A stretch of 64,000 nucleotides of DNA from an uncultured Trueperaceae bacterium. Its GTDB lineage: Bacteria; Deinococcota; Deinococci; Deinococcales; Trueperaceae. A program made the position numbers and the translations under genes. The notes beneath the pieces were generated by a model. It ran no database searches and had not been told where the DNA came from. It saw only the letters and a program-made list of their open reading frames with translations. Each line of letters begins with the position of its first letter. Position 1 is the first letter of the stretch. Positions 1 through 64,000 of the stretch are shown here, piece by piece. The DNA lies in contig CAWAPF010000009.1 in assembly GCA_963783895.1 (NCBI GenBank), forward strand, positions 15,128 through 79,127. The letters are read 5' to 3'.

Positions 1-1845
1 AACCCGCGCGCGCTGCGCGGCGTGATCGATCGCGCCAAGTCGAACCTGTGGTCACCGCAGCAGCTGGCTACCGAGGGCGAGCAGGCGTTCGGCCGCATCG
101 TCGCCGGCGTGCCGCTGGAGCACGTGGTGGAGGTGTACGAGCGCTACCAGGCACGCCTCGAGCGGGCCAACGCGGTCGACTTCAACGACATCCTGGGCCG
201 CACCGTGGAGCTGTTCGAGGGCCACCCCGACGTGCTCGAGCGCGTTCAACAGCGGGCCGTGTTCATCCACGTCGACGAGTACCAGGACACCAACCAGGCG
301 CAGTACCGCCTCACCCACCTGCTGGCCGATACCTACCGCAACCTGATGGTGGTGGGCGACCCCGACCAGAGCATCTATGCCTTCCGGGGCGCCGACGTGC
401 GCAACATCCTCGACTTCCAGCGCGACTACGAGGACGCCGCGGTGTACCGGCTGGAGCTCAACTACCGCTCTGTGGGCAGCGTGCTCGAAGTCGCCAACGC
501 CGTCATCCTGCACAACCAGGGGCGGCTGGAGAAGAACCTCCGGCCGATCAAGGGCGCGGGCGCCAAGGTACGCCTCTACCGGGCGGCCGACCACCGCGCC
601 GAGGCCGACTTCGTGGCCCGGACCGTGGAGCGGCTGGTCGCCGAGCGCGACCTTCGGTTGGACGACGTCGCGGTGCTCTACCGCACCAACGCCCAGTCGC
701 GCGTGCTGGAGGAGTCCCTGCGGCGCGCCGGGCTGAGCGCGCGGATCGTGGGCGGGGTGGGCTTCTACGAGCGTCGCGAGGTGAAGGACGTGCTGAGCTA
801 TGCGCGCGCCGCGCTCAATGCCTCCGACGACGTCTCCTGGCGACGCATCCTCAACCGGCCCAAGCGCGGCATCGGCAAGACGTCGGAAGACAAGCTGGTG
901 GCGTGGGCGGCCCGCAAGCGCGTTCCCTTCTCCGAAGCGCTCAAGCATGTGGATGACGCGCTCAACGGCACCCCCGCCGTCAAGCGCGTGCAGGACTTTT
1001 TGGAGCTGATGAACGATCTGGCGCGCGAAGCCGAGGAGCTGCCGGCCGCGAACTTCCTCAAGGCGGTGATGGACCAGTCGGGGACCATGCGCGCGTTCAA
1101 GGAGGAGGGTAGCTACGAGGCCCAGGGGCGGCTCGAGAACCTCGAGGAGCTCCTGAACGCCGTAGCGGAGTGGCAGGAGGAGTCCGGCGGCTCCATCGCC
1201 GAGTTCCTGGACGAGGCGTCGCTGATGAGCAGCGTCGACGACCGCGCGGTGGAGGCGGTCAACGGCGAGGTCGAGGACGACGCGGTCACCCTGATGACGC
1301 TCCACAACGCCAAGGGGCTCGAGTTCCCGGTGGTGTTCCTGGTCGGCATGGAGGAGAACCTCATCCCTCACCGCAGCTCGACGGGCAACCTGCAGGAGAT
1401 CGAGGAGGAGCGGCGTCTGCTCTACGTCGGCATCACCCGGGCGCAGGAGGATCTCACCCTGGTCCACTGCGAGGCGCGCATGACCTTCGGTCGCACCGAG
1501 ATCGCGCGCCCGAGCCGCTTCCTGGAGGACATCCCGAACGGCATGCTGCAGGAGGTCGACGTCTTCGGCCAGGAGCTCGCGGACGCGCGCCACCTCGCCA
1601 AGAGCCTGCGGCAGCGCTGGCGGCCGCCCAGCGCCCCCGCTTCCGCCTCTGCCGCGGCGGTCGCCGGCGCGGCAGCCGCCGGACCTAGCTACCGGGGCGG
1701 CGAGAAGGTCCGCCATCCCAAGTTCGGCCTCGGCACCGTGGTCGGGTTGAGCGGCGAGGGCGCGCGCGCCGAGGTGACGGTGGTCTTCGACAGCGCCGGG
1801 GCCAAGCGCCTCCTGGTGAAGTACGCCAACCTCAGCGCGGCCTGA
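1..1845 (+). CDS. pcrA: ATP-dependent DNA helicase, PcrA/UvrD family (C-terminal ~610 aa; 5' end lies outside the window)
   Basis: The reading frame is open from base 1. UvrD-type motifs are present (VDEYQDTNQAQY, LNYRS, VTLMTLHNAKGLEFPVVFL, LLYVGITRA), with a C-terminal Tudor-like tail. Confidence 0.9.
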   Translation, partial: NPRALRGVIDRAKSNLWSPQQLATEGEQAFGRIVAGVPLEHVVEVYERYQARLERANAVDFNDILGRTVELFEGHPDVLERVQQRAVFIHVDEYQDTNQAQYRLTHLLADTYRNLMVVGDPDQSIYAFRGADVRNILDFQRDYEDAAVYRLELNYRSVGSVLEVANAVILHNQGRLEKNLRPIKGAGAKVRLYRAADHRAEADFVARTVERLVAERDLRLDDVAVLYRTNAQSRVLEESLRRAGLSARIVGGVGFYERREVKDVLSYARAALNASDDVSWRRILNRPKRGIGKTSEDKLVAWAARKRVPFSEALKHVDDALNGTPAVKRVQDFLELMNDLAREAEELPAANFLKAVMDQSGTMRAFKEEGSYEAQGRLENLEELLNAVAEWQEESGGSIAEFLDEASLMSSVDDRAVEAVNGEVEDDAVTLMTLHNAKGLEFPVVFLVGMEENLIPHRSSTGNLQEIEEERRLLYVGITRAQEDLTLVHCEARMTFGRTEIARPSRFLEDIPNGMLQEVDVFGQELADARHLAKSLRQRWRPPSAPASASAAAVAGAAAAGPSYRGGEKVRHPKFGLGTVVGLSGEGARAEVTVVFDSAGAKRLLVKYANLSAA

Positions 1846-1919
1846 ACGCACCCGCTTTTCGCCCTCCCCGAGGGCGTTCGCGTGCCGGCTTCATCGCCGA
1901 CCGGGAGCCCTCGCGGCGG

Positions 1920-1928
1920 TGGTATAGT
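1920..1928 (+). promoter_or_regulatory. Extended -10 promoter element TGgTATAGT upstream of minD
   Basis: TG-n-TATAGT lies about 70 nt upstream of the minD GTG. A GAGGAGGAG Shine-Dalgarno sequence sits at 1982-1990. Confidence 0.35.
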
Positions 1929-1998
1929 TCCCCAAGTCCGCGGGAAGACGCGTCGCTTCGGTGCCCCGCCGGGCGCCGGCCGAGGAGGAGCAGCTACT

Positions 1999-2808
1999 GT
2001 GAACGCTAGAGCCATCGTCGTGACGTCCGGCAAGGGCGGCGTCGGCAAGACGACCACGACTGCCAACGTTGGCGCGGCGCTCGCCCGGCAGGGGGAGAAG
2101 GTCTGCGTCATCGACACCGATGTGGGCCTGCGAAACCTCGACGTGGTGATGGGGCTCGAAGGTCGTGTGGTGTTCGATCTGATCGACGTGTTCGAGGGCC
2201 GTTGCCGGCTGCGTCAGGCCCTGGTCCGCGACAAGCGCGTCGACACCCTCCACCTCCTCCCGGCTTCGCAGACCAGCGACAAGAGCGCGCTCTCCGAGTC
2301 ACGCATGCACGAGACGGTCCGCCTGCTCACCGAGGAGGAAGGCTTCGACCGCGTCATCATCGACAGCCCGGCCGGCATCGAGTCCGGCTTCCAGACCGCG
2401 GCCAGCGCCGCGGACGGCGCGTTGGTGGTCGTCAATCCCGAGGTGTCGAGCGTGCGCGACGCCGACCGCATCATCGGGCTCCTCGAGGCGCGCGAGATCA
2501 CCGACATCCGGCTGGTGGTGAACCGGCTGCGGCCCGAGATGGTCAAGCGCGGCGACATGCTCGAGGTCGACGACGTCCTCGAGATCCTCGGGGTCAAGCT
2601 GATCGGTATCGTCCCCGAGGACGAACGCATCCTGGTCTCCACCAACGTCGGCAGCCCGGCCGCCCTCGACGAGGCGAGCCGCAACGGTGCTGGCGGCGCC
2701 TTCCGCGACATCGCCAGCCGCATCCGGGGCGAGGACGTACCGTACGCCCAGCTTCAGGCGCAGGGGAGCTTCTTCACCGGGCTCCGGCGGTTGTTTGGAG
2801 GCAGCTGA
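1999..2808 (+). CDS. minD: Septum site-determining ATPase MinD
   Basis: Deviant Walker A motif (VVTSGKGGVGKTTTTAN). GTG start at 1999 is preceded by an SD. The upstream part of the tracked ORF (1882-1998) is low-complexity. ATGA overlap with minE. Confidence 0.93.
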   Translation: MNARAIVVTSGKGGVGKTTTTANVGAALARQGEKVCVIDTDVGLRNLDVVMGLEGRVVFDLIDVFEGRCRLRQALVRDKRVDTLHLLPASQTSDKSALSESRMHETVRLLTEEEGFDRVIIDSPAGIESGFQTAASAADGALVVVNPEVSSVRDADRIIGLLEAREITDIRLVVNRLRPEMVKRGDMLEVDDVLEILGVKLIGIVPEDERILVSTNVGSPAALDEASRNGAGGAFRDIASRIRGEDVPYAQLQAQGSFFTGLRRLFGGS

Positions 2809-3050
2809 TGTTCGGGCTCTTCGGGCGCAAGCGCAGCAAGGACCACGTCAAGGAACGCCTCAAGCTGGTGCTCTCCTACGATCGGGCCAAGCTCTCGCCC
2901 GGCCGTATGGAGCAGCTCAAACAGGAGCTGATGGGTGTCATCACCAAGTACTTCCCTGCTGCCGAGTCGGATTACGACGTGAAGCTCGAGCAGCACGGCG
3001 ACCGCATGGTGTTCGTCGCCAACCTCCCGCTCTCGCAGGCCGACGCCTAG
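2808..3050 (+). CDS. minE: Cell division topological specificity factor MinE
   Basis: 80 aa beginning MFGLFGRKRSKDHVKERLKLVLSYDR. Its ATG overlaps the minD TGA (ATGA). Confidence 0.9.
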   Translation: MFGLFGRKRSKDHVKERLKLVLSYDRAKLSPGRMEQLKQELMGVITKYFPAAESDYDVKLEQHGDRMVFVANLPLSQADA

Positions 3051-3063
3051 CTCACAGCGGCCT

Positions 3064-3831
3064 TCAGGTCGCGCGTCGCCCGCCCCGGCCCGAAAGCGCG
3101 TACCGCACCCCGGTCGCCACCAGCAACACCGCGAACAGCCACCGCAGGGTGTCGTTGGGAAGCGCCAGCGCCACGCGGCCACCCAGGTAGGCGCCCCCCG
3201 CAACGCCGAAGGCCAGGGCCGGCGCCACACGCAGGTCCACGTGGCCGTGCCGCAGGTGCTGCAGGCTCCCGGCCAGCGCCGCCGGCACCATCACCGCCAG
3301 ACTGGTTCCCTGCGCCGTGTGCTGCCCCACGCCGAACAGCAGCACCAGCAGCGGGACCATCACCGAACCGCCGCCCACCCCGAGCAGCCCTGACACCGCA
3401 CCCGCCAGCAGGCCCGTGCCGAGACCCAGCGGCAGCGCCCAGGCCGCGGCGACAGCGTGGGCCGGCACCAGGGCGTCGAAGGGCAGGCTGGCACCGGTGA
3501 CGATGACGAGGACGCCGAAGACGCGCCGCAGCGCTCGCGCCGGAACGCGCGGGCTCAGACCCGCCGCCAGCGACGAGCCCACGATGGAGGCGACCGCCAG
3601 CGCCAGCGCCAGCCGCACTGCCACCGCGCCTCCGAGGGCGTACGGGATCACGCCGACCAGCCCCGTGAGCACCACCGCCACCAGGCTGGTGCCGTGGGCA
3701 CGATGCTGCGACAGGCCCAGCCAGGCGCCCAGGAGCGGTACCATCACCACGCCGCCCCCGAGCCCCCCGATGCCGCCGAAGATGCCGGCAGCGACGCCGA
3801 TCAGCAGTCCCTGCCACGCCATGCGGGCCAT
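3064..3831 (-). CDS. TauE/SafE (DUF81) family anion exporter, membrane protein
   Basis: Polytopic Gly/Ala/Leu-rich membrane protein with duplicated halves. Start chosen at MARMAWQGLLIG; the upstream ORF extension is not protein-like. Confidence 0.8.
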   Translation of the reverse strand: MARMAWQGLLIGVAAGIFGGIGGLGGGVVMVPLLGAWLGLSQHRAHGTSLVAVVLTGLVGVIPYALGGAVAVRLALALAVASIVGSSLAAGLSPRVPARALRRVFGVLVIVTGASLPFDALVPAHAVAAAWALPLGLGTGLLAGAVSGLLGVGGGSVMVPLLVLLFGVGQHTAQGTSLAVMVPAALAGSLQHLRHGHVDLRVAPALAFGVAGGAYLGGRVALALPNDTLRWLFAVLLVATGVRYALSGRGGRRAT

Positions 3832-3870
3832 CGTACAGCAGGAGCGCATGGTATCGTTGGGGACGTAGCC

Positions 3871-4734
3871 ATGCCCTCCCGAACGATCCTCCTGGTGGAT
3901 ACGGACCCTCTGCAGCGTCAGCTCGTCGACATGCTGCTGGCGGAGGACGCTCCGACGATCGTGAACGCCGGCACGGGGCGTGAGGCGCTCGAATTCCTCA
4001 AGGAGCACACGCCGGACCTGGTGCTCATGGGGATCGAACTCCCCGACATCGGCGGCGACGCGGTGTGTGGCAAGCTCAAGAGCGTCAGCCGCCTCTCTCG
4101 CGTGCCGGTGATCCTCACCCTCGAGCCGCCGGGACGCGCCGGCATCCCGCAGGACGTCCGCGACCGGGCGCGCTCGGTCGGTGCCGACCTGCTGGTCCAG
4201 AAGCCGCTGGGCGACAAGGGGCTGCGCGACCGCGTCCGCCAGCTGCTGGCCCGCTGGGACTCCCCCGGCGCGGCCACCGGCCGTGCCACCAAGAACACCG
4301 GCGTCATCGAGGAGGCGCTCGACGCCCTGAGCGAAACGGACGACGACGACGCGGCGACCACGCCGCGCGATCCCATCACCGACGAGCTCTACCGGGAGAA
4401 CGAAGAGCTCCGGCAGGAGGTGGCCTCGCTCAAGCGCCGGGTGGCGCGGTTCGAGGCCGGCCTATCCGAGCATGACGGCGCCGCCGAGCCGGCACCGGAC
4501 ATCGTGGCAGGATCCGAGCCCGCGACGCCGGCGCAGCCCGCGGCGTCCGACGACCTCGAGGAGCCACCTGCCGGTCGCCCCGGCGACGCGCCGGAGAGCA
4601 CCGTCGAAACGCTGGAGCATCGCGTGCGCGAGCTCGAGCGCCGCAACAAGGCCCTGCGGGCCGCGCTGGAGGAAGCGGAGGCCCGCGGTAAGGAGAACCA
4701 CGGACGCGGGCTCTTCAAGCGGCGCCGATCCTGA
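3871..4734 (+). CDS. Receiver (REC) domain protein with a C-terminal coiled-coil; the acceptor Asp appears to be replaced
   Basis: The sequence TILLVDTDP...DLVLMGIELPDIGG...VPVILTLEP...LLVQKPL matches the CheY-like fold. The C-terminal half is charged and heptad-like. Confidence 0.75.
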   Translation: MPSRTILLVDTDPLQRQLVDMLLAEDAPTIVNAGTGREALEFLKEHTPDLVLMGIELPDIGGDAVCGKLKSVSRLSRVPVILTLEPPGRAGIPQDVRDRARSVGADLLVQKPLGDKGLRDRVRQLLARWDSPGAATGRATKNTGVIEEALDALSETDDDDAATTPRDPITDELYRENEELRQEVASLKRRVARFEAGLSEHDGAAEPAPDIVAGSEPATPAQPAASDDLEEPPAGRPGDAPESTVETLEHRVRELERRNKALRAALEEAEARGKENHGRGLFKRRRS

Positions 4735-4764
4735 GACGCCGACCCTGAGACACCGATCCTGAGA
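4725..4764. repeat. Degenerate 12-14-bp tandem repeat x3 (..ccgaYcctgaga) containing the stop codon of the REC gene
   Basis: Units lie at 4725-4736, 4737-4750 and 4751-4764. TGA triplets at 4732, 4746 and 4760 fall in all three frames. Confidence 0.8.
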
Positions 4765-4807
4765 TGTGAATGCTCGTGCTGAGATGCGGCGCGAACGGCG
4801 CGCGCCC

Positions 4808-5170
4808 CTAGGTGGCGGCGGGCTCGCTCGTCTCGTCGATGTCGGGCAGGTGCGTCAACGCCCAGCCGCGGATCGACTCGATGACGTTCTCGAGCGCCAG
4901 GCCGGGCTCCGTGAGGTCGTAACTGCAACGCGGCGGGGTGACGGAGTGCACGGTCTTGTAGACCAGTCCCAGCGTCTCCAACCGGGACAGGCGCTGCGTC
5001 AGGGTCGTGGGATTGCAGCCCCCCACCTCGCGGCCCAGCTCGTTGAAGCCCTTCGGGCCTCCGAGCAGGGAGTGCACGATATGGAGCACCCACTTCTCTT
5101 GCAGGATCTCGATCGCTTCGCCTGCAGGGCAGCTTCGCACATCGTGTGGGTCGTGGCAGCGCTCGTTCAT
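4808..5170 (-). CDS. HxlR family transcriptional regulator
   Basis: 120 aa winged-helix protein containing ILQEKWVLHIVHSLLGGPKGFNELGREV...TLTQRLSRLETLGLV. Confidence 0.85.
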   Translation of the reverse strand: MNERCHDPHDVRSCPAGEAIEILQEKWVLHIVHSLLGGPKGFNELGREVGGCNPTTLTQRLSRLETLGLVYKTVHSVTPPRCSYDLTEPGLALENVIESIRGWALTHLPDIDETSEPAAT

Positions 5171-5293
5171 GACTACGGTTCGAATCTAGCACGCCCTTCC
5201 GGGCGCCCGACCCCGCCAGCCGACATGCGTCGGACACGTCACGAACGCCGTTCAACGAGGGGACGTACCTCCCTCTCGATCGGCTCGGGCCGG

Positions 5294-5302
5294 TGCTACA
5301 CT
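5294..5302 (+). promoter_or_regulatory. Extended -10 promoter element TGcTACACT upstream of hpf
   Basis: Lies about 52 nt upstream of the ATG at 5355. A GAAGGGAG SD is adjacent to the start. Confidence 0.35.
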
Positions 5303-5354
5303 ACGCACACCAGGCGACCTCGCGACCTCTGGCGAAGGGCCCGAAGGGAGCAAC

Positions 5355-5897
5355 ATGAACATCTACAAACTCATCGGTCGCAATATCGACATCACCGACT
5401 CCATGCGCCAGTACGCCGAGGACAAGCTGCAGAAGCTCGACCGCTTCTCCGACCAGATCGTGGACGCGCGCGTGGTGATGTCCTACGACGGCAAGGGGAC
5501 GGGAGCCAGCGGCGCGAACCCGGCCAAGGTCGAGGTGCAGGTCAACGTCGCCAACGGCATCGTGCGCGCCGAGGAGCGAGGTCAGGACACCTACGCCGCC
5601 ATCGATCTGGTCGTCGACAAGCTCGAACGGCAGCTCAAGAAGTTCAAGGGCCGCTTCATCGCCAAGCGAACCGAGGAGAAGCCGCAGCCCGAGCCCCCGG
5701 AGCCGACCGAGACGGAGCCCGCTATCGTGCGCGTCAAGCGCCACGTGCTCCGGCCGATGGCCCCGGAGGACGCCGCCGTCCAGATGGAGGCGCTGGGCCA
5801 CACCTTCTTCATGTTCCACAACGCCGACACCGACGAGATCAACGTCATCTACTTGCGAAGCGACGGCGACTACGGGCTGATCGAACCCGCCAACTAG
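5355..5897 (+). CDS. hpf: Ribosome hibernation promoting factor, long form
   Basis: Begins MNIYKLIGRNIDITDSMRQYAEDKLQKLDRF. A linker is followed by the C-terminal dimerisation domain (FFMFHNADTDEINVIYLRSDGDYGLIEP). Confidence 0.92.
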   Translation: MNIYKLIGRNIDITDSMRQYAEDKLQKLDRFSDQIVDARVVMSYDGKGTGASGANPAKVEVQVNVANGIVRAEERGQDTYAAIDLVVDKLERQLKKFKGRFIAKRTEEKPQPEPPEPTETEPAIVRVKRHVLRPMAPEDAAVQMEALGHTFFMFHNADTDEINVIYLRSDGDYGLIEPAN

Positions 5898-5930
5898 GAC
5901 GCTCCTGCGCCGCTCGTTCGCGAACCGCGC

Positions 5931-6530
5931 TCAGCGGTTGAGCACCGTTCCGCTGGGGACCGCGTACAGCGCGCGCAGCGTGGCGACATCGCGTTGGGAG
6001 ATGCGGCCGGAGGGCGACGCCGACAGGGCGTCGCCGGCATACGGGCTGCGGCCGATCATGCCCACCGCTTGGCCGAACGCCAGCAGAGCGTAGCGGTAGA
6101 TCTGGTCCGGCTGGAAACGCGGGTCCAGGATGACCTCGGTAGCGTGGAAGCGGTACTGGTTCTGCGCGTTGATGGTGAAGCCGTAGCGGTAGCTCGCGAC
6201 CTTGTCGGTGAGCTGCTGCCAGGTGACCGTGATGGCATCGGGCGTGTCCTGCCCCACCACGACGAAGCTCAGGATGTCCGGCGCAGCCTGCTGCCAGGCC
6301 TTGATGGCACGGAGGACGGCATCGCGCATGGCCTGGCCGTTGCCTTCGGGCGCCGGCGGCACATACACCGCGATGGGCATGTCCTGCGAGAGGTAGTGCA
6401 GCAACCGCGCCTGGCCTCCCGTGCTCGAGGGGTCCGAGGCGATGTCGGAGAGATAGGTCTGGGGGCTCTGCTGGGCCGAAGCCACGGCCAGCGCTACGAA
6501 CGTGAACAGCAGGGCGAGAACTCGCCGCAT
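5931..6530 (-). CDS. Secreted matrixin (M10)-like protein lacking the zinc-binding/catalytic residues
   Basis: Signal peptide MRRVLALLFTFVALAVASAQQ. GGAGGTGA SD lies 5 nt upstream. The motif region reads ALLAFGQAVGMIGRS where HEFGHALGLGHS is expected. C-terminal ISQRDVATLRALY resembles matrixin LSQDDIxGIQxLY. Confidence 0.6.
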   Translation of the reverse strand: MRRVLALLFTFVALAVASAQQSPQTYLSDIASDPSSTGGQARLLHYLSQDMPIAVYVPPAPEGNGQAMRDAVLRAIKAWQQAAPDILSFVVVGQDTPDAITVTWQQLTDKVASYRYGFTINAQNQYRFHATEVILDPRFQPDQIYRYALLAFGQAVGMIGRSPYAGDALSASPSGRISQRDVATLRALYAVPSGTVLNR

Positions 6531-6534
6531 CGCT

Positions 6535-6765
6535 TCACCTCCACCGCGGCGCCTTGCTGCGCCGCGGGAACGCACCCACCGCAACCACTCCGAAGGCGGA
6601 CCCTCCGGCGTGCGCCCGCCACGCAACGGCGGAGGCGCCGGGCTGCACGAGCACGACGTGGGTCGTGGCTTCGACCGACTCGACCAGATACCAGGAGCCG
6701 ATGCACAGCCACGCCGGACACCACAATAGGAAAAAGCGCGGCAACCGGGCGAACAGCGACAACAC
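6535..6765 (-). CDS. Small hypothetical membrane protein (76 aa)
   Basis: GTG start, two hydrophobic segments and high third-position GC. It sits between the hexapeptide transferase and the matrixin-like gene, and its 3' end carries the SD of the next gene. Confidence 0.35.
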   Translation of the reverse strand: MLSLFARLPRFFLLWCPAWLCIGSWYLVESVEATTHVVLVQPGASAVAWRAHAGGSAFGVVAVGAFPRRSKAPRWR

Positions 6766-6839
6766 GAGCCGGGGCAGCGAGCGCCGCAGCCGGGGGTCCG
6801 CAGCGGCAGCGTCGATCGGCGATGCCCGCAGCGCGAGCG

Positions 6840-7514
6840 TCAGCCGCCGCGAGGGGTTGCCTCGACGTCCTCCTGTACCTGCCGCAGCTTGACCAGTCGG
6901 TGCGCCCCCACCACGCCGCGCACCATCGCACCGTTGTAGATGATGGTGCCTTTCCCGACGATGGTGCCGGGCGCGAGCACGGCGTTGCAGCCGATCGACA
7001 CGCCGTCGCCGAGGGCGGCCCCGAACTTCCGAACGCCGATGCCGCGGCCGTCGACCTTGACCTCCTCGCCGGTGGTCTTGAAGTTCGCGAGCTTCACGCC
7101 GGCGCCCAGGTTCACCCCCGAGCCGATGACGCTGTCGCCCACGTAGTTGAAGTGCGGCGCGCGGGCGCCGCCCAGGAGCAGCGAGCGCTTCACCTCCGAG
7201 GCGTGGAGCACCCTCGCGTCCGGGCCAAGCACGACCGGGCCCCGCAGGTACGCGGCATGCCCGATCTGCGCGCCCGGCGCCATGTAGACGGGGCCCTGGA
7301 GGTACGCGTAGGGCCCGATGCTGGCGCCCTCACCCAGGTACAGCGGACCTTCGATGATGGCGGTCGGATGCACGCTTCCCAGCCGCGCGGGGGACAGCTC
7401 GGACGCGAAGGCATCGAGCCGGTCGAGCACCTGCCAGGGCGACGGCACATCGAGCAGCGCGCGCAGCGGCTCGGGAACCCGTGCGAGATCGAACAGCTCC
7501 GCTGTCGTCGGCAT
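6840..7514 (-). CDS. Left-handed beta-helix (hexapeptide repeat) transferase, GlmU C-terminal-like
   Basis: Repeated [LIV]-G-x-x-x-x hexapeptides (IGPYAYLQGPVYMAPGAQIGHAAYLRGPVVLGPDARV..., IGSGVNLGAGVKL). Confidence 0.8.
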   Translation of the reverse strand: MPTTAELFDLARVPEPLRALLDVPSPWQVLDRLDAFASELSPARLGSVHPTAIIEGPLYLGEGASIGPYAYLQGPVYMAPGAQIGHAAYLRGPVVLGPDARVLHASEVKRSLLLGGARAPHFNYVGDSVIGSGVNLGAGVKLANFKTTGEEVKVDGRGIGVRKFGAALGDGVSIGCNAVLAPGTIVGKGTIIYNGAMVRGVVGAHRLVKLRQVQEDVEATPRGG

Positions 7515-7611
7515 GCCCCAGTGTAGCCTCCGGCCACCCCCCGTCCGCGAACGCCGGCCCTGCGGCCCGGCCGTGAAAGCCCGGCGTTCACGCCCGCCGG
7601 TCCCGACGGGA

Positions 7612-7617
7612 TAGAAT
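7612..7617 (+). promoter_or_regulatory. -10-like TAGAAT lying 10 nt upstream of the lipid kinase GTG (possibly a leaderless mRNA)
   Basis: TAGAAT is a 5/6 match to TATAAT. There is no SD between it and the start at 7628. Confidence 0.3.
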
Positions 7618-7627
7618 CGGCGCGGCC

Positions 7628-8497
7628 GTGCTCCATCTGATCTACAACCCCGTCGCCGGGCGAGGCCGGGCGAGCGCCGCTCTGGTGCAGACGCGGGCGT
7701 TCCTGGACGCCCGCTCTGTGCCCTACCGGATCCTGTCGACGGAGGCGCCGCGCCACGCCACGCAGCTCGCCCTGGACACGCCTCCGGACGCGACGGTGGT
7801 GGCCGTAGGCGGCGACGGCACGGCCCACGAGGTGGCCCGCGCCTGCATCGGCTCTGAGCGCACGCTCGGGGTGCTCCCGGTCGGTTCCGGCGACGACTTC
7901 GCCTTCGCGCTGGGCATGCACCGGACCGATCTGGCGGGCGCGTTGGAGCGACTGATCGCCGGCGAGGTCCGCCTCGTCGATACCGGCCGCGTGAACGGCG
8001 AGCCTTTCGTGAACGCCGCCGGCGCGGGCTTCGACGCCGACGTCGCCACCCGGGTCGCCGGCGCGCCGCGCCGCTTGCGGGGGCTGGCGGCCTACCTCTG
8101 GGCCGTCATGACCGCCCTGGGCGCGCTGGACGCGGCACCGGTCGAAGTCCGCGTCGATGGCGAGCGGGTCTACGCAGGCCGCTCGCTGCTCGTGTCCACC
8201 CATCTCGGACCACGTACCGGCGGGAACTTCCTGTTCGCCCCCGACGCGTCGTTGACCGATGGCTTGTTCGAGGTGCTGGTCGCAGGCAACCTGGGCCGTC
8301 TGGGCACACTTGCGCTGCTGCCGCGCGTCATGCGGGGCGCCCACCTGGGCCACCCGGCGGTCCACCAGTTCCGTGGACGTCACGTGGAGCTTCGCTGGGA
8401 GCGCGACCAGCCCGGCCACGCCGAAGGTGAGCCGCTCGCGGCCGCGCGCACGTTCCGCCTCGACATGGTGCCGGCGTCGCTGCGCGTCCTGGCTTGA
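7628..8497 (+). CDS. Diacylglycerol/lipid kinase family protein (YegS/BmrU-like)
   Basis: Begins LIYNPVAGRGRA, with the VAVGGDGTAHEV DAGK catalytic signature and GSGDDFA. Confidence 0.85.
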   Translation: MLHLIYNPVAGRGRASAALVQTRAFLDARSVPYRILSTEAPRHATQLALDTPPDATVVAVGGDGTAHEVARACIGSERTLGVLPVGSGDDFAFALGMHRTDLAGALERLIAGEVRLVDTGRVNGEPFVNAAGAGFDADVATRVAGAPRRLRGLAAYLWAVMTALGALDAAPVEVRVDGERVYAGRSLLVSTHLGPRTGGNFLFAPDASLTDGLFEVLVAGNLGRLGTLALLPRVMRGAHLGHPAVHQFRGRHVELRWERDQPGHAEGEPLAAARTFRLDMVPASLRVLA

Positions 8498-8543
8498 CGC
8501 CGCAGGCCCGCGCGGGCGCGCCGGGCCGACGCGCGCTCCGCGC

Positions 8544-8567
8544 CCACCGTGCCAACCACCGTGCCAA
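8544..8567. repeat. Perfect 12-bp tandem duplication (ccaccgtgccaa x2)
   Basis: Units at 8544-8555 and 8556-8567, in the spacer between the lipid kinase gene and slpA. Confidence 0.85.
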
Positions 8568-8574
8568 CACGAAC

Positions 8575-8598
8575 GGGGCCCCGCTTTCGCGGGGCCCC
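8575..8598. terminator. Bidirectional stem-loop terminator between the convergent lipid kinase and slpA genes
   Basis: GGGGCCCCGC-tttc-GCGGGGCCCC, a 10-bp perfect GC stem. It is followed by gttgttgg on the + strand and gttcgtgttgg on the - strand. Confidence 0.6.
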
Positions 8599-8625
8599 GT
8601 TGTTGGCGTGTCTACGCCGAATGTC

Positions 8626-11622
8626 CTACGCCGTGATCAGAAGTTGACGGTGTAGGTGATCTGGAAGGCCTGGGCCGACGAATCGACCGGCGTCGCTGGC
8701 GGTGTTGTGGTTCTGGTACACGCCGTACGAGAACTCGAGGTCGTAGTAGTTCCAGATGACCTCGTAGCCGCTCGTGTTCTGCTGCGTGTCGGACACACCG
8801 TTGTACACGTCGCCGTTGCTGATGTTCGAGGCGCTGTTCGCGCACGTCGAGGTGTTGCCCGCAGAGTCATAGCACGTCGTGCCGTTGACCGCCGTGGCGG
8901 TCTCGATGTTCTGACCGCTCCAGGAGCCGTACTTGGCCGTCAGCGTGCTGTGGTCGAAGAGGAACTGGTTCAGGACCAGCCCGACGCTCCACTGCAGCTC
9001 GTTGGCCGTGTACGTCTGCGCGTTCGTGTGATCCGTCGTCCGGTAGTTCACGGCACCCATGAGGCTAGGCTTCAGGGGCACGTTGAGCGGGGTCGTGGTG
9101 AGGCCCGCACCGGCCTGGATCGTGGAGGTGTCGTCACCCGTGGCGTACGTGTGGGTGATGTTCTCGTACTCGGCGTACGGCGTAAGCGTGACGATGGAGA
9201 CGTTGAGGGTGTAGTCGCCCTTGGCGTCGATCGTCGTGGTGTTGTAGCTCGCACCGGTCTGCTTGTAGGTGGCCTCGAGGTTGAGGCCCTTGATCAGTGC
9301 GTTGGAGGCCGAGCCGTCGTGCTTCAGCGTGACGCCGAAGCCGGTGTCGTAGTTGTTGTCGAGCGAGACGTCGCCCATGGCCGCCGGCAGGAACGCGGTG
9401 CCGTTGGCCTGGAGGTTGCTCTCCAGGTCGCCGACCTGCGTGCCGTCGATGGTGACGTTGTGGAAGAAGCCGCTCAGGCTGAAGCCGGCGAACAGCTGGG
9501 CCGTCGCATCGGCGCCGTAGGCCTGGACGCTGTGGGTCGGGGTAGCCGTGACGTTGAAGTCGTAGCTGTCGTAGTAACCCGACACGTCGAGGATGAACAG
9601 CCCGAGAGAAGCACTGGCGCCGTAGCCGGTCTGGCCGATGGCATTGCCTTCGCCGTCGGTCAGCGCGAACGGGTAGTTCCCGTCGTTGTTGTTGTTGGGC
9701 GCCATGTTGAAGCCGTTGGCTTCCCAGTTCTGCGGGATGTCGCGGTAGTTGACGTCGAGGCTGTTGAGGATCGGGATGTTCTTGCCGTCGACGTTGAGCT
9801 TGGCGTAGAGCAGCGTGTTGCTGACGTCGTTAGCCGTGTTCACCTGGTCGGTCTTGCTGCCCTGGGCCCACTCGAAGCCGAGGTTGAACATGCTGACGCT
9901 GGCGTTGGCGTCGACGCCGTAGACCGTGTCGGTGATGTTGTTGTTGTTGACGTTGTTCTTGTCGTTGGCGTTGGCCGCGGTCTGGGCGAAGCTGCCGCCG
10001 ACCGTGATGCCCGTGAAGGGGTTCAGGGTCAGGTGCGCGCCGCGCAGGTAGGTGCTGTTGTTCGTGCCCGCGTTGCCGACGCTGATGGCGTCAGGCGCGG
10101 TGTACGCCACGGTCAGGCCCGGGTTGATGAACTTCAGGAAGTCGGGCGAGGTGAGCGTGGCCACGAAGCCGGGCTCGTCCGTCGACACGATGTAGTCCGT
10201 GAAGGTGGTCTCCACGTTGGTGCCGAAGGAGAACGTCAGCGGGGCCGCGCCGATGCCGTTGAACGTGGTCGTGAAGTCGTCGACGTGGAGCACATAGCCC
10301 TCGGTCGCGCTGCCGTCACCCGTGTACGGCGTGCTGCCGTCGGTGTTCGTGATGGCCAGGCCACCGGTCTTGAGCAGGCTGAGCTTCAGGACCGCGTCGA
10401 AGCTGTTGAGCGCGTTCGGGCTGCCCGCGCCGTTGAGCGAGTTGCCGAGGCTGATGTTCAGGTCGAGGGTGGCCGAGACGTCGCCGGGCTGTGCCGTGAT
10501 GTCCTGGCGGTCCTGTGCGACCTCACCAACGTCGGTCTTGTAGCCGCTGTCGCCCGAGCTGTCATCGGTGAGCTCGGCTGCGCCGGAGCTGAAGATCGAA
10601 TCACCCATGCTGCGCGTCTGACCAACGCCGTAAGCGCGGTCCACGTCGAACGGGTGACCGATCGTGCGGCCGACGAAGTAGCTGAGCTCGATCGAGCCGG
10701 AGATGCCGAGCGGGTTGCTTTCGAGGGCAGTGACGCGATTCTGCAGGCTGGCGATGTCCTTGCTCTGCTGCTGGTCACTGGTCTCGAGGGCCGACACGCG
10801 ATCGCGGAGAGCGACCTGGTCCCGGCGCAGCAGGATGACGAACTCGCGGATGTTCGCGATATCGCTCGAGTTGCGCTGGATGTCGCCCTTGACGCCGGAG
10901 AGGTCGACAGAAGGAGCGGCCGGCGCCGAAGCCTGCGGCTGCGGCATGTTGTTGACCTTGTCGCTCAGCATCTGGATGACCTTGTTGGCGGCCGCGATGT
11001 CGGATGCGTTCTGCTGGGCCTGCGACATGGCCTGGTTGGCCAGGTCGTGGGCGTCGTTGGCGCGCTTGGCCGCGGCGTCAGCCTGGGCCTGCGCGGTGTC
11101 GATGGCAACGCGCTGCGAAGCGATCTGGTTCTGCAGGTCGCGAAGGACCGCGGAATCCGTGCCGCTGGGCAGGTTGTTGAGCTTCTGCTCGACCTGGTCG
11201 AGGCGAGAAGAGTTGGAGGCGATCGACGACTTGTTCGCCGTCACATCGTCGGAGAGGCTAGCGATGGCGCTCTCCGCCGAGGACAGACGCACCCCTTGCG
11301 AGGCAACATCCGAGGCGAGGCCCTGCACGGCGTTACGCAGCGATTCGATGTCGGACTTCGTCATGGCCAGCGAGCTGTTGACGTTCTGGTTGACAACGTC
11401 GAGCAGCCGGCTGATCACGAGCGCAGCCTGGTAACGCGTGAAGGCTTCGTTGCCGCGGAAGGTACCGTCGGGGAAGCCGATGACGATGCCCAGGTTGGCG
11501 ATGCGGGAGACGGCGTCGGCAGCCCAGTGGTTCGCCGGAATGTCCGGGAACGACGTGCTGTTCTGCGCGAGAGCGCCGCTCACCAGCGTCGCCGCCAGGA
11601 GCGTTAGTACGAGTCTTTTCAT
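8626..11622 (-). CDS. slpA: SlpA-type envelope protein (signal peptide, SLH domain, long coiled-coil, C-terminal beta-barrel region); apparent 1-nt frame disruption about 20 codons before the end
   Basis: MKRLVLTLLAATLVSGALAQ signal peptide. SLH motif FPDIPANHWAADAVSRIANLGIVIGFPDGTFRGNEAFTRYQAAL. Residues ~120-330 are heptad-rich, followed by an alternating-pattern Gly/Asn/Thr/Tyr-rich barrel-like region. The alternative frame ends QAFQITYTVNF with a stop at 8637. Confidence 0.9.
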   Translation of the reverse strand: MKRLVLTLLAATLVSGALAQNSTSFPDIPANHWAADAVSRIANLGIVIGFPDGTFRGNEAFTRYQAALVISRLLDVVNQNVNSSLAMTKSDIESLRNAVQGLASDVASQGVRLSSAESAIASLSDDVTANKSSIASNSSRLDQVEQKLNNLPSGTDSAVLRDLQNQIASQRVAIDTAQAQADAAAKRANDAHDLANQAMSQAQQNASDIAAANKVIQMLSDKVNNMPQPQASAPAAPSVDLSGVKGDIQRNSSDIANIREFVILLRRDQVALRDRVSALETSDQQQSKDIASLQNRVTALESNPLGISGSIELSYFVGRTIGHPFDVDRAYGVGQTRSMGDSIFSSGAAELTDDSSGDSGYKTDVGEVAQDRQDITAQPGDVSATLDLNISLGNSLNGAGSPNALNSFDAVLKLSLLKTGGLAITNTDGSTPYTGDGSATEGYVLHVDDFTTTFNGIGAAPLTFSFGTNVETTFTDYIVSTDEPGFVATLTSPDFLKFINPGLTVAYTAPDAISVGNAGTNNSTYLRGAHLTLNPFTGITVGGSFAQTAANANDKNNVNNNNITDTVYGVDANASVSMFNLGFEWAQGSKTDQVNTANDVSNTLLYAKLNVDGKNIPILNSLDVNYRDIPQNWEANGFNMAPNNNNDGNYPFALTDGEGNAIGQTGYGASASLGLFILDVSGYYDSYDFNVTATPTHSVQAYGADATAQLFAGFSLSGFFHNVTIDGTQVGDLESNLQANGTAFLPAAMGDVSLDNNYDTGFGVTLKHDGSASNALIKGLNLEATYKQTGASYNTTTIDAKGDYTLNVSIVTLTPYAEYENITHTYATGDDTSTIQAGAGLTTTPLNVPLKPSLMGAVNYRTTDHTNAQTYTANELQWSVGLVLNQFLFDHSTLTAKYGSWSGQNIETATAVNGTTCYDSAGNTSTCANSASNISNGDVYNGVSDTQQNTSGYEVIWNYYDLEFSYGVYQNHNTASDAGRFVGPGLPDHLHRQLLITA

Positions 11623-11788
11623 GCTTGGGTACCCCTTGAACTCTGAGAGTCGAATTCGTTTCGCGACGGCGCCCAGTACCTGGGGTGCAGGGATGCGGGA
11701 GTGTCCTTGTTTCCTCGCCGCTTCTGCACATGCGGTGTCTGGGATTCCGTCGAGACTCGCCTGACGCAGGGACCGGTTCAAGGTAGTG

Positions 11789-11799
11789 CACCTCCTTCC
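11789..11799 (-). promoter_or_regulatory. Strong SD-like element GGAAGGAGGTG inside the slpA 5' UTR, about 170 nt upstream of the slpA ATG
   Basis: It is the reverse complement of cacctccttcc. It lies 7 nt upstream of an in-frame TTG (11781) that would add 53 non-signal residues. Confidence 0.3.
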
Positions 11800-11833
11800 G
11801 GGTGCGGCCCCAGGTCACGGACAAATCCGGCCT

Positions 11834-11862
11834 AGTATCCCACAACGATGAGGGGGTGTCAA
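11834..11862 (-). promoter_or_regulatory. slpA promoter: -35 TTGACA, 17-nt spacer, TGg-GATACT extended -10
   Basis: The - strand reads cgccTTGACAccccctcatcgttgTGgGATACTagg. This predicts a 5' UTR of about 200 nt. Confidence 0.5.
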
Positions 11863-12011
11863 GGCGAATGAATCGATTATGAGAGGGAGAATCTGCGCTC
11901 GGTATCGCAGAAATCGACTTTGTGAAGTCGCGCACTCATGTTCTACTCATGAGAGCGAAAGCGGCCCGTCCCGGACGGCGCCCGCGAAGATGAGGAACGC
12001 GAGAAGGTAGG

Positions 12012-12971
12012 ATGCCCGGCATGGCGCGCATCACCGTCCCCGAAGCCGAGGCCCTGCTGGACAAGGCGTTCCCCGTCCTCGACCACGGCTTCGTGCGGCT
12101 GGTCGACTACCTCGGAGGCGACACCCGCATCGTGCAGGCCGCCCGCGTGTCCTACGGCGAGGGCACCAAGACGGTGCGCGAGGACCGCGCCCTGATCGAC
12201 TACCTGCTGCGCAACCGTCACACCAGTCCGTTCGAGCAGGTGATCCTGACTTTCCACGTGAAGATGCCGATCTTCGTGGCGCGCCAGTGGATCCGGCACC
12301 GCACCGCCCGCCTCAACGAGATCAGCGGTCGCTACTCCGTGATGCGCGACGAGTTCTACGTCCCGCGGCCGTTCGAGGTCCGCTTCCAGAGCCAGCGCAA
12401 CCGCCAGGGGGGCAGCGAGGACGAGGTTCCCGACGAGCTGCGCGAGCGCGTGATCGAAGCGCTCCGGCGCGACCAGGCGACGACCTACGGTCGTTACGAG
12501 GACCTCCTGGAAGACGGCATCGCGCGCGAGCTGGCACGCATCAACCTGCCGCTGAGCCTCTACACCGAGATGTACTGGCAGATCGATCTCAACAACCTCT
12601 TCCACTTCCTGCGTCTGCGCATGGACTGGCACGCCCAGTACGAGATCCGCGCCTACGGCGACGTCATGTCGACCATGGTGCGCGCCGTGTGCCCGCTCGC
12701 CTTCGAGGCCTTCGAGGAGCATGTGCTGGCGGCCCGGACCTTCTCGGCCAGCGAGATGCAGGTGCTGCGACAGGCGATCGACGAGGCCGCGCTGGCCGAG
12801 GCGCTCGAGGCCAGTACACTGCGTAAGACGCGAAGGCGCGAGTTCCTCGACAAGCTGGCCGAGCCAACCGCTGTGCCCTCCGGGGCTCCCGCTGCGGCGG
12901 GCGCCGACGTCGACGCCGGAGCTGCGTCCGTATCGGACCCCGGCGCCACGGACGATCCCAGCGACGGCTGA
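12012..12971 (+). CDS. thyX: FAD-dependent thymidylate synthase ThyX
   Basis: GFVRLVDYLGGD and RHTSPFEQ, plus the ThyX signature RQWIRHRTARLNEISGRY. An Ala/Asp-rich tail of about 60 aa follows. Confidence 0.92.
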   Translation: MPGMARITVPEAEALLDKAFPVLDHGFVRLVDYLGGDTRIVQAARVSYGEGTKTVREDRALIDYLLRNRHTSPFEQVILTFHVKMPIFVARQWIRHRTARLNEISGRYSVMRDEFYVPRPFEVRFQSQRNRQGGSEDEVPDELRERVIEALRRDQATTYGRYEDLLEDGIARELARINLPLSLYTEMYWQIDLNNLFHFLRLRMDWHAQYEIRAYGDVMSTMVRAVCPLAFEAFEEHVLAARTFSASEMQVLRQAIDEAALAEALEASTLRKTRRREFLDKLAEPTAVPSGAPAAAGADVDAGAASVSDPGATDDPSDG

Positions 12972-12983
12972 GCGCGGCGCGTC

Positions 12984-13442
12984 GTGCGTTACCGCGTGAT
13001 CGCCGTCGGCCGCCTCAAGCGCGGCTTCTTCAGCGCCGGCTGCCAGCACTACGTCGAGCGGCTGCAGCCGCTCTCCCGGCTCGAGGTGGTCGAGATCAAG
13101 GAGGGGCGGGCGGGGGACGCGGCCGCCGTCCGTGAGGCCGAGAGCACCGCTCTGCTCGCAGCCGCCCAGGGACGCGCCGTCGCCCTCGATGAACGCGGGA
13201 GGGCCTTCGACACCCGCGCGCTGGCCGCCCACCTCGACGCCCTGGAAGTGCGCGGGATCAGCCAGCTCAGCTTGCTGGTGGGCGGCGCCGAGGGACACGC
13301 GCCGTGGCTCCGCGAACGCACCGAGGAGGCGTGGAGCCTCTCCCCGCTCACGCTCCCGCACGAGCTCGCACGTCTGGTTCTTCTGGAGCAGCTCTACCGC
13401 GTCGAGACGCTGCGGGCCGGGCACCCTTACCACCGCGGCTGA
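12984..13442 (+). CDS. rlmH: 23S rRNA (pseudouridine1915-N3)-methyltransferase RlmH
   Basis: 152 aa SPOUT protein: MRYRVIAVGRLK...LLVGGAEGH...LSPLTLPHELARLVLLEQLYR....GHPYHR. Confidence 0.9.
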   Translation: MRYRVIAVGRLKRGFFSAGCQHYVERLQPLSRLEVVEIKEGRAGDAAAVREAESTALLAAAQGRAVALDERGRAFDTRALAAHLDALEVRGISQLSLLVGGAEGHAPWLRERTEEAWSLSPLTLPHELARLVLLEQLYRVETLRAGHPYHRG

Positions 13443-13454
13443 ACAAGACCGGGG

Positions 13455-13480
13455 CTGGGGACGGACCCTGGGGACGGACC
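13455..13480. repeat. Perfect 13-bp tandem duplication (ctggggacggacc x2)
   Basis: Units at 13455-13467 and 13468-13480, in the convergent spacer after rlmH. Confidence 0.85.
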
Positions 13481-13505
13481 CGGTCGCCACCCCGTTTCCC
13501 GCGGC

Positions 13506-14174
13506 TCAGCCCCCCGCTCGGTCCGCGCCCCCCTCCGGCGCACCCGCGCCGCCGCCGGCCGTCCCCTCCACCATCGCGAAGAGGGTGAACAGGTCGGTGG
13601 CCAGCGCCTCGAGCGCCTCGAAGGGAGCCGCCTCGGGGCCCTCGCACAAGACCAGCATGTGCCGGCTCCCCACCACCAGCATGGGGCTCACGCCCCGCCC
13701 CACGAGCATGCGCTGCATCACGCGCTGGACCGGCCGGGTGAGCCAGGCCCGGGCAGCATCCTCGTCGCGCGCGAACACGCTCACCTCGGCGTCGAAGTCG
13801 GACAGCTCGGACAGGGCCAGTCGACGACTCCCGGTGCGACCGGCCTCGATCGATTCGAGCACGGGGTTGCGCCTCGTCTGCGCCCGCAGGGGCGCGGCCG
13901 CGAGCGGCGCGGTGGCGCGCAGCAGAACGCCCGTAGCGAGCGTTCTCACGCTGCCGGTCGGGCCCGAGCGGGAGCGTTCCTGATCGAAGAGGAAGAGGGT
14001 GGGCTGTCCGGAACGACGCAACCCGTAGAGGGGCTCCAACGCGCGTTCCCCCAGGTCGAGCCACTCCCGCAAGCGGGCCTCCTGTTGCTGCGCGTCCGCC
14101 AGCTCGAGCCGCCGCGCGAAATCGCGCCACTGCTCGCGCCGCGATGGGTTCCTCTGGCGGCCGCGGAAGAGCAT
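13506..14174 (-). CDS. Hypothetical protein (222 aa)
   Basis: Balanced composition. Start chosen at MLFRGRQ, downstream of the SufT-like gene on the same strand. I recognise no family. Confidence 0.5.
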   Translation of the reverse strand: MLFRGRQRNPSRREQWRDFARRLELADAQQQEARLREWLDLGERALEPLYGLRRSGQPTLFLFDQERSRSGPTGSVRTLATGVLLRATAPLAAAPLRAQTRRNPVLESIEAGRTGSRRLALSELSDFDAEVSVFARDEDAARAWLTRPVQRVMQRMLVGRGVSPMLVVGSRHMLVLCEGPEAAPFEALEALATDLFTLFAMVEGTAGGGAGAPEGGADRAGG

Positions 14175-14223
14175 GGCGTATTCAACCACAGGCCCGCACG
14201 AAGGCGCCCCGCGGGGACGGAAG

Positions 14224-14556
14224 TCAGATGTTGAAGCCGAACATGCGCATCTGCTTCTTGCCATCGTCGGTCATCTTCTGCGGCGTCCAGGGCGGAGACC
14301 ACACGAAGTCGACCGACACCCGGCTGACGCCGTCGACCTTCATGACGGCAAGCTCGGCATCGGATTGGATGAGGTCCTGCACGGGGCATCCCATGCTGGT
14401 CAGGGTCATGTCGATGTTCACGTGGCCCTCGTCGTCCACATCCAGCTTGTAGACCAGACCCAGATCCACCACGTTCACGGGGATCTCCGGGTCGCGCACC
14501 ACCTTCAGCGCTTCGAGGATCTCCCCCTTCAACCGCTCCTTATCGAGGCCACTCAT
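14224..14556 (-). CDS. Fe-S cluster assembly protein, DUF59/SufT-like
   Basis: ILEALKVVRDPEIPVNVVDLGLVY...VNIDMTLTSMGCPV is the DUF59 hallmark. Confidence 0.85.
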   Translation of the reverse strand: MSGLDKERLKGEILEALKVVRDPEIPVNVVDLGLVYKLDVDDEGHVNIDMTLTSMGCPVQDLIQSDAELAVMKVDGVSRVSVDFVWSPPWTPQKMTDDGKKQMRMFGFNI

Positions 14557-14598
14557 GATCCACAAGCTAACAGACGCCACCGACAGGGCGCGTAGCGC

Positions 14599-15202
14599 TC
14601 ACGCCCCCTCGTCCTCCGCGCCCGCGGGCCGCACCATCCGGGTCAGCGCGTCCTCGGTCTGGGCCACGTCGGCCGCCAGCTCGTCACGCACCCGCACCAC
14701 CCGCTCGTGGAGCGCGTCGATCCGCTCCTTGTCGCGCGTCTCCATGGCCGCCAGGGCGTCCTGCAGCGTGCCTTCCAGGGCCTGGACAGCGCTCGGCGAG
14801 GTGGCTCTCCAGCGTCACCGAGGCCGTGCCGATCCGCGAATCCAGGCTCTCCTTCGCGGCGCTCACCTGCGCCTTGAGCTCCGTGATCGCCTCGTCCAGC
14901 CGCCCCTCCAGCCGGCCGGCGGCCTCGCGCTCGCGCGACCCCAGCTTCGAGCGCACGTCGGCGAGCTGGCGATCGAGCTGCGTCACCTGCCGCAATTGCG
15001 AGGCACGGTCCAGGAGCGCCGCCAGGAAGAACAGGACGGCGAGCGCCACCAGGGTCAGCAGCAGCACCAACCCGAGCGGCCCCTGCAGCGTCACCACCAA
15101 CAGCCGGATGGGCACCGGCTGCGTCAGCGTGTCGAAGTTGAGCGCCGCCAGCAACACCGCCAGCAGCACGACGACGGTCAGGAGGATGCCGCGAAATCGC
15201 AT
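14599..15202 (-). CDS. LapA/DUF1049-like membrane protein with a C-terminal coiled-coil; apparent 1-nt frame disruption near 14788-14795
   Basis: The N-terminus has two TM helices, then a heptad-like RLEGRLDEAITELKAQVSAAKESL. The tracked frame then turns into PGPGRHAAGRPGG junk and stops at 14684. A second frame continues as AVQALEGTLQDALAAMETRDKERIDALHERVVRVRDELAADVAQTEDALTRMV, stopping at 14599. Confidence 0.55.
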
Positions 15203-15300
15203 CGTTCTTCGACTCTACCAGGCGCGGCACGACCCGCCGCGCTCGGCTGGCACCACACGCGCGCGGCGCCGCCTGCCGGCGCCTGCGGCCGGCCGCGCCC

Positions 15301-16410
15301 TCACCACTCCGCGAAACGATCGCGGTGGACGACCAGCGCCAGCCCCAGGGCCATCAGGGTCGAGATCAGGCTGGTGCCGCCGTACGACACCAGGGGCAGC
15401 GTGATGCCCGTGACCGGCGCCAGGCCCAGCGTGACACCGATGTTGACCAGCACCTGGAAGCTGATGAGCACCATCACCCCCATGATCACCAGCTTGTCCC
15501 GGTCCTTGGGACAGTCGTTGGCCATGGCGACCAGCCGCCAGAAGAGCACCCCGTACAGAAGCAACAGGGTCACCGACGCCACGAAGCCCCCCTCTTCGGC
15601 GAGCACCGGGAAGATGAAGTCGGTCTGGCGGAAGGGGATGAAGCCGAGCTGCGACTGGGTGCCCTTCTTGTAGCCCTTCCCGAACAGCCCGCCCGAGCCC
15701 ACCGCGATGGTGGACTGGATCACCTGGTAGCCGCTCCCCTGCGGGTCGGCCGAGGGATTCACGAACGAGACCAGGCGCGCGCGCTGGTATGCGCCGAGAT
15801 GGGGCAGCACCACCGTGGGGACGGCCACCCCGAGGAGCACCACGGCGACCGCCAGGTGCCGCCAGGGGATGCCGCGCACCAGCATCATGCCGGCCCCGAT
15901 GGCGGCGATGACGAGGGCGGTTCCGAGGTCGGGCTCGAGCACCACCAGCGCCAGCGGCGGCAACAGCAGCAGGATGGGGCGGGCGTAGTTGAGCGGGCCC
16001 CGCAACGGCCGCTCGTGCATCGCCGAGGCCATCACCAGGATCAGGGTGAGCTTGGCGAACTCCGAAGGCTGGAAGCCCGGAAGCGGACCCAGGTAGAGCC
16101 ACGACTTGGCGCCGTTGACGGTGGTTCCGATGGCGGACACCGCCACCAGCAGCACCAGGCTGAGGACGTACAGGTAGGGGACCAGCCCGGTGATCCGGCG
16201 CCAGCCCAACCACAACAGCCCCCCCGCCATGGCCAGGCCTGCCACCAGGAAGACACCCTGGCGGAGCAACTCGTGCGGCGGCGCGGCGCTGCTCAAGGTG
16301 GCCAGACCGGCCGCCAGGAGCAGGACCACCACCGCGGGCAGACTGAGGTCGACGCGTGCCAACGCCTTCCCTCCCCTTCCTCGGCGAGAGCGGTCTCTCT
16401 CGCGCTCCAC
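15301..16410 (-). CDS. SEDS family peptidoglycan polymerase (FtsW/RodA/SpoVE family)
   Basis: About 10 TM segments with conserved SEFAK and GFIPFRQTDFIFPVLAEEGGF motifs. The exact start is uncertain (GTG 16410 or downstream). Confidence 0.88.
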   Translation of the reverse strand: MERERDRSRRGRGGKALARVDLSLPAVVVLLLAAGLATLSSAAPPHELLRQGVFLVAGLAMAGGLLWLGWRRITGLVPYLYVLSLVLLVAVSAIGTTVNGAKSWLYLGPLPGFQPSEFAKLTLILVMASAMHERPLRGPLNYARPILLLLPPLALVVLEPDLGTALVIAAIGAGMMLVRGIPWRHLAVAVVLLGVAVPTVVLPHLGAYQRARLVSFVNPSADPQGSGYQVIQSTIAVGSGGLFGKGYKKGTQSQLGFIPFRQTDFIFPVLAEEGGFVASVTLLLLYGVLFWRLVAMANDCPKDRDKLVIMGVMVLISFQVLVNIGVTLGLAPVTGITLPLVSYGGTSLISTLMALGLALVVHRDRFAEW

Positions 16411-16589
16411 AGCCTACCAACCCGGCCTCCGGGAGCGCAGGGTGGCGGCGTCACGGTCGCCCCCGGCCGGCGTCCTCGAAGGCACGGTTCGCGCCTGCCG
16501 GCCCCGCCGAGGCGCGGGCAGGGACCGCGCTGCGCCGGCGTCGGGCGCGCGACCTCCCGCCCCCGCACGCGGCCGCATCCTACGGCTGG

Positions 16590-17324
16590 ATGAGTCTGCG
16601 GTCCCCCGATCCCCTGTTCGCGCGTCGACGCCGCATGCCGAGGGCGGCGCGGCGCGGGCTGGAGCGCTGCTCGCGTCCTGCGCGAGGGCGTGCGCTGGGG
16701 CGTGCTCTGCTGGCGCTCGCCCTGACGGCCGGCATCGCCTTCGCGGCCCCCTCGGACGCCACGGGGCAGCGCTCGAAGCTGCCGCCCCCTCCCGCTCGCT
16801 CCGGCCCGCCCCCGGCCCGGCTCCTCGACACCACCGTCATCGCCTTCGAAGCGAGCGATCCGCTCGGCGGCTTCACCGGCCATGCTCCCGTGGCCAGCGC
16901 GACGCTTCAGGTCGATCCGGCGCGCCCCTCGACGGCGCGGGGGTCGCTCACCGTCCGTGCCGGTAGCATCACCACGGGCAACGTCGTGCGGGACCGCAAC
17001 GCCGAACGCGGCGTCTTCGAGGCCGACCGCTACCCGGTCGTCCGCTACGCCGTCACCGACGTGCAGGCGCACCCCGCCGACCTACCCGACGGCGGGACCG
17101 GTCGTGTGGTCGTGACCGGGGAGCTCACGATGCACGGGACCACCCGCCAGGTCGTGGCCACGGGAACCGTGGAGCGCCGCGGAGACCGACTCGAGGCACA
17201 TCTCCATCTCGACGTCCGGCTGACCGACTTCGGCATGGACCGGCCCCGCTTCCTCTTCATCCAGGTCGACGACCTGGTGAAGGTCACCGTCGACCTGGCG
17301 TTGCGCTCGGCCCCGACGCCCTGA
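16590..17324 (+). CDS. YceI-like periplasmic polyisoprenoid-binding family protein
   Basis: Signal-like N-terminus, then FTGHAP...GSITTGNVVRDRNAE...FEADRYPVVRY...GELTMHGTTRQV. Start at ATG 16590 or 16635. Confidence 0.8.
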   Translation: MSLRSPDPLFARRRRMPRAARRGLERCSRPARGRALGRALLALALTAGIAFAAPSDATGQRSKLPPPPARSGPPPARLLDTTVIAFEASDPLGGFTGHAPVASATLQVDPARPSTARGSLTVRAGSITTGNVVRDRNAERGVFEADRYPVVRYAVTDVQAHPADLPDGGTGRVVVTGELTMHGTTRQVVATGTVERRGDRLEAHLHLDVRLTDFGMDRPRFLFIQVDDLVKVTVDLALRSAPTP

Positions 17325-17360
17325 CGCCCCGCCGCCCGACGCTCTCACGCCCAGGTCGGG

Positions 17361-19094
17361 TCAGCGTCCGCGGCGGGAAGGACGCCGCAGGAATCCGGGG
17401 ACGGGGGGGCGACGGAAGGCGGGCAACCCGCTCCACAGCAGCCACTCCGCAACCAATGCCAGCAGCGCCAGCGTCAGCAGGATCCAGGCCAGCGAGCTCG
17501 CAGGGGCTTCGCCCAGCAGCGGGCGCGCCTCCCCGCGGGCGGCCCGGGGCGTTCCCTTGCCGTCGCTGACGGGCGGCGCCGGAAGACGCGACTCGGCGTC
17601 GCTGTCGAGGCTGGCCACCACCACGCCGCCGCCCGGCTCGCGGTAGATGCCGGGCCGCAGGGCATACGAGACGGCCGCGCCGTCCAGGCTGGTGCCCGGC
17701 GGCAGCGCCGCACCCAGCGCCACGCTGGCGTCGCCGCGCACCTGACGCAGGTAGTTGGCCACCAGCGCGGGGAACGCCGCACGCAGCACCAGATCGGTCT
17801 GGGTGGGGTTGAACGCGGCCTGCAGCACCCGTACGCCTTCGCTGTCGCGGTAGCGCAACACCGGCTCGAGCTCGGCCGTGCTCGCGAGCGTCTGCCAGCC
17901 GCCGGACGCGGTCCAGGGCGTACGCGCGGGGTCGAGCCCCACCACCACGTCCTGCAGGTCCACGAAGCGCATCAGCGGCGACCCGCGGTCGAACTCTCGC
18001 ACCACCCGGTAGTCCGGCTTGGAGGCAGCCGGCGCGAAGAGCAGATAACTGCCCGGCGGCAGCCCCTGCGGGTCCGCGCGGGTCAGCACGCGCAGGTCGG
18101 CGGGGATCTCCGCGGCGCTGGCGTTCACCCGCACCGTCACGCCGGGCACCGCCGCCAGCGCCTTGATGACCGCCCGGTCGCCGTGCTGCACGACTGCGGT
18201 GACTTGACGGGCGCCCGCGTAGGCCTCGTCGTCGAGGGTGAGGGCATCGCCCGCCGGGGACCCGACCTCCACCCCGACCGGCGGCGTGATGGCCGCGCGG
18301 TACAGGCCGCGGACGTCGGAGAGCGGGAAGGTGATGCTGCCGGTGCCCCCGGCCGGCACCAACACCGAGCCGCTCGCGACGGCTGCGCCGTCGCGAGTGA
18401 GCGATACCTGGACCTGGACGGGACGACGACTGTTCGACACCACCCCCACGTAGGCCTGCTGGAGGCCCAGGTCGAAGGCGCTGATCCCTACGTTGATCCC
18501 GTCCCCGGCAACGTTGTGCTCACGCACCGAGACCCCGCCCACCGCCGGCTGGTCGGTGATCAGCTCCAGCTGGGCCCCGGGCTCGACCGCCTGCCCGATC
18601 GCCACTGCGCGCTCCAGGTCGGCGCTGCGGTCGCCCACCGTGAACTGCTGCAGGGCGCGCCGCACGGCGCCCCGATCGCCGGTCAACGGCACCAGCACGC
18701 GGGCGTCCAGGCCGGCTCGGATGACCGCCACCCGGCCAGCGCCGGCGAGGAGGCCCTCCGCCACCGCCCTGGCCTTGTCGATGCGCACGCCGTCGGCGTC
18801 GCGTGCCGCCATGCTGGCCGAGGCGTCGAGGATGAGGATGCGGTCTGGGGCCACGCCGCCCCGGATCTCGGGGCGCGCCAGCGCGAAGGCGGCGAGCGCC
18901 ACGAACAGCAACTGGGCCAGCAGTAGCCACGTCGGCGAGACGCGCTTCCGACGTTCGGCCACCTGACGCGCACGCTGCCACAGGAACAGCGCCGAGACCT
19001 GGTGGCGACGCCGGCGGGCCCGCACGAAGTGCAGCAGGACAACCAGCGGCAGCGCCAGCAGACCCCACAGGAACTGGGGCGCGGCGAAGCTCAC
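17361..19094 (-). CDS. BatA-like membrane protein with a VWA domain (N-terminal double-TM aerotolerance-type domain)
   Basis: FAAPQFLWGLLALPLVVLLHF.RARRR, a second TM segment, a DASASM MIDAS-like motif and a C-terminal TM segment. GTG start at 19094. Confidence 0.75.
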   Translation of the reverse strand: MSFAAPQFLWGLLALPLVVLLHFVRARRRRHQVSALFLWQRARQVAERRKRVSPTWLLLAQLLFVALAAFALARPEIRGGVAPDRILILDASASMAARDADGVRIDKARAVAEGLLAGAGRVAVIRAGLDARVLVPLTGDRGAVRRALQQFTVGDRSADLERAVAIGQAVEPGAQLELITDQPAVGGVSVREHNVAGDGINVGISAFDLGLQQAYVGVVSNSRRPVQVQVSLTRDGAAVASGSVLVPAGGTGSITFPLSDVRGLYRAAITPPVGVEVGSPAGDALTLDDEAYAGARQVTAVVQHGDRAVIKALAAVPGVTVRVNASAAEIPADLRVLTRADPQGLPPGSYLLFAPAASKPDYRVVREFDRGSPLMRFVDLQDVVVGLDPARTPWTASGGWQTLASTAELEPVLRYRDSEGVRVLQAAFNPTQTDLVLRAAFPALVANYLRQVRGDASVALGAALPPGTSLDGAAVSYALRPGIYREPGGGVVVASLDSDAESRLPAPPVSDGKGTPRAARGEARPLLGEAPASSLAWILLTLALLALVAEWLLWSGLPAFRRPPVPGFLRRPSRRGR

Positions 19095-19447
19095 CGCGAC
19101 CACCCTGCCCGGGGGGCGCCCTTCGTGCGCTCTGCCGCGCGAACGCTGTCCATGTCCGGCCAGTGTAGCGCCCGCCGGCAACGCACGCGGCAGCGCGTGC
19201 AGGCCGCCTCACGCGCCCCGAGACGCCGCCTCACGCAGGCGCGCCGGCGCCGGCGCCGCGGTACCGCGTACGAAGACGCTCTTGCCGTCGGTGGAAGCGG
19301 CGCGGTCGTCCCGCATGCGAGCGGCCTCAACGGCCAAGCGACGCGACCTTCCCCCATCGTGCGGCAGCATGAGGACACGATCGGCGGTCCTGCCGGAATC
19401 GACCGGGACCGCAGACGCGCCAACGAGCGCGCCGCGAAGGGAGCGTC

Positions 19448-19942
19448 ATGGGAACCACGACCTTGCGAGACGACGTCATCCGCCAGCAGCTCGAGGGCCT
19501 GGTGCGCGGGGAGGGTGCCCACGTGAGCGTCGACGGGGCGCTCGAAGGGCTCCCCGAGGCGCTCCGCGGGCGCGTGCCCGACGGCCTGGCCCACAGCGCC
19601 TGGCAACTGCTCGAGCACCTGCGCATCGCCCAGGAGGACCTGCTCCAGTACGCACTCGATCCCGAGTGGACGTCGCCGTCGTGGCCCGACGGCTACTGGC
19701 CGGCCGACCCGCAGCCGGCCTCGGACGCCGCCTGGCAGGACAGCGTGCGCGCCTTCGAGCGTGACCGCGAGCTGGCGCTGTCGCTGGTGCGCGACGCCGA
19801 GCGGGACCTCACCGCGCCCCTGGCGCACACGCCAGGGCACACGCTGCTCCGCCAGCTCCTGCTGGTCGCCGACCACAACGCCTACCACGGCGCCCAGCTC
19901 GTCGACGTCCGGCGCGCGCTGGGGGCGTGGCCCTCCGCCTGA
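19448..19942 (+). CDS. DinB family (DinB_2) metal-dependent protein
   Basis: Four-helix pattern with HSAWQLLEHLRIAQEDLL and LLLVADHNAYHGAQL. Confidence 0.88.
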   Translation: MGTTTLRDDVIRQQLEGLVRGEGAHVSVDGALEGLPEALRGRVPDGLAHSAWQLLEHLRIAQEDLLQYALDPEWTSPSWPDGYWPADPQPASDAAWQDSVRAFERDRELALSLVRDAERDLTAPLAHTPGHTLLRQLLLVADHNAYHGAQLVDVRRALGAWPSA

Positions 19943-19960
19943 TCGAAAGCGTCAGGTCGA

Positions 19961-19995
19961 GACCTGCCGCATCAGACCTGCCGCATCAGACCTGG
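19961..19995. repeat. 14-bp tandem duplication x2.5 (gacctgccgcatca) containing the stop codon of the carboxyltransferase gene
   Basis: Units at 19961-19974 and 19975-19988, with a partial third unit at 19989-19995. Confidence 0.85.
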
Positions 19996-21674
19996 AAGAC
20001 CCCTACACGGAACGGCGGCGGCTCGCTGTCCAGCGCGCACACCTCCAGCGCCCGGATGAGGCGGTGACGCAGCTCGAGCGGCATCACAACGTCGTCGACC
20101 CACAGTCGAGCCGCGCCGTAGCGGATGTCGAGGGCATGCTCGTAGCCGGCGCGGATGCGCTCGAAGAGCTCGGCCAGGGTGTCCTCGTCGGGTTCGGTGC
20201 CGGCTCGAGCGAGTTGTGCCGCCTGGATGTCGAGGATGGTCTTGGCCGCCTGCTGACCGCCCATCACGGCGTAGCGCGCGCTCGGCAGCGCGAACAGGAA
20301 GCGTGGCGCGTAGGCCTTGCCGCTCATGGCGTAGTGCCCGGCGCCGTAGGAGCCTCCCAGGATGACGCTGAGGCGAGGCACGACGCTGTTGCTCACGGCG
20401 TTGACCAGCTTGGCGCCACGCCGGATGATGCCGTCCTGCTCGCTGTCGACCCCCACCATGAAACCGTTGACGTCGTGCAGGAACACGATGGGGATGCCCG
20501 CCTGGTTGCAGTTGAGCACGAAGCGCGCCGCCTTGTCGGCCGCCTCGGCGTAGATGACGCCGCCGACCTCGAGCCGGCCGCGGTTCTTCACCACCCGCTT
20601 CTGGTTCGCCACGATCCCGACCGGGAAGCCGCCCATACGGGCGGTGCCGCACACCAGGGTGCGGCCGTAGCGGGCCTTGTACTCGTCGAACGCCGAGCCG
20701 TCGACGAGGCGGGCGATGATCTCGCGGGTCTCGTAGGGCTGGCTCCCGCCGTCGACCGGCAGCAGGCCCTCGAGGTCCTCGGCCTTCTCCGCCGGCTCCA
20801 GGCTCTCGCGCCGGTCGCGCGCCCAGGCGGCCAGGGCACGGGGCGCGTAGCTCGCGGCGAGCCGGCGCAGGCGCAGCAGGGCATGGGCGTCGTCGGGCTC
20901 GAGGTAGTCCACCGTGCCCGACACCTCGGCGTGCATCACGGCTCCGCCCAGGTCCTCGCTCGTCACCGTCTGGCCGATCGCCGCCTTCACCAACGCCGGC
21001 CCGGCCAGGTAGAGACCCGAGCCTTCGGTCATGACCAGCGTGTCGCACATGACCGGAAGGTAGGCCCCGCCCGCCACGCAGTTGCCCATGATGGCCGCCA
21101 TCTGCGGGATGCCCTGGGCGCTCATGCGCGCGTTGAGGTAGAACACCCGACCGAAGTCGTCCTGGTCAGGGAAGATCTCGTCCTGCATGGGGAGGTAGAC
21201 CCCGGCGGAGTCCACCAGATAGACGGTCGGAAGGCGGTTCTCGAGCGCGATCGTCTGGGCCCGGATCACCTTCTTGGCGGTGATCGGGAAGAACGCACCG
21301 GCCTTGACGGTGGCGTCGTTGGCGATCACCATCCAGGGGCGCCCGTCGATGCGTCCGATCCCCGTCACCACACCTCCGCCGGGCGCGCCTCCCTCGGCCT
21401 GGTACATCTCCCAGCCGGCGAAGGTCATCAGCTCGTCGAAGGGAGCGCCGTCGTCGAGCAGCTTCGCCACACGCTCGCGCGCTGTCCAGCGGCCCTTGTC
21501 GTGCTGGCGCTTGCGCGCCTTGCGCCCGCCACCTTCCGCGACCGCCGCGCGCTGCTCGAGGAGCGTCGCGCCCGCTTCCTTCCAGTCCTTGCGGTTGGGG
21601 CGGTAAGGGGATCGACGGCGGTCCTCCAGCGTGACCTCCGTCGCGATGCGATGGGACGCGCGTTTGCCGGGCAC
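19986..21674 (-). CDS. Acyl-CoA carboxylase carboxyltransferase (beta) subunit, methylcrotonyl-/propionyl-CoA carboxylase-like
   Basis: 562 aa two-domain carboxyltransferase. Motifs include RERVAKLLDDGAPFDEL, GRPWMVIANDATVKAGAF, CVAGGAYLPVMCD and GFPVGIVANQ. Confidence 0.9.
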   Translation of the reverse strand: MPGKRASHRIATEVTLEDRRRSPYRPNRKDWKEAGATLLEQRAAVAEGGGRKARKRQHDKGRWTARERVAKLLDDGAPFDELMTFAGWEMYQAEGGAPGGGVVTGIGRIDGRPWMVIANDATVKAGAFFPITAKKVIRAQTIALENRLPTVYLVDSAGVYLPMQDEIFPDQDDFGRVFYLNARMSAQGIPQMAAIMGNCVAGGAYLPVMCDTLVMTEGSGLYLAGPALVKAAIGQTVTSEDLGGAVMHAEVSGTVDYLEPDDAHALLRLRRLAASYAPRALAAWARDRRESLEPAEKAEDLEGLLPVDGGSQPYETREIIARLVDGSAFDEYKARYGRTLVCGTARMGGFPVGIVANQKRVVKNRGRLEVGGVIYAEAADKAARFVLNCNQAGIPIVFLHDVNGFMVGVDSEQDGIIRRGAKLVNAVSNSVVPRLSVILGGSYGAGHYAMSGKAYAPRFLFALPSARYAVMGGQQAAKTILDIQAAQLARAGTEPDEDTLAELFERIRAGYEHALDIRYGAARLWVDDVVMPLELRHRLIRALEVCALDSEPPPFRVGVFQV

Positions 21675-21675
21675 G

Positions 21676-21984
21676 CTAGCGGACGTGGGTTGCGAGGACC
21701 ACCAGCAGGCCGCCGCCCGCGTTCTCCAGGTGGTGGCGCGTACCGGCCGGCACGCTGACGAGCTTGCCGGTGCCCACGCGGTCGCTGCCGGCGTCGTGAC
21801 GGAGCAGCACCTCGCCCTCGAGCACCTGATACAGGCAGCTCGAGTCGTACGTGTGGTCCTCGTCGCGTTGCCCCGCCTCGAAGCAGTGCAACGTCACGCT
21901 CAGGTCCCCTTCGGTCACCAACTCGCGGTTCTGGACGGCGTCGAGTGAGAAACGGCGAGCGTCGGCGATGGTCACGATGTTCAC
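21676..21984 (-). CDS. Cupin domain protein
   Basis: 102 aa containing the cupin_2 motifs EAGQRDEDHTYD...YQVLEGEV and VPAGTRHHLEN. GTG start with a GGGAGG SD. Confidence 0.8.
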   Translation of the reverse strand: MNIVTIADARRFSLDAVQNRELVTEGDLSVTLHCFEAGQRDEDHTYDSSCLYQVLEGEVLLRHDAGSDRVGTGKLVSVPAGTRHHLENAGGGLLVVLATHVR

Positions 21985-22061
21985 GGTGCTAGACCTCCCT
22001 CAGGTCCCTGCGTCCGGCCCACGTCCCTTGCGGTGCCGGAATTGCGCCCTGGTCGGCGACC

Positions 22062-22090
22062 ATTGTGCGCTGTGTGGATAACCAATGCAA
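22062..22090 (-). promoter_or_regulatory. Candidate promoter for the cupin/carboxyltransferase operon: TTGCAT-N17-CACAAT
   Basis: The - strand reads TTGCATtggTTATCCACAcagcgCACAAT. One DnaA box lies in the spacer and another directly upstream of the -35. Confidence 0.3.
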
Positions 22091-22101
22091 TCTGTGGATA
22101 A
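22073..22101 (-). promoter_or_regulatory. Two perfect DnaA-box 9-mers (TTATCCACA on the - strand), 20 bp apart
   Basis: TGTGGATAA occurs on the + strand at 22073-22081 and 22093-22101. Confidence 0.55.
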
Positions 22102-22111
22102 CTCGGGTCCC

Positions 22112-22141
22112 TTGACAAGGGGCCGAAAGGTCTGGTAGATG
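22112..22141 (+). promoter_or_regulatory. Orphan promoter-like element TTGACA-N18-TAGATG (with a TGg extended -10) pointing at a gene-free stretch
   Basis: The sequence is cTTGACAaggggccgaaaggtcTGgTAGATg. No + strand gene lies downstream. Confidence 0.3.
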
Positions 22142-22236
22142 CCCCGGCCACGCCGCCGAGCGGAGAAACAACGTCCTGGACATACTTTCTAACGCCTCAC
22201 CTGCCAGCAGCGGGCTCTCCGACGCGTACGCGGGAC

Positions 22237-22278
22237 TTCTCCACATACTTGTGGAGAACTCCGCTCGCCTGTGGAGAA
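22237..22278. promoter_or_regulatory. Three 8/9 DnaA-box-like 9-mers (TTcTCCACA); the first two form a perfect palindrome
   Basis: TTCTCCACA at 22237-22245. TGTGGAGAA at 22250-22258 and 22270-22278, 20 bp apart. Confidence 0.45.
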
Positions 22279-22287
22279 GATTGCCTT

Positions 22288-22902
22288 TCACGCCTCACGC
22301 ACGGCCTGGACGAAGGCCCGGACACGCTCGGCGTCCTTGATGCCCGGCTCCGACTCCACCCCGGAGGCGACGTCGACGGCATACGGACGCAGCGCCCGTA
22401 CCCCCTCCCCCACCGTCCCCGGGTCGAGGCCGCCGGCAAGCACGAGCCGCGGGTGCCCTCGCCAGGCCCCGGCGTCCGTCCAACGGAAGGGCCGCCCCGA
22501 TCCCGGCGTGGGAGCGTCGAGCAGGAACGCGTCCGCCGGATAGTCCTCCACCGATGCGGGGGTGAGGTTCGGCTCGAACGCCATCGCCCGCACCACCATC
22601 ACGTCGCCCCGCAGCGCTGCAGCGTAGCTGGCGGGCTCGTCGCCGTGGAGCTGGACCACTCCTAGCTTGAGGCGGTGCACGGCGGCGTGCACGGTGTCGA
22701 GCGGCGCGTCCACGAACACCCCGACGCGCGTGATGAAGGGGCCGAGACCCGCCACGATGCCGGCAGCCGCCGCCAGGCTCACCCTCCGCTTGGAACGCTC
22801 GGCGAAGATCAGGCCAACCGCGTCGGCTCCCGCTCGTTCGGCTACACGCGCGTCCTCGGCCCGCGTGATGCCACAGATCTTGATCCGTACACGCCCGTCC
22901 AT
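22288..22902 (-). CDS. trpF: N-(5'-phosphoribosyl)anthranilate isomerase
   Basis: MDGRVRIKICGITRAEDA...GADAVGLIF...SKR...VQLHGDE...LLDA...GG.G..F.W...LAGGL. An alternative ATG at 22932 overlaps the ppx stop (ATGA). Confidence 0.9.
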   Translation of the reverse strand: MDGRVRIKICGITRAEDARVAERAGADAVGLIFAERSKRRVSLAAAAGIVAGLGPFITRVGVFVDAPLDTVHAAVHRLKLGVVQLHGDEPASYAAALRGDVMVVRAMAFEPNLTPASVEDYPADAFLLDAPTPGSGRPFRWTDAGAWRGHPRLVLAGGLDPGTVGEGVRALRPYAVDVASGVESEPGIKDAERVRAFVQAVREA

Positions 22903-22928
22903 GGCTCCATTATGGTCCCGCCCCGCCA

Positions 22929-24443
22929 TCATGCCCGTCCGTAGCCGGCGACCACCTCGACGCTCACACCCAGCGACGCGGCCATGAGGTCGGAGCGGGC
23001 GGCGGCCTCCCGGATCTCGATCTCGGCGTCGCCGTCGGCGAGCGCCTCCACCTGTAGGTAGCCGGCGCCGAGGTGGCAACGCACGGCGCGCACGCGCTGC
23101 GCTTTGCTGCGCTCCAGGTACTCCGCCAGGCGCAGCATGCCGGCCAGGCGCGCGAGCCGGTCCAGGTCGCCCTCCTCGAGGCTGGAGCCGTAGCCCTGGT
23201 CGCCTGGGGAGCCGCGACGGTGATAGCGCACCAGCAGGGCGATGAGCACCTGCTCGCGGTGGCTGAACCCGGGCATGGCACGCCCCATCACCAGATACAT
23301 GCCGTGCTTGTGGTGAGCGTAGTAGTCCACCGCCATGCCGATGTCGTGCACCAGCGCGGCTGCCGCCAGCAACCCGCGCTCCCAAGCGCCCATGCCGTGA
23401 AGGCTCGCGAGCTGGTCGAAGAGCTGCAGGGCGAGGTGACGCACGTGCAGGTTGTGCGGTGCATTGTCGTAGTACTCCCGCATCAGGTTGAGGGCACTGA
23501 ACTCCCGCACGTCGGGAGCGAGATGGTCACCCTGCGGGAACAGGAACGGGTAGAACAGCCCCTCGCGCAATCCCTGCCCGCTGATGCTCACCTCGTCGAC
23601 CTGCAGAGCGGCCAACGCCTCGGCGATCACGACGCCGCCGGCCACGATGATGTCGGCCCGGTCGCGATTGAGGCCCTTGACGTCGCGGCGCCGGCGCAAC
23701 GGCCGCTGCGCCAGATCCGCCACCAGCTCCTCCAGCGCCTCGCGCTGCAGGCGGTAGCCGTGCAGCAGGTCCGGCCGATAGTCGGTGCGCGACTGCACGA
23801 TGTTGGCGAGGTTGCGCACGGTCCCGCCCATACCCACCACCGGCAGACCCGCCGGCAACTCGGCCAGCCGGGGCGCCAGCTGCTCGCGGACGTGCTCGCG
23901 CAACGCCTTGAGCTCGCGGCCCCTGGGCGGGTCGCTGGTGAGGAAGGCCTCGGTGGTGCGCACCGCGCCCAGCGGCAGGGCACCGCCCTGCACGAAGCGG
24001 CGACCGCGCAACCGGCTGAGCTGCATGCTGCCGCCCCCGAGATCGAAGACAGCGGCGTCCTGCACGTCGAAGCTGTTGGCGACCGCGAGCGCCCCGTACT
24101 CCGCCTCCTGCTGGCCGGTGAGGACCTCGATCTCGATCCCGGCCCGCTGCCGCGCCGCCTCGACGAACGCCTCGCCGTTGACCGCGGCGCGCACCGCACT
24201 GGTGGCGGTGGCGCGCAGATCGTCGATGCCGACGGCGTCACAGTAGCCTCGGAACGTGCGGAGCGCCTCCAGGCCGCGCTCGAACGGCTCGGCGCGGAGG
24301 ATGCGCGAGGACCCCATCCCCTCGGACAGCCGCACCACCTCTCGCAGCTCGTCGAGCAACTGGAAACGGTAGTCCGCCTCGTAGAGCAGCACCACCAGGC
24401 GGGCGGTGTTGCTGCCGAGATCGATGATGCCGACGCTGCGCAC
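22929..24443 (-). CDS. ppx: Exopolyphosphatase / guanosine pentaphosphate phosphohydrolase family (Ppx/GppA) with a C-terminal HD domain
   Basis: Begins VGIIDLGSNTARLVV, has the DLGGGS ASKHA motif, and a C-terminal LAAAALVHDIGMAVDYYAHHKHG HD-type region. Confidence 0.9.
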   Translation of the reverse strand: MRSVGIIDLGSNTARLVVLLYEADYRFQLLDELREVVRLSEGMGSSRILRAEPFERGLEALRTFRGYCDAVGIDDLRATATSAVRAAVNGEAFVEAARQRAGIEIEVLTGQQEAEYGALAVANSFDVQDAAVFDLGGGSMQLSRLRGRRFVQGGALPLGAVRTTEAFLTSDPPRGRELKALREHVREQLAPRLAELPAGLPVVGMGGTVRNLANIVQSRTDYRPDLLHGYRLQREALEELVADLAQRPLRRRRDVKGLNRDRADIIVAGGVVIAEALAALQVDEVSISGQGLREGLFYPFLFPQGDHLAPDVREFSALNLMREYYDNAPHNLHVRHLALQLFDQLASLHGMGAWERGLLAAAALVHDIGMAVDYYAHHKHGMYLVMGRAMPGFSHREQVLIALLVRYHRRGSPGDQGYGSSLEEGDLDRLARLAGMLRLAEYLERSKAQRVRAVRCHLGAGYLQVEALADGDAEIEIREAAARSDLMAASLGVSVEVVAGYGRA

Positions 24444-24515
24444 GAGGGCAGTATGGCACGCATGGCGAACCCGCCCGGCCGCGCCCTGGCGGGCCGGGCG
24501 CGACCTCGGAGGACG

Positions 24516-24875
24516 TCAGAGGACGTCGCGCAGGTGCTCGAGGCGGGCGGCACCCTCTTCGCCGAGCACCACGATGGCGTCGAAGCGCGTGCGCGCGTCG
24601 GGATCAGCGAGGCGCGTTGCCAGGTAGTGGCGCGCCGTTCGCCGCAAGCGCTCGAGCTTGCGGCGATCGAGGGTCTCGGCCGGATGCCCGTAGCGTTCGC
24701 TGCGGCGCTGGCGCACTTCGACGAACACGACCGTGGCGCCGTCGCGGGCGATGACATCGATCTCGCCAGCTCGCACGGCGTAGTTGGCCTCCAGCACCAC
24801 CCAGCCCAGTCCTTCAAGGTGGCGCCGGGCGAGCTCCTCGGCCCAGTGCCGCGCTGGTGCCTCCCCGGGCGCCAA
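24516..24875 (-). CDS. yraN: YraN family (UPF0102) endonuclease-like protein
   Basis: AEELARRHLEGLGWVVLEANYAVRAGEIDVIARDGATVVFVEVRQRRS. The TTG start at 24875 is tentative. The rest of the tracked 304-aa ORF overlaps rsfS out of frame. Confidence 0.75.
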   Translation of the reverse strand: MAPGEAPARHWAEELARRHLEGLGWVVLEANYAVRAGEIDVIARDGATVVFVEVRQRRSERYGHPAETLDRRKLERLRRTARHYLATRLADPDARTRFDAIVVLGEEGAARLEHLRDVL

Positions 24876-24883
24876 GATCCGCG

Positions 24884-25270
24884 TCAGGCGGGGGTGACCT
24901 GCACCCGCCGCGCGTCGGCCCAGAGTCCCTCGATGTCGTAGAAGGCGCGGGCCTCGGGACTCATGATGTGAGCCACGATGCCGCCGAAGTCGATGAGGAC
25001 CCAGCGGTCGCTGGGCCCCTCCACGCCGCGCGGGGGGAAGCCGTGCTGCTTGAGGCGCTCCCGCACGGCGTCCTCCAGCGCGCGAAGCTGGAGGTGCGAC
25101 TCCCCGGTGGCGACGATGAAGTAGTCGAGCGTGGCCGAGACCTCGGTGAGGTCCAGCACGACGATGTCCTTGGCGCGGCGGTCGTCGAGCGCATCGACGA
25201 CGAGCTGCACCTCCTGCGGTACGGCGGTGCTCTTCTGCAACGTCCCTCCCTCGCCGGCGGGCCCGGTCAT
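24884..25270 (-). CDS. rsfS: Ribosomal silencing factor RsfS
   Basis: DDRRAKDIVVLDLTEVSATLDYFIVATGESHLQLRAL...WVLIDFGGIVAHIMSPEARAFYDIEGLW. Confidence 0.9.
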   Translation of the reverse strand: MTGPAGEGGTLQKSTAVPQEVQLVVDALDDRRAKDIVVLDLTEVSATLDYFIVATGESHLQLRALEDAVRERLKQHGFPPRGVEGPSDRWVLIDFGGIVAHIMSPEARAFYDIEGLWADARRVQVTPA

Positions 25271-26580
25271 CGGGCGCTCGCCGCCTTTGCCACGTCCACA
25301 CCGGTGGGGACCATGGTCGTGGCGTCCGCGCCGAGCACGAGCTCCAGGTCCACGGAGCGCCCGCGATAGGCGTCGAGATGGTCCACCTGCTGCTTGCTGG
25401 CGTGGAGAAGCGAGGCGTAGTACTCGGCATCTCGCCAGCCGGGCAGCGTCGCCAGCAGCCGGCTGGGCGTCGGGTCGACAGTGCCCTCTTCGCGCACCAG
25501 GATATCCTTCGCGGGCACCCCCATCGCCTCCAGACGCTTCTGGAACCACGCGCCGAGTTGCGGCGTGCCGCTCCGGTTGGTGATCAGCAGCGTCGCCGTC
25601 GGCGCCTGGCTGAAGGTGCGCGGCGTGCCTCCGAAGGTGTCGGCAAGGAAGTGATTGACCTGTTGCGGATCGACCTTCAGCACCGTGCCGACGTCCGGGA
25701 TCTCGACCTCCTCGGTGGGCAGGGTGGCGGTCTCCTTGAGCTGCAGGCTGCCTACGCGCGACGCGAGCTGGCGCGCGAGCGCGGGGCTGGCGTTGGTCTG
25801 TACATCCTGGAAGAAGGTGTCGACCAGGCCCGGGACCTTGGTGACCGCCCGCACGTTCAGCTCCTTCACCTTCGCCATCAGTGCGTAGGCAAGGCGTTTG
25901 ACGTTGTCGAGGCGGTCGATGTCGCCGCGCAAAGTGTGGCGGTAGCGCACGAAGTCGGCCGCCTGCTGCCCGTCGATATGCTGCGGGCCTGCGGCGAAGT
26001 GGATGTGCAGGTTGCCCGCGTTGTCGTCGTAGTTCATGGCGTAGGGCACGTTGACGTTCACGCCGCCGAGGGCGTCGACGAGGTGCTTGAAGATATCGAG
26101 CTTGATGATGGCGTAGTAGTCGACCGGTACTCCCAGAATCGCCGACACGCGGCGCCGCAGCGCGTCGGGCCCCTCGCGCGCGAACACGCCGTTGATCCGG
26201 TAGCCGGCGTCGGACAGCCAGATGTCGCGCGGAAGCGCGATCATGGTGATGGCGTCGCCGGTGATGTCGACGTAGAGGATGGTGTCGGTATTGATGCCGG
26301 CGGTGCTGCGCGTGCCCTTGTAGTTCCAGCCGACGATCGTCCCGCCCTTGCCGTAGATCGGATCGGCCTCGGCCTTGGAGTAGAAGATGTCGCGGCCGGC
26401 GACCACGAAGCTGACGTGGAAGGCGTTGCCCTTGATGCCCAGGAGCTGACGCTGCTCACGGCTGAGCGGCGAGCGGTGCACGTCGCGGGTCAACCAGTAA
26501 CCCGCCAGACCGGCCAGGGCGAGGAGCACACCGGCCAGCATGAGGATACGCGCGTTACGAACGGTGAACAATCTGCTCAT
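25267..26580 (-). CDS. LytR-CpsA-Psr (LCP) family cell-envelope polymer transferase
   Basis: N-terminal TM anchor, then INTDTILYVDITGDAITMIALPRDIWL and VDYYAIIKLDIFKHLVDALGGVNVNV, with a C-terminal LytR_C-like region. The stop overlaps the rsfS start (ATGA). Confidence 0.85.
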   Translation of the reverse strand: MSRLFTVRNARILMLAGVLLALAGLAGYWLTRDVHRSPLSREQRQLLGIKGNAFHVSFVVAGRDIFYSKAEADPIYGKGGTIVGWNYKGTRSTAGINTDTILYVDITGDAITMIALPRDIWLSDAGYRINGVFAREGPDALRRRVSAILGVPVDYYAIIKLDIFKHLVDALGGVNVNVPYAMNYDDNAGNLHIHFAAGPQHIDGQQAADFVRYRHTLRGDIDRLDNVKRLAYALMAKVKELNVRAVTKVPGLVDTFFQDVQTNASPALARQLASRVGSLQLKETATLPTEEVEIPDVGTVLKVDPQQVNHFLADTFGGTPRTFSQAPTATLLITNRSGTPQLGAWFQKRLEAMGVPAKDILVREEGTVDPTPSRLLATLPGWRDAEYYASLLHASKQQVDHLDAYRGRSVDLELVLGADATTMVPTGVDVAKAASAR

Positions 26581-27151
26581 ACACCCTCAGGGTGGCGGGG
26601 TGGACGGCCTTCCCCTGGGAACGGAGATAGCGCACCTTCGACTCCACGGAGCGCGCATAGGCGGTGTCGAGATCCCTCAGGGCCAGGGCCCGGATGTCGT
26701 CGTTGACGCCCCGGCCCGGCTCGCACACGTCCGCGATATAGACGGCGACCCCGACCCGGTTGCCCGGAGCCACCCCGAAGACGTGGCCCTCGACCGCTTG
26801 CAGCACGTCCGTCTCGTGCACGCCCCAGCGCTCGGCGATCACGCGCGCGGCGCGTCCGTGCACCGACAGCGGGTGCCCTTCCTCCGTGGCGTTCTCGGGC
26901 GGGGCCAGCTCGAACAGCTCCTCGGAGGAAAGGTCCCGCGCGGCGTCGTGCAGCACCGCGGCAAGGCAGACTGCTTCGATCTCGGACGGGGTGAAGTGGT
27001 TGGCGCTGGCGATCGACTCGGCCAGCCTCGTCACGCGCAGCACGTGCTGGAAGCGCTCCGCGGAGACCATCGCTCGCACCTGCACGCAGTACGCGCTGAG
27101 CTCGGGACGGCTACAGAGGTCCGTTTCGGGCAGCGGATTGGGTTCGGCCAT
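26555..27151 (-). CDS. yqeK: HD-domain bis(5'-nucleosyl)-tetraphosphatase, YqeK family
   Basis: RFQHVLRVTRLAESIA...AAVLHDAARD...HGRAAR..., in the conserved obg...yqeK-rsfS neighbourhood. Confidence 0.85.
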   Translation of the reverse strand: MAEPNPLPETDLCSRPELSAYCVQVRAMVSAERFQHVLRVTRLAESIASANHFTPSEIEAVCLAAVLHDAARDLSSEELFELAPPENATEEGHPLSVHGRAARVIAERWGVHETDVLQAVEGHVFGVAPGNRVGVAVYIADVCEPGRGVNDDIRALALRDLDTAYARSVESKVRYLRSQGKAVHPATLRVYEQIVHRS

Positions 27152-27318
27152 CGTTCCTCGGTTCGTCGCAGGGACGGTCGCGAGCGCCTCCGAGCGCACC
27201 CGGTCACCCCCGACCGCCGGCTGGCGGCACCGACCATTCAACCACACGAAGGTGAGAGGCTGCGGTCGGTCGGCCGACGGCGAGGGCGCGCTCGCGACAC
27301 GCCCCTGGCGAGCACCCG

Positions 27319-28605
27319 TCACCCTTCCGCGTCGGGCGCGCCTTCCTCTTGCTCTTCGGAGAAGTACTCGAACACGGCGTCGCCGATACGCACGTCGTCG
27401 CCGTCCCGGGCGCCCGAGCGCTTCAGCAAACGGTCGATGCCGTAGGTCTTGAAGTAGCGCTGCAGGTAGTTCACGGCCTCGGCGTTGGAGGCATCGAAGC
27501 GGTCGACGAGCGCCTCGATCTCGCTGCCGCGGACCACCCAGCCCTCGCCGCTGGCGTCGCGTCCGACCTCCAACGCACGGACCTCCACGCGCCGTTCCGG
27601 TGCCTCCCGCCCCACCGCTTCGGGCCGCGCGGGCAGCACCGCGAAGAGCGCCGCGACGAGGTCGCCCAGCCCCGCGCCCTCCAGCGCCGACACGCTCACC
27701 ACCGGCAACCCGGCCGCGCTCAAGGCGCGCTCGGCTTCAGCCACCTCCGCGGGCGCCGCCAGGTCGGTCTTGTTCAGCGCCAGTAGCGCCGGACGCTCCA
27801 GCAGCCCCGGGTCGAAGCTCACCAGCTCGCGGCGCAGCGCCTCCAGCGTGGCCATGGGATCGGACGCGATGTCCAGCACGAAGACGAGCAGGCGGGTGCG
27901 CGAGATGTGCCGCAGGAAGTCGAGTCCCAGCCCCTTCCCGAGATGGGCGTCCTCGATGATGCCGGGGATGTCGGCGATGGTGAAGCGCTCCATGTCCCGC
28001 TCCACCACGCCCAGGTTGGGGCTGAGGGTGGTGAACGGGTACTCGGCGATGACCGGTCGCGCGTTGGAGAGCGCGGCCAGCAGGCTCGACTTGCCGGCGT
28101 TGGGGTAGCCCACCAGCCCGACGTCCGCGATGGTCATGAGCTCGAGCCGCAACCGGCGCCGCTCCCCCGCGGTGCCGTACTCGGCGAAGCGCGGGGCCTG
28201 ACGCTGAGCACCGGCGAAGGAGGCATTGCCCCGTCCTCCGTCACCCCCTTGCGCCACCTGCACCGTCTGGCCGACCGTGATCAGGTCGGCCACCAGCTCG
28301 CCACTTTCGAGGTCGACCGCGGTGGTGCCGACGGGGACCTCGAGCACCAGGTCCTCACCGCCCGGCCCGGAGCGATTGCGCCCCTCCCCCTGCTGACCGG
28401 TGCCCGCCTTGTAGCGACGGCGCGGCACCAGCCGGTCGAGCGAGGAGACGTCGTCGATCGCCCGCAGGTAGACGCTCCCGCCGGCACCGCCGTGGCCGCC
28501 GTCGGGGCCTCCCTTGGGTATGTACTTGAGGCGCAGGAAGGACAGGGCGCCGTCGCCGCCCTTGCCTCCCTCCACCGTGATGTCGAGCACGTCTCGAAAG
28601 GGCAT
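27319..28605 (-). CDS. obg: GTPase ObgE/CgtA
   Basis: Obg fold [34 protein letters not shown] domain [22 protein letters not shown], and a C-terminal OCT-like domain. Confidence 0.95.
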
Positions 28606-28629
28606 CGCTCACTCCCGTAGGCCCCAGCA

Positions 28630-28662
28630 GCGTGGGCGCGGCCATGCTGGCCGCGCCCACGC
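28630..28662 (-). promoter_or_regulatory. 14-bp perfect stem-loop in the rpmA-obg intercistronic spacer (candidate attenuator or processing site)
   Basis: GCGTGGGCGCGGCC-atgct-GGCCGCGCCCACGC. No U-tract follows on the - strand. Confidence 0.4.
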
Positions 28663-28667
28663 ACCAT

Positions 28668-28697
28668 TTCGTCGCACTTACCTTCGTCGCACGTACC
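28668..28697. repeat. 15-bp tandem duplication x2 (ttcgtcgcacKtacc)
   Basis: Units at 28668-28682 and 28683-28697 with one mismatch, just downstream of the rpmA stop. Confidence 0.8.
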
Positions 28698-28716
28698 GCC
28701 GTGCCGATGGAGTCGG

Positions 28717-29016
28717 TCAGTCCGCCGGGATCGCCTCGTCCGCGCCGGACCCCGCTGCCGCCTGCTCCGCCTCGACGCGGATGAAGCGGCCCTTGCGACC
28801 CTTGTCGGCGAAGCGCACCACGCCGTCTCTCAGCGCGAAGAGGGTCCAGTCGCTGCCGACGCCGACGTTCAAGCCGGGCTTGAACTTGCTGCCCCGCTGC
28901 CGCACCAGGATGTTGCCGGCGCTGACCACCTGTCCGTCGAAACGCTTGACGCCCAGCCGCTTCGACTGGCTGTCGCGACCGTTCTTGGAGCTGCCTACGC
29001 CTTTCTTGTGAGCCAT
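28717..29016 (-). CDS. rpmA: 50S ribosomal protein L27
   Basis: Begins [40 protein letters not shown]. Confidence 0.97.
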
Positions 29017-29039
29017 CTCGCTCTACTCCTTCGGTGTGC

Positions 29040-29345
29040 TCAGCCCTGGATCTTGGTGACCCGGACGTCGGTGTACGGCTGGCGGTGGCCGCGATGGCGG
29101 CGGTAGTTGTTCTTCGCCTTGAACTTGTAGATGTCGATCTTGGGCCCGCGACCATGGCCGATGACCTCGGCCTTGACCGTGGCGCCGTCGACGTGGGGCG
29201 TTCCGACCTTGACCTCGTCGCCGCCGAGCAGGAGCACCGGGAGCTCCACCGTCTCGCCCGCCTCGACGGCGAGCTTCTCGACGCGCACGACGTCACCTTC
29301 CGCGACGCGGTACTGCTTGCCGCCCGTTCTCACGATTGCGAACAT
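29040..29345 (-). CDS. rplU: 50S ribosomal protein L21
   Basis: Begins [25 protein letters not shown] and contains [30 protein letters not shown]. Confidence 0.95.
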
Positions 29346-29517
29346 CGTCAACCTCCCGCGGCCCGCGCCCTCAGCGGGTCGGCCGCCTCACCTGCACCTG
29401 CATCGGGTGCGCCTTCCACCAGCACGCGCCGGAGCCGCCCCTCGCAGGACCGCCCGGCGCCGATCAGCGCTCGATTCAGCGGAGGCGGCCCCTCGGGCGC
29501 CATCCACCAGAACCGCT

Positions 29518-29546
29518 ATTATAGGCGAGGCTTCCCGCACACGCAA
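29518..29546 (-). promoter_or_regulatory. Candidate rplU-rpmA-obg promoter: TTGCGT-N17-TATAAT
   Basis: Perfect TATAAT on the - strand (29523-29518). This predicts a GC-rich leader of about 165 nt. Confidence 0.4.
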
Positions 29547-29564
29547 GCGGCGGCGCGCCAACGC

Positions 29565-29570
29565 TACAAT
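29565..29570 (+). promoter_or_regulatory. -10 TACAAT lying 9 nt upstream of the thioesterase ATG (possibly a leaderless mRNA)
   Basis: The sequence is acgcTACAATcaccctgccATG, with no SD. Confidence 0.3.
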
Positions 29571-29579
29571 CACCCTGCC

Positions 29580-30101
29580 ATGCGCGAGCCCCACCACTCC
29601 GCGAACCTCCGCGACCGCGCGCCGGCCGAAGAGGTCGAGCGCTACCTCAACGAGCACATCCCGCTGGCGCGGGCGCTCGGCGCCCGGGTGGAACGCTACG
29701 ACGCTCGCGAGCTGCGGGTCTCCGCGCCGCTGTCGCCCAACCTCAACCACCGGGACACCGCCTTCGGCGGCAGCCTCTCGGCGCTGGCCATTCTGGCCGG
29801 CTGGGCCAGGGTGGCCTTCGACCTGCGCGCTGAAGGTGTACGCGCGCACGTGGTCGTCCAACGCAGCACCGTCGACTTCGATGCACCGGTTCAGAGCGCG
29901 TTCGAGGTCCGCATCGCGGCCCTCGACGAGGCCGTCTGGGCCACGTTCCAACGCACGCTGGCGAGGCGCCGCAAGGCGCGCATCGTTGTCCAGGGCACGC
30001 TGCTGGCCAACGGGGAGCCGGTAGCCCGCTTCGACGCGCGCTACGTGGCGCTCTCCGGCGACGCCGGCGCCGCTTCCTCCCGACCGCGCTCGAAGAGGTA
30101 G
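29580..30101 (+). CDS. Hotdog-fold thioesterase, YiiD C-terminal domain-like
   Basis: [49 protein letters not shown] matches the YiiD_C pattern as I remember it. Confidence 0.65.
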
Positions 30102-33100
30102 AACGCCGCCGGGACCACGAAGAACGTGAGCAGAGCCGAGACCAGGATGCCACCGAGCATCACCAGGGCGATGCCGTGGTTGAACTCCGATCCCGCGCCG
30201 CGGCCCAACAACAGCGGGAAACTGATGACCAGCACCGTAAGCGTCGTCATGACGATGGGGCGGAAGCGCAAGCCGCGCCGACTCGACCATCGCCTGCTTG
30301 AACGGCATCTTGCCGATACGCTCGACCACGAACTCCAGGTAGAGGATGGCGTTCTTCGCCGACAGGCCGATCAGCAGCAACATCCCCATGAGGCTGAAGA
30401 TGTCGAGCGACTGGCCCTGCACCACCAGGAACCACACCGCACCGGCCACCGCCAGCGGCACCGGCAACAGCAGATAGATGGGGTAGCGGAAGGAGTTGAA
30501 CTGCGCTCCCATCACCAGGTAGGCGAGCAGCAGTGCCAGCGCGAACACGCGCGGGCCCAGGGTACCGAGCTGCCGGGACAGCCCGGCGCGACCGAAGCTG
30601 TCGCCGGCGCCCAGCGTGACGTGGCTGTCCAGCACTCCGGCCTGGGTGAGCTGCTCGGTGATCTGGCGCTGGAACTCGATCGGGCTCGGCGCATCGGCGC
30701 TGGGCGTGATGGAGAAGCGCGCGCTGTACAGCCGGTTGCTGCGGCTGATGCTGATCGGCGCCTGCCTCTCGACGATGGCACCGAGCTGGCTGATCTGGAG
30801 GTTGGTGTGCAACGACGGCGCGTAGATGGGCAACGACAGAAGCGACTGCGCGTCGTGGAGGTAGGTGGGATCGAGCTGGACGACGATGCTGTCGCTCTCG
30901 CCACCGGTCTGCACGGCACCGGCGGTGCTGCCGCCGGTATAGGCGCGCAACGTCTGCGCGACGCTGTTGGCGGAGATGCCGGTGCCGGAGAGCAGGTCGG
31001 GATTGGGCACGAACACGGACTCCGGCGAGGACTGCTGGTTGCCGGCGTCGACGCTGAGCACGTACGGGTTCCCCGACAGCACCGCCGACACCCGTTGCAG
31101 GCGCTGGTTGAGCAGGGCGTAGTCGGTCGACAGCAGGTCGAACGACACGGCCGAGCCCTGGCCGCGGAAGCCGCCGCCCGTGCGCACGAACACCCGGGCC
31201 CCGGGGATGGCGCTCGCCGCGCTCTGCAGCGCACCCTGGTACTCGGCGCCGAGCGCGTAGATGCTGGGCCGCTGGGTAACGGGCACGAGCTGTGCTTGCA
31301 CGCTGACATCGTTGCTGCTCACGCTCGTCTGAACGGTGCGCACCGCCTTCTGCGCCAGCAGGTAGCGCTCCACGTTGCCGGCCACCTGGTTGGCGGCGGC
31401 CAGGGTGGTACCGGAGGGCAGCCGGGCGCCGATCTGCATCAGGCCGGAGTCGGTCTGCGGCACGAAATTGAGCGACACCCTGGGGCCCACCACGAACAGC
31501 GTGAGCGCCAGGAAGGCGCCCGCGCCCAGAAGGACCAAGGCGCTGAACGGGAGCATCCGTTCGAGCAACGCGGCGTAACCGTCGCGCGTCCTGCGCAGTC
31601 CCGCCTCGGTCCAACCGTGCAGGGTGGTCGTGAGCGCCTCCAGCGTCGTGAAGACCGCCCTCACCAGATAGGCCAGGACCATCAGCGCCGGCGGGTAGAG
31701 CACCAGCGCGAGCAGGGACAGCGGGGACGCCAAGCGCCACAGAGCGTAGGCGCCGGCCGCCGCCGCGAGCAACCCGAGCGGCCGGCGCCAGGCGCGCCAG
31801 CCCCAACGCACGGCGTCGCCGAAGGCGACCAGGCTGCGGCCGGCGTCGCGCCAGCCGCGGGGCGGCGCGTCGCCGATGTAGGCCATTCGGACGGTCAGGA
31901 ACAGCAGCGCCTCGAGCCAGGAGAGGAACACCGCGGCCGCCAGCCCCAGCCCGAACTGACGCAGGTAGGCGCCGGCGAAGCCGCCCATGAAGCTCACCGG
32001 GATGAGCACCGCCAGGATCGACAGCGACGCCGCCGTGACGGCGCCGAACACCTCGCTGGCACCGCGCAGCACGGCGGTGCGGCGGTCCATGCCCATCGCC
32101 CGGTAGCGCTCCACGTTCTCGGCAACCACGATGGAGTCGTCGACCACGATGCCGATCGCCACGATGAGCGCCAGCAGCGACACCTCGTTGAAGGTGAAGC
32201 CCATCAAGCCGTAGAGCACGGGCGCTGCGGAGAGCGCGATGGGGATGGCCAGGATCACCGTGAAGGCGGTGTTGAGCCGCCCCAGGAAGAGCAGCACGAT
32301 GATCGCCACCACGATGGCGGTGATCCACAGCTCGTGGAAGGTGGAGTGCACCGACGCCACGATGGGGCCGGTGGTGTCGTTGCTGATCGTGACGCTGTAG
32401 CCGGTGGGCAGCACGGTGCGCTTCAGGTAGGCGCGCACGCCGTCCGCCACGGCCACGGCGTTGCTTCCCGACGCCTGCTGCACCGACAGAAGCACCGCCG
32501 GCTTGCCGTTGACGCGGGTGTAGGAGTTCGCGATGGAAGCCTGCTGCACCCGACCGAGATCCTGCACGCGGACGTTGCGGCCGTTGTCGACCACCATGGT
32601 GGCGATGTCCTGCACGCCGGTGGGCTGGGTGCGGGTGGAGAAGGTGAGGACGTCGTTCTGGCGCGTGATCGAGCCGATCGGCTGGTTGACGATGGATGCC
32701 CCGATGGCCTGGCTGACCTGCTGCGGCGTGAGGTTGTAGTAGCTCAACTTCGCGGGGTCGAGCAGCACCTGGTAGCGGCGACTCGAGCCGCCCGAGACGT
32801 TGACGTTGGCCACGCCGGGCACCAGTTGCAGGGCGGGAACGAGGATGTTGTTGGCGTAGGCGTAGACGTCGTCCATGTTGGCGCCGTTGCCCTGCAGGCC
32901 CAGCTCCAGGATGGGCTGCGCGTTCGGATCGAAGGTCCGCACGATCGGTGAGTTGGCGTCGCTGGGGAGGCCGCGCAGGGCGGCGACCTGCGCCGCCACG
33001 GCGTTGGCGATGGCGGCCTGATTGGTGTCGGTGCCGAACTGCAGGATCACGCGGCTCGAGCCGGTGCCGCTGTTCGAGCTGATGCTGGTGATGCCGCCCA

Positions 33101-33401
33101 CGGTCGAAACCGCGGACTCCACCACCTGCGTGACCTGCTGGTCCACCACCGCCGGCGACGCACCGGGGTAGCTGGTGCTGACCATCACCACGGGGATGTT
33201 GGTGGTGGGCAGCAGATCCACGCCCAGGCGGCTGGTCTCGATCAAGCCGAAGACGACCACGCCCACGAAGATGCCGATGGACAGCACGTAGCGCGCCACC
33301 GACAACCCCACCAGCGGGTTGACGCGCGTGGCAACCACCGCGCCGGCCTCTTCGCCCTCGGCCCGCGACGCAGCGGGTTCCCGCTCGTCCTCGCCCATCA
33401 C
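30041..33401 (-). CDS. RND efflux transporter (AcrB/HAE1-like), operon 1; 1-nt frame disruption near 30269, about 75 codons before the true end
   Basis: 12+ TM RND architecture. The tracked ORF reads ...AMVESARL then junk through to 29388. The conserved end [22 protein letters not shown]...[16 protein letters not shown] is in another frame (ORF 30041-30271). Confidence 0.9.
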
Positions 33402-35080
33402 TGGCCTCCGCCGGCAGGCGGAGCCCCGCTGCCGCCGGTGGGACCGCCCGCGGGGGAACTACGACGGCCTGAAGGGGCCGTCCCGCCCGGCGCGGCACTG
33501 CCCGGTACAGCCGCGGAAGGTGCAGCCGTGCCAGGTGCCACGCCGCCGGCGGCCCCGCCACCGTTCGGGGCGCCCGCTCCCCGTGCGCTCCGTGCCGGGG
33601 GTGCGCCGCCGTCGCTCGGAGCGCCACCGCCCGACCCGCTGCCGGCCGCCGTGCTGACCTCGGAGCCGTCGAGCAGCCCGGGTGGGGGCTGATCGATGAC
33701 CGTCGCCCCCGACGGGACTCCGCTGACGGCTGCGTCGCTGCCGGCCTGCGCCAGGATGGTCAGATCGGTCTGCACCGCCTTCCCGCCCTCGATCAGGAAC
33801 ACGAAGGTATTGGTGCCGTCGTTCTGGATGGCGCTGATCGGCACGAGCGTGGCCGTGGCCAGGGTGACCCGGTAGGGCACGGTACCCACGACGCCGATGG
33901 CGAGCGAGCCGGCGGAGCCCCCCGTCGCACCGGACGCGCCCCCGGACGCGCCGCCCGTCGGCGCGTCCTGTGCAGTGGAGTTCTGTGCAGTGGAGTGCTG
34001 TGCAGCGGAGTCCTGTGCAGTGGCGTCGAAACGGGCGGTGACCGCGACCCCCTGGTTGACGGGGACGCCGGGCCGCTGGGTGACGGTGATCGGGTACTGC
34101 GCCACGCCGGTATCGAACGACAGTCGCGTGCCGGAAGGGAACGCGGCCGCGTCGGAGGGCGGCACCGACATCTGCACCTGCCGCTGCGCGCTGACGACCG
34201 TCGCCACAGCCGTGGACGGCCCCACGTACTCGCCGGGGGCCACGTTGAAGGCGGCGATCTGACCTGCGAAGGGAGCGCGGATGGTGGCGTTCGCGAGGTT
34301 CATGTCCGCCTGCTTCACGCCGTTCTGGGCCTGCGATACGGCCAGCCGCAACTGCTGCAGGCTTCCCGTCTGGGCACGCTGGTTCTGCGACGCGTTGTTC
34401 TCCGCCGAGGTGACGTTCGCCCGGGCCTGGTCGAGCTGACTCCTGGCACTGTCCACGCTGGACTTCGAAGTGCCTCCCAGCGCGTAGACCTTCTGCGCCG
34501 AGGCGTAATTCGCCTCAGCCGCCGACAGCGCGGACTTGGCTGCCTCCAACTGATGGTTGAGCTGCGCGACCGCCTGTTCGGTGTTCGTCTGCTGCGTGCT
34601 CAGATTGATCTCCGCGTTGCTGAGCGACGTCTTGGCGTTGGCGAGGGCCAGTTCCAGGTTGTCGGTGGCGAGCTGCATGATCGGCTGCTGGGCCTGGACC
34701 TCATCCCCCGCGGCCACCAACAGCGTCTTCACGGCGCCGCTGGCCTGCGCCGCCACATTGCTCTGCATCACCGCGGCCACCGTTCCGGTCGCGGTGCGGT
34801 CGGCCACCAGCGGGCCGGTCTTCACCGTGACCGCCTGTACCTCGACGGTAGCGCCGGTGCCGCCGCCCCTTGCGAACCCGCCACCCGGGGCGCCTCCCGC
34901 TCCGCCGCGCGAGAACCCGCCGGCGCCGCCGCGTGCGCCGCCGGGAAACGCTCCACCGGGTGCGGCACTGCCGGCGCCGCCGGCCCCGGCGGGGACGATC
35001 GTGCTGCCCCGGAGCGCGTAGCCGCCGAAGCCCGCGGCGACCACCAGCACCATCAGGAGCGCCCAGCCGCGGGCTCTCAC
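33398..35080 (-). CDS. RND efflux periplasmic adaptor (membrane fusion protein, HlyD family), operon 1
   Basis: N-terminal TM anchor, lipoyl/coiled-coil/beta-barrel pattern ([16 protein letters not shown]...[13 protein letters not shown]). Gly/Ala-rich low-complexity N- and C-terminal regions. ATGA overlaps on both sides. Confidence 0.85.
33966..34025. repeat. In-frame 15-bp tandem repeat x4 inside the MFP-1 gene (encodes AQxS[AT] pentapeptides)
   Basis: The units are tcctgtgcagtggag / ttctgtgcagtggag / tgctgtgcagcggag / tcctgtgcagtggcg. Confidence 0.85.
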
Positions 35081-36180
35081 GGAGCGCCTCCCGACCCCGG
35101 CGTCGCCGGCCCGACCAGCCCGGTGAGGTCCTGCCCGGCCGAGACGGAGAGCGTCACGAGCGCGGTGCGGTAGCCGTCGACGGCCTGCAGCAGGCTGTAG
35201 GCCGACGAGGCGACCGCGACCTCATCGGATTGCACCTGGAGGGCGGACACCGTGCCCGCCTCGAGGGCCGCCCGGTCCTGCTGCAGGACCTGGCGGACGT
35301 TGTCGAGGTTCTGCTGCGCGATGGCGATCCGTGCGTCGGCGTCGTGCGCCGCCTGGTAGGCGTTCGCCAGGCTGGTGGCGGCGTTCTGCCGGGCGGTGTC
35401 GAGGCTTCGGCGGGCGTTGTCCAGCGACGTCTTGGCCGTCTGGTAGGTCATGCGGGGGGTGTAGTCGTTGTCATAGAGCTTGACCTGGAGCGTGTAGAGC
35501 TCGACCGACTGCCGCGCCTGGACCACCGAGGGCAGGCGCTGCAGCAGCCCCTGCTCGAGATCGGCCAGCTTCGCCGTCACCGGCGGCAGGTCGGGCGGGG
35601 CCGCGACCGTCACCGACCCGAGATCGGTCACGCCGAGCAGCGTGGCGAGCTGCGCGCCGGCCGCGGGCACCTTGGCCTGGGCGTTGGCAAGGGTCTGCTG
35701 GGCGCTCTGCAGCGCGGTCCTGGTCTTGGAGACATCGAGCGAGGTGGCGTTTCCGTCGCCGAACTTCGCCTGGGCCACCTGCAGGTCGCGATCCGCCAGG
35801 TCCCGCTGGGCCTGCGCCACCGCCACGTTCTGCTGTGCCTCGTAGAGCGACAGGTAGGCGTTGACGACGCTCTGGAGCACCTGGAGGCGGGTTGCCTCCA
35901 GCCCGACCCGGCTCCGCGCAGCCGCTTGCTGCGCCTGCGTCTTCTGCAGCACCAGCGCCGACGGGTCGGCCTGCACCGCTTTGAGCTGGAGCTCCGCGTT
36001 GGCCAGGTTGGTCTGGGCGCTGGCCAGTTCGGCGCCCTGCCCGTAGGCGCGTGCCAGCGCCTGGGGAAGATCGAGCGTGGCGGCTTTCGCTGTCGACGAG
36101 GGCTGAAGTGGAACGGCGTTCTGCTGCGCCGACGCCGTTGCGACGAGCAGAGCGACGAGGAGGAACGTGCGGATTCTCAT
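35077..36180 (-). CDS. Short TolC-like outer membrane factor paralogue (367 aa), operon 1; the beta-hairpin segments appear to be missing
   Basis: Signal peptide MRIRTFLLVALLVATASAQQ. Two OEP-like helical repeats are present, but the inter-helix segments are only about 10-12 aa (DPSALVLQKTQ; KLYDNDYTPRMTYQ). Confidence 0.75.
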   Translation of the reverse strand: MRIRTFLLVALLVATASAQQNAVPLQPSSTAKAATLDLPQALARAYGQGAELASAQTNLANAELQLKAVQADPSALVLQKTQAQQAAARSRVGLEATRLQVLQSVVNAYLSLYEAQQNVAVAQAQRDLADRDLQVAQAKFGDGNATSLDVSKTRTALQSAQQTLANAQAKVPAAGAQLATLLGVTDLGSVTVAAPPDLPPVTAKLADLEQGLLQRLPSVVQARQSVELYTLQVKLYDNDYTPRMTYQTAKTSLDNARRSLDTARQNAATSLANAYQAAHDADARIAIAQQNLDNVRQVLQQDRAALEAGTVSALQVQSDEVAVASSAYSLLQAVDGYRTALVTLSVSAGQDLTGLVGPATPGSGGAP

Positions 36181-37673
36181 GGGAGCCCTCCCGGGGTTGC
36201 AGTGAGCTCCCCCAGCGCGTTGCGCAGTTGGAGCAGAGCCAGATAGTTCGCATTCTGATCCGACTCGACGGAACGTTGCGCCTGGTCGTGGGCGACGCGA
36301 GCGTCGCCGACATCCAGTGCGGTGGCGAGGCCTGCGGCGAGACGCGCCTGGGCCGTCGTGAGCGCCTGCTGTGCAGCGGCGAGCGACGCCCGGTCGGCGG
36401 CCAGCGACCCCTCGGCCGCCCGCCACGTCGCGTAGCGCTGACGGATGTCGAGCGCAGCGGAGCGCCGGGTGGCCGCCAGCGCCGCCTCGGCGCTGGCCAG
36501 CGCGGTGCGCGCGGTGCCCACGGCCGCGTCCGACGACGGTGCGTCCAGCGGGATGCTGACCGAGGCGCCGATGCTGAGCTGGGTGGTGACGCTCCCCGAC
36601 GTACCCGGCGCGATGGGATAGGAGACGCTGCCGCTGGCGACGCCCTTCTGGAAGTCGAGCCCGGCGTTCACGCCGAGGCCCACCTGCGTGCCGCTGGCGT
36701 CGTGGCTCGTCACCCCGAGGGCGAGGCTGGCGCTCGGGATCCAGCGCTGTGCGGCACTGACCGACAGCGAGCCCTGGGCCTGCCGGACCCGGAGTTGCGC
36801 CACCTGCACGTCGTCGCGTCGGGGCACGCCCGCCTGCACGAGGTCGGCGAGCGATCCGGCCGGACCCGTGGGCTGCGGCACCGCCGTGGTCAAGGGAGCG
36901 TCGGTGAGGGGCACGCCGAGGGTGTCGAAGAACGTGCGGCGGGCGAGGTCGAGCGTGCCGGCCGCCTGGTCCAGGGCGGCCTGGGCCCCCACCACCGCCG
37001 CCTGCGCCTGGGCCAGCCCCTGGTCGCTGAGCTGTCCCTGGGCGTGTTGCGCCTGGGCCGCGCTCAGCTTCGCCTGCGCCAGCCGGGTCGCGGCCTGCGC
37101 CGCGTCGTGGGCGGTCGCCGCCAGACGGGTCGCGAAGTACTGCTGCTCGACGGTGAGGCGCAGTCCCGCGCGGGCGCCGTCGCGGTTGAGGGCGGCCACG
37201 GCGAGCGCGACCTCGGCGTTGGCGATCGACGCGTCGACGGGTGCCCACGGCAACACCGTGGCGGAGGCCGAGACCGAGACCTTGGCGGTCGCTCCGTTGC
37301 GACCGCCCGTGCCCGCCAGGGTGTCGGTGCGGTCGTAACTGCCGCCGGCCGCCACCTGCAATCCGGCGTTGGCGCGGGCGGCGGCCAGCGCGTCCGCCGC
37401 ACTCCGGTAGTCGAGGTCGGCCTTCTGCCAGCCGGGCGCCTGGGGAAGCGCAGCGAGTGCGTCCGCGAGGGTGAAACCGGGCGCATTCGCGGGCGCATTC
37501 GCGGGCGCATTCGCGGGCGCATTCGCAGGCGCATTCGCAGGGGCCTGGGCTGGTGTCTGGGCCGGCAACTGGGCGGACGCCTGTGCGCGCACCGGCGGGC
37601 CGAGCAGGAACGGGACCAGTACGAGCGCCAGGACGAGGACCGCCCCCGACGCCCGCATGCGGTTGGGACTCAT
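36177..37673 (-). CDS. TolC-like outer membrane factor (498 aa), operon 1
   Basis: Signal peptide, a (PANA)n linker and two OEP repeats. Both repeats have long hairpin segments (GLQVAAGGSYDRT...AKVSVSASATVLPW; ASLALGVTSHDASG...QLSIGASVSIPL). Confidence 0.8.
   Translation of the reverse strand: MSPNRMRASGAVLVLALVLVPFLLGPPVRAQASAQLPAQTPAQAPANAPANAPANAPANAPANAPGFTLADALAALPQAPGWQKADLDYRSAADALAAARANAGLQVAAGGSYDRTDTLAGTGGRNGATAKVSVSASATVLPWAPVDASIANAEVALAVAALNRDGARAGLRLTVEQQYFATRLAATAHDAAQAATRLAQAKLSAAQAQHAQGQLSDQGLAQAQAAVVGAQAALDQAAGTLDLARRTFFDTLGVPLTDAPLTTAVPQPTGPAGSLADLVQAGVPRRDDVQVAQLRVRQAQGSLSVSAAQRWIPSASLALGVTSHDASGTQVGLGVNAGLDFQKGVASGSVSYPIAPGTSGSVTTQLSIGASVSIPLDAPSSDAAVGTARTALASAEAALAATRRSAALDIRQRYATWRAAEGSLAADRASLAAAQQALTTAQARLAAGLATALDVGDARVAHDQAQRSVESDQNANYLALLQLRNALGELTATPGGLP
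37479..37538. repeat. In-frame 12-bp tandem repeat x5 (gggcgcattcgc) encoding (PANA)5 in the OMF-long-1 N-terminal linker
   Basis: Four perfect units plus one variant. Confidence 0.9.
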
Positions 37674-37802
37674 GCCGCCAAGCGTTCGCCAGCGGCGTGC
37701 AGGAATGGCGCGGACCATGTGCAGCTCGTGTGCAGATGCGCCAGCGGCCCGCCGGCCCGGCCGAGACTGGGGGCGGGGCCACAACGCGGCGCCGGACAGG
37801 GC

Positions 37803-37811
37803 TGCTACAAT
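37803..37811 (+). promoter_or_regulatory. Extended -10 promoter TGcTACAAT for the marR-efflux operon 2
   Basis: Lies in the only AT-richer stretch of the 245-bp divergent spacer. Confidence 0.45.
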
Positions 37812-37813
37812 CG

Positions 37814-37852
37814 ATAGTTGGCTATGTTGAACTTTTCGGAAATCCCAACTGT
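37814..37852. promoter_or_regulatory. Inverted repeat ATAGTTGG-N23-CCAACTGT (7/8), candidate MarR operator
   Basis: Arms at 37814-37821 and 37845-37852, immediately downstream of the -10 element. Confidence 0.35.
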
Positions 37853-37918
37853 TCTCGCGGATCGCGCGCCACGCGCGCCGACGAGCGGGCCCGTGCCCCG
37901 TCCCGATCGAACGTGGTC

Positions 37919-38356
37919 ATGAAGGACTCCCGCTCGGATACGCGTGCAGGTCTACTGTCCGAGCTTCACGAGACCACCTTCCGCATGATGAGGGTGCAGC
38001 GCCAGGTCGCCGAGCGGGCGTTCTCGCCCCTCGGCCTGCGACCGGTGCAGGCCTTCGCGCTCGCGTTGCTGGGGCAGGAGGCCAGCTACCCGAAGGAGCT
38101 CGCACACCTGCTCGACGCTCCGCCCTCGGTGGTGTCGGTGCTTCTCTCCGACCTCGAGGGGCGAGGCCTGGTCAACCGAACGGTGGACCCGGCCGATCGG
38201 CGGCGGGTACGGCTCGAGCTCACGGCCGAGGGGCGCCGCACGCTCGACGCCATCAACTGCGCCTGGCTCGACGCCAACGCCAGCCGTCTCGCCCGACTCG
38301 GCACGGCCGACCTGGAAGCCCTGGTGCGCATCCAGAAGGCCCTGCTAGAGGAGTGA
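37919..38356 (+). CDS. MarR family transcriptional regulator
   Basis: LGLRPVQAFALALLGQEASYPKELAHLLDAPPSVVSVLLSDLEGRGLVNRTVDPADRRRVRLELTAEGR is a winged HTH. Confidence 0.88.
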   Translation: MKDSRSDTRAGLLSELHETTFRMMRVQRQVAERAFSPLGLRPVQAFALALLGQEASYPKELAHLLDAPPSVVSVLLSDLEGRGLVNRTVDPADRRRVRLELTAEGRRTLDAINCAWLDANASRLARLGTADLEALVRIQKALLEE

Positions 38357-38360
38357 CGTC

Positions 38361-39692
38361 ATGAAACGGATTCTCTTGCTCACCCTGCTCCTCCTCGCGC
38401 CGTCCGTGACCGCACAGTCGGGGCAGGACGCACCCACGCTGAGCACCTTCCTCGCCCCCCTCGCCGGCCAACCGTCGCTCCGGGCGGCGGGCGAGCAGGT
38501 GGCCTCGGCCGAGGCCCAGCTCCGGGCGGCCTACGACCCGGTCTCGCTGCAGGCGTCGGGGGGGTACACCGCCTTCGACACCACCTCGGTCGACATCAAC
38601 CCCGCCCAGCCCGGCGTGCAGAACCTGCCGGCCAGTGGTGGACAGATCTCGGCCGCCGTGACCGTACGCCCCTGGCTGTTCGGCGACACCGCCGACCAGG
38701 CCGACAAGAGCCGCCTCCAGCTCGACCAGGCCCGGCTCGATTACCGCGACGCCCTGACCGGCCTCCAGATCCAGGCGGTGCAAGCCGCCTACGGCGTGCA
38801 ACTCGCCCGCGAATCGCTGGCCTCGGCCCAGGAGGGCGAGAAGGTCGCCCAGGCAGCGCTCGACGCCACCCGCTTGCGGCACGACAAGGGAGCGGCCAGC
38901 GACCGCGACCTTCGCAGCGCCCAGACCGGGCTCGAGCAAGCCCGCCAATTCGTGGCCAACGCCAAGGGGGGGCTGGCGCTCGCGCAGACCACGCTCGAGA
39001 GCCTCGTCGGCCCCACTGCCGCGCCTGACGTGGCGACGTTGACGCTCGAGGTCCCCGACGGCACCGCGCTGTCGGTCCAGAAGGCGCGCCTGAGCGCGGA
39101 CCTGGCCGGCGTCTCGGTGCGCAACGCCACCCGCTCGGTCTACCCCGTCGTGCAGGCCGGCTACACCTGGAACGTCGACAGCAAGGACAGCGTCGGCGTG
39201 TCGATCGAGTCGCGCACGCTCCAACCCAAGGTCAGCTACGACTTCCAGAGCCCGGGGAGCTCGTTCCCTCAGGACCAGATCAACGGCAGCTTCCAGATCG
39301 GCGTGTCGATGACCATCTCCCCCGGTGTCATCGACGGCCTGCAGGCCACCCATGCGCAGCTCCGCGCCGCCCAGGACGGCGTCGACGCCGCGAAGCGCGG
39401 CGCTGCGGTGCAGAAGGCGTCGCTCGACAACGACCTCGCTCAGGCCAAGCGCGCGCTGAGCCTCGCGCAGCGTCAGCTCGACGATGCGCACGCCACCCTC
39501 CAGGAGGACCAGACCCGCGAGAAGCTCGGCCTGGGAACCCCCCTGACCACGCAACAGGCGGCGCTGGACCTTACCCAGCGCCAACTCGATCTACAGCAGG
39601 CCCGCCAGGACGCCCTCGCAAAGACCCTGGCGTACTACCGTTTCTACGCCCACCCCCTGGTGAGCCAGACCCCGTCGGAGGTCCAGCCGTGA
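38361..39692 (+). CDS. TolC-like outer membrane factor (443 aa), operon 2
   Basis: Signal peptide MKRILLLTLLLLAPSVTAQS. Hairpin segments GGYTAFDTTSV...ISAAVTVRPWLF and VVQAGYTWNVDSKDSVGVSIES...FQIGVSMTISP. Confidence 0.8.
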   Translation: MKRILLLTLLLLAPSVTAQSGQDAPTLSTFLAPLAGQPSLRAAGEQVASAEAQLRAAYDPVSLQASGGYTAFDTTSVDINPAQPGVQNLPASGGQISAAVTVRPWLFGDTADQADKSRLQLDQARLDYRDALTGLQIQAVQAAYGVQLARESLASAQEGEKVAQAALDATRLRHDKGAASDRDLRSAQTGLEQARQFVANAKGGLALAQTTLESLVGPTAAPDVATLTLEVPDGTALSVQKARLSADLAGVSVRNATRSVYPVVQAGYTWNVDSKDSVGVSIESRTLQPKVSYDFQSPGSSFPQDQINGSFQIGVSMTISPGVIDGLQATHAQLRAAQDGVDAAKRGAAVQKASLDNDLAQAKRALSLAQRQLDDAHATLQEDQTREKLGLGTPLTTQQAALDLTQRQLDLQQARQDALAKTLAYYRFYAHPLVSQTPSEVQP

Positions 39693-40804
39693 AACGCCTC
39701 ATCTTCGCTCTCGTCGGCGTGTTGCCGCTGCTCCTGCCCGCCGCGCACGCCTTCGGATTCCAGGACGCCCTGCAGGCCGCGCAGACGCGGCCCGACGCCG
39801 TGACCAAGCGGCTCGAGCTGCTCAACGACAGCAACGAGCTGGTGCGTGTGCAGGGCGATCCCCTCGCCCTCAAGATGGATCTCGTCAAGGCTCAGCAGGC
39901 GGTCGCACTCGATCGCGCCGAGCTCGAGAAGGCCTACGACGACGCCCTCGTGACCATCGCCAAGGCCTACACGGGTGTCCTCGAGGCGCGCGAGCAGGCG
40001 GCCCTTGCGGACAAGGGCGTCGCGGTGAGCAAGGCGTCGCTCGACATCGCCAAGATCCGCCGCACCAACGGCAGCGGCACTGACCTCGACGTGCAGGACG
40101 CCCAGGTGTCGCTCGACAACGCCACCAAGAACTCGCAGACCGCCCACAAGAGCCTGGCGATCGCCGAAGCCAATCTGGAGGGCCTGGTCGGGCAGACCCT
40201 CGACCCCGGCGCGCTCGAGCCGATCCCCGACGTCTTCCTGGTGGACGTGCCGTCGACCGACGCCGCCACCCAGGCGCTGCCGCGCACGCCCCAGCTCCTG
40301 CAGTCCCAGCAAGGCCTGGTGCTGGCCCGGCTCGGAGTCCAGATGCTCGACCCGAGCTACGCATCGGCGTCGCAGATCGAGTCCGCCAAGACGCAGTTGC
40401 AGACCACCGAGAAGCTCGTCGCCGAAGCGCAACGCGGCCTCCAGATCCAGGCCAAGAACCTGGTTGTGCAGGCCCAGAGCGCAGCGGAATCCTTCCGCAT
40501 CGAGCAGGACAGTCTGGCCAACGCCAACCAGCGGCTCGGGTTCGCCTCGGACCGGCTGAACGCCGGCCTGATCCCCAAGATCCAATTCCAGAAGGCGGAG
40601 CTCGACCAGCTCCAGGCCAAACTCTCTGCGCTGCAGGCGCGCGACGGCTACGTGGTGGCGCTGCTCCAGCTCCAGGCTGGCACCCAGCTCCAGCTGCAGG
40701 GCCCGAGCGTTTACGACTTCGCTGCCACCGTGGGACCCCTGCCCGGCGACGCCGGCGTAGCACCCAGCGGAGGCGCAGGGAACGGTTCCAGCAATGGGCA
40801 GTAG
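39689..40804 (+). CDS. Short TolC-like outer membrane factor paralogue (371 aa), operon 2; the beta-hairpin segments appear to be missing
   Basis: Signal peptide MKRLIFALVGVLPLLLPAAHA. Helical OEP-like repeats have only short connectors (GDPLALKMDL; QMLDPSYASASQ). A Gly-rich tail follows. Confidence 0.75.
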   Translation: MKRLIFALVGVLPLLLPAAHAFGFQDALQAAQTRPDAVTKRLELLNDSNELVRVQGDPLALKMDLVKAQQAVALDRAELEKAYDDALVTIAKAYTGVLEAREQAALADKGVAVSKASLDIAKIRRTNGSGTDLDVQDAQVSLDNATKNSQTAHKSLAIAEANLEGLVGQTLDPGALEPIPDVFLVDVPSTDAATQALPRTPQLLQSQQGLVLARLGVQMLDPSYASASQIESAKTQLQTTEKLVAEAQRGLQIQAKNLVVQAQSAAESFRIEQDSLANANQRLGFASDRLNAGLIPKIQFQKAELDQLQAKLSALQARDGYVVALLQLQAGTQLQLQGPSVYDFAATVGPLPGDAGVAPSGGAGNGSSNGQ

Positions 40805-42089
40805 GGCGGCCCGTCGGACGCTCACGGCCCTGCTGCTGACGCTGGTGCTGGTCCCGCTGACGGCGTGCGGTGGCCGCAAGGCGAGCGACCAGAGCGGCAC
40901 CCAGGCAGCCGCCGGATCGACCGCCACGCAGGCGGCCGCCGGATCGGCGGGGGCGGCCAGCGACGTACGCAAGGTACGCGTCGTCCAGCCCCGTCAGGGT
41001 CAGCTCACAGCGCAGCGCAGCGCCTCGGTGACCATCGACCCGGCCCGCTCGTCGATGGTCGCGGCCGGCACCTCCGGGCAGGTGGCGAGCGTGCTCCACC
41101 GTGAAGGCGCCACCGTGAAGGCGGGCGAGACGGTCGTGCAGCTCGACACCACCTCGTTGAAGCTCCAGGTCCAGAACGCCGAGACGGCGCTCGAGAGCGC
41201 GAAGGTCAACCTCGCCAAGGCCGAGAAGTCGGCCAAGGACGGCCTGGCGCAGGCCCAGGCCGCGCTCGAGGCCGCCCAGCAGAACCTGTCGCTGGCCCAG
41301 AGGCAGGTCGACAACGGCCAGAACCTCTACGCAGCCGGTGGCATCTCCGCCACCGACCTGCAGAGCCTGCAGGCGCAGCTCGCCCAGGCGCACTCGAGTT
41401 ACCAGCAGGCCAGGGACGCGGTCGATCAGGCGCAGCGCGCCGAGACCGAGGACCTCCAGCTCCAGCGGCTGCAGGTGCAGCAGGCCCAGACGCAGCTCGA
41501 CCAGGCGCGGCACACCCTGGCCGAGGCCACCATCACCGCGCCGTTCGACGGTCAGATCGCCGACATGCGGGTCTCCGAAGGTGAGTTCGTGGCGACCGGC
41601 AGCCCGGTGTTCCGGCTCGTCTCCGTTCTGACCCAGCTCGCCAAGTTCGATGTACCCCCACAAGACGCCCAGCAGCTCTCGGACAAGGGCCTGGTGTACG
41701 TGAGTTACGGCGGCCTCGACTTCGCCGCCCAGATCGTGCGCAGCACCACCGTGCCGGGATCGTCGCGGCAGGTGGAGCTGACCGCCCGCATCTACGCGTC
41801 CAAGCACGCCATCCCCACCGGCGCGACCGGCCAGGTCAACTACCAGGTGACGCTGGCGTCCGGTCTCTTGCTCCCGTCCGACGCACTCAAGACCGACAGC
41901 GGCGAGAGCACGGTGCTGCTGGTCAAGGACGGCGTCGCGACACAGACGAAGGTGCAGCTCCTGGCCGAGGTCGGGGGCACCGCCGCCATCCAGGGCCTGC
42001 CGGCCGGCGCTCAGGTCGTCTACCCGGTCCCCAGTGACCTCCTCGCGGGCTCCAAGGTCCAGATCGTCGGGGGCGCCACGTCGCCATGA
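40794..42089 (+). CDS. RND efflux periplasmic adaptor (MFP) lipoprotein, operon 2
   Basis: Lipobox LVPLTAC. HlyD-type pattern VKAGETVVQLD, a coiled-coil and ITAPFDGQIADMRVSEGEFV. Confidence 0.85.
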   Translation: MGSRAARRTLTALLLTLVLVPLTACGGRKASDQSGTQAAAGSTATQAAAGSAGAASDVRKVRVVQPRQGQLTAQRSASVTIDPARSSMVAAGTSGQVASVLHREGATVKAGETVVQLDTTSLKLQVQNAETALESAKVNLAKAEKSAKDGLAQAQAALEAAQQNLSLAQRQVDNGQNLYAAGGISATDLQSLQAQLAQAHSSYQQARDAVDQAQRAETEDLQLQRLQVQQAQTQLDQARHTLAEATITAPFDGQIADMRVSEGEFVATGSPVFRLVSVLTQLAKFDVPPQDAQQLSDKGLVYVSYGGLDFAAQIVRSTTVPGSSRQVELTARIYASKHAIPTGATGQVNYQVTLASGLLLPSDALKTDSGESTVLLVKDGVATQTKVQLLAEVGGTAAIQGLPAGAQVVYPVPSDLLAGSKVQIVGGATSP

Positions 42090-45000
42090 GACGCCTGGTC
42101 CAGTTCTTCGTCAACAACTACGTCCTGACCATCAGCGTCTTCGGGGCACTGGTGCTGTTCGGCGCCGTGAGCACCCTGAGCCGCGGCATCGAGCTGTTCC
42201 CGCCCATCACCGTGCCGGTCATCGCCGTCACCACCAGCTACAGCGGGGCGGGACCGGAGGAGGTGTCGCGCCAGGTGGCGCAGCCCGAGGAGGGCGCCCT
42301 CACCACGCTCCCCGGCATCAGTTCCGTCAGCTCGGTCAGCTACGAGGGCTACGGCATCGTGATCGCCCAGTTCAACGCCAATGCCGACATCAACCAGGCC
42401 GCCATCGATGTGAGCCAGCGTATCTCCCAGATCGGCAACCAGCTCCCCGACGGCGCCGGCAACCCGACGGTCCAGAAGTTCAACCCCAACGACCAGCCGA
42501 TCCTCAGCGTGGCGGTGTCAGCGCCCGGTCAGGACCTGATGGCCGTGCAGAACTACGCCGAGAACACGCTGCAACCCGCGATCGAGAGGGTCAACGGGGT
42601 GGCGGACGTCACCGTGGTGGGGCCGGCCAAGGAGCAGGTGCAGGTCCTGCTCGACCCCAACGCGCTCGCCAACTTCGGCTTGACCCCCCAGCAGGTGGCG
42701 AACGCCATCCAGGCGTCGGCGCTCGACGTGCCGGCCGGCAGCCTGGACTTCGCCAACAGCCGCGTTCTGCTCACGGCGCGCGCCACCCCGACCGATGTCG
42801 CGCAGGTGGCGTCGATCCCGGTCGATCCCTCGCGCGGCCTCAGCGTCTCCGATGTCGCCACGGTGCGCGACACCACCGCCAAGCCCACGTCCTACGCGCG
42901 TCTCAACGGCGAGCCGGTGGTGCTGCTGCAGGTGCGCAAACTGTCCGACAGCAACGCCGTGGCGACCGCCAACGACCTGCGTGCGGCACTGAAGAAGCTC
43001 GACCTGCCCTCCGGCTACAGCACGCAGATCGTGGGCGATACCACCACCTACGTGGCGTCCAGCGTCTACGACACCCTCCAGGAGATGCTGATCGCAGCCC
43101 TCGCCGTCTCCCTGGTCGTGCTGATGTTCGTCGGCCGGCTGGGCTCGGTGTTCGCGGTGGTGCTCGCCATCCCGGTGGCGCTGTCGGGCGCCCTGGTGAT
43201 GTTCTGGCTGTTCAACTACAGCTTCAACATCATCACGCTCCTCGCCCTCACCGTTGCCATCGGCCTGGTGGTCGACGACGCCATCGTGGTGGCCGAGAAC
43301 ATCGACCGCTACCGGGAGATGGGGTACGCACGCCACGAGGCGGTGCTCAAGGGCGCCAGCGAGGTCTCCACGGCGGTCCTGGCGGCGACCATGTCGCTGC
43401 TGGCGGTGTTCCTGCCGATCTCGTTCCTGCCCGGCATCATCGGCCAGTTCTTCGCCCAGTTCGGCATCACCCTGGCGGCCACCGTGGCCTTCAGCTACTT
43501 GGAGGCGATGTTCTTCCTGACGGTCCGCCTGGCGCTGTCGCCGGATCCTTTCCCGCCGTCGTGGCGCGACCTCCCGGCTGCGCTGCGAGGGACGCGCAAC
43601 GATCTGCAGTGGGGCCTGCGCTTCTACCGCAGCGTCTGGTTCTGGCTGATCGCGCTGGCCGCGGGCGCCGGACTCGTGCGGGCCCTTGGCGTGCGCTACC
43701 TTGCGCTGCTGGTGCTGCTGCCGTTGCTGCTGGTGCTGCTCCGCATGCTCCTGCGCGTCGTGCTCGCGGTGCTCGGGGCGCTCTCGCTCAACCTCTTCCA
43801 GGTGGGAGACTTCCTGATCACGCGGACCCGCGAAGCCTACGTGGCGGCGCTATCGCGCCTGCTCCCGCGATCCTGGATCGTCCTCGTCACCGCCGCGCTG
43901 CTGTTCGCCAGCCTGTTCTGGGTGTTCCCGCGCATCGGCTTCAACTTCCAGCCGCCGTCGGACACGGGCCAGCTCGTCGTCGATGCCCGCCTACCGGTGG
44001 GGACCAGCCTGGCGCGCACCAACCAGGTGGCCACACAGATCGAGGCCGACCTGCTGGCCGACCCCATGGTGACGACCGTGCAGACGACGGTCGGCTCCGG
44101 CACCCAGGTCGGCGGAGCGCTGCCCGAGGACGCTACCCTGACCGTGCAGCTCGTCGACAAGGGCCAGCGCAAGCGCACCACCAGCGAGCTGGCGGTGGCC
44201 GTCCAGGATCGCTTGCGCACGATGTTCGCCGACCACCCGGAGATCCGCATCAGTGTCGGCAGCTCCGACCCCAGCAACGCCCCCACCAACGCCGGCTACG
44301 ACCTGACGCTGGCATCGACCAACCTGGACGCGCTGCGTCAGCACTCCGACCAGGCGGTGGTCGTGCTCCAGAGCGATCCGCAGCTCCGTAACGTCCGCTC
44401 CGATGTGTCCTCCAGTTCCACCGAGCGCGTTTTCGTGGCGGACGCCGCGCAACTGGCGGGCACCGGGCTGACACGCGCGCAGGTCTTCCAGGCACTGCGG
44501 ACCTACAACGTCGGCACCCATGCCGCCACCATGCGCAAGGCGGGCGTGGAGATCCCCATCCAGGTGATGGCCGATCCCCGCAACCTCGTGAACGAGCAGA
44601 CCATCCTCAGCCTGCCGTTGTACGCGCCCGCCCTGCAGACCACCGTCACGCTGGGCGACCTCGGTCACTTCGAGACCCGCCTCGCCCCCGCGGTGATCCG
44701 CCGCACCAACCAGTCCTACAGCTCCGACGTGACCGCCGACCTGGCGCCGGGCGTGACCCAGTCCGAGGCGAAGCAGCAGGCACACCAGCGGTTGGTGGCG
44801 GCCGGGGTGCTCGACGCGCAGGTGGTGCAGACCACCAGCGGCAACCTCGACCTGCTAGGCGACCTGCTCAAGTACGGTCCGATCGCGTTCGCACTGGCGC
44901 TGTTGCTGAACTACCTGGCCATCGGCAGCCAGTTCAACTCCTTCAAGTACCCGCTCTACCTGTTGCTGACGGTCCCCTTGGCGCTGGTCGGAGCGATCTG

Positions 45001-45604
45001 GCTGTTCTACATCACCGGCAACTCGCTCGACGTCATCAGCATCCTGGGGGTGGTGATGCTGGTGGGTCTGGTCACCAAGAACGCCATCCTGCTCCTGGAC
45101 GTGACCATGCGGCGGGCCTCCGAAGGGGACGACCTCTACGACGCCCTGGTGGAGGCCGGGCGCGTGCGCTTCCGGCCCATCGTGATGACCACCCTCACCG
45201 TCGTGGTCATCAGCATCCCGCTCATGGTCGGCGCCTCGCAGGGAGCGGAGTTCCGCTTTCCGCTGGGTCTGGTCATCGTGGGGGGCGTGCTCAGCTCGGC
45301 GCTGCTGACCTTCTTCGTCGTGCCTGCCGCCTTCTACCAGTTCGAGCGCAAGCGCTACGAGCGACTGGGAGCGGCGGCCGTCCCGCGTGGCGGCGCGGCC
45401 CCGGACGCCTCGCCCAGCGGCGGCGGCGCGACCGGCCCGGTGGAGGGTGGGCACGAGCGCTCCCCCCGGAGCGGTGGACCCGGCCCCTCGCAGCGACGTC
45501 CGAGCGGCGCGAGCCCGAACACCGGTAGCCCGAACACCGCCACCGAACGTGGCCGCGCACGCACCGAGCCCGGGAACCCCGACGAGGCGACCGGGGGCCG
45601 CTAG
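42086..45604 (+). CDS. RND efflux transporter (AcrB/HAE1-like), operon 2, with a Gly/Pro/Ser-rich C-terminal tail
   Basis: 1172 aa intact paralogue of RND-1. Conserved motifs are [34 protein letters not shown] and [16 protein letters not shown]. Confidence 0.92.
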   Translation: MRRLVQFFVNNYVLTISVFGALVLFGAVSTLSRGIELFPPITVPVIAVTTSYSGAGPEEVSRQVAQPEEGALTTLPGISSVSSVSYEGYGIVIAQFNANADINQAAIDVSQRISQIGNQLPDGAGNPTVQKFNPNDQPILSVAVSAPGQDLMAVQNYAENTLQPAIERVNGVADVTVVGPAKEQVQVLLDPNALANFGLTPQQVANAIQASALDVPAGSLDFANSRVLLTARATPTDVAQVASIPVDPSRGLSVSDVATVRDTTAKPTSYARLNGEPVVLLQVRKLSDSNAVATANDLRAALKKLDLPSGYSTQIVGDTTTYVASSVYDTLQEMLIAALAVSLVVLMFVGRLGSVFAVVLAIPVALSGALVMFWLFNYSFNIITLLALTVAIGLVVDDAIVVAENIDRYREMGYARHEAVLKGASEVSTAVLAATMSLLAVFLPISFLPGIIGQFFAQFGITLAATVAFSYLEAMFFLTVRLALSPDPFPPSWRDLPAALRGTRNDLQWGLRFYRSVWFWLIALAAGAGLVRALGVRYLALLVLLPLLLVLLRMLLRVVLAVLGALSLNLFQVGDFLITRTREAYVAALSRLLPRSWIVLVTAALLFASLFWVFPRIGFNFQPPSDTGQLVVDARLPVGTSLARTNQVATQIEADLLADPMVTTVQTTVGSGTQVGGALPEDATLTVQLVDKGQRKRTTSELAVAVQDRLRTMFADHPEIRISVGSSDPSNAPTNAGYDLTLASTNLDALRQHSDQAVVVLQSDPQLRNVRSDVSSSSTERVFVADAAQLAGTGLTRAQVFQALRTYNVGTHAATMRKAGVEIPIQVMADPRNLVNEQTILSLPLYAPALQTTVTLGDLGHFETRLAPAVIRRTNQSYSSDVTADLAPGVTQSEAKQQAHQRLVAAGVLDAQVVQTTSGNLDLLGDLLKYGPIAFALALLLNYLAIGSQFNSFKYPLYLLLTVPLALVGAIWLFYITGNSLDVISILGVVMLVGLVTKNAILLLDVTMRRASEGDDLYDALVEAGRVRFRPIVMTTLTVVVISIPLMVGASQGAEFRFPLGLVIVGGVLSSALLTFFVVPAAFYQFERKRYERLGAAAVPRGGAAPDASPSGGGATGPVEGGHERSPRSGGPGPSQRRPSGASPNTGSPNTATERGRARTEPGNPDEATGGR

Positions 45605-45630
45605 ATGCCAGAGCGTAGGATGGGACCACC

Positions 45631-46452
45631 ATGACCGCCAGCACGCCGAACACCACCATCGCCCTGCTCACGGACTTCGGGCTGCGCGATACCTACGTGG
45701 CCATGCTCAAGGCGGTGATCCAGGGCATCGCCCCCGATGCGGCCGTCATCGACCTCACCCACCAGGTGGCGGCGCACGACGTGCGCGAAGGCGCGTTCGA
45801 CCTGTTCGTCTCGCACGCCTTCTTCCCGGCCGGTACGGTGTTCTGCTGCGTGGTCGATCCGGGCGTCGGCTCGAGCCGGCGCGCGGTGGCGCTGCGCCTG
45901 CGGCGCGGCAAGGGCCCCCCCTACCGGTTCGTCGGGCCCGACAACGGCCTGTTCACGGCCGTCCTCGACGGCGCCACGGTGGAAGCTGCCACCAGCCTCG
46001 ATGACCCCGCCTACCAGCTCGCAGCCGTGAGCAGCACCTTCCACGGCCGCGACGTCTTCGCCCCCGCCGCCGCCCACCTGGCGCGCGGCGTGGGCATCGA
46101 GGCGCTCGGCGCGGCGGTCGACCCGGACTCGCTGGTCCGGCTGCCGTGGGACCAACCCAGGCGTTCGGGCGACGGCTGGGAGGCCGACCTCATCCACCGT
46201 GACCCCTTCGGCAACCTGATCAGCAACCTTCCGAGCCAGGCGTTGCAACCCGATCTCTCGCGCTGGCGCGTGTTCCTGGATCGTTTCGAGATCGGGCCCA
46301 TCCGGCGCGCCTTCTCCGACGTGCCGGTGGGCCGCCCGCTCGCCTTCGTCGGCAGCAGCGGCCTGCTCGAGATCGCGGTGCGCGACGGCCGGGCCGCAGA
46401 CGTGCTCAGCGTGAGCAAGAGCAGCGTGGTGCGGGTGCGACCCGCCACCTGA
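45631..46452 (+). CDS. SAM hydrolase / SAM hydroxide adenosyltransferase family protein (DUF62, fluorinase/chlorinase-like)
   Basis: IALLTDFGLRDTYVAMLKAVI, VVDPGVGSSRR, FVGPDNGLFT and TFHGRDVFAPAAAHLA. Confidence 0.88.
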   Translation: MTASTPNTTIALLTDFGLRDTYVAMLKAVIQGIAPDAAVIDLTHQVAAHDVREGAFDLFVSHAFFPAGTVFCCVVDPGVGSSRRAVALRLRRGKGPPYRFVGPDNGLFTAVLDGATVEAATSLDDPAYQLAAVSSTFHGRDVFAPAAAHLARGVGIEALGAAVDPDSLVRLPWDQPRRSGDGWEADLIHRDPFGNLISNLPSQALQPDLSRWRVFLDRFEIGPIRRAFSDVPVGRPLAFVGSSGLLEIAVRDGRAADVLSVSKSSVVRVRPAT

Positions 46453-46471
46453 ACACCGCCCGGCGCACGCC

Positions 46472-47524
46472 TCAGGCCACCGTCACCTCGTCGGACAGGT
46501 AGACGTCCTGGATGAGGTGGAGCAGGGCCACGCCCTCCTCGAAGGGGCGCTGGAAGGCCTTGCGCCCGCTGATCAGGCCGCTGCCGCCACCGCGCTTGTT
46601 CACGACCGCGGTGGTGACGGCTTCTGCGAAGTCGTTCGCGCCCGAGGCACCTCCGGAGTTGATGAGTCCTACGCGGCCCATGTAGCCGTTCGCGACCTGC
46701 CAGCGGACCCATTCGATGGGGTGATCGGGCACCAGCTCGCCGTACATGCGCGGGTCGCTGCGACCGAAGCCGATGGCCGTGAAGCCGCCGTTGACCGTCG
46801 GGAGCTTCTGCTTGACGATGTCGGCCTGGATGGTCACGCCGAGGTGGTTGGCCTGGGCGGTGAGGTCGGCGGCGGTGTGGTAGTCGGTGCCGTTCTTCTT
46901 GAAGCCCTCGTTGCGCGTATAGCACCACAAGATGGTGGCCATGCCGAGCTCGTGAGCGTGTGCGAAGGCCTCGGCGATCTCGATGAGCTGCCGGTCGGAC
47001 TCGTCGCTACCGAAGTAGATGGTGGCGCCGACCGCCACGGCCCCCATGTTCCAGGCCTCCTCGACGGTCCCGAAGAGGATCTGGTCGTAGGTATTCGGGT
47101 AGGTCATGAGCTCGTTGTGGTTGAGCTTCACGATGAAGGGGATGCGGTGCGCGTAGCGCCGAGCCACCGCACCCAGCACGCCGAAGGTCGAAGCGACGGC
47201 GTTGCAGCCGCCTTCCATCGCCAGCTCCACGATCTTTCGGGGGTCGAAGTAGTCGGGGTTGGGCGCGAAGGAGGCGCCCGCGGTGTGCTCGATGCCTTGG
47301 TCCACCGGCAGGATCGAGAGGTATCCGGTTCCCCCCAGGCGGCCGTGACCGTAGAGCTGCTGCAGGCTGCGCAGCGTCTGCGGGTTGCGATCGGTGTCGA
47401 GGAACGCGCGCTCGATGAAGTCCGGCCCCGGCAACGTGAGCCGCTCCTTGGCGATCCCCGTTGCGCGGTAGTTGAGCAGCGGTTCGGCCTGGTCACCGAG
47501 GTGTTCTAGGTAGGTCTGGGCCAT
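46472..47524 (-). CDS. fbaB: Class I fructose-bisphosphate aldolase (FbaB/DhnA type)
   Basis: 350 aa beginning [19 protein letters not shown]. Contains [20 protein letters not shown] and IVKQKLP (Schiff-base Lys region). The upstream in-frame ORF extension is not protein-like. Confidence 0.88.
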
Positions 47525-47730
47525 GCTCGGCTCCTTTCGCAGCGGCAGCGCGGTGCGCCGCCGGAGCTCGCGTTCCTCGGGTCGCGCCCGCCTCGCTCCT
47601 CGCGCGATGTGGGCCCGAGCGCCGGTCGTGCCTCCAGGGTACGAGACGAGCGCGCCTTCTGCCGTTGGCCCGCCTCCCGGGCGGCCCGGCGTCCGCGGAG
47701 GCACGAGGGCGCACCCCTTCACACAAATCA

Positions 47731-47765
47731 CCCGGCGGTCGCAAGAAACCTCATCGACCGCCGGG
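47731..47765 (-). promoter_or_regulatory. 11-bp perfect stem-loop followed by UGAUUUGUGUG on the - strand, inside the long fbaB upstream region
   Basis: The sequence is CCCGGCGGTCG-(13 nt)-CGACCGCCGGG. Confidence 0.3.
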
Positions 47766-47969
47766 ACTCGTAAGAGGGTTCGTAGGTGCCATCTCAGGCA
47801 TGCATCTACGATCGCTCTTATGGGAAGCCCATCATAGGCACCGCCGCCGCCCTTGGGAAGGGACAGATGTCCCGTCAGGGAGGGGGATCCTGGTCACGCG
47901 CAGTCACGAGTCGCCAGCCTGCAACGTAGGCTGAACGCCCCGGCCGCGAGCGCCCGGCCAGAATGGGGC

Positions 47970-48518
47970 ATGTCAGCTCCTAGCGCCACCCTCCTCCCGC
48001 TGTACGGCCTCACCACCCGCATCGCGCTCGCCCTCGGGGTGCTCGCCCTCTTCGTGATCGTCAACCTGATCCTGCAGGCGGTACTGGCCCGGGCCCTGCG
48101 CAGTCGATCGGTCCATGCAGGCCTGCGGGTGCTGGTCCGCCAGGGCCTGCGCGTGGTGCTGTGGCTGGCAGGCCTGGCCTCTGCCCTGGGCACGCTGGGG
48201 GTGAACATCTCGGCGCTGGTCGCGGGCCTCGGCCTCGGCGGCTTCGCGCTGGGCTTCGCGCTGCGCGACATCCTCGCCAACCTCGTCGCCGGCGTGCTCA
48301 TCCTGGTGTACCGGCCGTTCACGGTGGGCGAATCCATCACCGTGGCAGGCCAGAGCGGGATCGTCGCCGCCATCGACCTGCGTTACACGGAACTGTCCAA
48401 CGAAGACAAGCGTGTCCTGGTCCCCAACCAGACCATCTTCACCAGCGCGGTGGTGGTGACCCCGCCGGCGCCTCCGGCGGCGGCCCCGACGGCGGCCACG
48501 GACGCGGCTCCGACCTGA
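47970..48518 (+). CDS. Small MscS-family mechanosensitive channel
   Basis: TM helices, then GLGLGGFALGFALRDILANLVAGVLILVYRPFTVGESITV and IDLRYTEL...VLVPNQTIF. Confidence 0.8.
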   Translation: MSAPSATLLPLYGLTTRIALALGVLALFVIVNLILQAVLARALRSRSVHAGLRVLVRQGLRVVLWLAGLASALGTLGVNISALVAGLGLGGFALGFALRDILANLVAGVLILVYRPFTVGESITVAGQSGIVAAIDLRYTELSNEDKRVLVPNQTIFTSAVVVTPPAPPAAAPTAATDAAPT

Positions 48519-48635
48519 AGGCGCGTTTCTGCACCCGGCGGCGCGCCCTGGCCGCACCGTGCGCTAGCATGACCGCACCCAGCAGGAGATCGGGGAACAG
48601 CGGCCGGCTCGCCTGCCGGTCGTGGGAGGGGGAAC

Positions 48636-49028
48636 ATGGTGGAGACGACCTGGGGAACCTTTCTGTGGGCCGCCGGCGGTGGGCTGGCGGCGGAGGCACT
48701 GCGCTGGTGGCGCCTGATCCGCGCCCAGCAGCAGGGAACGACCCTCAACCTGCCGGTCTACGCCCGCAGCCCGCTCTACTGGGGGCTCACGGTGGTCATC
48801 GTGCTGGCGGGCGGCATGCTGGCGGTGGCCTACGTGGCCTCGGGGCAACGACTGGGGCCCATCCTGGCGGTCAACGTCGGTGCCAGCGCGCCGCTCATCA
48901 TCCAGGGGCTGGCGGCCAGCGCGCCGGACGGGATTCGGCCCGCCCCAACCAAGCGTCCTCTCCCCGACGGCGACGGTGCGCCTGTGGCGAGTCCGCCATC
49001 GCCTGCGAACTTCCTGCGGGGGCGATGA
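48636..49028 (+). CDS. Hypothetical membrane protein (130 aa)
   Basis: About three hydrophobic segments. I recognise no family. Confidence 0.45.
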   Translation: MVETTWGTFLWAAGGGLAAEALRWWRLIRAQQQGTTLNLPVYARSPLYWGLTVVIVLAGGMLAVAYVASGQRLGPILAVNVGASAPLIIQGLAASAPDGIRPAPTKRPLPDGDGAPVASPPSPANFLRGR

Positions 49029-49047
49029 GCGGTAGGACCTTCCGCAG

Positions 49048-49878
49048 TCACGAGCTCGGCAGCGCGAGCCAAGTCCGGAGCATGGCCCAGGCCCGTTCTA
49101 TGGCGTCGCGGTCGAAGGGCGCCAGACCCGCGGCGCACACATCGCGAAGGTCGAGGTTGCCGCCTACGTCCCCAGCGAAGGGGCTCCCGCCAACCCCGCC
49201 GAGAGTGGCATCGAGCGCGTCGGCGCCGGCCCTGTGAGCGGCCTGCGCACTGGCCAGCCCCTGCCCGCCGTCGTGCAGGTGTACACGCAGGAACGCCTCG
49301 GGCCACGCCTTCCGGGCCTGTTCGATGAGGGAACCGACGTCGTCGGTCCGGGCGGCCCCCGTGGTATCGGCTAGCCCGATGTCCCGCACGCCCATGCGGT
49401 AGAAACGCTCGCCCCAGTCGAGGGCCACCTCCGGCGCCAGGAAGCCCTCGTACGTGCAGTGCCAGACGTTGGCCAGGCCGATGCCGACATGCACACCGTC
49501 CTGCGCGGCCCGCTGCACCAGGTCCCGGTAGTCCGCCAGCGTCTGTTCTCTCGTGCGTCCGCTGTTCTTCTGGTGGTAGGTCGCCGACAGGGCCAGGACG
49601 AGTTCGACGCGATCGACGCCGGCAGCGACCGCCCGCTCGTAACCCCGCAGGTTGGCCACGAGCGCGTCGCGGGCCGTCGCTCGATCGCCCAGGCGCGCCC
49701 ACAGCGTCTCGGCATCGGCGAGCTGGGGCACCCGCTTCGGGGACACGAACGAGGTGACCTGGAGCGCCTCCACGCCGGCCACCTCGAGCGCGTCGTGAAG
49801 GGCGACCTTGCGGTCCGTTGGGAGCACCGCCCGCTGGTTCTGGAGGCCATCCCGGAGGGTCACGTCGCGGATCAGCAT
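49048..49878 (-). CDS. Hydroxymethylglutaryl-CoA lyase-like (HMGL family) protein
   Basis: DVTLRDGLQN, TSFVSPKRVPQ, a DRE_TIM barrel pattern and HLHD.GGQGLA. Confidence 0.88.
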   Translation of the reverse strand: MLIRDVTLRDGLQNQRAVLPTDRKVALHDALEVAGVEALQVTSFVSPKRVPQLADAETLWARLGDRATARDALVANLRGYERAVAAGVDRVELVLALSATYHQKNSGRTREQTLADYRDLVQRAAQDGVHVGIGLANVWHCTYEGFLAPEVALDWGERFYRMGVRDIGLADTTGAARTDDVGSLIEQARKAWPEAFLRVHLHDGGQGLASAQAAHRAGADALDATLGGVGGSPFAGDVGGNLDLRDVCAAGLAPFDRDAIERAWAMLRTWLALPSS

Positions 49879-51080
49879 GCGGCTTGCCCCAGCTCCACGA
49901 CGTGGCGCTCCGCGAGTCCGGCGATCGCCCGCTCGTCGAGCTCCAAGGCGTCACGCAGCACCTGCGCGGTGTGGGCGCCGAGGGCGGGCCCTGCCCAGCG
50001 CACACGGCCCGGAGTCGCCGTGAGGCGGGGTACCACGCCCTGCATCAACAGCCTCCCGACCTCGGTCTCGACCTCGACCACCGTGCCGCGCTCACGGAAG
50101 TGCGGGTCTTGGGCAACGTCCTGGGCAGTGTTGACGGGGCCTGCCGGAACGGCCGCGGCCTCGAGGACGGCGAGGATGTCCGCGAGGGGGCGGTCCCGGG
50201 TCCAGCCCTCGATGCGCTCATCGAGCTCGCGCTGATGCCGGCCGCGCCCCTCGTGGCCGGCGAGGCGCGGGTCGCTCGCCAGCTCCGGAACGCCCATGGC
50301 ATCGCACAGACGCTCGAAAGGGCCATCGGCGTTCGCGCCGATGACGACCCAGTGCCCGTCTTGCGTCGGATACGTGTTGGACGGAGCGACGCCGGGGAGG
50401 GTGTTGCCGGACCGATGGCGGACCACGCCCGACGTGCTGTACTCCGGCAGCACGCTCTCGAGGACCGCTACGACTGCGTCGGTCAGCCCGGTGTCGACCA
50501 CCTGCCCGAGCCCCGTGATCTCACGCTGGCGCAGTGCCGCCAAGATGCCGAAGGCGGTGTAGAGGCCGGCGAGCGTGTCGCCGATGGCCAGCCCAACCCG
50601 CACCGGCGGCCGGTCCTCCTCACCCGTCAGGAAGCGCAGCCCGCCCATCGCCTCCGCCACGCCGCCGAAGCCCGCCCGCTTGCTATAGGGTCCGGTCTGA
50701 CCGAAGCCCGAGATCCGCGCCACGACCAGCCGCGGGTTCTCGGCCAGCAGGTCGTCGGGGCCGATCCCCAGGCGCTCCAGCGTGCCGGGCCGGAAGTTCT
50801 CGACGATGACATCGCAGGTCAGCGCGAGCCGCCGCACCAGGTCGCGCCCCTCCTCCTGCTTCAAGTCCACGACCACGCTCTTCTTGTTGCGGCCGATGAC
50901 GGGCCACCACACCGGCGGGCCGTCTCCGAGGTTCACACCCCACCGCCGCATGGCATCCCCGGTACCCGGACGTTCGACCTTGATGACCTCGGCCCCGTGA
51001 TCGCCCAGGATCTGGGCGCAGTACGGTCCTGCGATGAACTGCCCCAGTTCGAGCACGCGAACGCCTTGCAGAGCCGTCAT
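49872..51080 (-). CDS. Family III CoA-transferase (CaiB/BaiF family)
   Basis: LQGVRVLELGQFIAGPYCAQILGDHGAEVIKVERPGTGD, RNKKSV..DLK and ENFRPGTLERLG. Confidence 0.9.
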   Translation of the reverse strand: MTALQGVRVLELGQFIAGPYCAQILGDHGAEVIKVERPGTGDAMRRWGVNLGDGPPVWWPVIGRNKKSVVVDLKQEEGRDLVRRLALTCDVIVENFRPGTLERLGIGPDDLLAENPRLVVARISGFGQTGPYSKRAGFGGVAEAMGGLRFLTGEEDRPPVRVGLAIGDTLAGLYTAFGILAALRQREITGLGQVVDTGLTDAVVAVLESVLPEYSTSGVVRHRSGNTLPGVAPSNTYPTQDGHWVVIGANADGPFERLCDAMGVPELASDPRLAGHEGRGRHQRELDERIEGWTRDRPLADILAVLEAAAVPAGPVNTAQDVAQDPHFRERGTVVEVETEVGRLLMQGVVPRLTATPGRVRWAGPALGAHTAQVLRDALELDERAIAGLAERHVVELGQAAC

Positions 51081-51847
51081 GGCAACGCCTCGCCCAGCAT
51101 GGTCCGGACACCGACCTGCGCCTCGAGGTTATCGAGGAGGTTCCGGCGGGTGCGCTGCAGGTGCTCCATCATCGCGGCGGCAGCCTCGTCGCCGCGACGC
51201 TCGTGCACCAACCCGACGATGCGGCGGTGCTCGTCGTCGGCTCGCGCGACGGTACGCGCGGACGCCAACTCCAGGTAGCGCGCACGCGTCACGCGCGGGA
51301 ACAGGCCCGCCAGGGCATCGGCTACGAAGCGGTTGCCGGACGCACGGGCAAGGCCCAGATGCAGGCGCGCCGTGAGGTCCAGCCGCTCCTCCGGCGTCCG
51401 GTCCTGGTCGAGGCCCTGCAGGGCCACGTCGACGTCCCGGAGGTCGGCGCTCGACGCCGACGACGCCGCCCAGCGGACGGCCGCCGTCTCGAGCAGGATC
51501 CGGAAGGCGAACAGCTCGTCGAGCTCGGCGACGTCGACGGGGGCGACTCGATAACTCCGGCCCTCCCGGCGCACCAGGCCCTCGCGCGCGAGCCGCGACA
51601 GAGCCTCCCGCACCGGGCTACGGGACACCGCCAGTAGCCGCTCCAGCCGGCGTTCCGGCAGACTCTCCCCGGGCCGTAAGGCGAAGGACAGGATGAGGCG
51701 CCGCAGCTCGACCGCGGCGTGTTCGGCTAGCGGGATGGAAGAAATCTCGTGGGCGCGCTCGAGTGAGGGTTCGCTGCGCTCCGCGTGAGGCGCTCGCGAA
51801 GCTTCGCGCGGAGGCGTTCGGCGATCTGGCATGGGCCAACGTATCAC
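51077..51847 (-). CDS. GntR family transcriptional regulator with an FCD domain (FadR subfamily)
   Basis: LILSFALRPGESLPERRLERLLAVSRSPVREALSRLAREGLV is followed by an all-helical FCD domain. The tracked start is GTG 51847; ATG 51832 is an alternative. Confidence 0.85.
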   Translation of the reverse strand: MIRWPMPDRRTPPREASRAPHAERSEPSLERAHEISSIPLAEHAAVELRRLILSFALRPGESLPERRLERLLAVSRSPVREALSRLAREGLVRREGRSYRVAPVDVAELDELFAFRILLETAAVRWAASSASSADLRDVDVALQGLDQDRTPEERLDLTARLHLGLARASGNRFVADALAGLFPRVTRARYLELASARTVARADDEHRRIVGLVHERRGDEAAAAMMEHLQRTRRNLLDNLEAQVGVRTMLGEALP

Positions 51848-51850
51848 ACC

Positions 51851-51871
51851 GGTATACCGCTTTGGTATACC
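51851..51871. promoter_or_regulatory. Two palindromic GGTATACC sites 13 bp apart, candidate GntR operators
   Basis: Sites at 51851-51858 and 51864-51871, directly upstream of the GntR/CoA-transferase/lyase operon. They overlap a TGtGATACG -10-like element. Confidence 0.45.
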
Positions 51872-51912
51872 GTTCCGGTCGACCCGTACAGGCGGCGTCT
51901 GGCACGGACGCC

Positions 51913-51983
51913 GAGAGAACGCTCCCCGCCCCCAAGCGGAGGGCGGGGAGCGAAGGTCACGGGCCGGCGCTCGCCGGCCCGTG
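51913..51983 (-). terminator. Tandem GC-rich hairpins downstream of the substrate-binding protein gene
   Basis: CACGGGCCGGC-gagc-GCCGGCCCGTG (51958-51983) is followed by GCTCCCCGCCC-N9-GGGCGGGGAGC (51921-51951) and then GUUCUCUC. Confidence 0.5.
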
Positions 51984-51994
51984 GCCCGTGCCGG

Positions 51995-53215
51995 TTACTT
52001 CAGGAAGGGCTCGAGATCCTTGGCGCCGATGTCCAGCAGCACCTTGGCGTTGCCCTGGGTATCGACCTTGACCGCCTCGAATCCGGCGGCCACGTTGCCG
52101 AACTGGTTGAAGTCGACCGGGCCACTCGCTCCCTCGTAGTTGATGTCCTTGCCAGCCGACAGCAGCGCCGAGCAATCGGCGAAGGTGGTGCACGCCGTGC
52201 CGGGGGCGCTCGCCACGTCGTGCATGGCCTGGAACACGGCGCTCCCCGAGGTCGTGCCCGCCTTCTGCCAGGCCAGCGCCATCACGTTCATGGCGTCGTA
52301 GCCGTAGTTCGCGAGCTCCACCGGGTTGCCGCCGTACTTGTTCTTGTAGGCGTCGTTGAAGGCACCGGCGCCGCTGCCACCCGTCGAGCTGCCCTCGATC
52401 GAGGCGATCATGGCATCGGCCGTCTGCGCACCCACGGCCTTGATGAAGTCGGCCGAGGCCGTCACGTCGGTGCCGACGTAGGGGACGGTCGAGCCTTCGA
52501 GCTGGGTGACCTCCTTGAAGAAGGTGCCGCCGGTACCCGGGTCGAGCTGGAAGAAGATCACGTCGGGATGCGCAGCGTAGATCTTGAGGATCTCGCTGCG
52601 GTACGAGCTCTGGTTAGGCGAGATGCCGATGTCGGCGACGATGGTGCCGCCCTCCTTCTTGAAGGTGTCGACGACCGGGGCCTTGAGGGTCTGGGCGGAG
52701 GCGTTCGTGCCGAACACCACCGCCGCCTTGGTGTAGCCCTTGGTCTTCGCGTAGTAGGCCATGGCCACGCCCATGAGCGAGTCCGAAGGCGTCGTGCGGA
52801 AAAGATTCGGGAGCGGGTTGTTGTCGAGGGCGGTGGTCCCGCCCACCATCACGTCCAGGATGTCGAGGTTCTTGATGAACGGCAGGGCCGCCTGGATCGT
52901 CACCGAGGAGGGCCCGATGATGCCGTTCACGTGATTGACGTTCACCACCTTCTGCAAAGCCGGCACCGCATCGATGGCGTCACCGGTGGTGTCCCCCGTG
53001 GACGCCTCGATGGTCTTGCCCATGACGCCGCCGGCCTTGTTGATGAGGTCGGTCGCGAGCTGGACGCCCTTCATGGTGTCGGGCCCGATGAACGACTCGA
53101 AGCCGCTGAACGGCCCGACCACGGCCACCTTGAGGCTTCCCTGTGCGAATGCGGCCGGCAGCACGGCTGCCACCGCGACGAGGATCACCAGCACGCCTGT
53201 ACGGATACGCTTCAT
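51995..53215 (-). CDS. ABC transporter substrate-binding protein, LivJ/Peripla_BP_6 type
   Basis: Signal peptide MKRIRTGVLVILVAVAAVLPAAFAQG. Then LKVAVVGPFSG...GVQLA...IN.AGGV.GK. Confidence 0.9.
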   Translation of the reverse strand: MKRIRTGVLVILVAVAAVLPAAFAQGSLKVAVVGPFSGFESFIGPDTMKGVQLATDLINKAGGVMGKTIEASTGDTTGDAIDAVPALQKVVNVNHVNGIIGPSSVTIQAALPFIKNLDILDVMVGGTTALDNNPLPNLFRTTPSDSLMGVAMAYYAKTKGYTKAAVVFGTNASAQTLKAPVVDTFKKEGGTIVADIGISPNQSSYRSEILKIYAAHPDVIFFQLDPGTGGTFFKEVTQLEGSTVPYVGTDVTASADFIKAVGAQTADAMIASIEGSSTGGSGAGAFNDAYKNKYGGNPVELANYGYDAMNVMALAWQKAGTTSGSAVFQAMHDVASAPGTACTTFADCSALLSAGKDINYEGASGPVDFNQFGNVAAGFEAVKVDTQGNAKVLLDIGAKDLEPFLK

Positions 53216-53285
53216 GAGCTCCCCTTCCGAACGTCCCCTGGGAACCGGTCCCAGTTGGTACTTGTGCGATTCGGCTTCGGCCATC

Positions 53286-54044
53286 TCAGTCGCTCCCCTT
53301 TCCTTCACGGGGCGGGCCGGACTTCGTCTGGGTCCGGCGGCCCGGTGAATGCGAGGCGTTGCGGACGGCTTGGACCATGCGGTCTTTGGCCGTCATGACG
53401 TGCCCCTCGGCGAGGCGCCGAGCGAGCAAGGGATCGCGGTCGTTCAGGGCGCGCAGGATGATGCGGTGACCTTTCAACGGGTCGGAAATGAGCCGCTCCG
53501 CGCCGGCCACCGCGCCCCCGGCGCTCTCGATGTAGTCCCACAGGTTGGCGAGCATCGTGATCAGCATCCGGTTGCGCGAGGCGTTGTAGATGCGCTGGTG
53601 GAACTCCCGGGTGGTCTGCTGGAGCGCCGACAGGTTGTCACGCTCCAGGTAGAACCCCATCAGCTCGACCACCTCGTTGAGCTCCTGCAGTTCGTCATCG
53701 GTCAGGTTGATCGCCGCCAGTTCGGTGGCCAGGCCCTCGAGCGCGCGGCGGACCAGATACACCTCTTCGAGCTCCTCGACCTCGAATCCGGTCACCGTGA
53801 TCTGCCGCCGCTGCGTGGTCACGAGACCCTCGGTCTCGAGCATGTGGATCGCCTGCCGAATGGGTGTCCGACTGACCCCCATGGCCGTGGCCAGCTGGTT
53901 CTCGCTCAACTTCTGGTCGGGTCGCAGATGCCCCCGTAGGATCGTCTCGCGCAAGGTCCGGAATGCGAGCTCCCCGAGCGAGGCGCTCGGGTCCTCGCGC
54001 TGGTGCGCCGCAAACATCGCCGCCAATGCCGCCGGGAGCTCCAT
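53286..54044 (-). CDS. GntR family transcriptional regulator with an FCD domain
   Basis: LRETILRGHLRPDQKLSENQLATAMGVSRTPIRQAIHMLETEGLV is followed by an FCD helical domain. It is embedded between livF and the SBP gene. Confidence 0.88.
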   Translation of the reverse strand: MELPAALAAMFAAHQREDPSASLGELAFRTLRETILRGHLRPDQKLSENQLATAMGVSRTPIRQAIHMLETEGLVTTQRRQITVTGFEVEELEEVYLVRRALEGLATELAAINLTDDELQELNEVVELMGFYLERDNLSALQQTTREFHQRIYNASRNRMLITMLANLWDYIESAGGAVAGAERLISDPLKGHRIILRALNDRDPLLARRLAEGHVMTAKDRMVQAVRNASHSPGRRTQTKSGPPREGKGSD

Positions 54045-54748
54045 TACTTCCCCAGGTAAAGGCTGCCGACCTCGGGATTGTCGAGCAAGGCGGGTCCGGT
54101 GTCCTGGAAGCGATTCTGACCACTCGCCAGCACGTATGCCCAGTCGGAGAGCTGCAGCGCGGCCGCGGCGTTCTGCTCCACCAACAGAACGGCCACCCCC
54201 GCCTCACGCAGGGTCTGCACGTGCCCGAGCGCCGACGAAGCGAACTTCGGCGACAAGCCGGCGGTCGGCTCGTCGAGCATGACCAGCTTCGGGCTGAGCA
54301 TCAAGGCCAGCCCCAGCGCCAGCATGTGCTGCTGGCCGCCCGAGAGCTTGCCGGCCGCCTTGCCCCGCGCCGCCGCCAGATCGGGGAACATGGCGTACAC
54401 CCGCTCCAGGCGCTCGCGCAGGTTCCCGCGAAGCGTGAACGCACCGATCTCCAGGTTCTCCTCCACGGTAAGGCTGGGGAAGGTGTTCTCGACCTGGGGC
54501 ACGTAGCACAACCCGAGCCGGACGATGCGATCGGGCGCCCAGCCGGCGATGTCCTGGTCCTGATAGAGGACCGAGCCACGGGATGGCTTCAGCAGACCGA
54601 AGATGGTCTTCATCAGCGTGGACTTGCCCGCCCCGTTCGGGCCGATGATGCTCACCACTTGACCCGGCTCCACGGTGATCGCGACATCGCTCAGGATCGT
54701 CGTGTCCCCGTAGCCGGCCGTGAGGGCGGTCACCTCGAGCAGGGCCAC
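54044..54748 (-). CDS. livF: Branched-chain-amino-acid-type ABC transporter ATP-binding protein (LivF-like)
   Basis: Walker A GPNGAGKST, signature LSGGQQ and Walker B LVMLDEP. Confidence 0.9.
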   Translation of the reverse strand: MALLEVTALTAGYGDTTILSDVAITVEPGQVVSIIGPNGAGKSTLMKTIFGLLKPSRGSVLYQDQDIAGWAPDRIVRLGLCYVPQVENTFPSLTVEENLEIGAFTLRGNLRERLERVYAMFPDLAAARGKAAGKLSGGQQHMLALGLALMLSPKLVMLDEPTAGLSPKFASSALGHVQTLREAGVAVLLVEQNAAAALQLSDWAYVLASGQNRFQDTGPALLDNPEVGSLYLGK

Positions 54749-55504
54749 TCAGACCACCGTCCCGAGGTAGGCATCGACCACGGCGGGATTGTCACGGATC
54801 TCGCGCATGCTTCCCTGCGCCAGGACGCTCCCTTCGGCCATGACGATGACGCGTTCGCACAGGCGCTCGACCATGTTCAGGTTGTGCTCGATGATGAGCA
54901 GGGTGATCCCGCGGGCACGCATCGTCTCGATGTACTCGGCGATGTTGCGCGCCGTCGTGGGATTGACGCCAGCCAGCGGCTCGTCCAGGATGAGCAACTC
55001 CGGGTCCGTCATGAGCGAACGCGCCAGCTCGAGCAGGCGCTTCTGCCCGCCGCTCAGGTTGGCCGCGTACTCGTTGGCCAGTCGGTCGAGCTGGAACAGC
55101 TCCAGCAGCTCGAACGCCTTCCGGACCCCCTCCTGCTCCGCCGCCCGGATGCGCGGCAGCTCGAACACGGTCTGTACGAGGCCTTCGAAGGGTTGAAGCT
55201 GCGCGGCGATCAGCATGTTCTCCATCACCGTGAGAGCGCGGAGCTCGCGTGAGATCTGGAACGTGCGAGTGAGCCCCCTCCGCGAAACCTTCCACATCGG
55301 CAGGTTCTGGATAGCCTTGCCCTTGAACTCGATGCTGCCGCTATCGACCGGCATCCTGCCGCTGATGAGGTTGACCGTGGTGGTCTTGCCGGCGCCGTTG
55401 GGACCGATCAGCCCCACGCTGCTCTGCGCGTGCACAGTGAAGCTGCAGCCGTTGACCGCCCGGTTGCCACCGAAGCGCTTGTGCACAGACCGGACCTCAA
55501 GCAT
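54749..55504 (-). CDS. livG: Branched-chain-amino-acid-type ABC transporter ATP-binding protein (LivG-like)
   Basis: GPNGAGKTT, LSGGQKRLLELAR, ILDEP and a LivG-type C-terminus (AYLG). Confidence 0.9.
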   Translation of the reverse strand: MLEVRSVHKRFGGNRAVNGCSFTVHAQSSVGLIGPNGAGKTTTVNLISGRMPVDSGSIEFKGKAIQNLPMWKVSRRGLTRTFQISRELRALTVMENMLIAAQLQPFEGLVQTVFELPRIRAAEQEGVRKAFELLELFQLDRLANEYAANLSGGQKRLLELARSLMTDPELLILDEPLAGVNPTTARNIAEYIETMRARGITLLIIEHNLNMVERLCERVIVMAEGSVLAQGSMREIRDNPAVVDAYLGTVV

Positions 55505-56522
55505 GGGGGGGCTCCTCGGTTTCGGCGGCGCTGGCCGCTGCCTTCCCCAGCCGGCGGTTGTGCTTGGTGGCCCGATGGAAGCGGTCGGGGCGCTCCGGGA
55601 TGATCCCCTGGGGACGGAACTTGAGCGTCAGGATGAGCAGCAGGCCGATGATGATGTAGCGGAACGCCTCGATGAGCTGGGGATTGGAGGGGATGTTCGG
55701 GAGGAAGCGCGTGCCCTCGGTGAACACGACGGGCACGAGGATCGCCCCCAGGATGGCCCCCCAGTTGTTGCCACTGCCGCCGATCAGCAGCGCCGCCCAC
55801 ACGAAGAAGGTCTCCCCTACGAGGAAGGCACTAGGGTTGAACGCCCCCACGTAGGCGGCAAGCAGGGCTCCACCGATCGACGACAGCACCGCGCCGGTCA
55901 CGAACGCGCGCAGCTTCAGCGACGCCGTGTTGCGCCCGAAGCTCTCGACCACCAGCTCGTCCTCCCGAACGCCCCTCAGAATGCGACCGAAGGGCGCCCG
56001 CAGCACAGCCTGTGCGAGCCACAAGACCAGCGCCAGCATCACCAGGCTCAACCCCAGGAAGAAGAAGTTGTAATCGTTGAACGACAACTTCAGCACGCCG
56101 TTGAAGGGCTGTGGGATCCCCGAGATACCGTCCCAGCCGTTGACGAGCCACGTCTCATTGCCTGCGACGAGCCACAGGATCTGGCTGAAAGCGATCGTCG
56201 TGATGGCCAGGTAATCGCTTCGCAGACGCCTCAGCGCGACGGCTCCGAGGATCCAGGCCACCAGGCCTCCCGCGACCGCAGCCGCCAGCAGGCCGACGAC
56301 GAACGGCGCATGGATGCCCAGGATGTAGGTCTGGCCGGCCCCCGGAATCGGCTTGCCGAGGGTGAACAGACCGTAGCTATAGGCACCGATGGCCACGAAC
56401 GCGTACACGCCGAAGTTGAGGATGCCGGCGAAGCCCCACTGGATATTGAGCCCCAGGGTGATGATGCTATAGATGCAGGCGAAGATCGCCAGGACGGTGA
56501 CGTAGTAGCTGAGGGCGGCCAT
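55497..56522 (-). CDS. livM: Branched-chain-amino-acid-type ABC transporter permease (LivM-like)
   Basis: About 8-9 TM segments in a BPD_transp_2 pattern (LNIQWGFAGILNFGVYAF). Confidence 0.88.
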   Translation of the reverse strand: MAALSYYVTVLAIFACIYSIITLGLNIQWGFAGILNFGVYAFVAIGAYSYGLFTLGKPIPGAGQTYILGIHAPFVVGLLAAAVAGGLVAWILGAVALRRLRSDYLAITTIAFSQILWLVAGNETWLVNGWDGISGIPQPFNGVLKLSFNDYNFFFLGLSLVMLALVLWLAQAVLRAPFGRILRGVREDELVVESFGRNTASLKLRAFVTGAVLSSIGGALLAAYVGAFNPSAFLVGETFFVWAALLIGGSGNNWGAILGAILVPVVFTEGTRFLPNIPSNPQLIEAFRYIIIGLLLILTLKFRPQGIIPERPDRFHRATKHNRRLGKAAASAAETEEPPHA

Positions 56523-57397
56523 CAGCCGCGCCCCCGCGAGGCGAAGATGCCCTCGGGCCTCACCAGCAGGACGCCGATGAGAACGGCGAATGCGATGGCG
56601 TCCTTGTATGCGGAATCCAAGTAGGACGCCGCTACCGAGGTGATGACGCCGATGATCAGCGCTCCCAGCATGGCCCCGTAGGGCTTACCGATACCGCCAA
56701 CGATGACGGCCGCGAAGATCACGAGAAGGAACCCGAAGCCGGTGAAAGGCGTGAAGCTGGCGGTGTTGATGGCCAGCACGACGCCCGCCAGGCCGGCCAT
56801 GGCCGTGCTGATGAACCACGTCCAATCGGTGAGCCAGGTGGTGTTGATGCCGACGATCCGCGCGAGCGTGCGGCGGTCGGACATCGCCCGCATCGCTTTG
56901 CCCAGGCGTGTGTAGCGAAGCAGCACGTGAACGATCACCATGGCCGCCAGGGCCAAACCCAGGATGACGAGCTGCCTGGGTGTGAAGATGAACGGGCCGA
57001 GGTGCAGGGGTTGGCTGGCGCCAAGGGCGAACTTCTGGAACTGCGAGCCCCACAGGGCGAGAAGCCCGCTCTGGATCACGAGCGAGACGCCGATGGTGGC
57101 GATCAGGAGGATGATCGGGTTCGATCCGCGGCGCGTGAACGATTCGAGCACGACCCGGTTGGTGATGACCCCGGCGAGGCCGGTGCATACGATCACGAGC
57201 GGGAGCGCCTCGTAGACGTTGAGGCCGAGGACCGAACCGAACAGCAGGGTGAGATACATTCCCAGCGTCATGAAGTCGCCGTAGGCGAAGTTGACGAAAT
57301 TGGTGACGCCGAACTGCAGTGACAGCCCGACAGCGGCGACCGCGATGACGGACGCCGTGATCAATCCGAACCCGACGGACAGCAGGAGGATGTTCAC
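56522..57397 (-). CDS. livH: Branched-chain-amino-acid-type ABC transporter permease (LivH-like)
   Basis: GTG start at 57397 with a GGGGAGGG SD. Contains LSLQFGVTNFVNFAYGDFMTLG. The upstream 240 nt of the tracked ORF is not protein-like. Confidence 0.88.
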   Translation of the reverse strand: MNILLLSVGFGLITASVIAVAAVGLSLQFGVTNFVNFAYGDFMTLGMYLTLLFGSVLGLNVYEALPLVIVCTGLAGVITNRVVLESFTRRGSNPIILLIATIGVSLVIQSGLLALWGSQFQKFALGASQPLHLGPFIFTPRQLVILGLALAAMVIVHVLLRYTRLGKAMRAMSDRRTLARIVGINTTWLTDWTWFISTAMAGLAGVVLAINTASFTPFTGFGFLLVIFAAVIVGGIGKPYGAMLGALIIGVITSVAASYLDSAYKDAIAFAVLIGVLLVRPEGIFASRGRG

Positions 57398-57653
57398 GCC
57401 CGACCCTCCCCGCGCTCGAACGTCAAGCCCAATGGCACCGTTGCCGTCCAGCACGTGGGATGCCGCGGGCTTCCAAGCGCCTCGCTGTGAATCGGCGAGC
57501 ACCCGACAGCGAACCCATGCCAAGGTGCGGTTGCAACTGCGCTTCGCATCGATCACCCCTTTCAACGGGGACGGGGCACGAAAGCCCGCGGACCCACCGA
57601 GGCGGGCCTGCAACACGGTGCGCCGGAGCGCACCCAACGACGAGGTGTAACCT

Positions 57654-57678
57654 GGTATACGCGGGGTACATGTATACG
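57654..57678. promoter_or_regulatory. GGTATAC and GTATAC half-palindromes 17 bp apart upstream of the liv-type operon (same core as the 51.85-kb operators)
   Basis: The sequence is cctGGTATACgcggggtacatGTATACgaa. Confidence 0.3.
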
Positions 57679-57717
57679 AAATGAGAGAAGCTGCCCATCT
57701 CTCTCATCGCGGACCAC

Positions 57718-57759
57718 GAAAAGCGGATCCCGGCGGCGCCTCGCGCAACCGGGATCCGC
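57718..57759 (-). terminator. Rho-independent terminator of the marR-MFS operon
   Basis: The - strand reads GCGGATCCCGG-(15 nt)-CCGGGATCCGC followed by UUUUC. A second 8-bp hairpin (57681-57707) lies just beyond it. Confidence 0.6.
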
Positions 57760-57786
57760 TCCCCCTACCTCCGCTACTTCAGGCCA

Positions 57787-59523
57787 TCAGGTATCGGCGT
57801 CCGCCGGCGTGAACCGGGCGGGATTCGGCGCGACGCCGCCTCGCGGGGTCCCGCTCGCGGGTTCGGGCACGGGAGCGGGCGCGTCTCCGCCGCGATCCAG
57901 CGGAGCGTCGTCGCCCTCGAAGAACTCGTCGTGCTTCAGGCCGATCTCGGGCAGCAGGAAGGTGGTCAGGAAGGCCAGGATCGCGACCACCAGGCCCACC
58001 ATGAAGATCTCGCCCATACCGTGGCTGAGGCCGACGCGCACGGCGTGCACGAACTGGTCGTAGAACGTCTGGCCCTGCGCTCCGAAGCGGGCGAAGCTGG
58101 ACCGGATGGCGTCCTGAGCCTGCGCCGTGATCAATCCCTGCGGGTTGTCCAGCGCCGCCTGCTGCTGCGGCGGCAGCGCGGCCAGCATCGTACGGAGCGG
58201 GCCGGGCAGCGCCTGGTGGAAATGGCTGGAGAAGCTGCGGGCCAGCACCGTGCCGAGGATCGGCGCGATGATGACGCCACCGAGCGAGCGCACGAACTGC
58301 TGCGTGGCGTTCACCACGCCCATGATCTTGTACGGGAAAGCGTTCTGCACCGCCACGTTCAGCAGCGGCAGCAGCGTGCCGATGCCCATACCCATGACGA
58401 TCATGTTGCGCACGACGGTGGGCCAGGTCGTGGACACGCCCATGAAGTTGAACAGCACCATGCCGCCCACCATGAACGCCGCCCCGATGATGGCCAGCAC
58501 CTTGTAGCGGCCGGTGCGCGTCATGAGCCAGCCGGAGCCGACGCTCCCGACGATGAAGCTCAGCATCATGGGCGTGAGCACCTCGCCGGAGCTCTGGGCC
58601 GACAGGCCCACGACCCCCTGCACGTACAGCGGCAGGAACATGAGCGTTCCAAACATGCCCATCGTCGCGAAGAGCGCGATGACGACCGTGGTCGTGAAGA
58701 TGGGCTTGGCGAAGAGCTGCGGGTCGAGGATCGGCTCCGCCGCGCGGCGCTCGTTCCACACGAACAGTCCGATGAAGACGACCGCCGCAGCGAACATGCC
58801 GAGGATGAGCGGGCTGCCCCAGGCGTACTGCCCGCCCGCCCAGGTGAGGGCCAGCAGTAGCGGTACCAGGCCCAGGGCCATCAGCGCGCTGCCCTGCCAG
58901 TCCAGATTCACGCGGTGATCGACGCGCACCCGGGGCAGGGTGACCAGCACGGCGACCAGCGCTACCGCAGCCACCGGCAGATTGACGTAGAACACCCAGC
59001 GCCAGCCCATGTGGTCGGTGATCCAGCCGCCGACGGTGGGGCCGATGATGCTGGAGATGCCGAAGGTCGCCGCGATCACGCCCATCCAGCGGCCGCGCTC
59101 GCGTGGGTTGAAGATGTCGCCGATGGTGGCGCGCGGCATGCTCATCAGGGCGCCGGCGCCGATGCCCTGAGCGCCCCGCGCCAGGATCAGCTCGAGCATG
59201 GTGTGCGCCTGTCCGCTCACCGCGGAGCCCAGCATGAACACCACCAGGCCGAAGATGTAGAAGGGCTTGCGCCCGTAGATGTCGGAGAGCTTGCCGTAGA
59301 TCGGAACGGTGATGGCCGACGCCATCATGTAGGCGGTGAACACCCAGGCGTAGATGGAGAGCCCCTTGAGGTCGCCGACGATGACCGGCAGCGCCGTCGA
59401 CACCACCGTCTGGTCGAGCGACGCGAAGAACATCGACAGCAGCACCGCGCCGAGCGCCCACCAGCGGGCGTTGCCGGTGATGCGATTGGTGTCCTGCGCC
59501 GCGCGTACGCCGGCCCGTCTCAT
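57787..59523 (-). CDS. MFS transporter, DHA2 (EmrB/QacA, 14-TMS) family
   Basis: ASLDQTVVSTALPVIVGDL, GKLSDIYGRKP and about 14 hydrophobic segments. A hydrophilic C-terminal tail follows. Confidence 0.9.
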   Translation of the reverse strand: MRRAGVRAAQDTNRITGNARWWALGAVLLSMFFASLDQTVVSTALPVIVGDLKGLSIYAWVFTAYMMASAITVPIYGKLSDIYGRKPFYIFGLVVFMLGSAVSGQAHTMLELILARGAQGIGAGALMSMPRATIGDIFNPRERGRWMGVIAATFGISSIIGPTVGGWITDHMGWRWVFYVNLPVAAVALVAVLVTLPRVRVDHRVNLDWQGSALMALGLVPLLLALTWAGGQYAWGSPLILGMFAAAVVFIGLFVWNERRAAEPILDPQLFAKPIFTTTVVIALFATMGMFGTLMFLPLYVQGVVGLSAQSSGEVLTPMMLSFIVGSVGSGWLMTRTGRYKVLAIIGAAFMVGGMVLFNFMGVSTTWPTVVRNMIVMGMGIGTLLPLLNVAVQNAFPYKIMGVVNATQQFVRSLGGVIIAPILGTVLARSFSSHFHQALPGPLRTMLAALPPQQQAALDNPQGLITAQAQDAIRSSFARFGAQGQTFYDQFVHAVRVGLSHGMGEIFMVGLVVAILAFLTTFLLPEIGLKHDEFFEGDDAPLDRGGDAPAPVPEPASGTPRGGVAPNPARFTPADADT

Positions 59524-59975
59524 GCCGCGCCCCCGGCCGGTTGGGCGGCCTCACGCGTCTCCATGACCTCGGCGAGAGCCTCCATGTCCTGGGCGATGCG
59601 GGCGAACGCTCCCGGCGGCACGTCGCGTAGCGCGCGGTCGAGTACATCCCCCAGGGCGGCCCAGCCGGCGGCGCCGGCCTCGACGCCCGCTTCGGTCACC
59701 ACCACCACGATGCGACGCCGGTCGACGGTGTCAGGTCGGCGTTCGACGTAGCCAAGCTCGCTCAGTCGGTCGAGCGCACGTGTGATCAACGGGGCCGCGA
59801 TCCCGGTGCGGTCCTTGAGCTCGTGAGGATGGGCCGAGCCCCCTTCGAACGCGCGCAGCATCACCAGCTCCTTGGGCGAGAGGCCGCAGGCCCGCTCCAC
59901 GGGTTCCGCGGCGACCGCGTGAAGGGCCCGCCCCATCCGCCGCGCCGCGCGGGTCGCCCGAAACAGATCGTCCAT
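59520..59975 (-). CDS. MarR family transcriptional regulator
   Basis: LSPKELVMLRAFEGGSAHPHELKDRTGIAAPLITRALDRLSELGYVERRPDTVDRRRIVVVVTEAG. The stop overlaps the MFS start (ATGA). Confidence 0.88.
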   Translation of the reverse strand: MDDLFRATRAARRMGRALHAVAAEPVERACGLSPKELVMLRAFEGGSAHPHELKDRTGIAAPLITRALDRLSELGYVERRPDTVDRRRIVVVVTEAGVEAGAAGWAALGDVLDRALRDVPPGAFARIAQDMEALAEVMETREAAQPAGGAA

Positions 59976-59996
59976 GATGACAGTCGTTTTCACGCG

Positions 59997-60035
59997 GAAC
60001 AATATAGTCGAGAATAGTTACCTTGTCAATTGTTC
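59997..60035 (-). promoter_or_regulatory. Near-consensus promoter TTGACA-N17-TATATT for marR-MFS, bracketed by the inverted repeat GAACAATa-N23-aATTGTTC (candidate MarR operator)
   Basis: -35 at 60029-60024 and -10 at 60006-60001 on the - strand. The repeat arms lie at 59997-60004 and 60028-60035. Confidence 0.55.
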
Positions 60036-60324
60036 ATGCGACCTCGTTGTCCGGCAGCCACGCGGCCCAGCGCTAGGGCCGCGAGCACCCGCAACAACGC
60101 TCCTCGCGGCCGTCGCGTGCCGTCGCACGCCGTCCCGGCCAGTCGAGCGCCTCCCGCGCCGGCCGCGCAACGGCGCCCCGATGACGTCACGGCTAGGCTG
60201 GGGGACGTCGAGGAGGAGCGATGGACGCACAAGCATCAGCGGACAGGGTTGCCTGCCGCACCGTGGGAGCACGGGCGCACCCGGCCTTGGCGCCGAGCGC
60301 ACGGCACCGCGTCGTTCGTCGCTG

Positions 60325-61227
60325 ATGCGGTCTGTGGGTCGTTCGGTCTGGCGGGTGCTGCGGACCACCGTGGAGGGCTGGCGCGCACACGGCATCCCCC
60401 GCCTCAGCGCCGCGCTGGCGTTCTACACGGTGCTCTCGCTGGCCCCCCTGGTGGTGGTGGCGGTAGGGGTGGCGAGCCTGGTATTCGCGCGACAACAGAT
60501 CCAGAGCGAGATCGTTGCGCAGCTCCAGACGCTCGTCGGCCCGTCCGGGGGCCAGGTCGCCCGAACCCTGTTCGACAACGCCTACCGCGCCTATCGGCCC
60601 AGTTCCGGCCTGGTGGCCTCTGCGATCGGCTTGGGCGCACTGTTGTTCGGAGCCTCGGCCGTGCTCGCTCAGCTCAAGAGCGCCCTCAACACCATCTGGG
60701 GCGGCTCCGACGCCGGCCGCGAAGGCGTGCTCGGGGCCGTGCTGGACAGGTTGCTGTCGTTCGCGCTGGTGTTCGCTTTGGGCTTCCTGCTACTGGCCTC
60801 GCTGCTGTTCAACACGCTCGTCACCGCCTTCAACCGCACCGTCAGCCGGGCGGCCGGGGTCCCTGCCGAGCTGCTCAGCGCCGTCAACGGCGTGGCCGCC
60901 CTCATCTTGACGGCCGTGCTGATGGCGGTGCTATACCGCTACCTGCCCGACACCTTGGTGCGCTGGCGCGACGTCGTACCGGGTGCGGGCATCGCCGCCG
61001 TGCTGTTCGCCGCCGGCAAGTGGCTCCTTGGCCGCTACCTCGGTCACAGCGCCATCGCCTCCGCCTACGGCGCGGCCGGAGCGCTGATCATCGTGCTGCT
61101 GTGGATCTACTACTCGGCGCAGATCTTCTTCCTGGGCGCCGAGCTGACGCGGGCGATCGCCCAGGAGCGGGCCGTTACGTGGCCCGGCTCGCCACCCGGT
61201 CGCACCCGGGACCCTGCCGGGCGTTGA
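60325..61227 (+). CDS. YihY/BrkB family membrane protein
   Basis: LSAALAFYTVLSLAPLVVV, FGASAVLAQLKSALNTIWG, YRYLPD and IVLLWIYYSAQIFFLGAELT. The start is uncertain. Confidence 0.85.
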   Translation: MRSVGRSVWRVLRTTVEGWRAHGIPRLSAALAFYTVLSLAPLVVVAVGVASLVFARQQIQSEIVAQLQTLVGPSGGQVARTLFDNAYRAYRPSSGLVASAIGLGALLFGASAVLAQLKSALNTIWGGSDAGREGVLGAVLDRLLSFALVFALGFLLLASLLFNTLVTAFNRTVSRAAGVPAELLSAVNGVAALILTAVLMAVLYRYLPDTLVRWRDVVPGAGIAAVLFAAGKWLLGRYLGHSAIASAYGAAGALIIVLLWIYYSAQIFFLGAELTRAIAQERAVTWPGSPPGRTRDPAGR

Positions 61228-61336
61228 GCGGCATGGCGATCTCCGCGTCCGCCGCAGACTCGCCTGGCCTGCGGTCGTGCGGCCCGGGAACCATCCCGCG
61301 CCGCACGATCAGAGCGAGCTCGCCAGGGTGCGGCCG

Positions 61337-62866
61337 CTAGGGTGCGCTGGCGTCGGCGCCGGTCACCGTGAACGACAGATCGAACGACGGCAGACGCTCA
61401 CCGGGATGGTCCACCACATTCAGCATCGGCAGCAGGAGGTAGTTGGCGTTCGCGGTGCTGGCCGGCGCGCCCGGACCCTTCAGATCCCCCTTGTAGATGG
61501 AGGGGTAGAGGCTGACGTAGTGCGTCCCGGGCTGCCCCGGCGCCTTGATGTGGATGACGACGTCACCCTGGCTGTTGAAGCCGCAGGCGTAGCCGAAATA
61601 GCCGTTGTCCATCACCAGCGTGTAGATGTTGGCGGTCGCGGTCCAGCCGACCCCTTTCAGGTGCACCGTGATGTCGCCGCCCGGTGCCACGGTCCGAGGC
61701 GACACCTCGAAGACCGACGGCTTGATGGTGTAGTCGGCCTGCGCCCTGGCGTCCCCGGCGGTGGCGACGATGTGGTGCACACCACCCAGGTCGTCCGGCG
61801 TATCGAACCGGTACTCGAAGGCGCCTTCGGCATCGGCCGTGACGCTGGCGAAGGGCCGCGTCGACTCCTGCCAGCCGGCCCCGGAGATGCGGTTGCCGAC
61901 CACGGTGCTCCAGGTGAGGTTCACCTCGGAGCCGGCCGGGAAGCCCCGGCCGCGCAACACCGTGGGGCTACCGACCGCGCCGGTGGAGTAGTCGAGCGCC
62001 AGCGAAGGCGACGCGCCACCGCCCGCGGACGCAGCGGTGCCGGGGTCACGGGTCAGCCCCTGCGTCGCGGCCGGCGCCGATTGCACGGCGGGCCCCGGCG
62101 TGACGGTGAAGACGGCGCTCTCCACCAGTGGGACCTGCGGGATGTAGATGGGCGCCTGCTGCTCGTTGAGGTAGGGAGCGGCGTGGGTGCCCACGATGGC
62201 CTGCAGGGTATGCGGGCCGACGGCTCCGGTGGCAGGGATGGTGACATCCGCGGTGCCGCGGGTGCTCAGCGCAGACAGCATGCCGGTATCGGCGCCGTCG
62301 TACTTGAGATGCCACACCAGGTGATAGAAGCGGTAGCCGAGCCCCGTGAAACGGATGTGGATGGGCGTGCCTACCGGCCCCGAGGCGGGCGACATGGTGA
62401 GGTGCGGCGAGACGACGAAGCCCTGGCGCGCCACCCTTTTGCCGCCGGCATCGAGCAGGAAGACGTTGTGCGTGTAGCCGTAGTCACCGGGCACGGTGAA
62501 ATGGAGCGTCAACGTGCCGTTCGCGCCGGCCACGCCGTTCGCCAGCGTGTGCTGCACCGTCGTGGCAGCGACACCGTTGAAATCGGCGCCGTCGACCTGC
62601 CAGGAAGCGTCCGCGGTCTCCCACGACAGCGCGACCTTAGCCCCCGGCGTGAGGCCGGTGGCCCGCGCCGTCACCTCCGTGCCGACCGGCCCGTGGTCGG
62701 GCGTGAACTCGAGTCGGCCCGCGGCCTGCGCCCGGGCACCGAACATTGCCAGCGCCAGGAGGCCGGCGACCAGGGCGGCCAGGAGGGTACGCGCGTGCTG
62801 ACCGGCGCGCCGCTGCGGCGCGCCGGTCAGCACGCCGTTGGCGATCGTTTGCCGGGTGTCGACCAT
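61337..62866 (-). CDS. Secreted hypothetical protein with about four IPT/Ig-like repeats
   Basis: TM/signal segment LLAALVAGLLALAMFGARAQA. A recurring module is P..GPVGT.v.v.g.G....v.l.W (DHGPVGTEVTARATGL; ASGPVGTPIHIRFTGLG; TGAVGSPTVLRGRGF; VAPGGDITVHLKGVGW). Confidence 0.6.
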   Translation of the reverse strand: MVDTRQTIANGVLTGAPQRRAGQHARTLLAALVAGLLALAMFGARAQAAGRLEFTPDHGPVGTEVTARATGLTPGAKVALSWETADASWQVDGADFNGVAATTVQHTLANGVAGANGTLTLHFTVPGDYGYTHNVFLLDAGGKRVARQGFVVSPHLTMSPASGPVGTPIHIRFTGLGYRFYHLVWHLKYDGADTGMLSALSTRGTADVTIPATGAVGPHTLQAIVGTHAAPYLNEQQAPIYIPQVPLVESAVFTVTPGPAVQSAPAATQGLTRDPGTAASAGGGASPSLALDYSTGAVGSPTVLRGRGFPAGSEVNLTWSTVVGNRISGAGWQESTRPFASVTADAEGAFEYRFDTPDDLGGVHHIVATAGDARAQADYTIKPSVFEVSPRTVAPGGDITVHLKGVGWTATANIYTLVMDNGYFGYACGFNSQGDVVIHIKAPGQPGTHYVSLYPSIYKGDLKGPGAPASTANANYLLLPMLNVVDHPGERLPSFDLSFTVTGADASAP

Positions 62867-63044
62867 GATCCACCTCACGTTCTGCGCGTTCTGCGGTGCG
62901 GCCGCACGGCCGTTCGCGCCGGCCGCCTTCGGCCCGCTCGCGGCGACGGTGCGTTCCGCCCGGTGGCCGAACCACCGGTGGCCGCGGCCCCACGCCAAGG
63001 GTGGAGCCGCGGCCACCGGTGTCGCCTTCGTTATGCGGACGGGC

Positions 63045-63527
63045 TCAGGACTGCGGTTTGGCGATCGTGAGCTGGTTCAGCCCGACGCCCTGCCCGATCG
63101 GCGTGAACGAGTCCTTGTGCCCCGCGCTGTCGGTCACCGTGAGCGTCCAGTCGTAGGTCCCGGTTGCGGCGTCGGCAGGGATGTCCCAGGCGCCGGTCCA
63201 GAAGTGCTCCTGGTTGCTGGCGGGGGCGCTCGGGGGGTGCGCGCCGTACTCCATGTCGACGGTGTCGCCGTTGTCGAGCGTGACCTGGAGCTTGATGCCG
63301 CGCGCCTTGATGGCGTCCGGCGTGAGACGGCCGCCCGTGACGGCGTCGAAGACGTAGGCCTGCCACACCACGGCCTCGCCGGGTTGGAACACGGTGTTGG
63401 AGACGCACACCGGGCCCTTGGCGTTGGTCCCGCCTCGGATCGTCCCCGTCTGCACGAAGTACGTGTTGGCGAAGGCCGAGGTGGCCAGCACCGCCACAAG
63501 CACGGTCAACCACTTTGCGTAGCGCAT
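63045..63527 (-). CDS. Small secreted beta-rich hypothetical protein (160 aa)
   Basis: Signal peptide MRYAKWLTVLVAVLATSAFA. A GGGAGGGAG SD is present. It has an Ig-like alternating pattern (GTYDWTLTVTDSAGH). Confidence 0.55.
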   Translation of the reverse strand: MRYAKWLTVLVAVLATSAFANTYFVQTGTIRGGTNAKGPVCVSNTVFQPGEAVVWQAYVFDAVTGGRLTPDAIKARGIKLQVTLDNGDTVDMEYGAHPPSAPASNQEHFWTGAWDIPADAATGTYDWTLTVTDSAGHKDSFTPIGQGVGLNQLTIAKPQS

Positions 63528-63740
63528 GGTTCTCCCTCCCAATGCTGCCTATGAACGAACCATCTAGCTTCGTCTTCGAGAGTAGCATCGAACGGGACGT
63601 TCGTACCCATAGGACGAATGTCCCGACAGCGGCCGCGATGCCGCAAGCGTCGTCAGGGTTATCACGCCACGCTCAACCGTTTCATGCGATCGGCGCTCAC
63701 CATGGCCGACGGCCCCTCGCGGGGCCGGAAGGAGGTCGGC

Positions 63741-64000
63741 ATGCGCATGCACTCGAGGATTCTGACCGGCGCGATCCTGCTGCTGGCGGGCGCATCGTTC
63801 GCCCAGCAGATGCCAAGCACCCCGGTGAGCCAGGAGTTCCCGCACGTCCTCGCCACCGTGGATCTGCAACCCGGCCAGTCCGCTTCCATCACCGTTCCGG
63901 ACGCCTACTTCACGGGCGAGGCCCCCGGGGAGATGACGATCTACCTCCCGACGAACGCCTTCCGGGATCCCGTCCGCTTCCAGGTGCTGGCATCGTCCAA
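63741..64000 (+). CDS. Secreted hypothetical protein, 5' portion (continues beyond the window)
   Basis: It is absent from the ORF track because no stop lies inside the window. A GGAAGGAGG SD lies 5 nt upstream of the ATG. The signal peptide is MRMHSRILTGAILLLAGASFAQQ. The frame is open to base 64000. Confidence 0.5.
   Translation, partial: MRMHSRILTGAILLLAGASFAQQMPSTPVSQEFPHVLATVDLQPGQSASITVPDAYFTGEAPGEMTIYLPTNAFRDPVRFQVLASS

Follow-up and report, generated by a model that had tools for sequence, protein, structure and literature searches.

Barrel-less TolC paralogues in two RND efflux operons of a Trueperaceae bacterium as candidate in-line segments of the efflux duct

Bacterial efflux and type I secretion systems are taught as tripartite, consisting of a transporter, an adaptor, and a TolC-type outer-membrane duct, and this architecture of about 30 nm fits proteobacterial periplasms. 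The outer-membrane factors (OMFs) TolC, OprM, and CusC (PF02321; TIGR01844, TIGR01845) are the closest described relatives of the two short proteins considered here, S1 and S2, which are homologous to them with OEP scores above the gathering cut-off. Both groups exhibit a two-repeat helical build with long H3/H7 helices, shorter H4/H8 helices, and an equatorial segment, both carry R-x3-G periplasmic tips, and both share their operons with genes for adaptors and transporters. However, unlike these OMFs, S1 and S2 lack both beta-hairpins and hence the outer-membrane barrel that defines an OMF, and their genes accompany that of a canonical OMF rather than replacing it.

Other described components share some of these features. 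Adaptor hexamer tubes (MacA, AcrA, EmrA, HlyD) resemble the tube proposed below in that they are soluble, all-helical, and extend the duct below TolC, and they too dock via six hairpin tips; the established mode is cogwheel-like, with six adaptor hairpins meeting six TolC tips end to end (PMC3391258). An adaptor protomer, however, has a two-helix hairpin carried by a lipoyl/beta-barrel scaffold, whereas S1 and S2 are TolC-type protomers with four long helices and an equatorial segment, presumably forming trimers, and have neither a membrane anchor nor an RLS motif in their top loops. Tripartite pumps with a fourth operon-encoded or associated component include CusCFBA, YbjP-TolC, and Bucl8-FusCDE (PMC8277102, PMC13082787). 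The fourth component differs in kind from the short proteins in each case: CusF serves as a small metallochaperone, YbjP as a lipoprotein on the lateral surface of TolC, and Bucl8 as an OMF that bears a collagen-like extension outside the cell. A barrel-less TolC paralogue within the duct is not among them. Finally, two precedents come from the same phylum, the elongated PilQ secretin in Thermus and Deinococcus and SlpA, a coiled-coil spacer; these are envelope-spanning machines or tethers lengthened for an unusually wide periplasm (PMC4463427, PMC9388160). These unrelated proteins gain length inside one polypeptide, through domains or a coiled coil, whereas the short protein would be a separate paralogous subunit. 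The short TolC-like family appears to be undescribed so far: the preliminary description of this DNA had stated that no such efflux component was known to it, and searches of open-access papers agree, as none was found there.

The window, a stretch of 64,000 nucleotides from an uncultured Trueperaceae bacterium (Deinococcota), contains two efflux operons with the following features.

30247..33401, minus strand: RND1, RND inner-membrane transporter (Pfam ACR_tran, E 4e-165; NCBIfam)
33398..35080, minus strand: MFP1, periplasmic adaptor, 560 aa (Pfam HlyD_3 and HlyD_D23)
35077..36180, minus strand: S1, barrel-less TolC paralogue, 367 aa (Pfam OEP; gapless alignment to S2)
35953..35967, minus strand: S1 connector 1, DPSAL, residues 72-76, in place of beta-hairpin 1
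35452..35475, minus strand: S1 connector 2, YDNDYTPR, residues 236-243, in place of beta-hairpin 2
36177..37673, minus strand: L1, canonical long outer-membrane factor, 498 aa (Pfam OEP, full profile)
37919..38356, plus strand: MarR-family regulator gene (Pfam MarR_2, HTH_27, and MarR; NCBIfam MarR-type matches)
38361..39692, plus strand: L2, canonical long outer-membrane factor, 443 aa (Pfam OEP, full profile; AlphaFold2 model)
39689..40804, plus strand: S2, barrel-less TolC paralogue, 371 aa (AlphaFold2 model; Foldseek)
39857..39871, plus strand: S2 connector 1, DPLAL, residues 57-61
40346..40369, plus strand: S2 connector 2, LDPSYASA, residues 220-227
40794..42089, plus strand: MFP2, lipoprotein periplasmic adaptor, 431 aa, lipobox LTAC (Pfam; NCBIfam)
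42086..45604, plus strand: RND2, RND inner-membrane transporter, 1172 aa (Pfam ACR_tran, E 2e-201; NCBIfam)

The four TolC-like reading frames and the peptides previously quoted from them were all recovered at the positions reported earlier. The best matches of RND1 are multidrug (HAE1-like) models. Both adaptors match the NCBIfam model RND_mfp (TIGR01730) above its cut-off. MFP1 is anchored in the membrane at its N-terminus and has Gly-rich linkers as well as a long alpha-hairpin; MFP2 has a hairpin region of about 130 residues with the tip LYAAGGISATDL and EmrA/HlyD-type matches across the hairpin (NCBIfam). L1 consists of a signal peptide, a (PANA)n linker, and two complete OEP repeats with beta-hairpins, its final strand aligning to strand S5 of TolC (PDB chains). 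The MarR-family gene adjoins L2 on its upstream side and probably opens the plus-strand operon. The junctions between the pump genes all overlap, by 4 or 11 bp, and all have Shine-Dalgarno sites: the start of MFP1 and the stop of S1 share 4 bp (GTGA), and the S2 start, GTGA, overlaps the L2 stop with GGAGG 7 nt upstream. Such junctions suggest translational coupling of the operon genes, which is the pattern expected for stoichiometric subunits. The GC3 of the short genes (0.90-0.92) is the same as that of the neighboring genes.

S1 and S2 are members of the TolC family/superfamily, with PF02321 matching twice per protomer and a TolC-like helical fold. Their OEP bit scores are 66 and 78, respectively (cut-off 22), with two matching stretches in each. 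The earlier proposal that both beta-hairpins are missing is borne out, in that conserved loops of 5-8 residues take their place. Mapping of PF02321 coverage, a check suggested at that stage, shows that both repeats of L1 and L2 span profile positions 1-187, whereas those of S1 and S2 span only about 85-187. In a MAFFT alignment, the hairpin 1 span (equivalent to S2 residues 45-75) comprises 31 residues in S1 and S2 versus 77 in L2 and 71 in L1, and the hairpin 2 span (S2 residues 205-240) comprises 36 versus 97 and 89. Judged from these alignment spans, each repeat of the short proteins has lost roughly 40-60 residues. S1 and S2 align without gaps at either connector, and S1 is of a DNDYTP subtype that is also present in Dictyoglomus. 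Neither TIGR01844 (cut-off 225; S2 67.8 bits, S1 74.8 bits) nor TIGR01845 (cut-off 210; 23.8 and 45.6 bits) is reached by the short proteins, but L1 and L2 also fall below both cut-offs, so that these scores taken alone discriminate weakly. Pfam and NCBIfam contain no dedicated model for the short family.

Structure prediction, likewise proposed as a check, was carried out for S2 and L2 as single chains, with S1 assessed by its alignment to S2. The AlphaFold2 model of S2 (52-sequence alignment, pLDDT 93.1, pTM 0.86) is all helical with no beta-strand. Its first repeat comprises helices 35-56, 62-126, and 132-167 with the DPLAL loop at 57-61, and its second comprises helices 201-218, 227-291, and 297-332 with a connector loop at 219-226; the C-terminal tail is disordered. 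In contrast, the L2 model (pLDDT 86.9) has normal strands at 61-71 and 92-102 in the first repeat and at 263-271, 276-283, 290-297, and 309-316 in the second. Helix lengths are nearly equal in the two models, at 65/65/36/36 residues in S2 versus 67/68/36/36 in L2. The two beta-hairpins per protomer that characterize OMFs (TC 1.B.17) are thus absent from the S2 model, the connectors being 5-8 residues long. All significant Foldseek matches of this model in the PDB are barrel-bearing OMFs, with a probability of 1.00 to 44 OMF chains (query-normalized TM-score 0.5-0.69), the best match being TolC (9tg4_A, E 2e-9).

Both short proteins also retain a Sec signal peptide, as the preliminary description had maintained, with cleavage predicted at ATASA|QQ in S1 and PAAHA|FG in S2. 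Mature S1 and S2 contain no Cys, no lipobox, and no hydrophobic or transmembrane segment. Because a signal peptide is present without a lipobox Cys or a later hydrophobic segment, the short proteins are predicted to be exported, soluble periplasmic proteins. They show no adaptor features, with no HlyD or biotin-lipoyl matches in Pfam and no anchor.

The short proteins belong to a large family. An exhaustive search gave 132 matches at E<1e-30. The family comprises at least 128 full-length representatives (clusters at 50% identity), and both connector lengths are the same in 127 of 128 representatives, a regularity that far exceeds chance. The family alignments show no variation at D57, P58, and L61 of S2 connector 1 and almost none at D221, P222, and Y224 of connector 2. 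Across 130 family members, the information content peaks at both tube ends, with 1.98 and 1.81 bits in the top loops and 1.91 and 2.13 bits in the bottom tips, compared with about 1.1 bits in the helices. The conservation of the loops may in part be structural rather than interface-related, because the long paralogues also conserve the D-P motif with which the loops begin (YDPVSL, YPVVQ). The lower tips bear the standard OMF tip motif recognized by adaptors. The adaptor tip motif RxxxLxxxxxxS does not occur in the top loops of the short proteins (R-x3-DPLAL; LDPSYAS or DNDYTP), where the spacing is unfit; the MFP tips in this window keep L-x6-S, and the adaptors here carry OMF-like tip sequences.

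The co-occurrence of long and short genes, whose profiling had also been suggested, extends beyond this genome to several phyla. In 53 Deinococcota loci, the usual order is long OMF, short protein, adaptor, and transporter; the short gene is always directly upstream of the adaptor gene and in most cases directly downstream of a canonical OMF, and each short subtype stays paired with its own long and adaptor subtypes. Dictyoglomus, an Atribacteria MAG, and a Firmicutes-labelled MAG also encode a full-length OEP protein alongside a short one, in one cluster with MacB-type ABC pumps, and there the short protein never stands in for the long one. Because the transporters next to short genes in all of these lineages are of the RND or MacB type, the module is independent of transporter type. 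A few loci combine a short gene with adaptor and MacB genes but have no long OMF next to them. Its conserved operon linkage to genes for adaptors and transporters marks the short family as a candidate pump component. Taken together, the length-invariant family and its conserved locus linkage uphold the original view that the short proteins are functional rather than decayed, and on this sequence evidence they are regarded as a conserved functional family.

How, then, might such a protein act? Our leading proposal, whose chances of being correct we consider to be about even, is that a short-protein trimer forms a helical tube inserted in line, with the adaptor hexamer on one side and the canonical OMF on the other. 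S1 and S2 each keep in full the alpha-barrel (~100 Å) and the equatorial portion that a TolC protomer contributes, and a TolC-like homotrimer would then be a 12-helix tube open at both ends. Placed in line within its cognate pump, this tube would use its lower tips (R-x3-G...T-x-LDV) to contact the adaptor hexamer at its six hairpin tips. Its upper end would present six helix-loop-helix tips at the same 12-helix radius as the TolC tips, and with this crown of six short, highly conserved loops (three DPLAL and three DPSYAS or DNDYTP) the tube would meet the canonical long OMF at its six helix-turn-helix tips. A pump built in this way would have four tiers (transporter, adaptor, short duct, and OMF) and would exceed a tripartite pump in length by about 10 nm; such a conduit would suit Deinococcota and Dictyoglomota, with their thick walls and very wide periplasms. 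Stacking is favored on the basis of this geometric argument and the wide periplasms of these phyla: that of D. radiodurans measures 121 +/- 4 nm (PMC9388160), and that of T. thermophilus is "extraordinarily wide," with the PilQ secretin elongated to cross it (PMC4463427). However, one added 10 nm tier would not cross the 121 nm of D. radiodurans, which counts against the proposal. In addition, a segment-level mirror-tree analysis of the ends of the short proteins against long OMF tips or adaptor tips gave partial correlations near zero.

That same 121 nm exceeds even a two-tier duct, and the outer membrane can be far from the inner one in phyla that form rotund bodies (PMC10665443), both of which are in keeping with a short-protein trimer that sits on the adaptor-transporter complex without contacting the long OMF. 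In this position, it could deliver substrate to the outer periplasm past the thick wall, seal and stabilize an idle pump, or compete with the long OMF as a regulator or assembly factor. The invariable adjacency to the adaptor gene, the occasional absence of a long OMF from the locus, and the OMF-type lower tips would all fit. This arrangement is nevertheless unlikely: a full-length OMF is found in the same cluster in four phylum-level lineages, conservation of the upper loops equals that of the lower tips, pointing to a partner at the upper end too, and stoichiometric coupling with the long OMF fits a joint complex.

Less probable still are mixed trimers, in which the short protein joins the long one laterally (L2S1 or L1S2, i.e., two long and one short protomer or the reverse) and alters barrel size or gating rather than duct length. 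The adjacency and translational coupling of the two genes are compatible with this arrangement, as are the equal helix lengths, which would allow side-by-side packing of protomers, and a crude NJ tree that places the short family closer to the co-resident long family (mean distance 2.60) than to other OMFs (3.12). However, the 12-helix alpha-barrel matches a 12-stranded beta-barrel, and one or two long protomers would supply only 4-8 strands on the same radius, or 6-12 with the extra strands of the L2 protein; solved OMFs offer no precedent. Furthermore, similarity between short and long proteins is weak (38-48 bits, versus 76-84 bits between S1 and S2), some loci carry a short gene without an adjacent long one, and the strong top-loop conservation would be hard to account for in loops dangling below the membrane. 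Decaying duplicates of long OMF genes or annotation artefacts, for which the shorter length and nothing else speaks, are effectively refuted, with a negligible chance of being real, by the unremarkable GC3, intact signal peptides, conserved length and motifs, cross-phylum synteny, confident AlphaFold2 model, and family size.

A broader possibility, to which we give slightly less than an even chance, is that barrel-less TolC trimers are modular duct segments whose crown docks on any TolC-type lower tip and which carry such a tip themselves. Head-to-tail stacking (L-S-MFP, or even L-S-S-...-MFP) could then give efflux ducts whose length varies and which cross thick walls and very wide periplasms, and the trimers would make up a fourth, so far unrecognized structural class of pump component for Deinococcota and Dictyoglomota. 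The membranes of these phyla are much further apart than in proteobacteria, and a conserved, operon-encoded, barrel-less TolC paralogue is a concrete candidate for the missing length. A TolC alpha-barrel that exists as an autonomous soluble module bears on the evolution and assembly of the OMF fold, and the proteins may serve as a natural scaffold for engineered helical protein tubes. There is also a systematic annotation error, in that hundreds of proteins annotated as "TolC family outer membrane proteins" cannot, on the above predictions, reside in the outer membrane. Finally, the short family may have had a second origin in Atribacterota- and Bacillota-labelled lineages.

Two divergent efflux operons occupy positions 30247-45604 of the window, which has a G+C content of about 70%. 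Each encodes a long canonical outer-membrane factor (OMF), a short TolC-like protein, a periplasmic adaptor, and an inner-membrane RND transporter, as follows:

30247-33401, minus strand: RND1, transporter
33398-35080, minus strand: MFP1, adaptor
35077-36180, minus strand: S1, short TolC-like protein
36177-37673, minus strand: L1, long OMF
37919-38356, plus strand: MarR-family regulator, separated from the L2 start codon by 4 nt
38361-39692, plus strand: L2, long OMF
39689-40804, plus strand: S2, short TolC-like protein
40794-42089, plus strand: MFP2, lipoprotein adaptor
42086-45604, plus strand: RND2, transporter

At every junction, neighboring OMF, short-protein, adaptor, and transporter genes share either 4 bp (ATGA or GTGA) or 11 bp. 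The S1 and S2 genes have Shine-Dalgarno sequences on their 5' side, and GC3 is 0.89-0.93 across both operons; these features indicate that the genes are real and probably translationally coupled. The MarR-family gene is probably co-transcribed with the plus-strand efflux operon and probably regulates it. S2 is 98% identical to a protein in a related locus (L001), itself on a MAG contig from an uncultured member of the Trueperaceae (Deinococcota). L1 carries a Pro-Ala linker, AQxPAQ/(PANA)5, between its signal peptide and first helix (~37380-37530, minus strand), which L2 does not have. The disordered content of MFP1 is unusually high for an adaptor, comprising a Gly-rich linker of ~60 residues after the membrane anchor, an internal low-complexity stretch rich in Gly/Ser/Ala/Thr that includes GGASGGASG, and a Gly/Pro/Ala-rich C-terminal tail of ~90 residues.

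The short proteins are exported, soluble TolC helical domains. The preliminary description held that they seem to lack both beta-barrel hairpins but keep their signal peptides, and that the long paralogues have the hairpin segments; the peptides it quoted were all found in place, and each of these points is borne out. The Pfam family PF02321 (OEP), whose coverage had been proposed as a check, aligns along the whole model (1-187) to both repeats of L1 and of L2, and to S1 and S2 along ~85-187 only. In a common alignment, the first hairpin region has 31 residues in S1 and S2, 71 in L1, and 77 in L2; for the second the figures are 36, 89, and 97. When S1 and S2 were searched by sequence against PDB chains, the matches were confined to local helical segments at marginal E-values (0.001-0.1), too little to decide on the hairpins, which called for structure prediction. 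The AlphaFold2 model of S2, built from 52 homologues (pLDDT 93.1, pTM 0.86), has zero beta-strands: helix 35-56 is followed by a 5-residue loop (DPLAL) and two helices, of 65 and 36 residues, separated by a turn, and then, after an equatorial segment, by helix 201-218, an 8-residue loop, and again 65- and 36-residue helices joined by a turn. The L2 model (pLDDT 86.9) has the same helix lengths, together with strands in both repeats (61-71 and 92-102 in the first, four segments within 263-316 in the second), and the last strand of L1 aligns to TolC strand S5. Signal peptides are of the Sec type, with cleavage at ASA|QQ in S1 and AHA|FG in S2, and neither a cysteine nor a hydrophobic stretch was found in S1 or S2 beyond them. 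Foldseek returned 44 significant PDB matches for the S2 model, every one a barrel-bearing OMF (among them TolC, OprM, OprN, OprJ-type, CusC, SilC, CmeC, MtrE, VceC, and ST50), with alignments exceeding the query by 30-40 columns; no barrel-less structure was found among them. In the L2 model, the second hairpin region (residues 263-316, window ~39147-39308) also contains a short helix besides its four strand segments, which suggests a hairpin or loop extended extracellularly relative to that of E. coli TolC.

These proteins belong to a family of nearly uniform length. A word-indexed search with S2 gave 55 clusters, all of 343-436 aa, and an exhaustive HMMER search (18-sequence profile, 1.84 billion representatives) gave 132 matches at E<1e-30, with nearly all of the top 150 measuring 330-380 aa and aligning end to end. 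Both S2 connector spans are kept in 127 of 128 full-length representatives (50% identity). Information content is 1.98 and 1.81 bits in the loops that replace the hairpins (top loops; DPLAL and DPSYAS/DNDYTP), 1.91 and 2.13 bits in the lower tips at the opposite, periplasmic end, and ~1.1 bits in the helices, the most conserved positions being D57, P58, Y94, G128, Y224, and G293; the strongest constraint thus acts on both ends of the helical bundle. No dedicated Pfam or NCBIfam model was found for the family, whose members are currently labeled "TolC family protein" or "outer membrane protein".

Across 53 loci (Trueperaceae, other Deinococci, one Thermaceae MAG, and Deinococcus lacus), a set biased towards close relatives by the presence of RxxxDPLAL among the search patterns, the short gene always lies directly upstream of the adaptor gene and in most cases directly downstream of the long OMF gene. 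Where both operons are present (L001-L005, L007, and L009), the S1 type accompanies L1/MFP1 and the S2 type L2/MFP2. MacB-type ABC transporters replace RND in some loci, one of which (L049) has no adjacent long OMF. The co-occurrence of long and short proteins across phyla, another check proposed earlier, extends to Dictyoglomus, where a cluster encodes an ABC-ATPase, an OEP protein (446 aa, full repeats), a short OEP protein (342 aa, DNDYTP type), an adaptor, and a MacB permease, and to an Atribacteria MAG and a Firmicutes-labeled MAG, each with short and long OEP proteins within one MacB-type cluster. Among the cultured carriers with species names are Deinococcus misasensis, with the orthologue WP_034336688.1, D. 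cellulosilyticus, with WP_146891570.1, and D. hohokamensis. Overall, with every type of transporter, the short protein behaves in its gene context as a conserved, subunit-like companion of the adaptor, OMF, and transporter. In D. lacus NBRC 112440 (L053, 5522-6797), two overlapping ORFs stand in place of one gene upstream of the short protein, with an OEP match in the second only; the split reflects either a frameshift in a long OMF or an error in sequencing.

By homology and fold, the short proteins are members of the TolC superfamily, but they lack the beta-barrel, the defining functional feature of an OMF, and they are not adaptors. We regard them as periplasm-only TolC paralogues without a barrel, with which the pump would have four components. 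The earlier statement that no described efflux system with such a component was known to its author agrees with our search of the open-access literature, in which no barrel-less TolC was found; such proteins are likewise not mentioned in the accessible part of a comprehensive overview of tripartite pumps (Chemical Reviews, 2021), a 2022 survey of the TolC-like family, or a 2026 paper on YbjP. A paralogue of this kind would be unexpected to a specialist. It is spread widely through two or more deep-branching phyla, and with it the means by which pumps cross wide periplasms can be put to a direct test.

We infer that the short protein would trimerize as TolC does into an open 12-helix tube, ~100 Å long (65 helical residues of 1.5 Å each), placed in line with the adaptor hexamer on one side and the long OMF on the other, a reading to which we give about an even chance. 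The top of the trimer would offer six helix-loop-helix tips on the radius of the open TolC aperture, so that six-on-six cogwheel docking, an established mode (PMC3391258), could serve again one level further along the pump. The lower tips carry a generic OMF tip signature, also present in the long proteins and echoed in adaptor tips. Adaptor hairpin tips (MFP1, MFP2, and the adaptors in L001-L054) bear the motif L[YF]xxGGxSxxDL, which resembles that of OMFs, and OEP weakly matches the hairpins; adaptor and OMF tips are thus similar in sequence in these lineages. A segment-level mirror-tree comparison of the short-protein ends with the long-protein tips and the adaptor tip gave partial Spearman correlations all between -0.10 and +0.17 (52 triples). 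No obvious compensatory pattern was found in the loops by eye, nor did the top loops mimic the TolC-binding adaptor RLS motif (RxxxLxxxxxxS). The D-P motif at the loop starts is inherited from canonical OMFs and may therefore be structural rather than an interface.

The rationale for such a tier would be envelope geometry. The periplasm of T. thermophilus is "extraordinarily wide", with the PilQ secretin elongated accordingly (PMC4463427), and that of D. radiodurans measures 121 +/- 4 nm, the wall beginning 30 nm below the outer membrane (PMC9388160). The adaptors of the window have long hairpin regions (~130 residues) with EmrA/HlyD-like matches. However, 121 nm is far more than one added tier of 10 nm could bridge; pump function may be limited to sites where the two membranes come close, several tiers may be stacked, or the short protein may be a chimney or cap that does not reach the long OMF. 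A role as cap, chimney, or regulator we consider unlikely, though worth keeping in view. Equal helix lengths in short and long proteins make lateral co-assembly into mixed trimers geometrically possible, an arrangement that we regard as decidedly improbable. Decay or pseudogene status is rejected with near certainty, since the family conserves its length, connectors, and gene context; the preliminary description had likewise taken the short proteins as functional, on the ground that both diverged operons conserve the feature. The probability left over from these readings is assigned to something not considered.

A single origin of the short proteins is suggested by a crude neighbor-joining tree, in which 43 of 45 sampled members fall in one split, nearest to the Deinococcota long family. 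However, bootstrap values are weak, 11% of distances are saturated, and the Atribacteria/Firmicutes short pair lies outside this group, so that monophyly is only suggestive and a second, independent barrel loss is possible. The pair, P0187 (L056, Firmicutes-labeled MAG GCA_012839815.1) and P0198 (L057, Atribacteria MAG GCA_026390275.1), has a first connector of 33 residues and no D-P motif, has Negativicutes-type OMFs as neighbors in the crude tree, and may represent that independent loss.

Several longer family members (P0114, P0133, P0072, P0077, P0152, P0142, and P0039) were considered as Rosetta-stone fusions and rejected, as their extra residues, probably miscalled starts, contain no domain. 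P0170, a metagenomic protein of 1246 aa from outside the window, was rejected as a fusion of long and short proteins: it is a triple canonical OMF, with six OEP repeats in one polypeptide forming three tandem, closely similar TolC-like units of ~405 aa each, and from its sequence it has the look of an OMF trimer whose units are joined covalently in a single chain.
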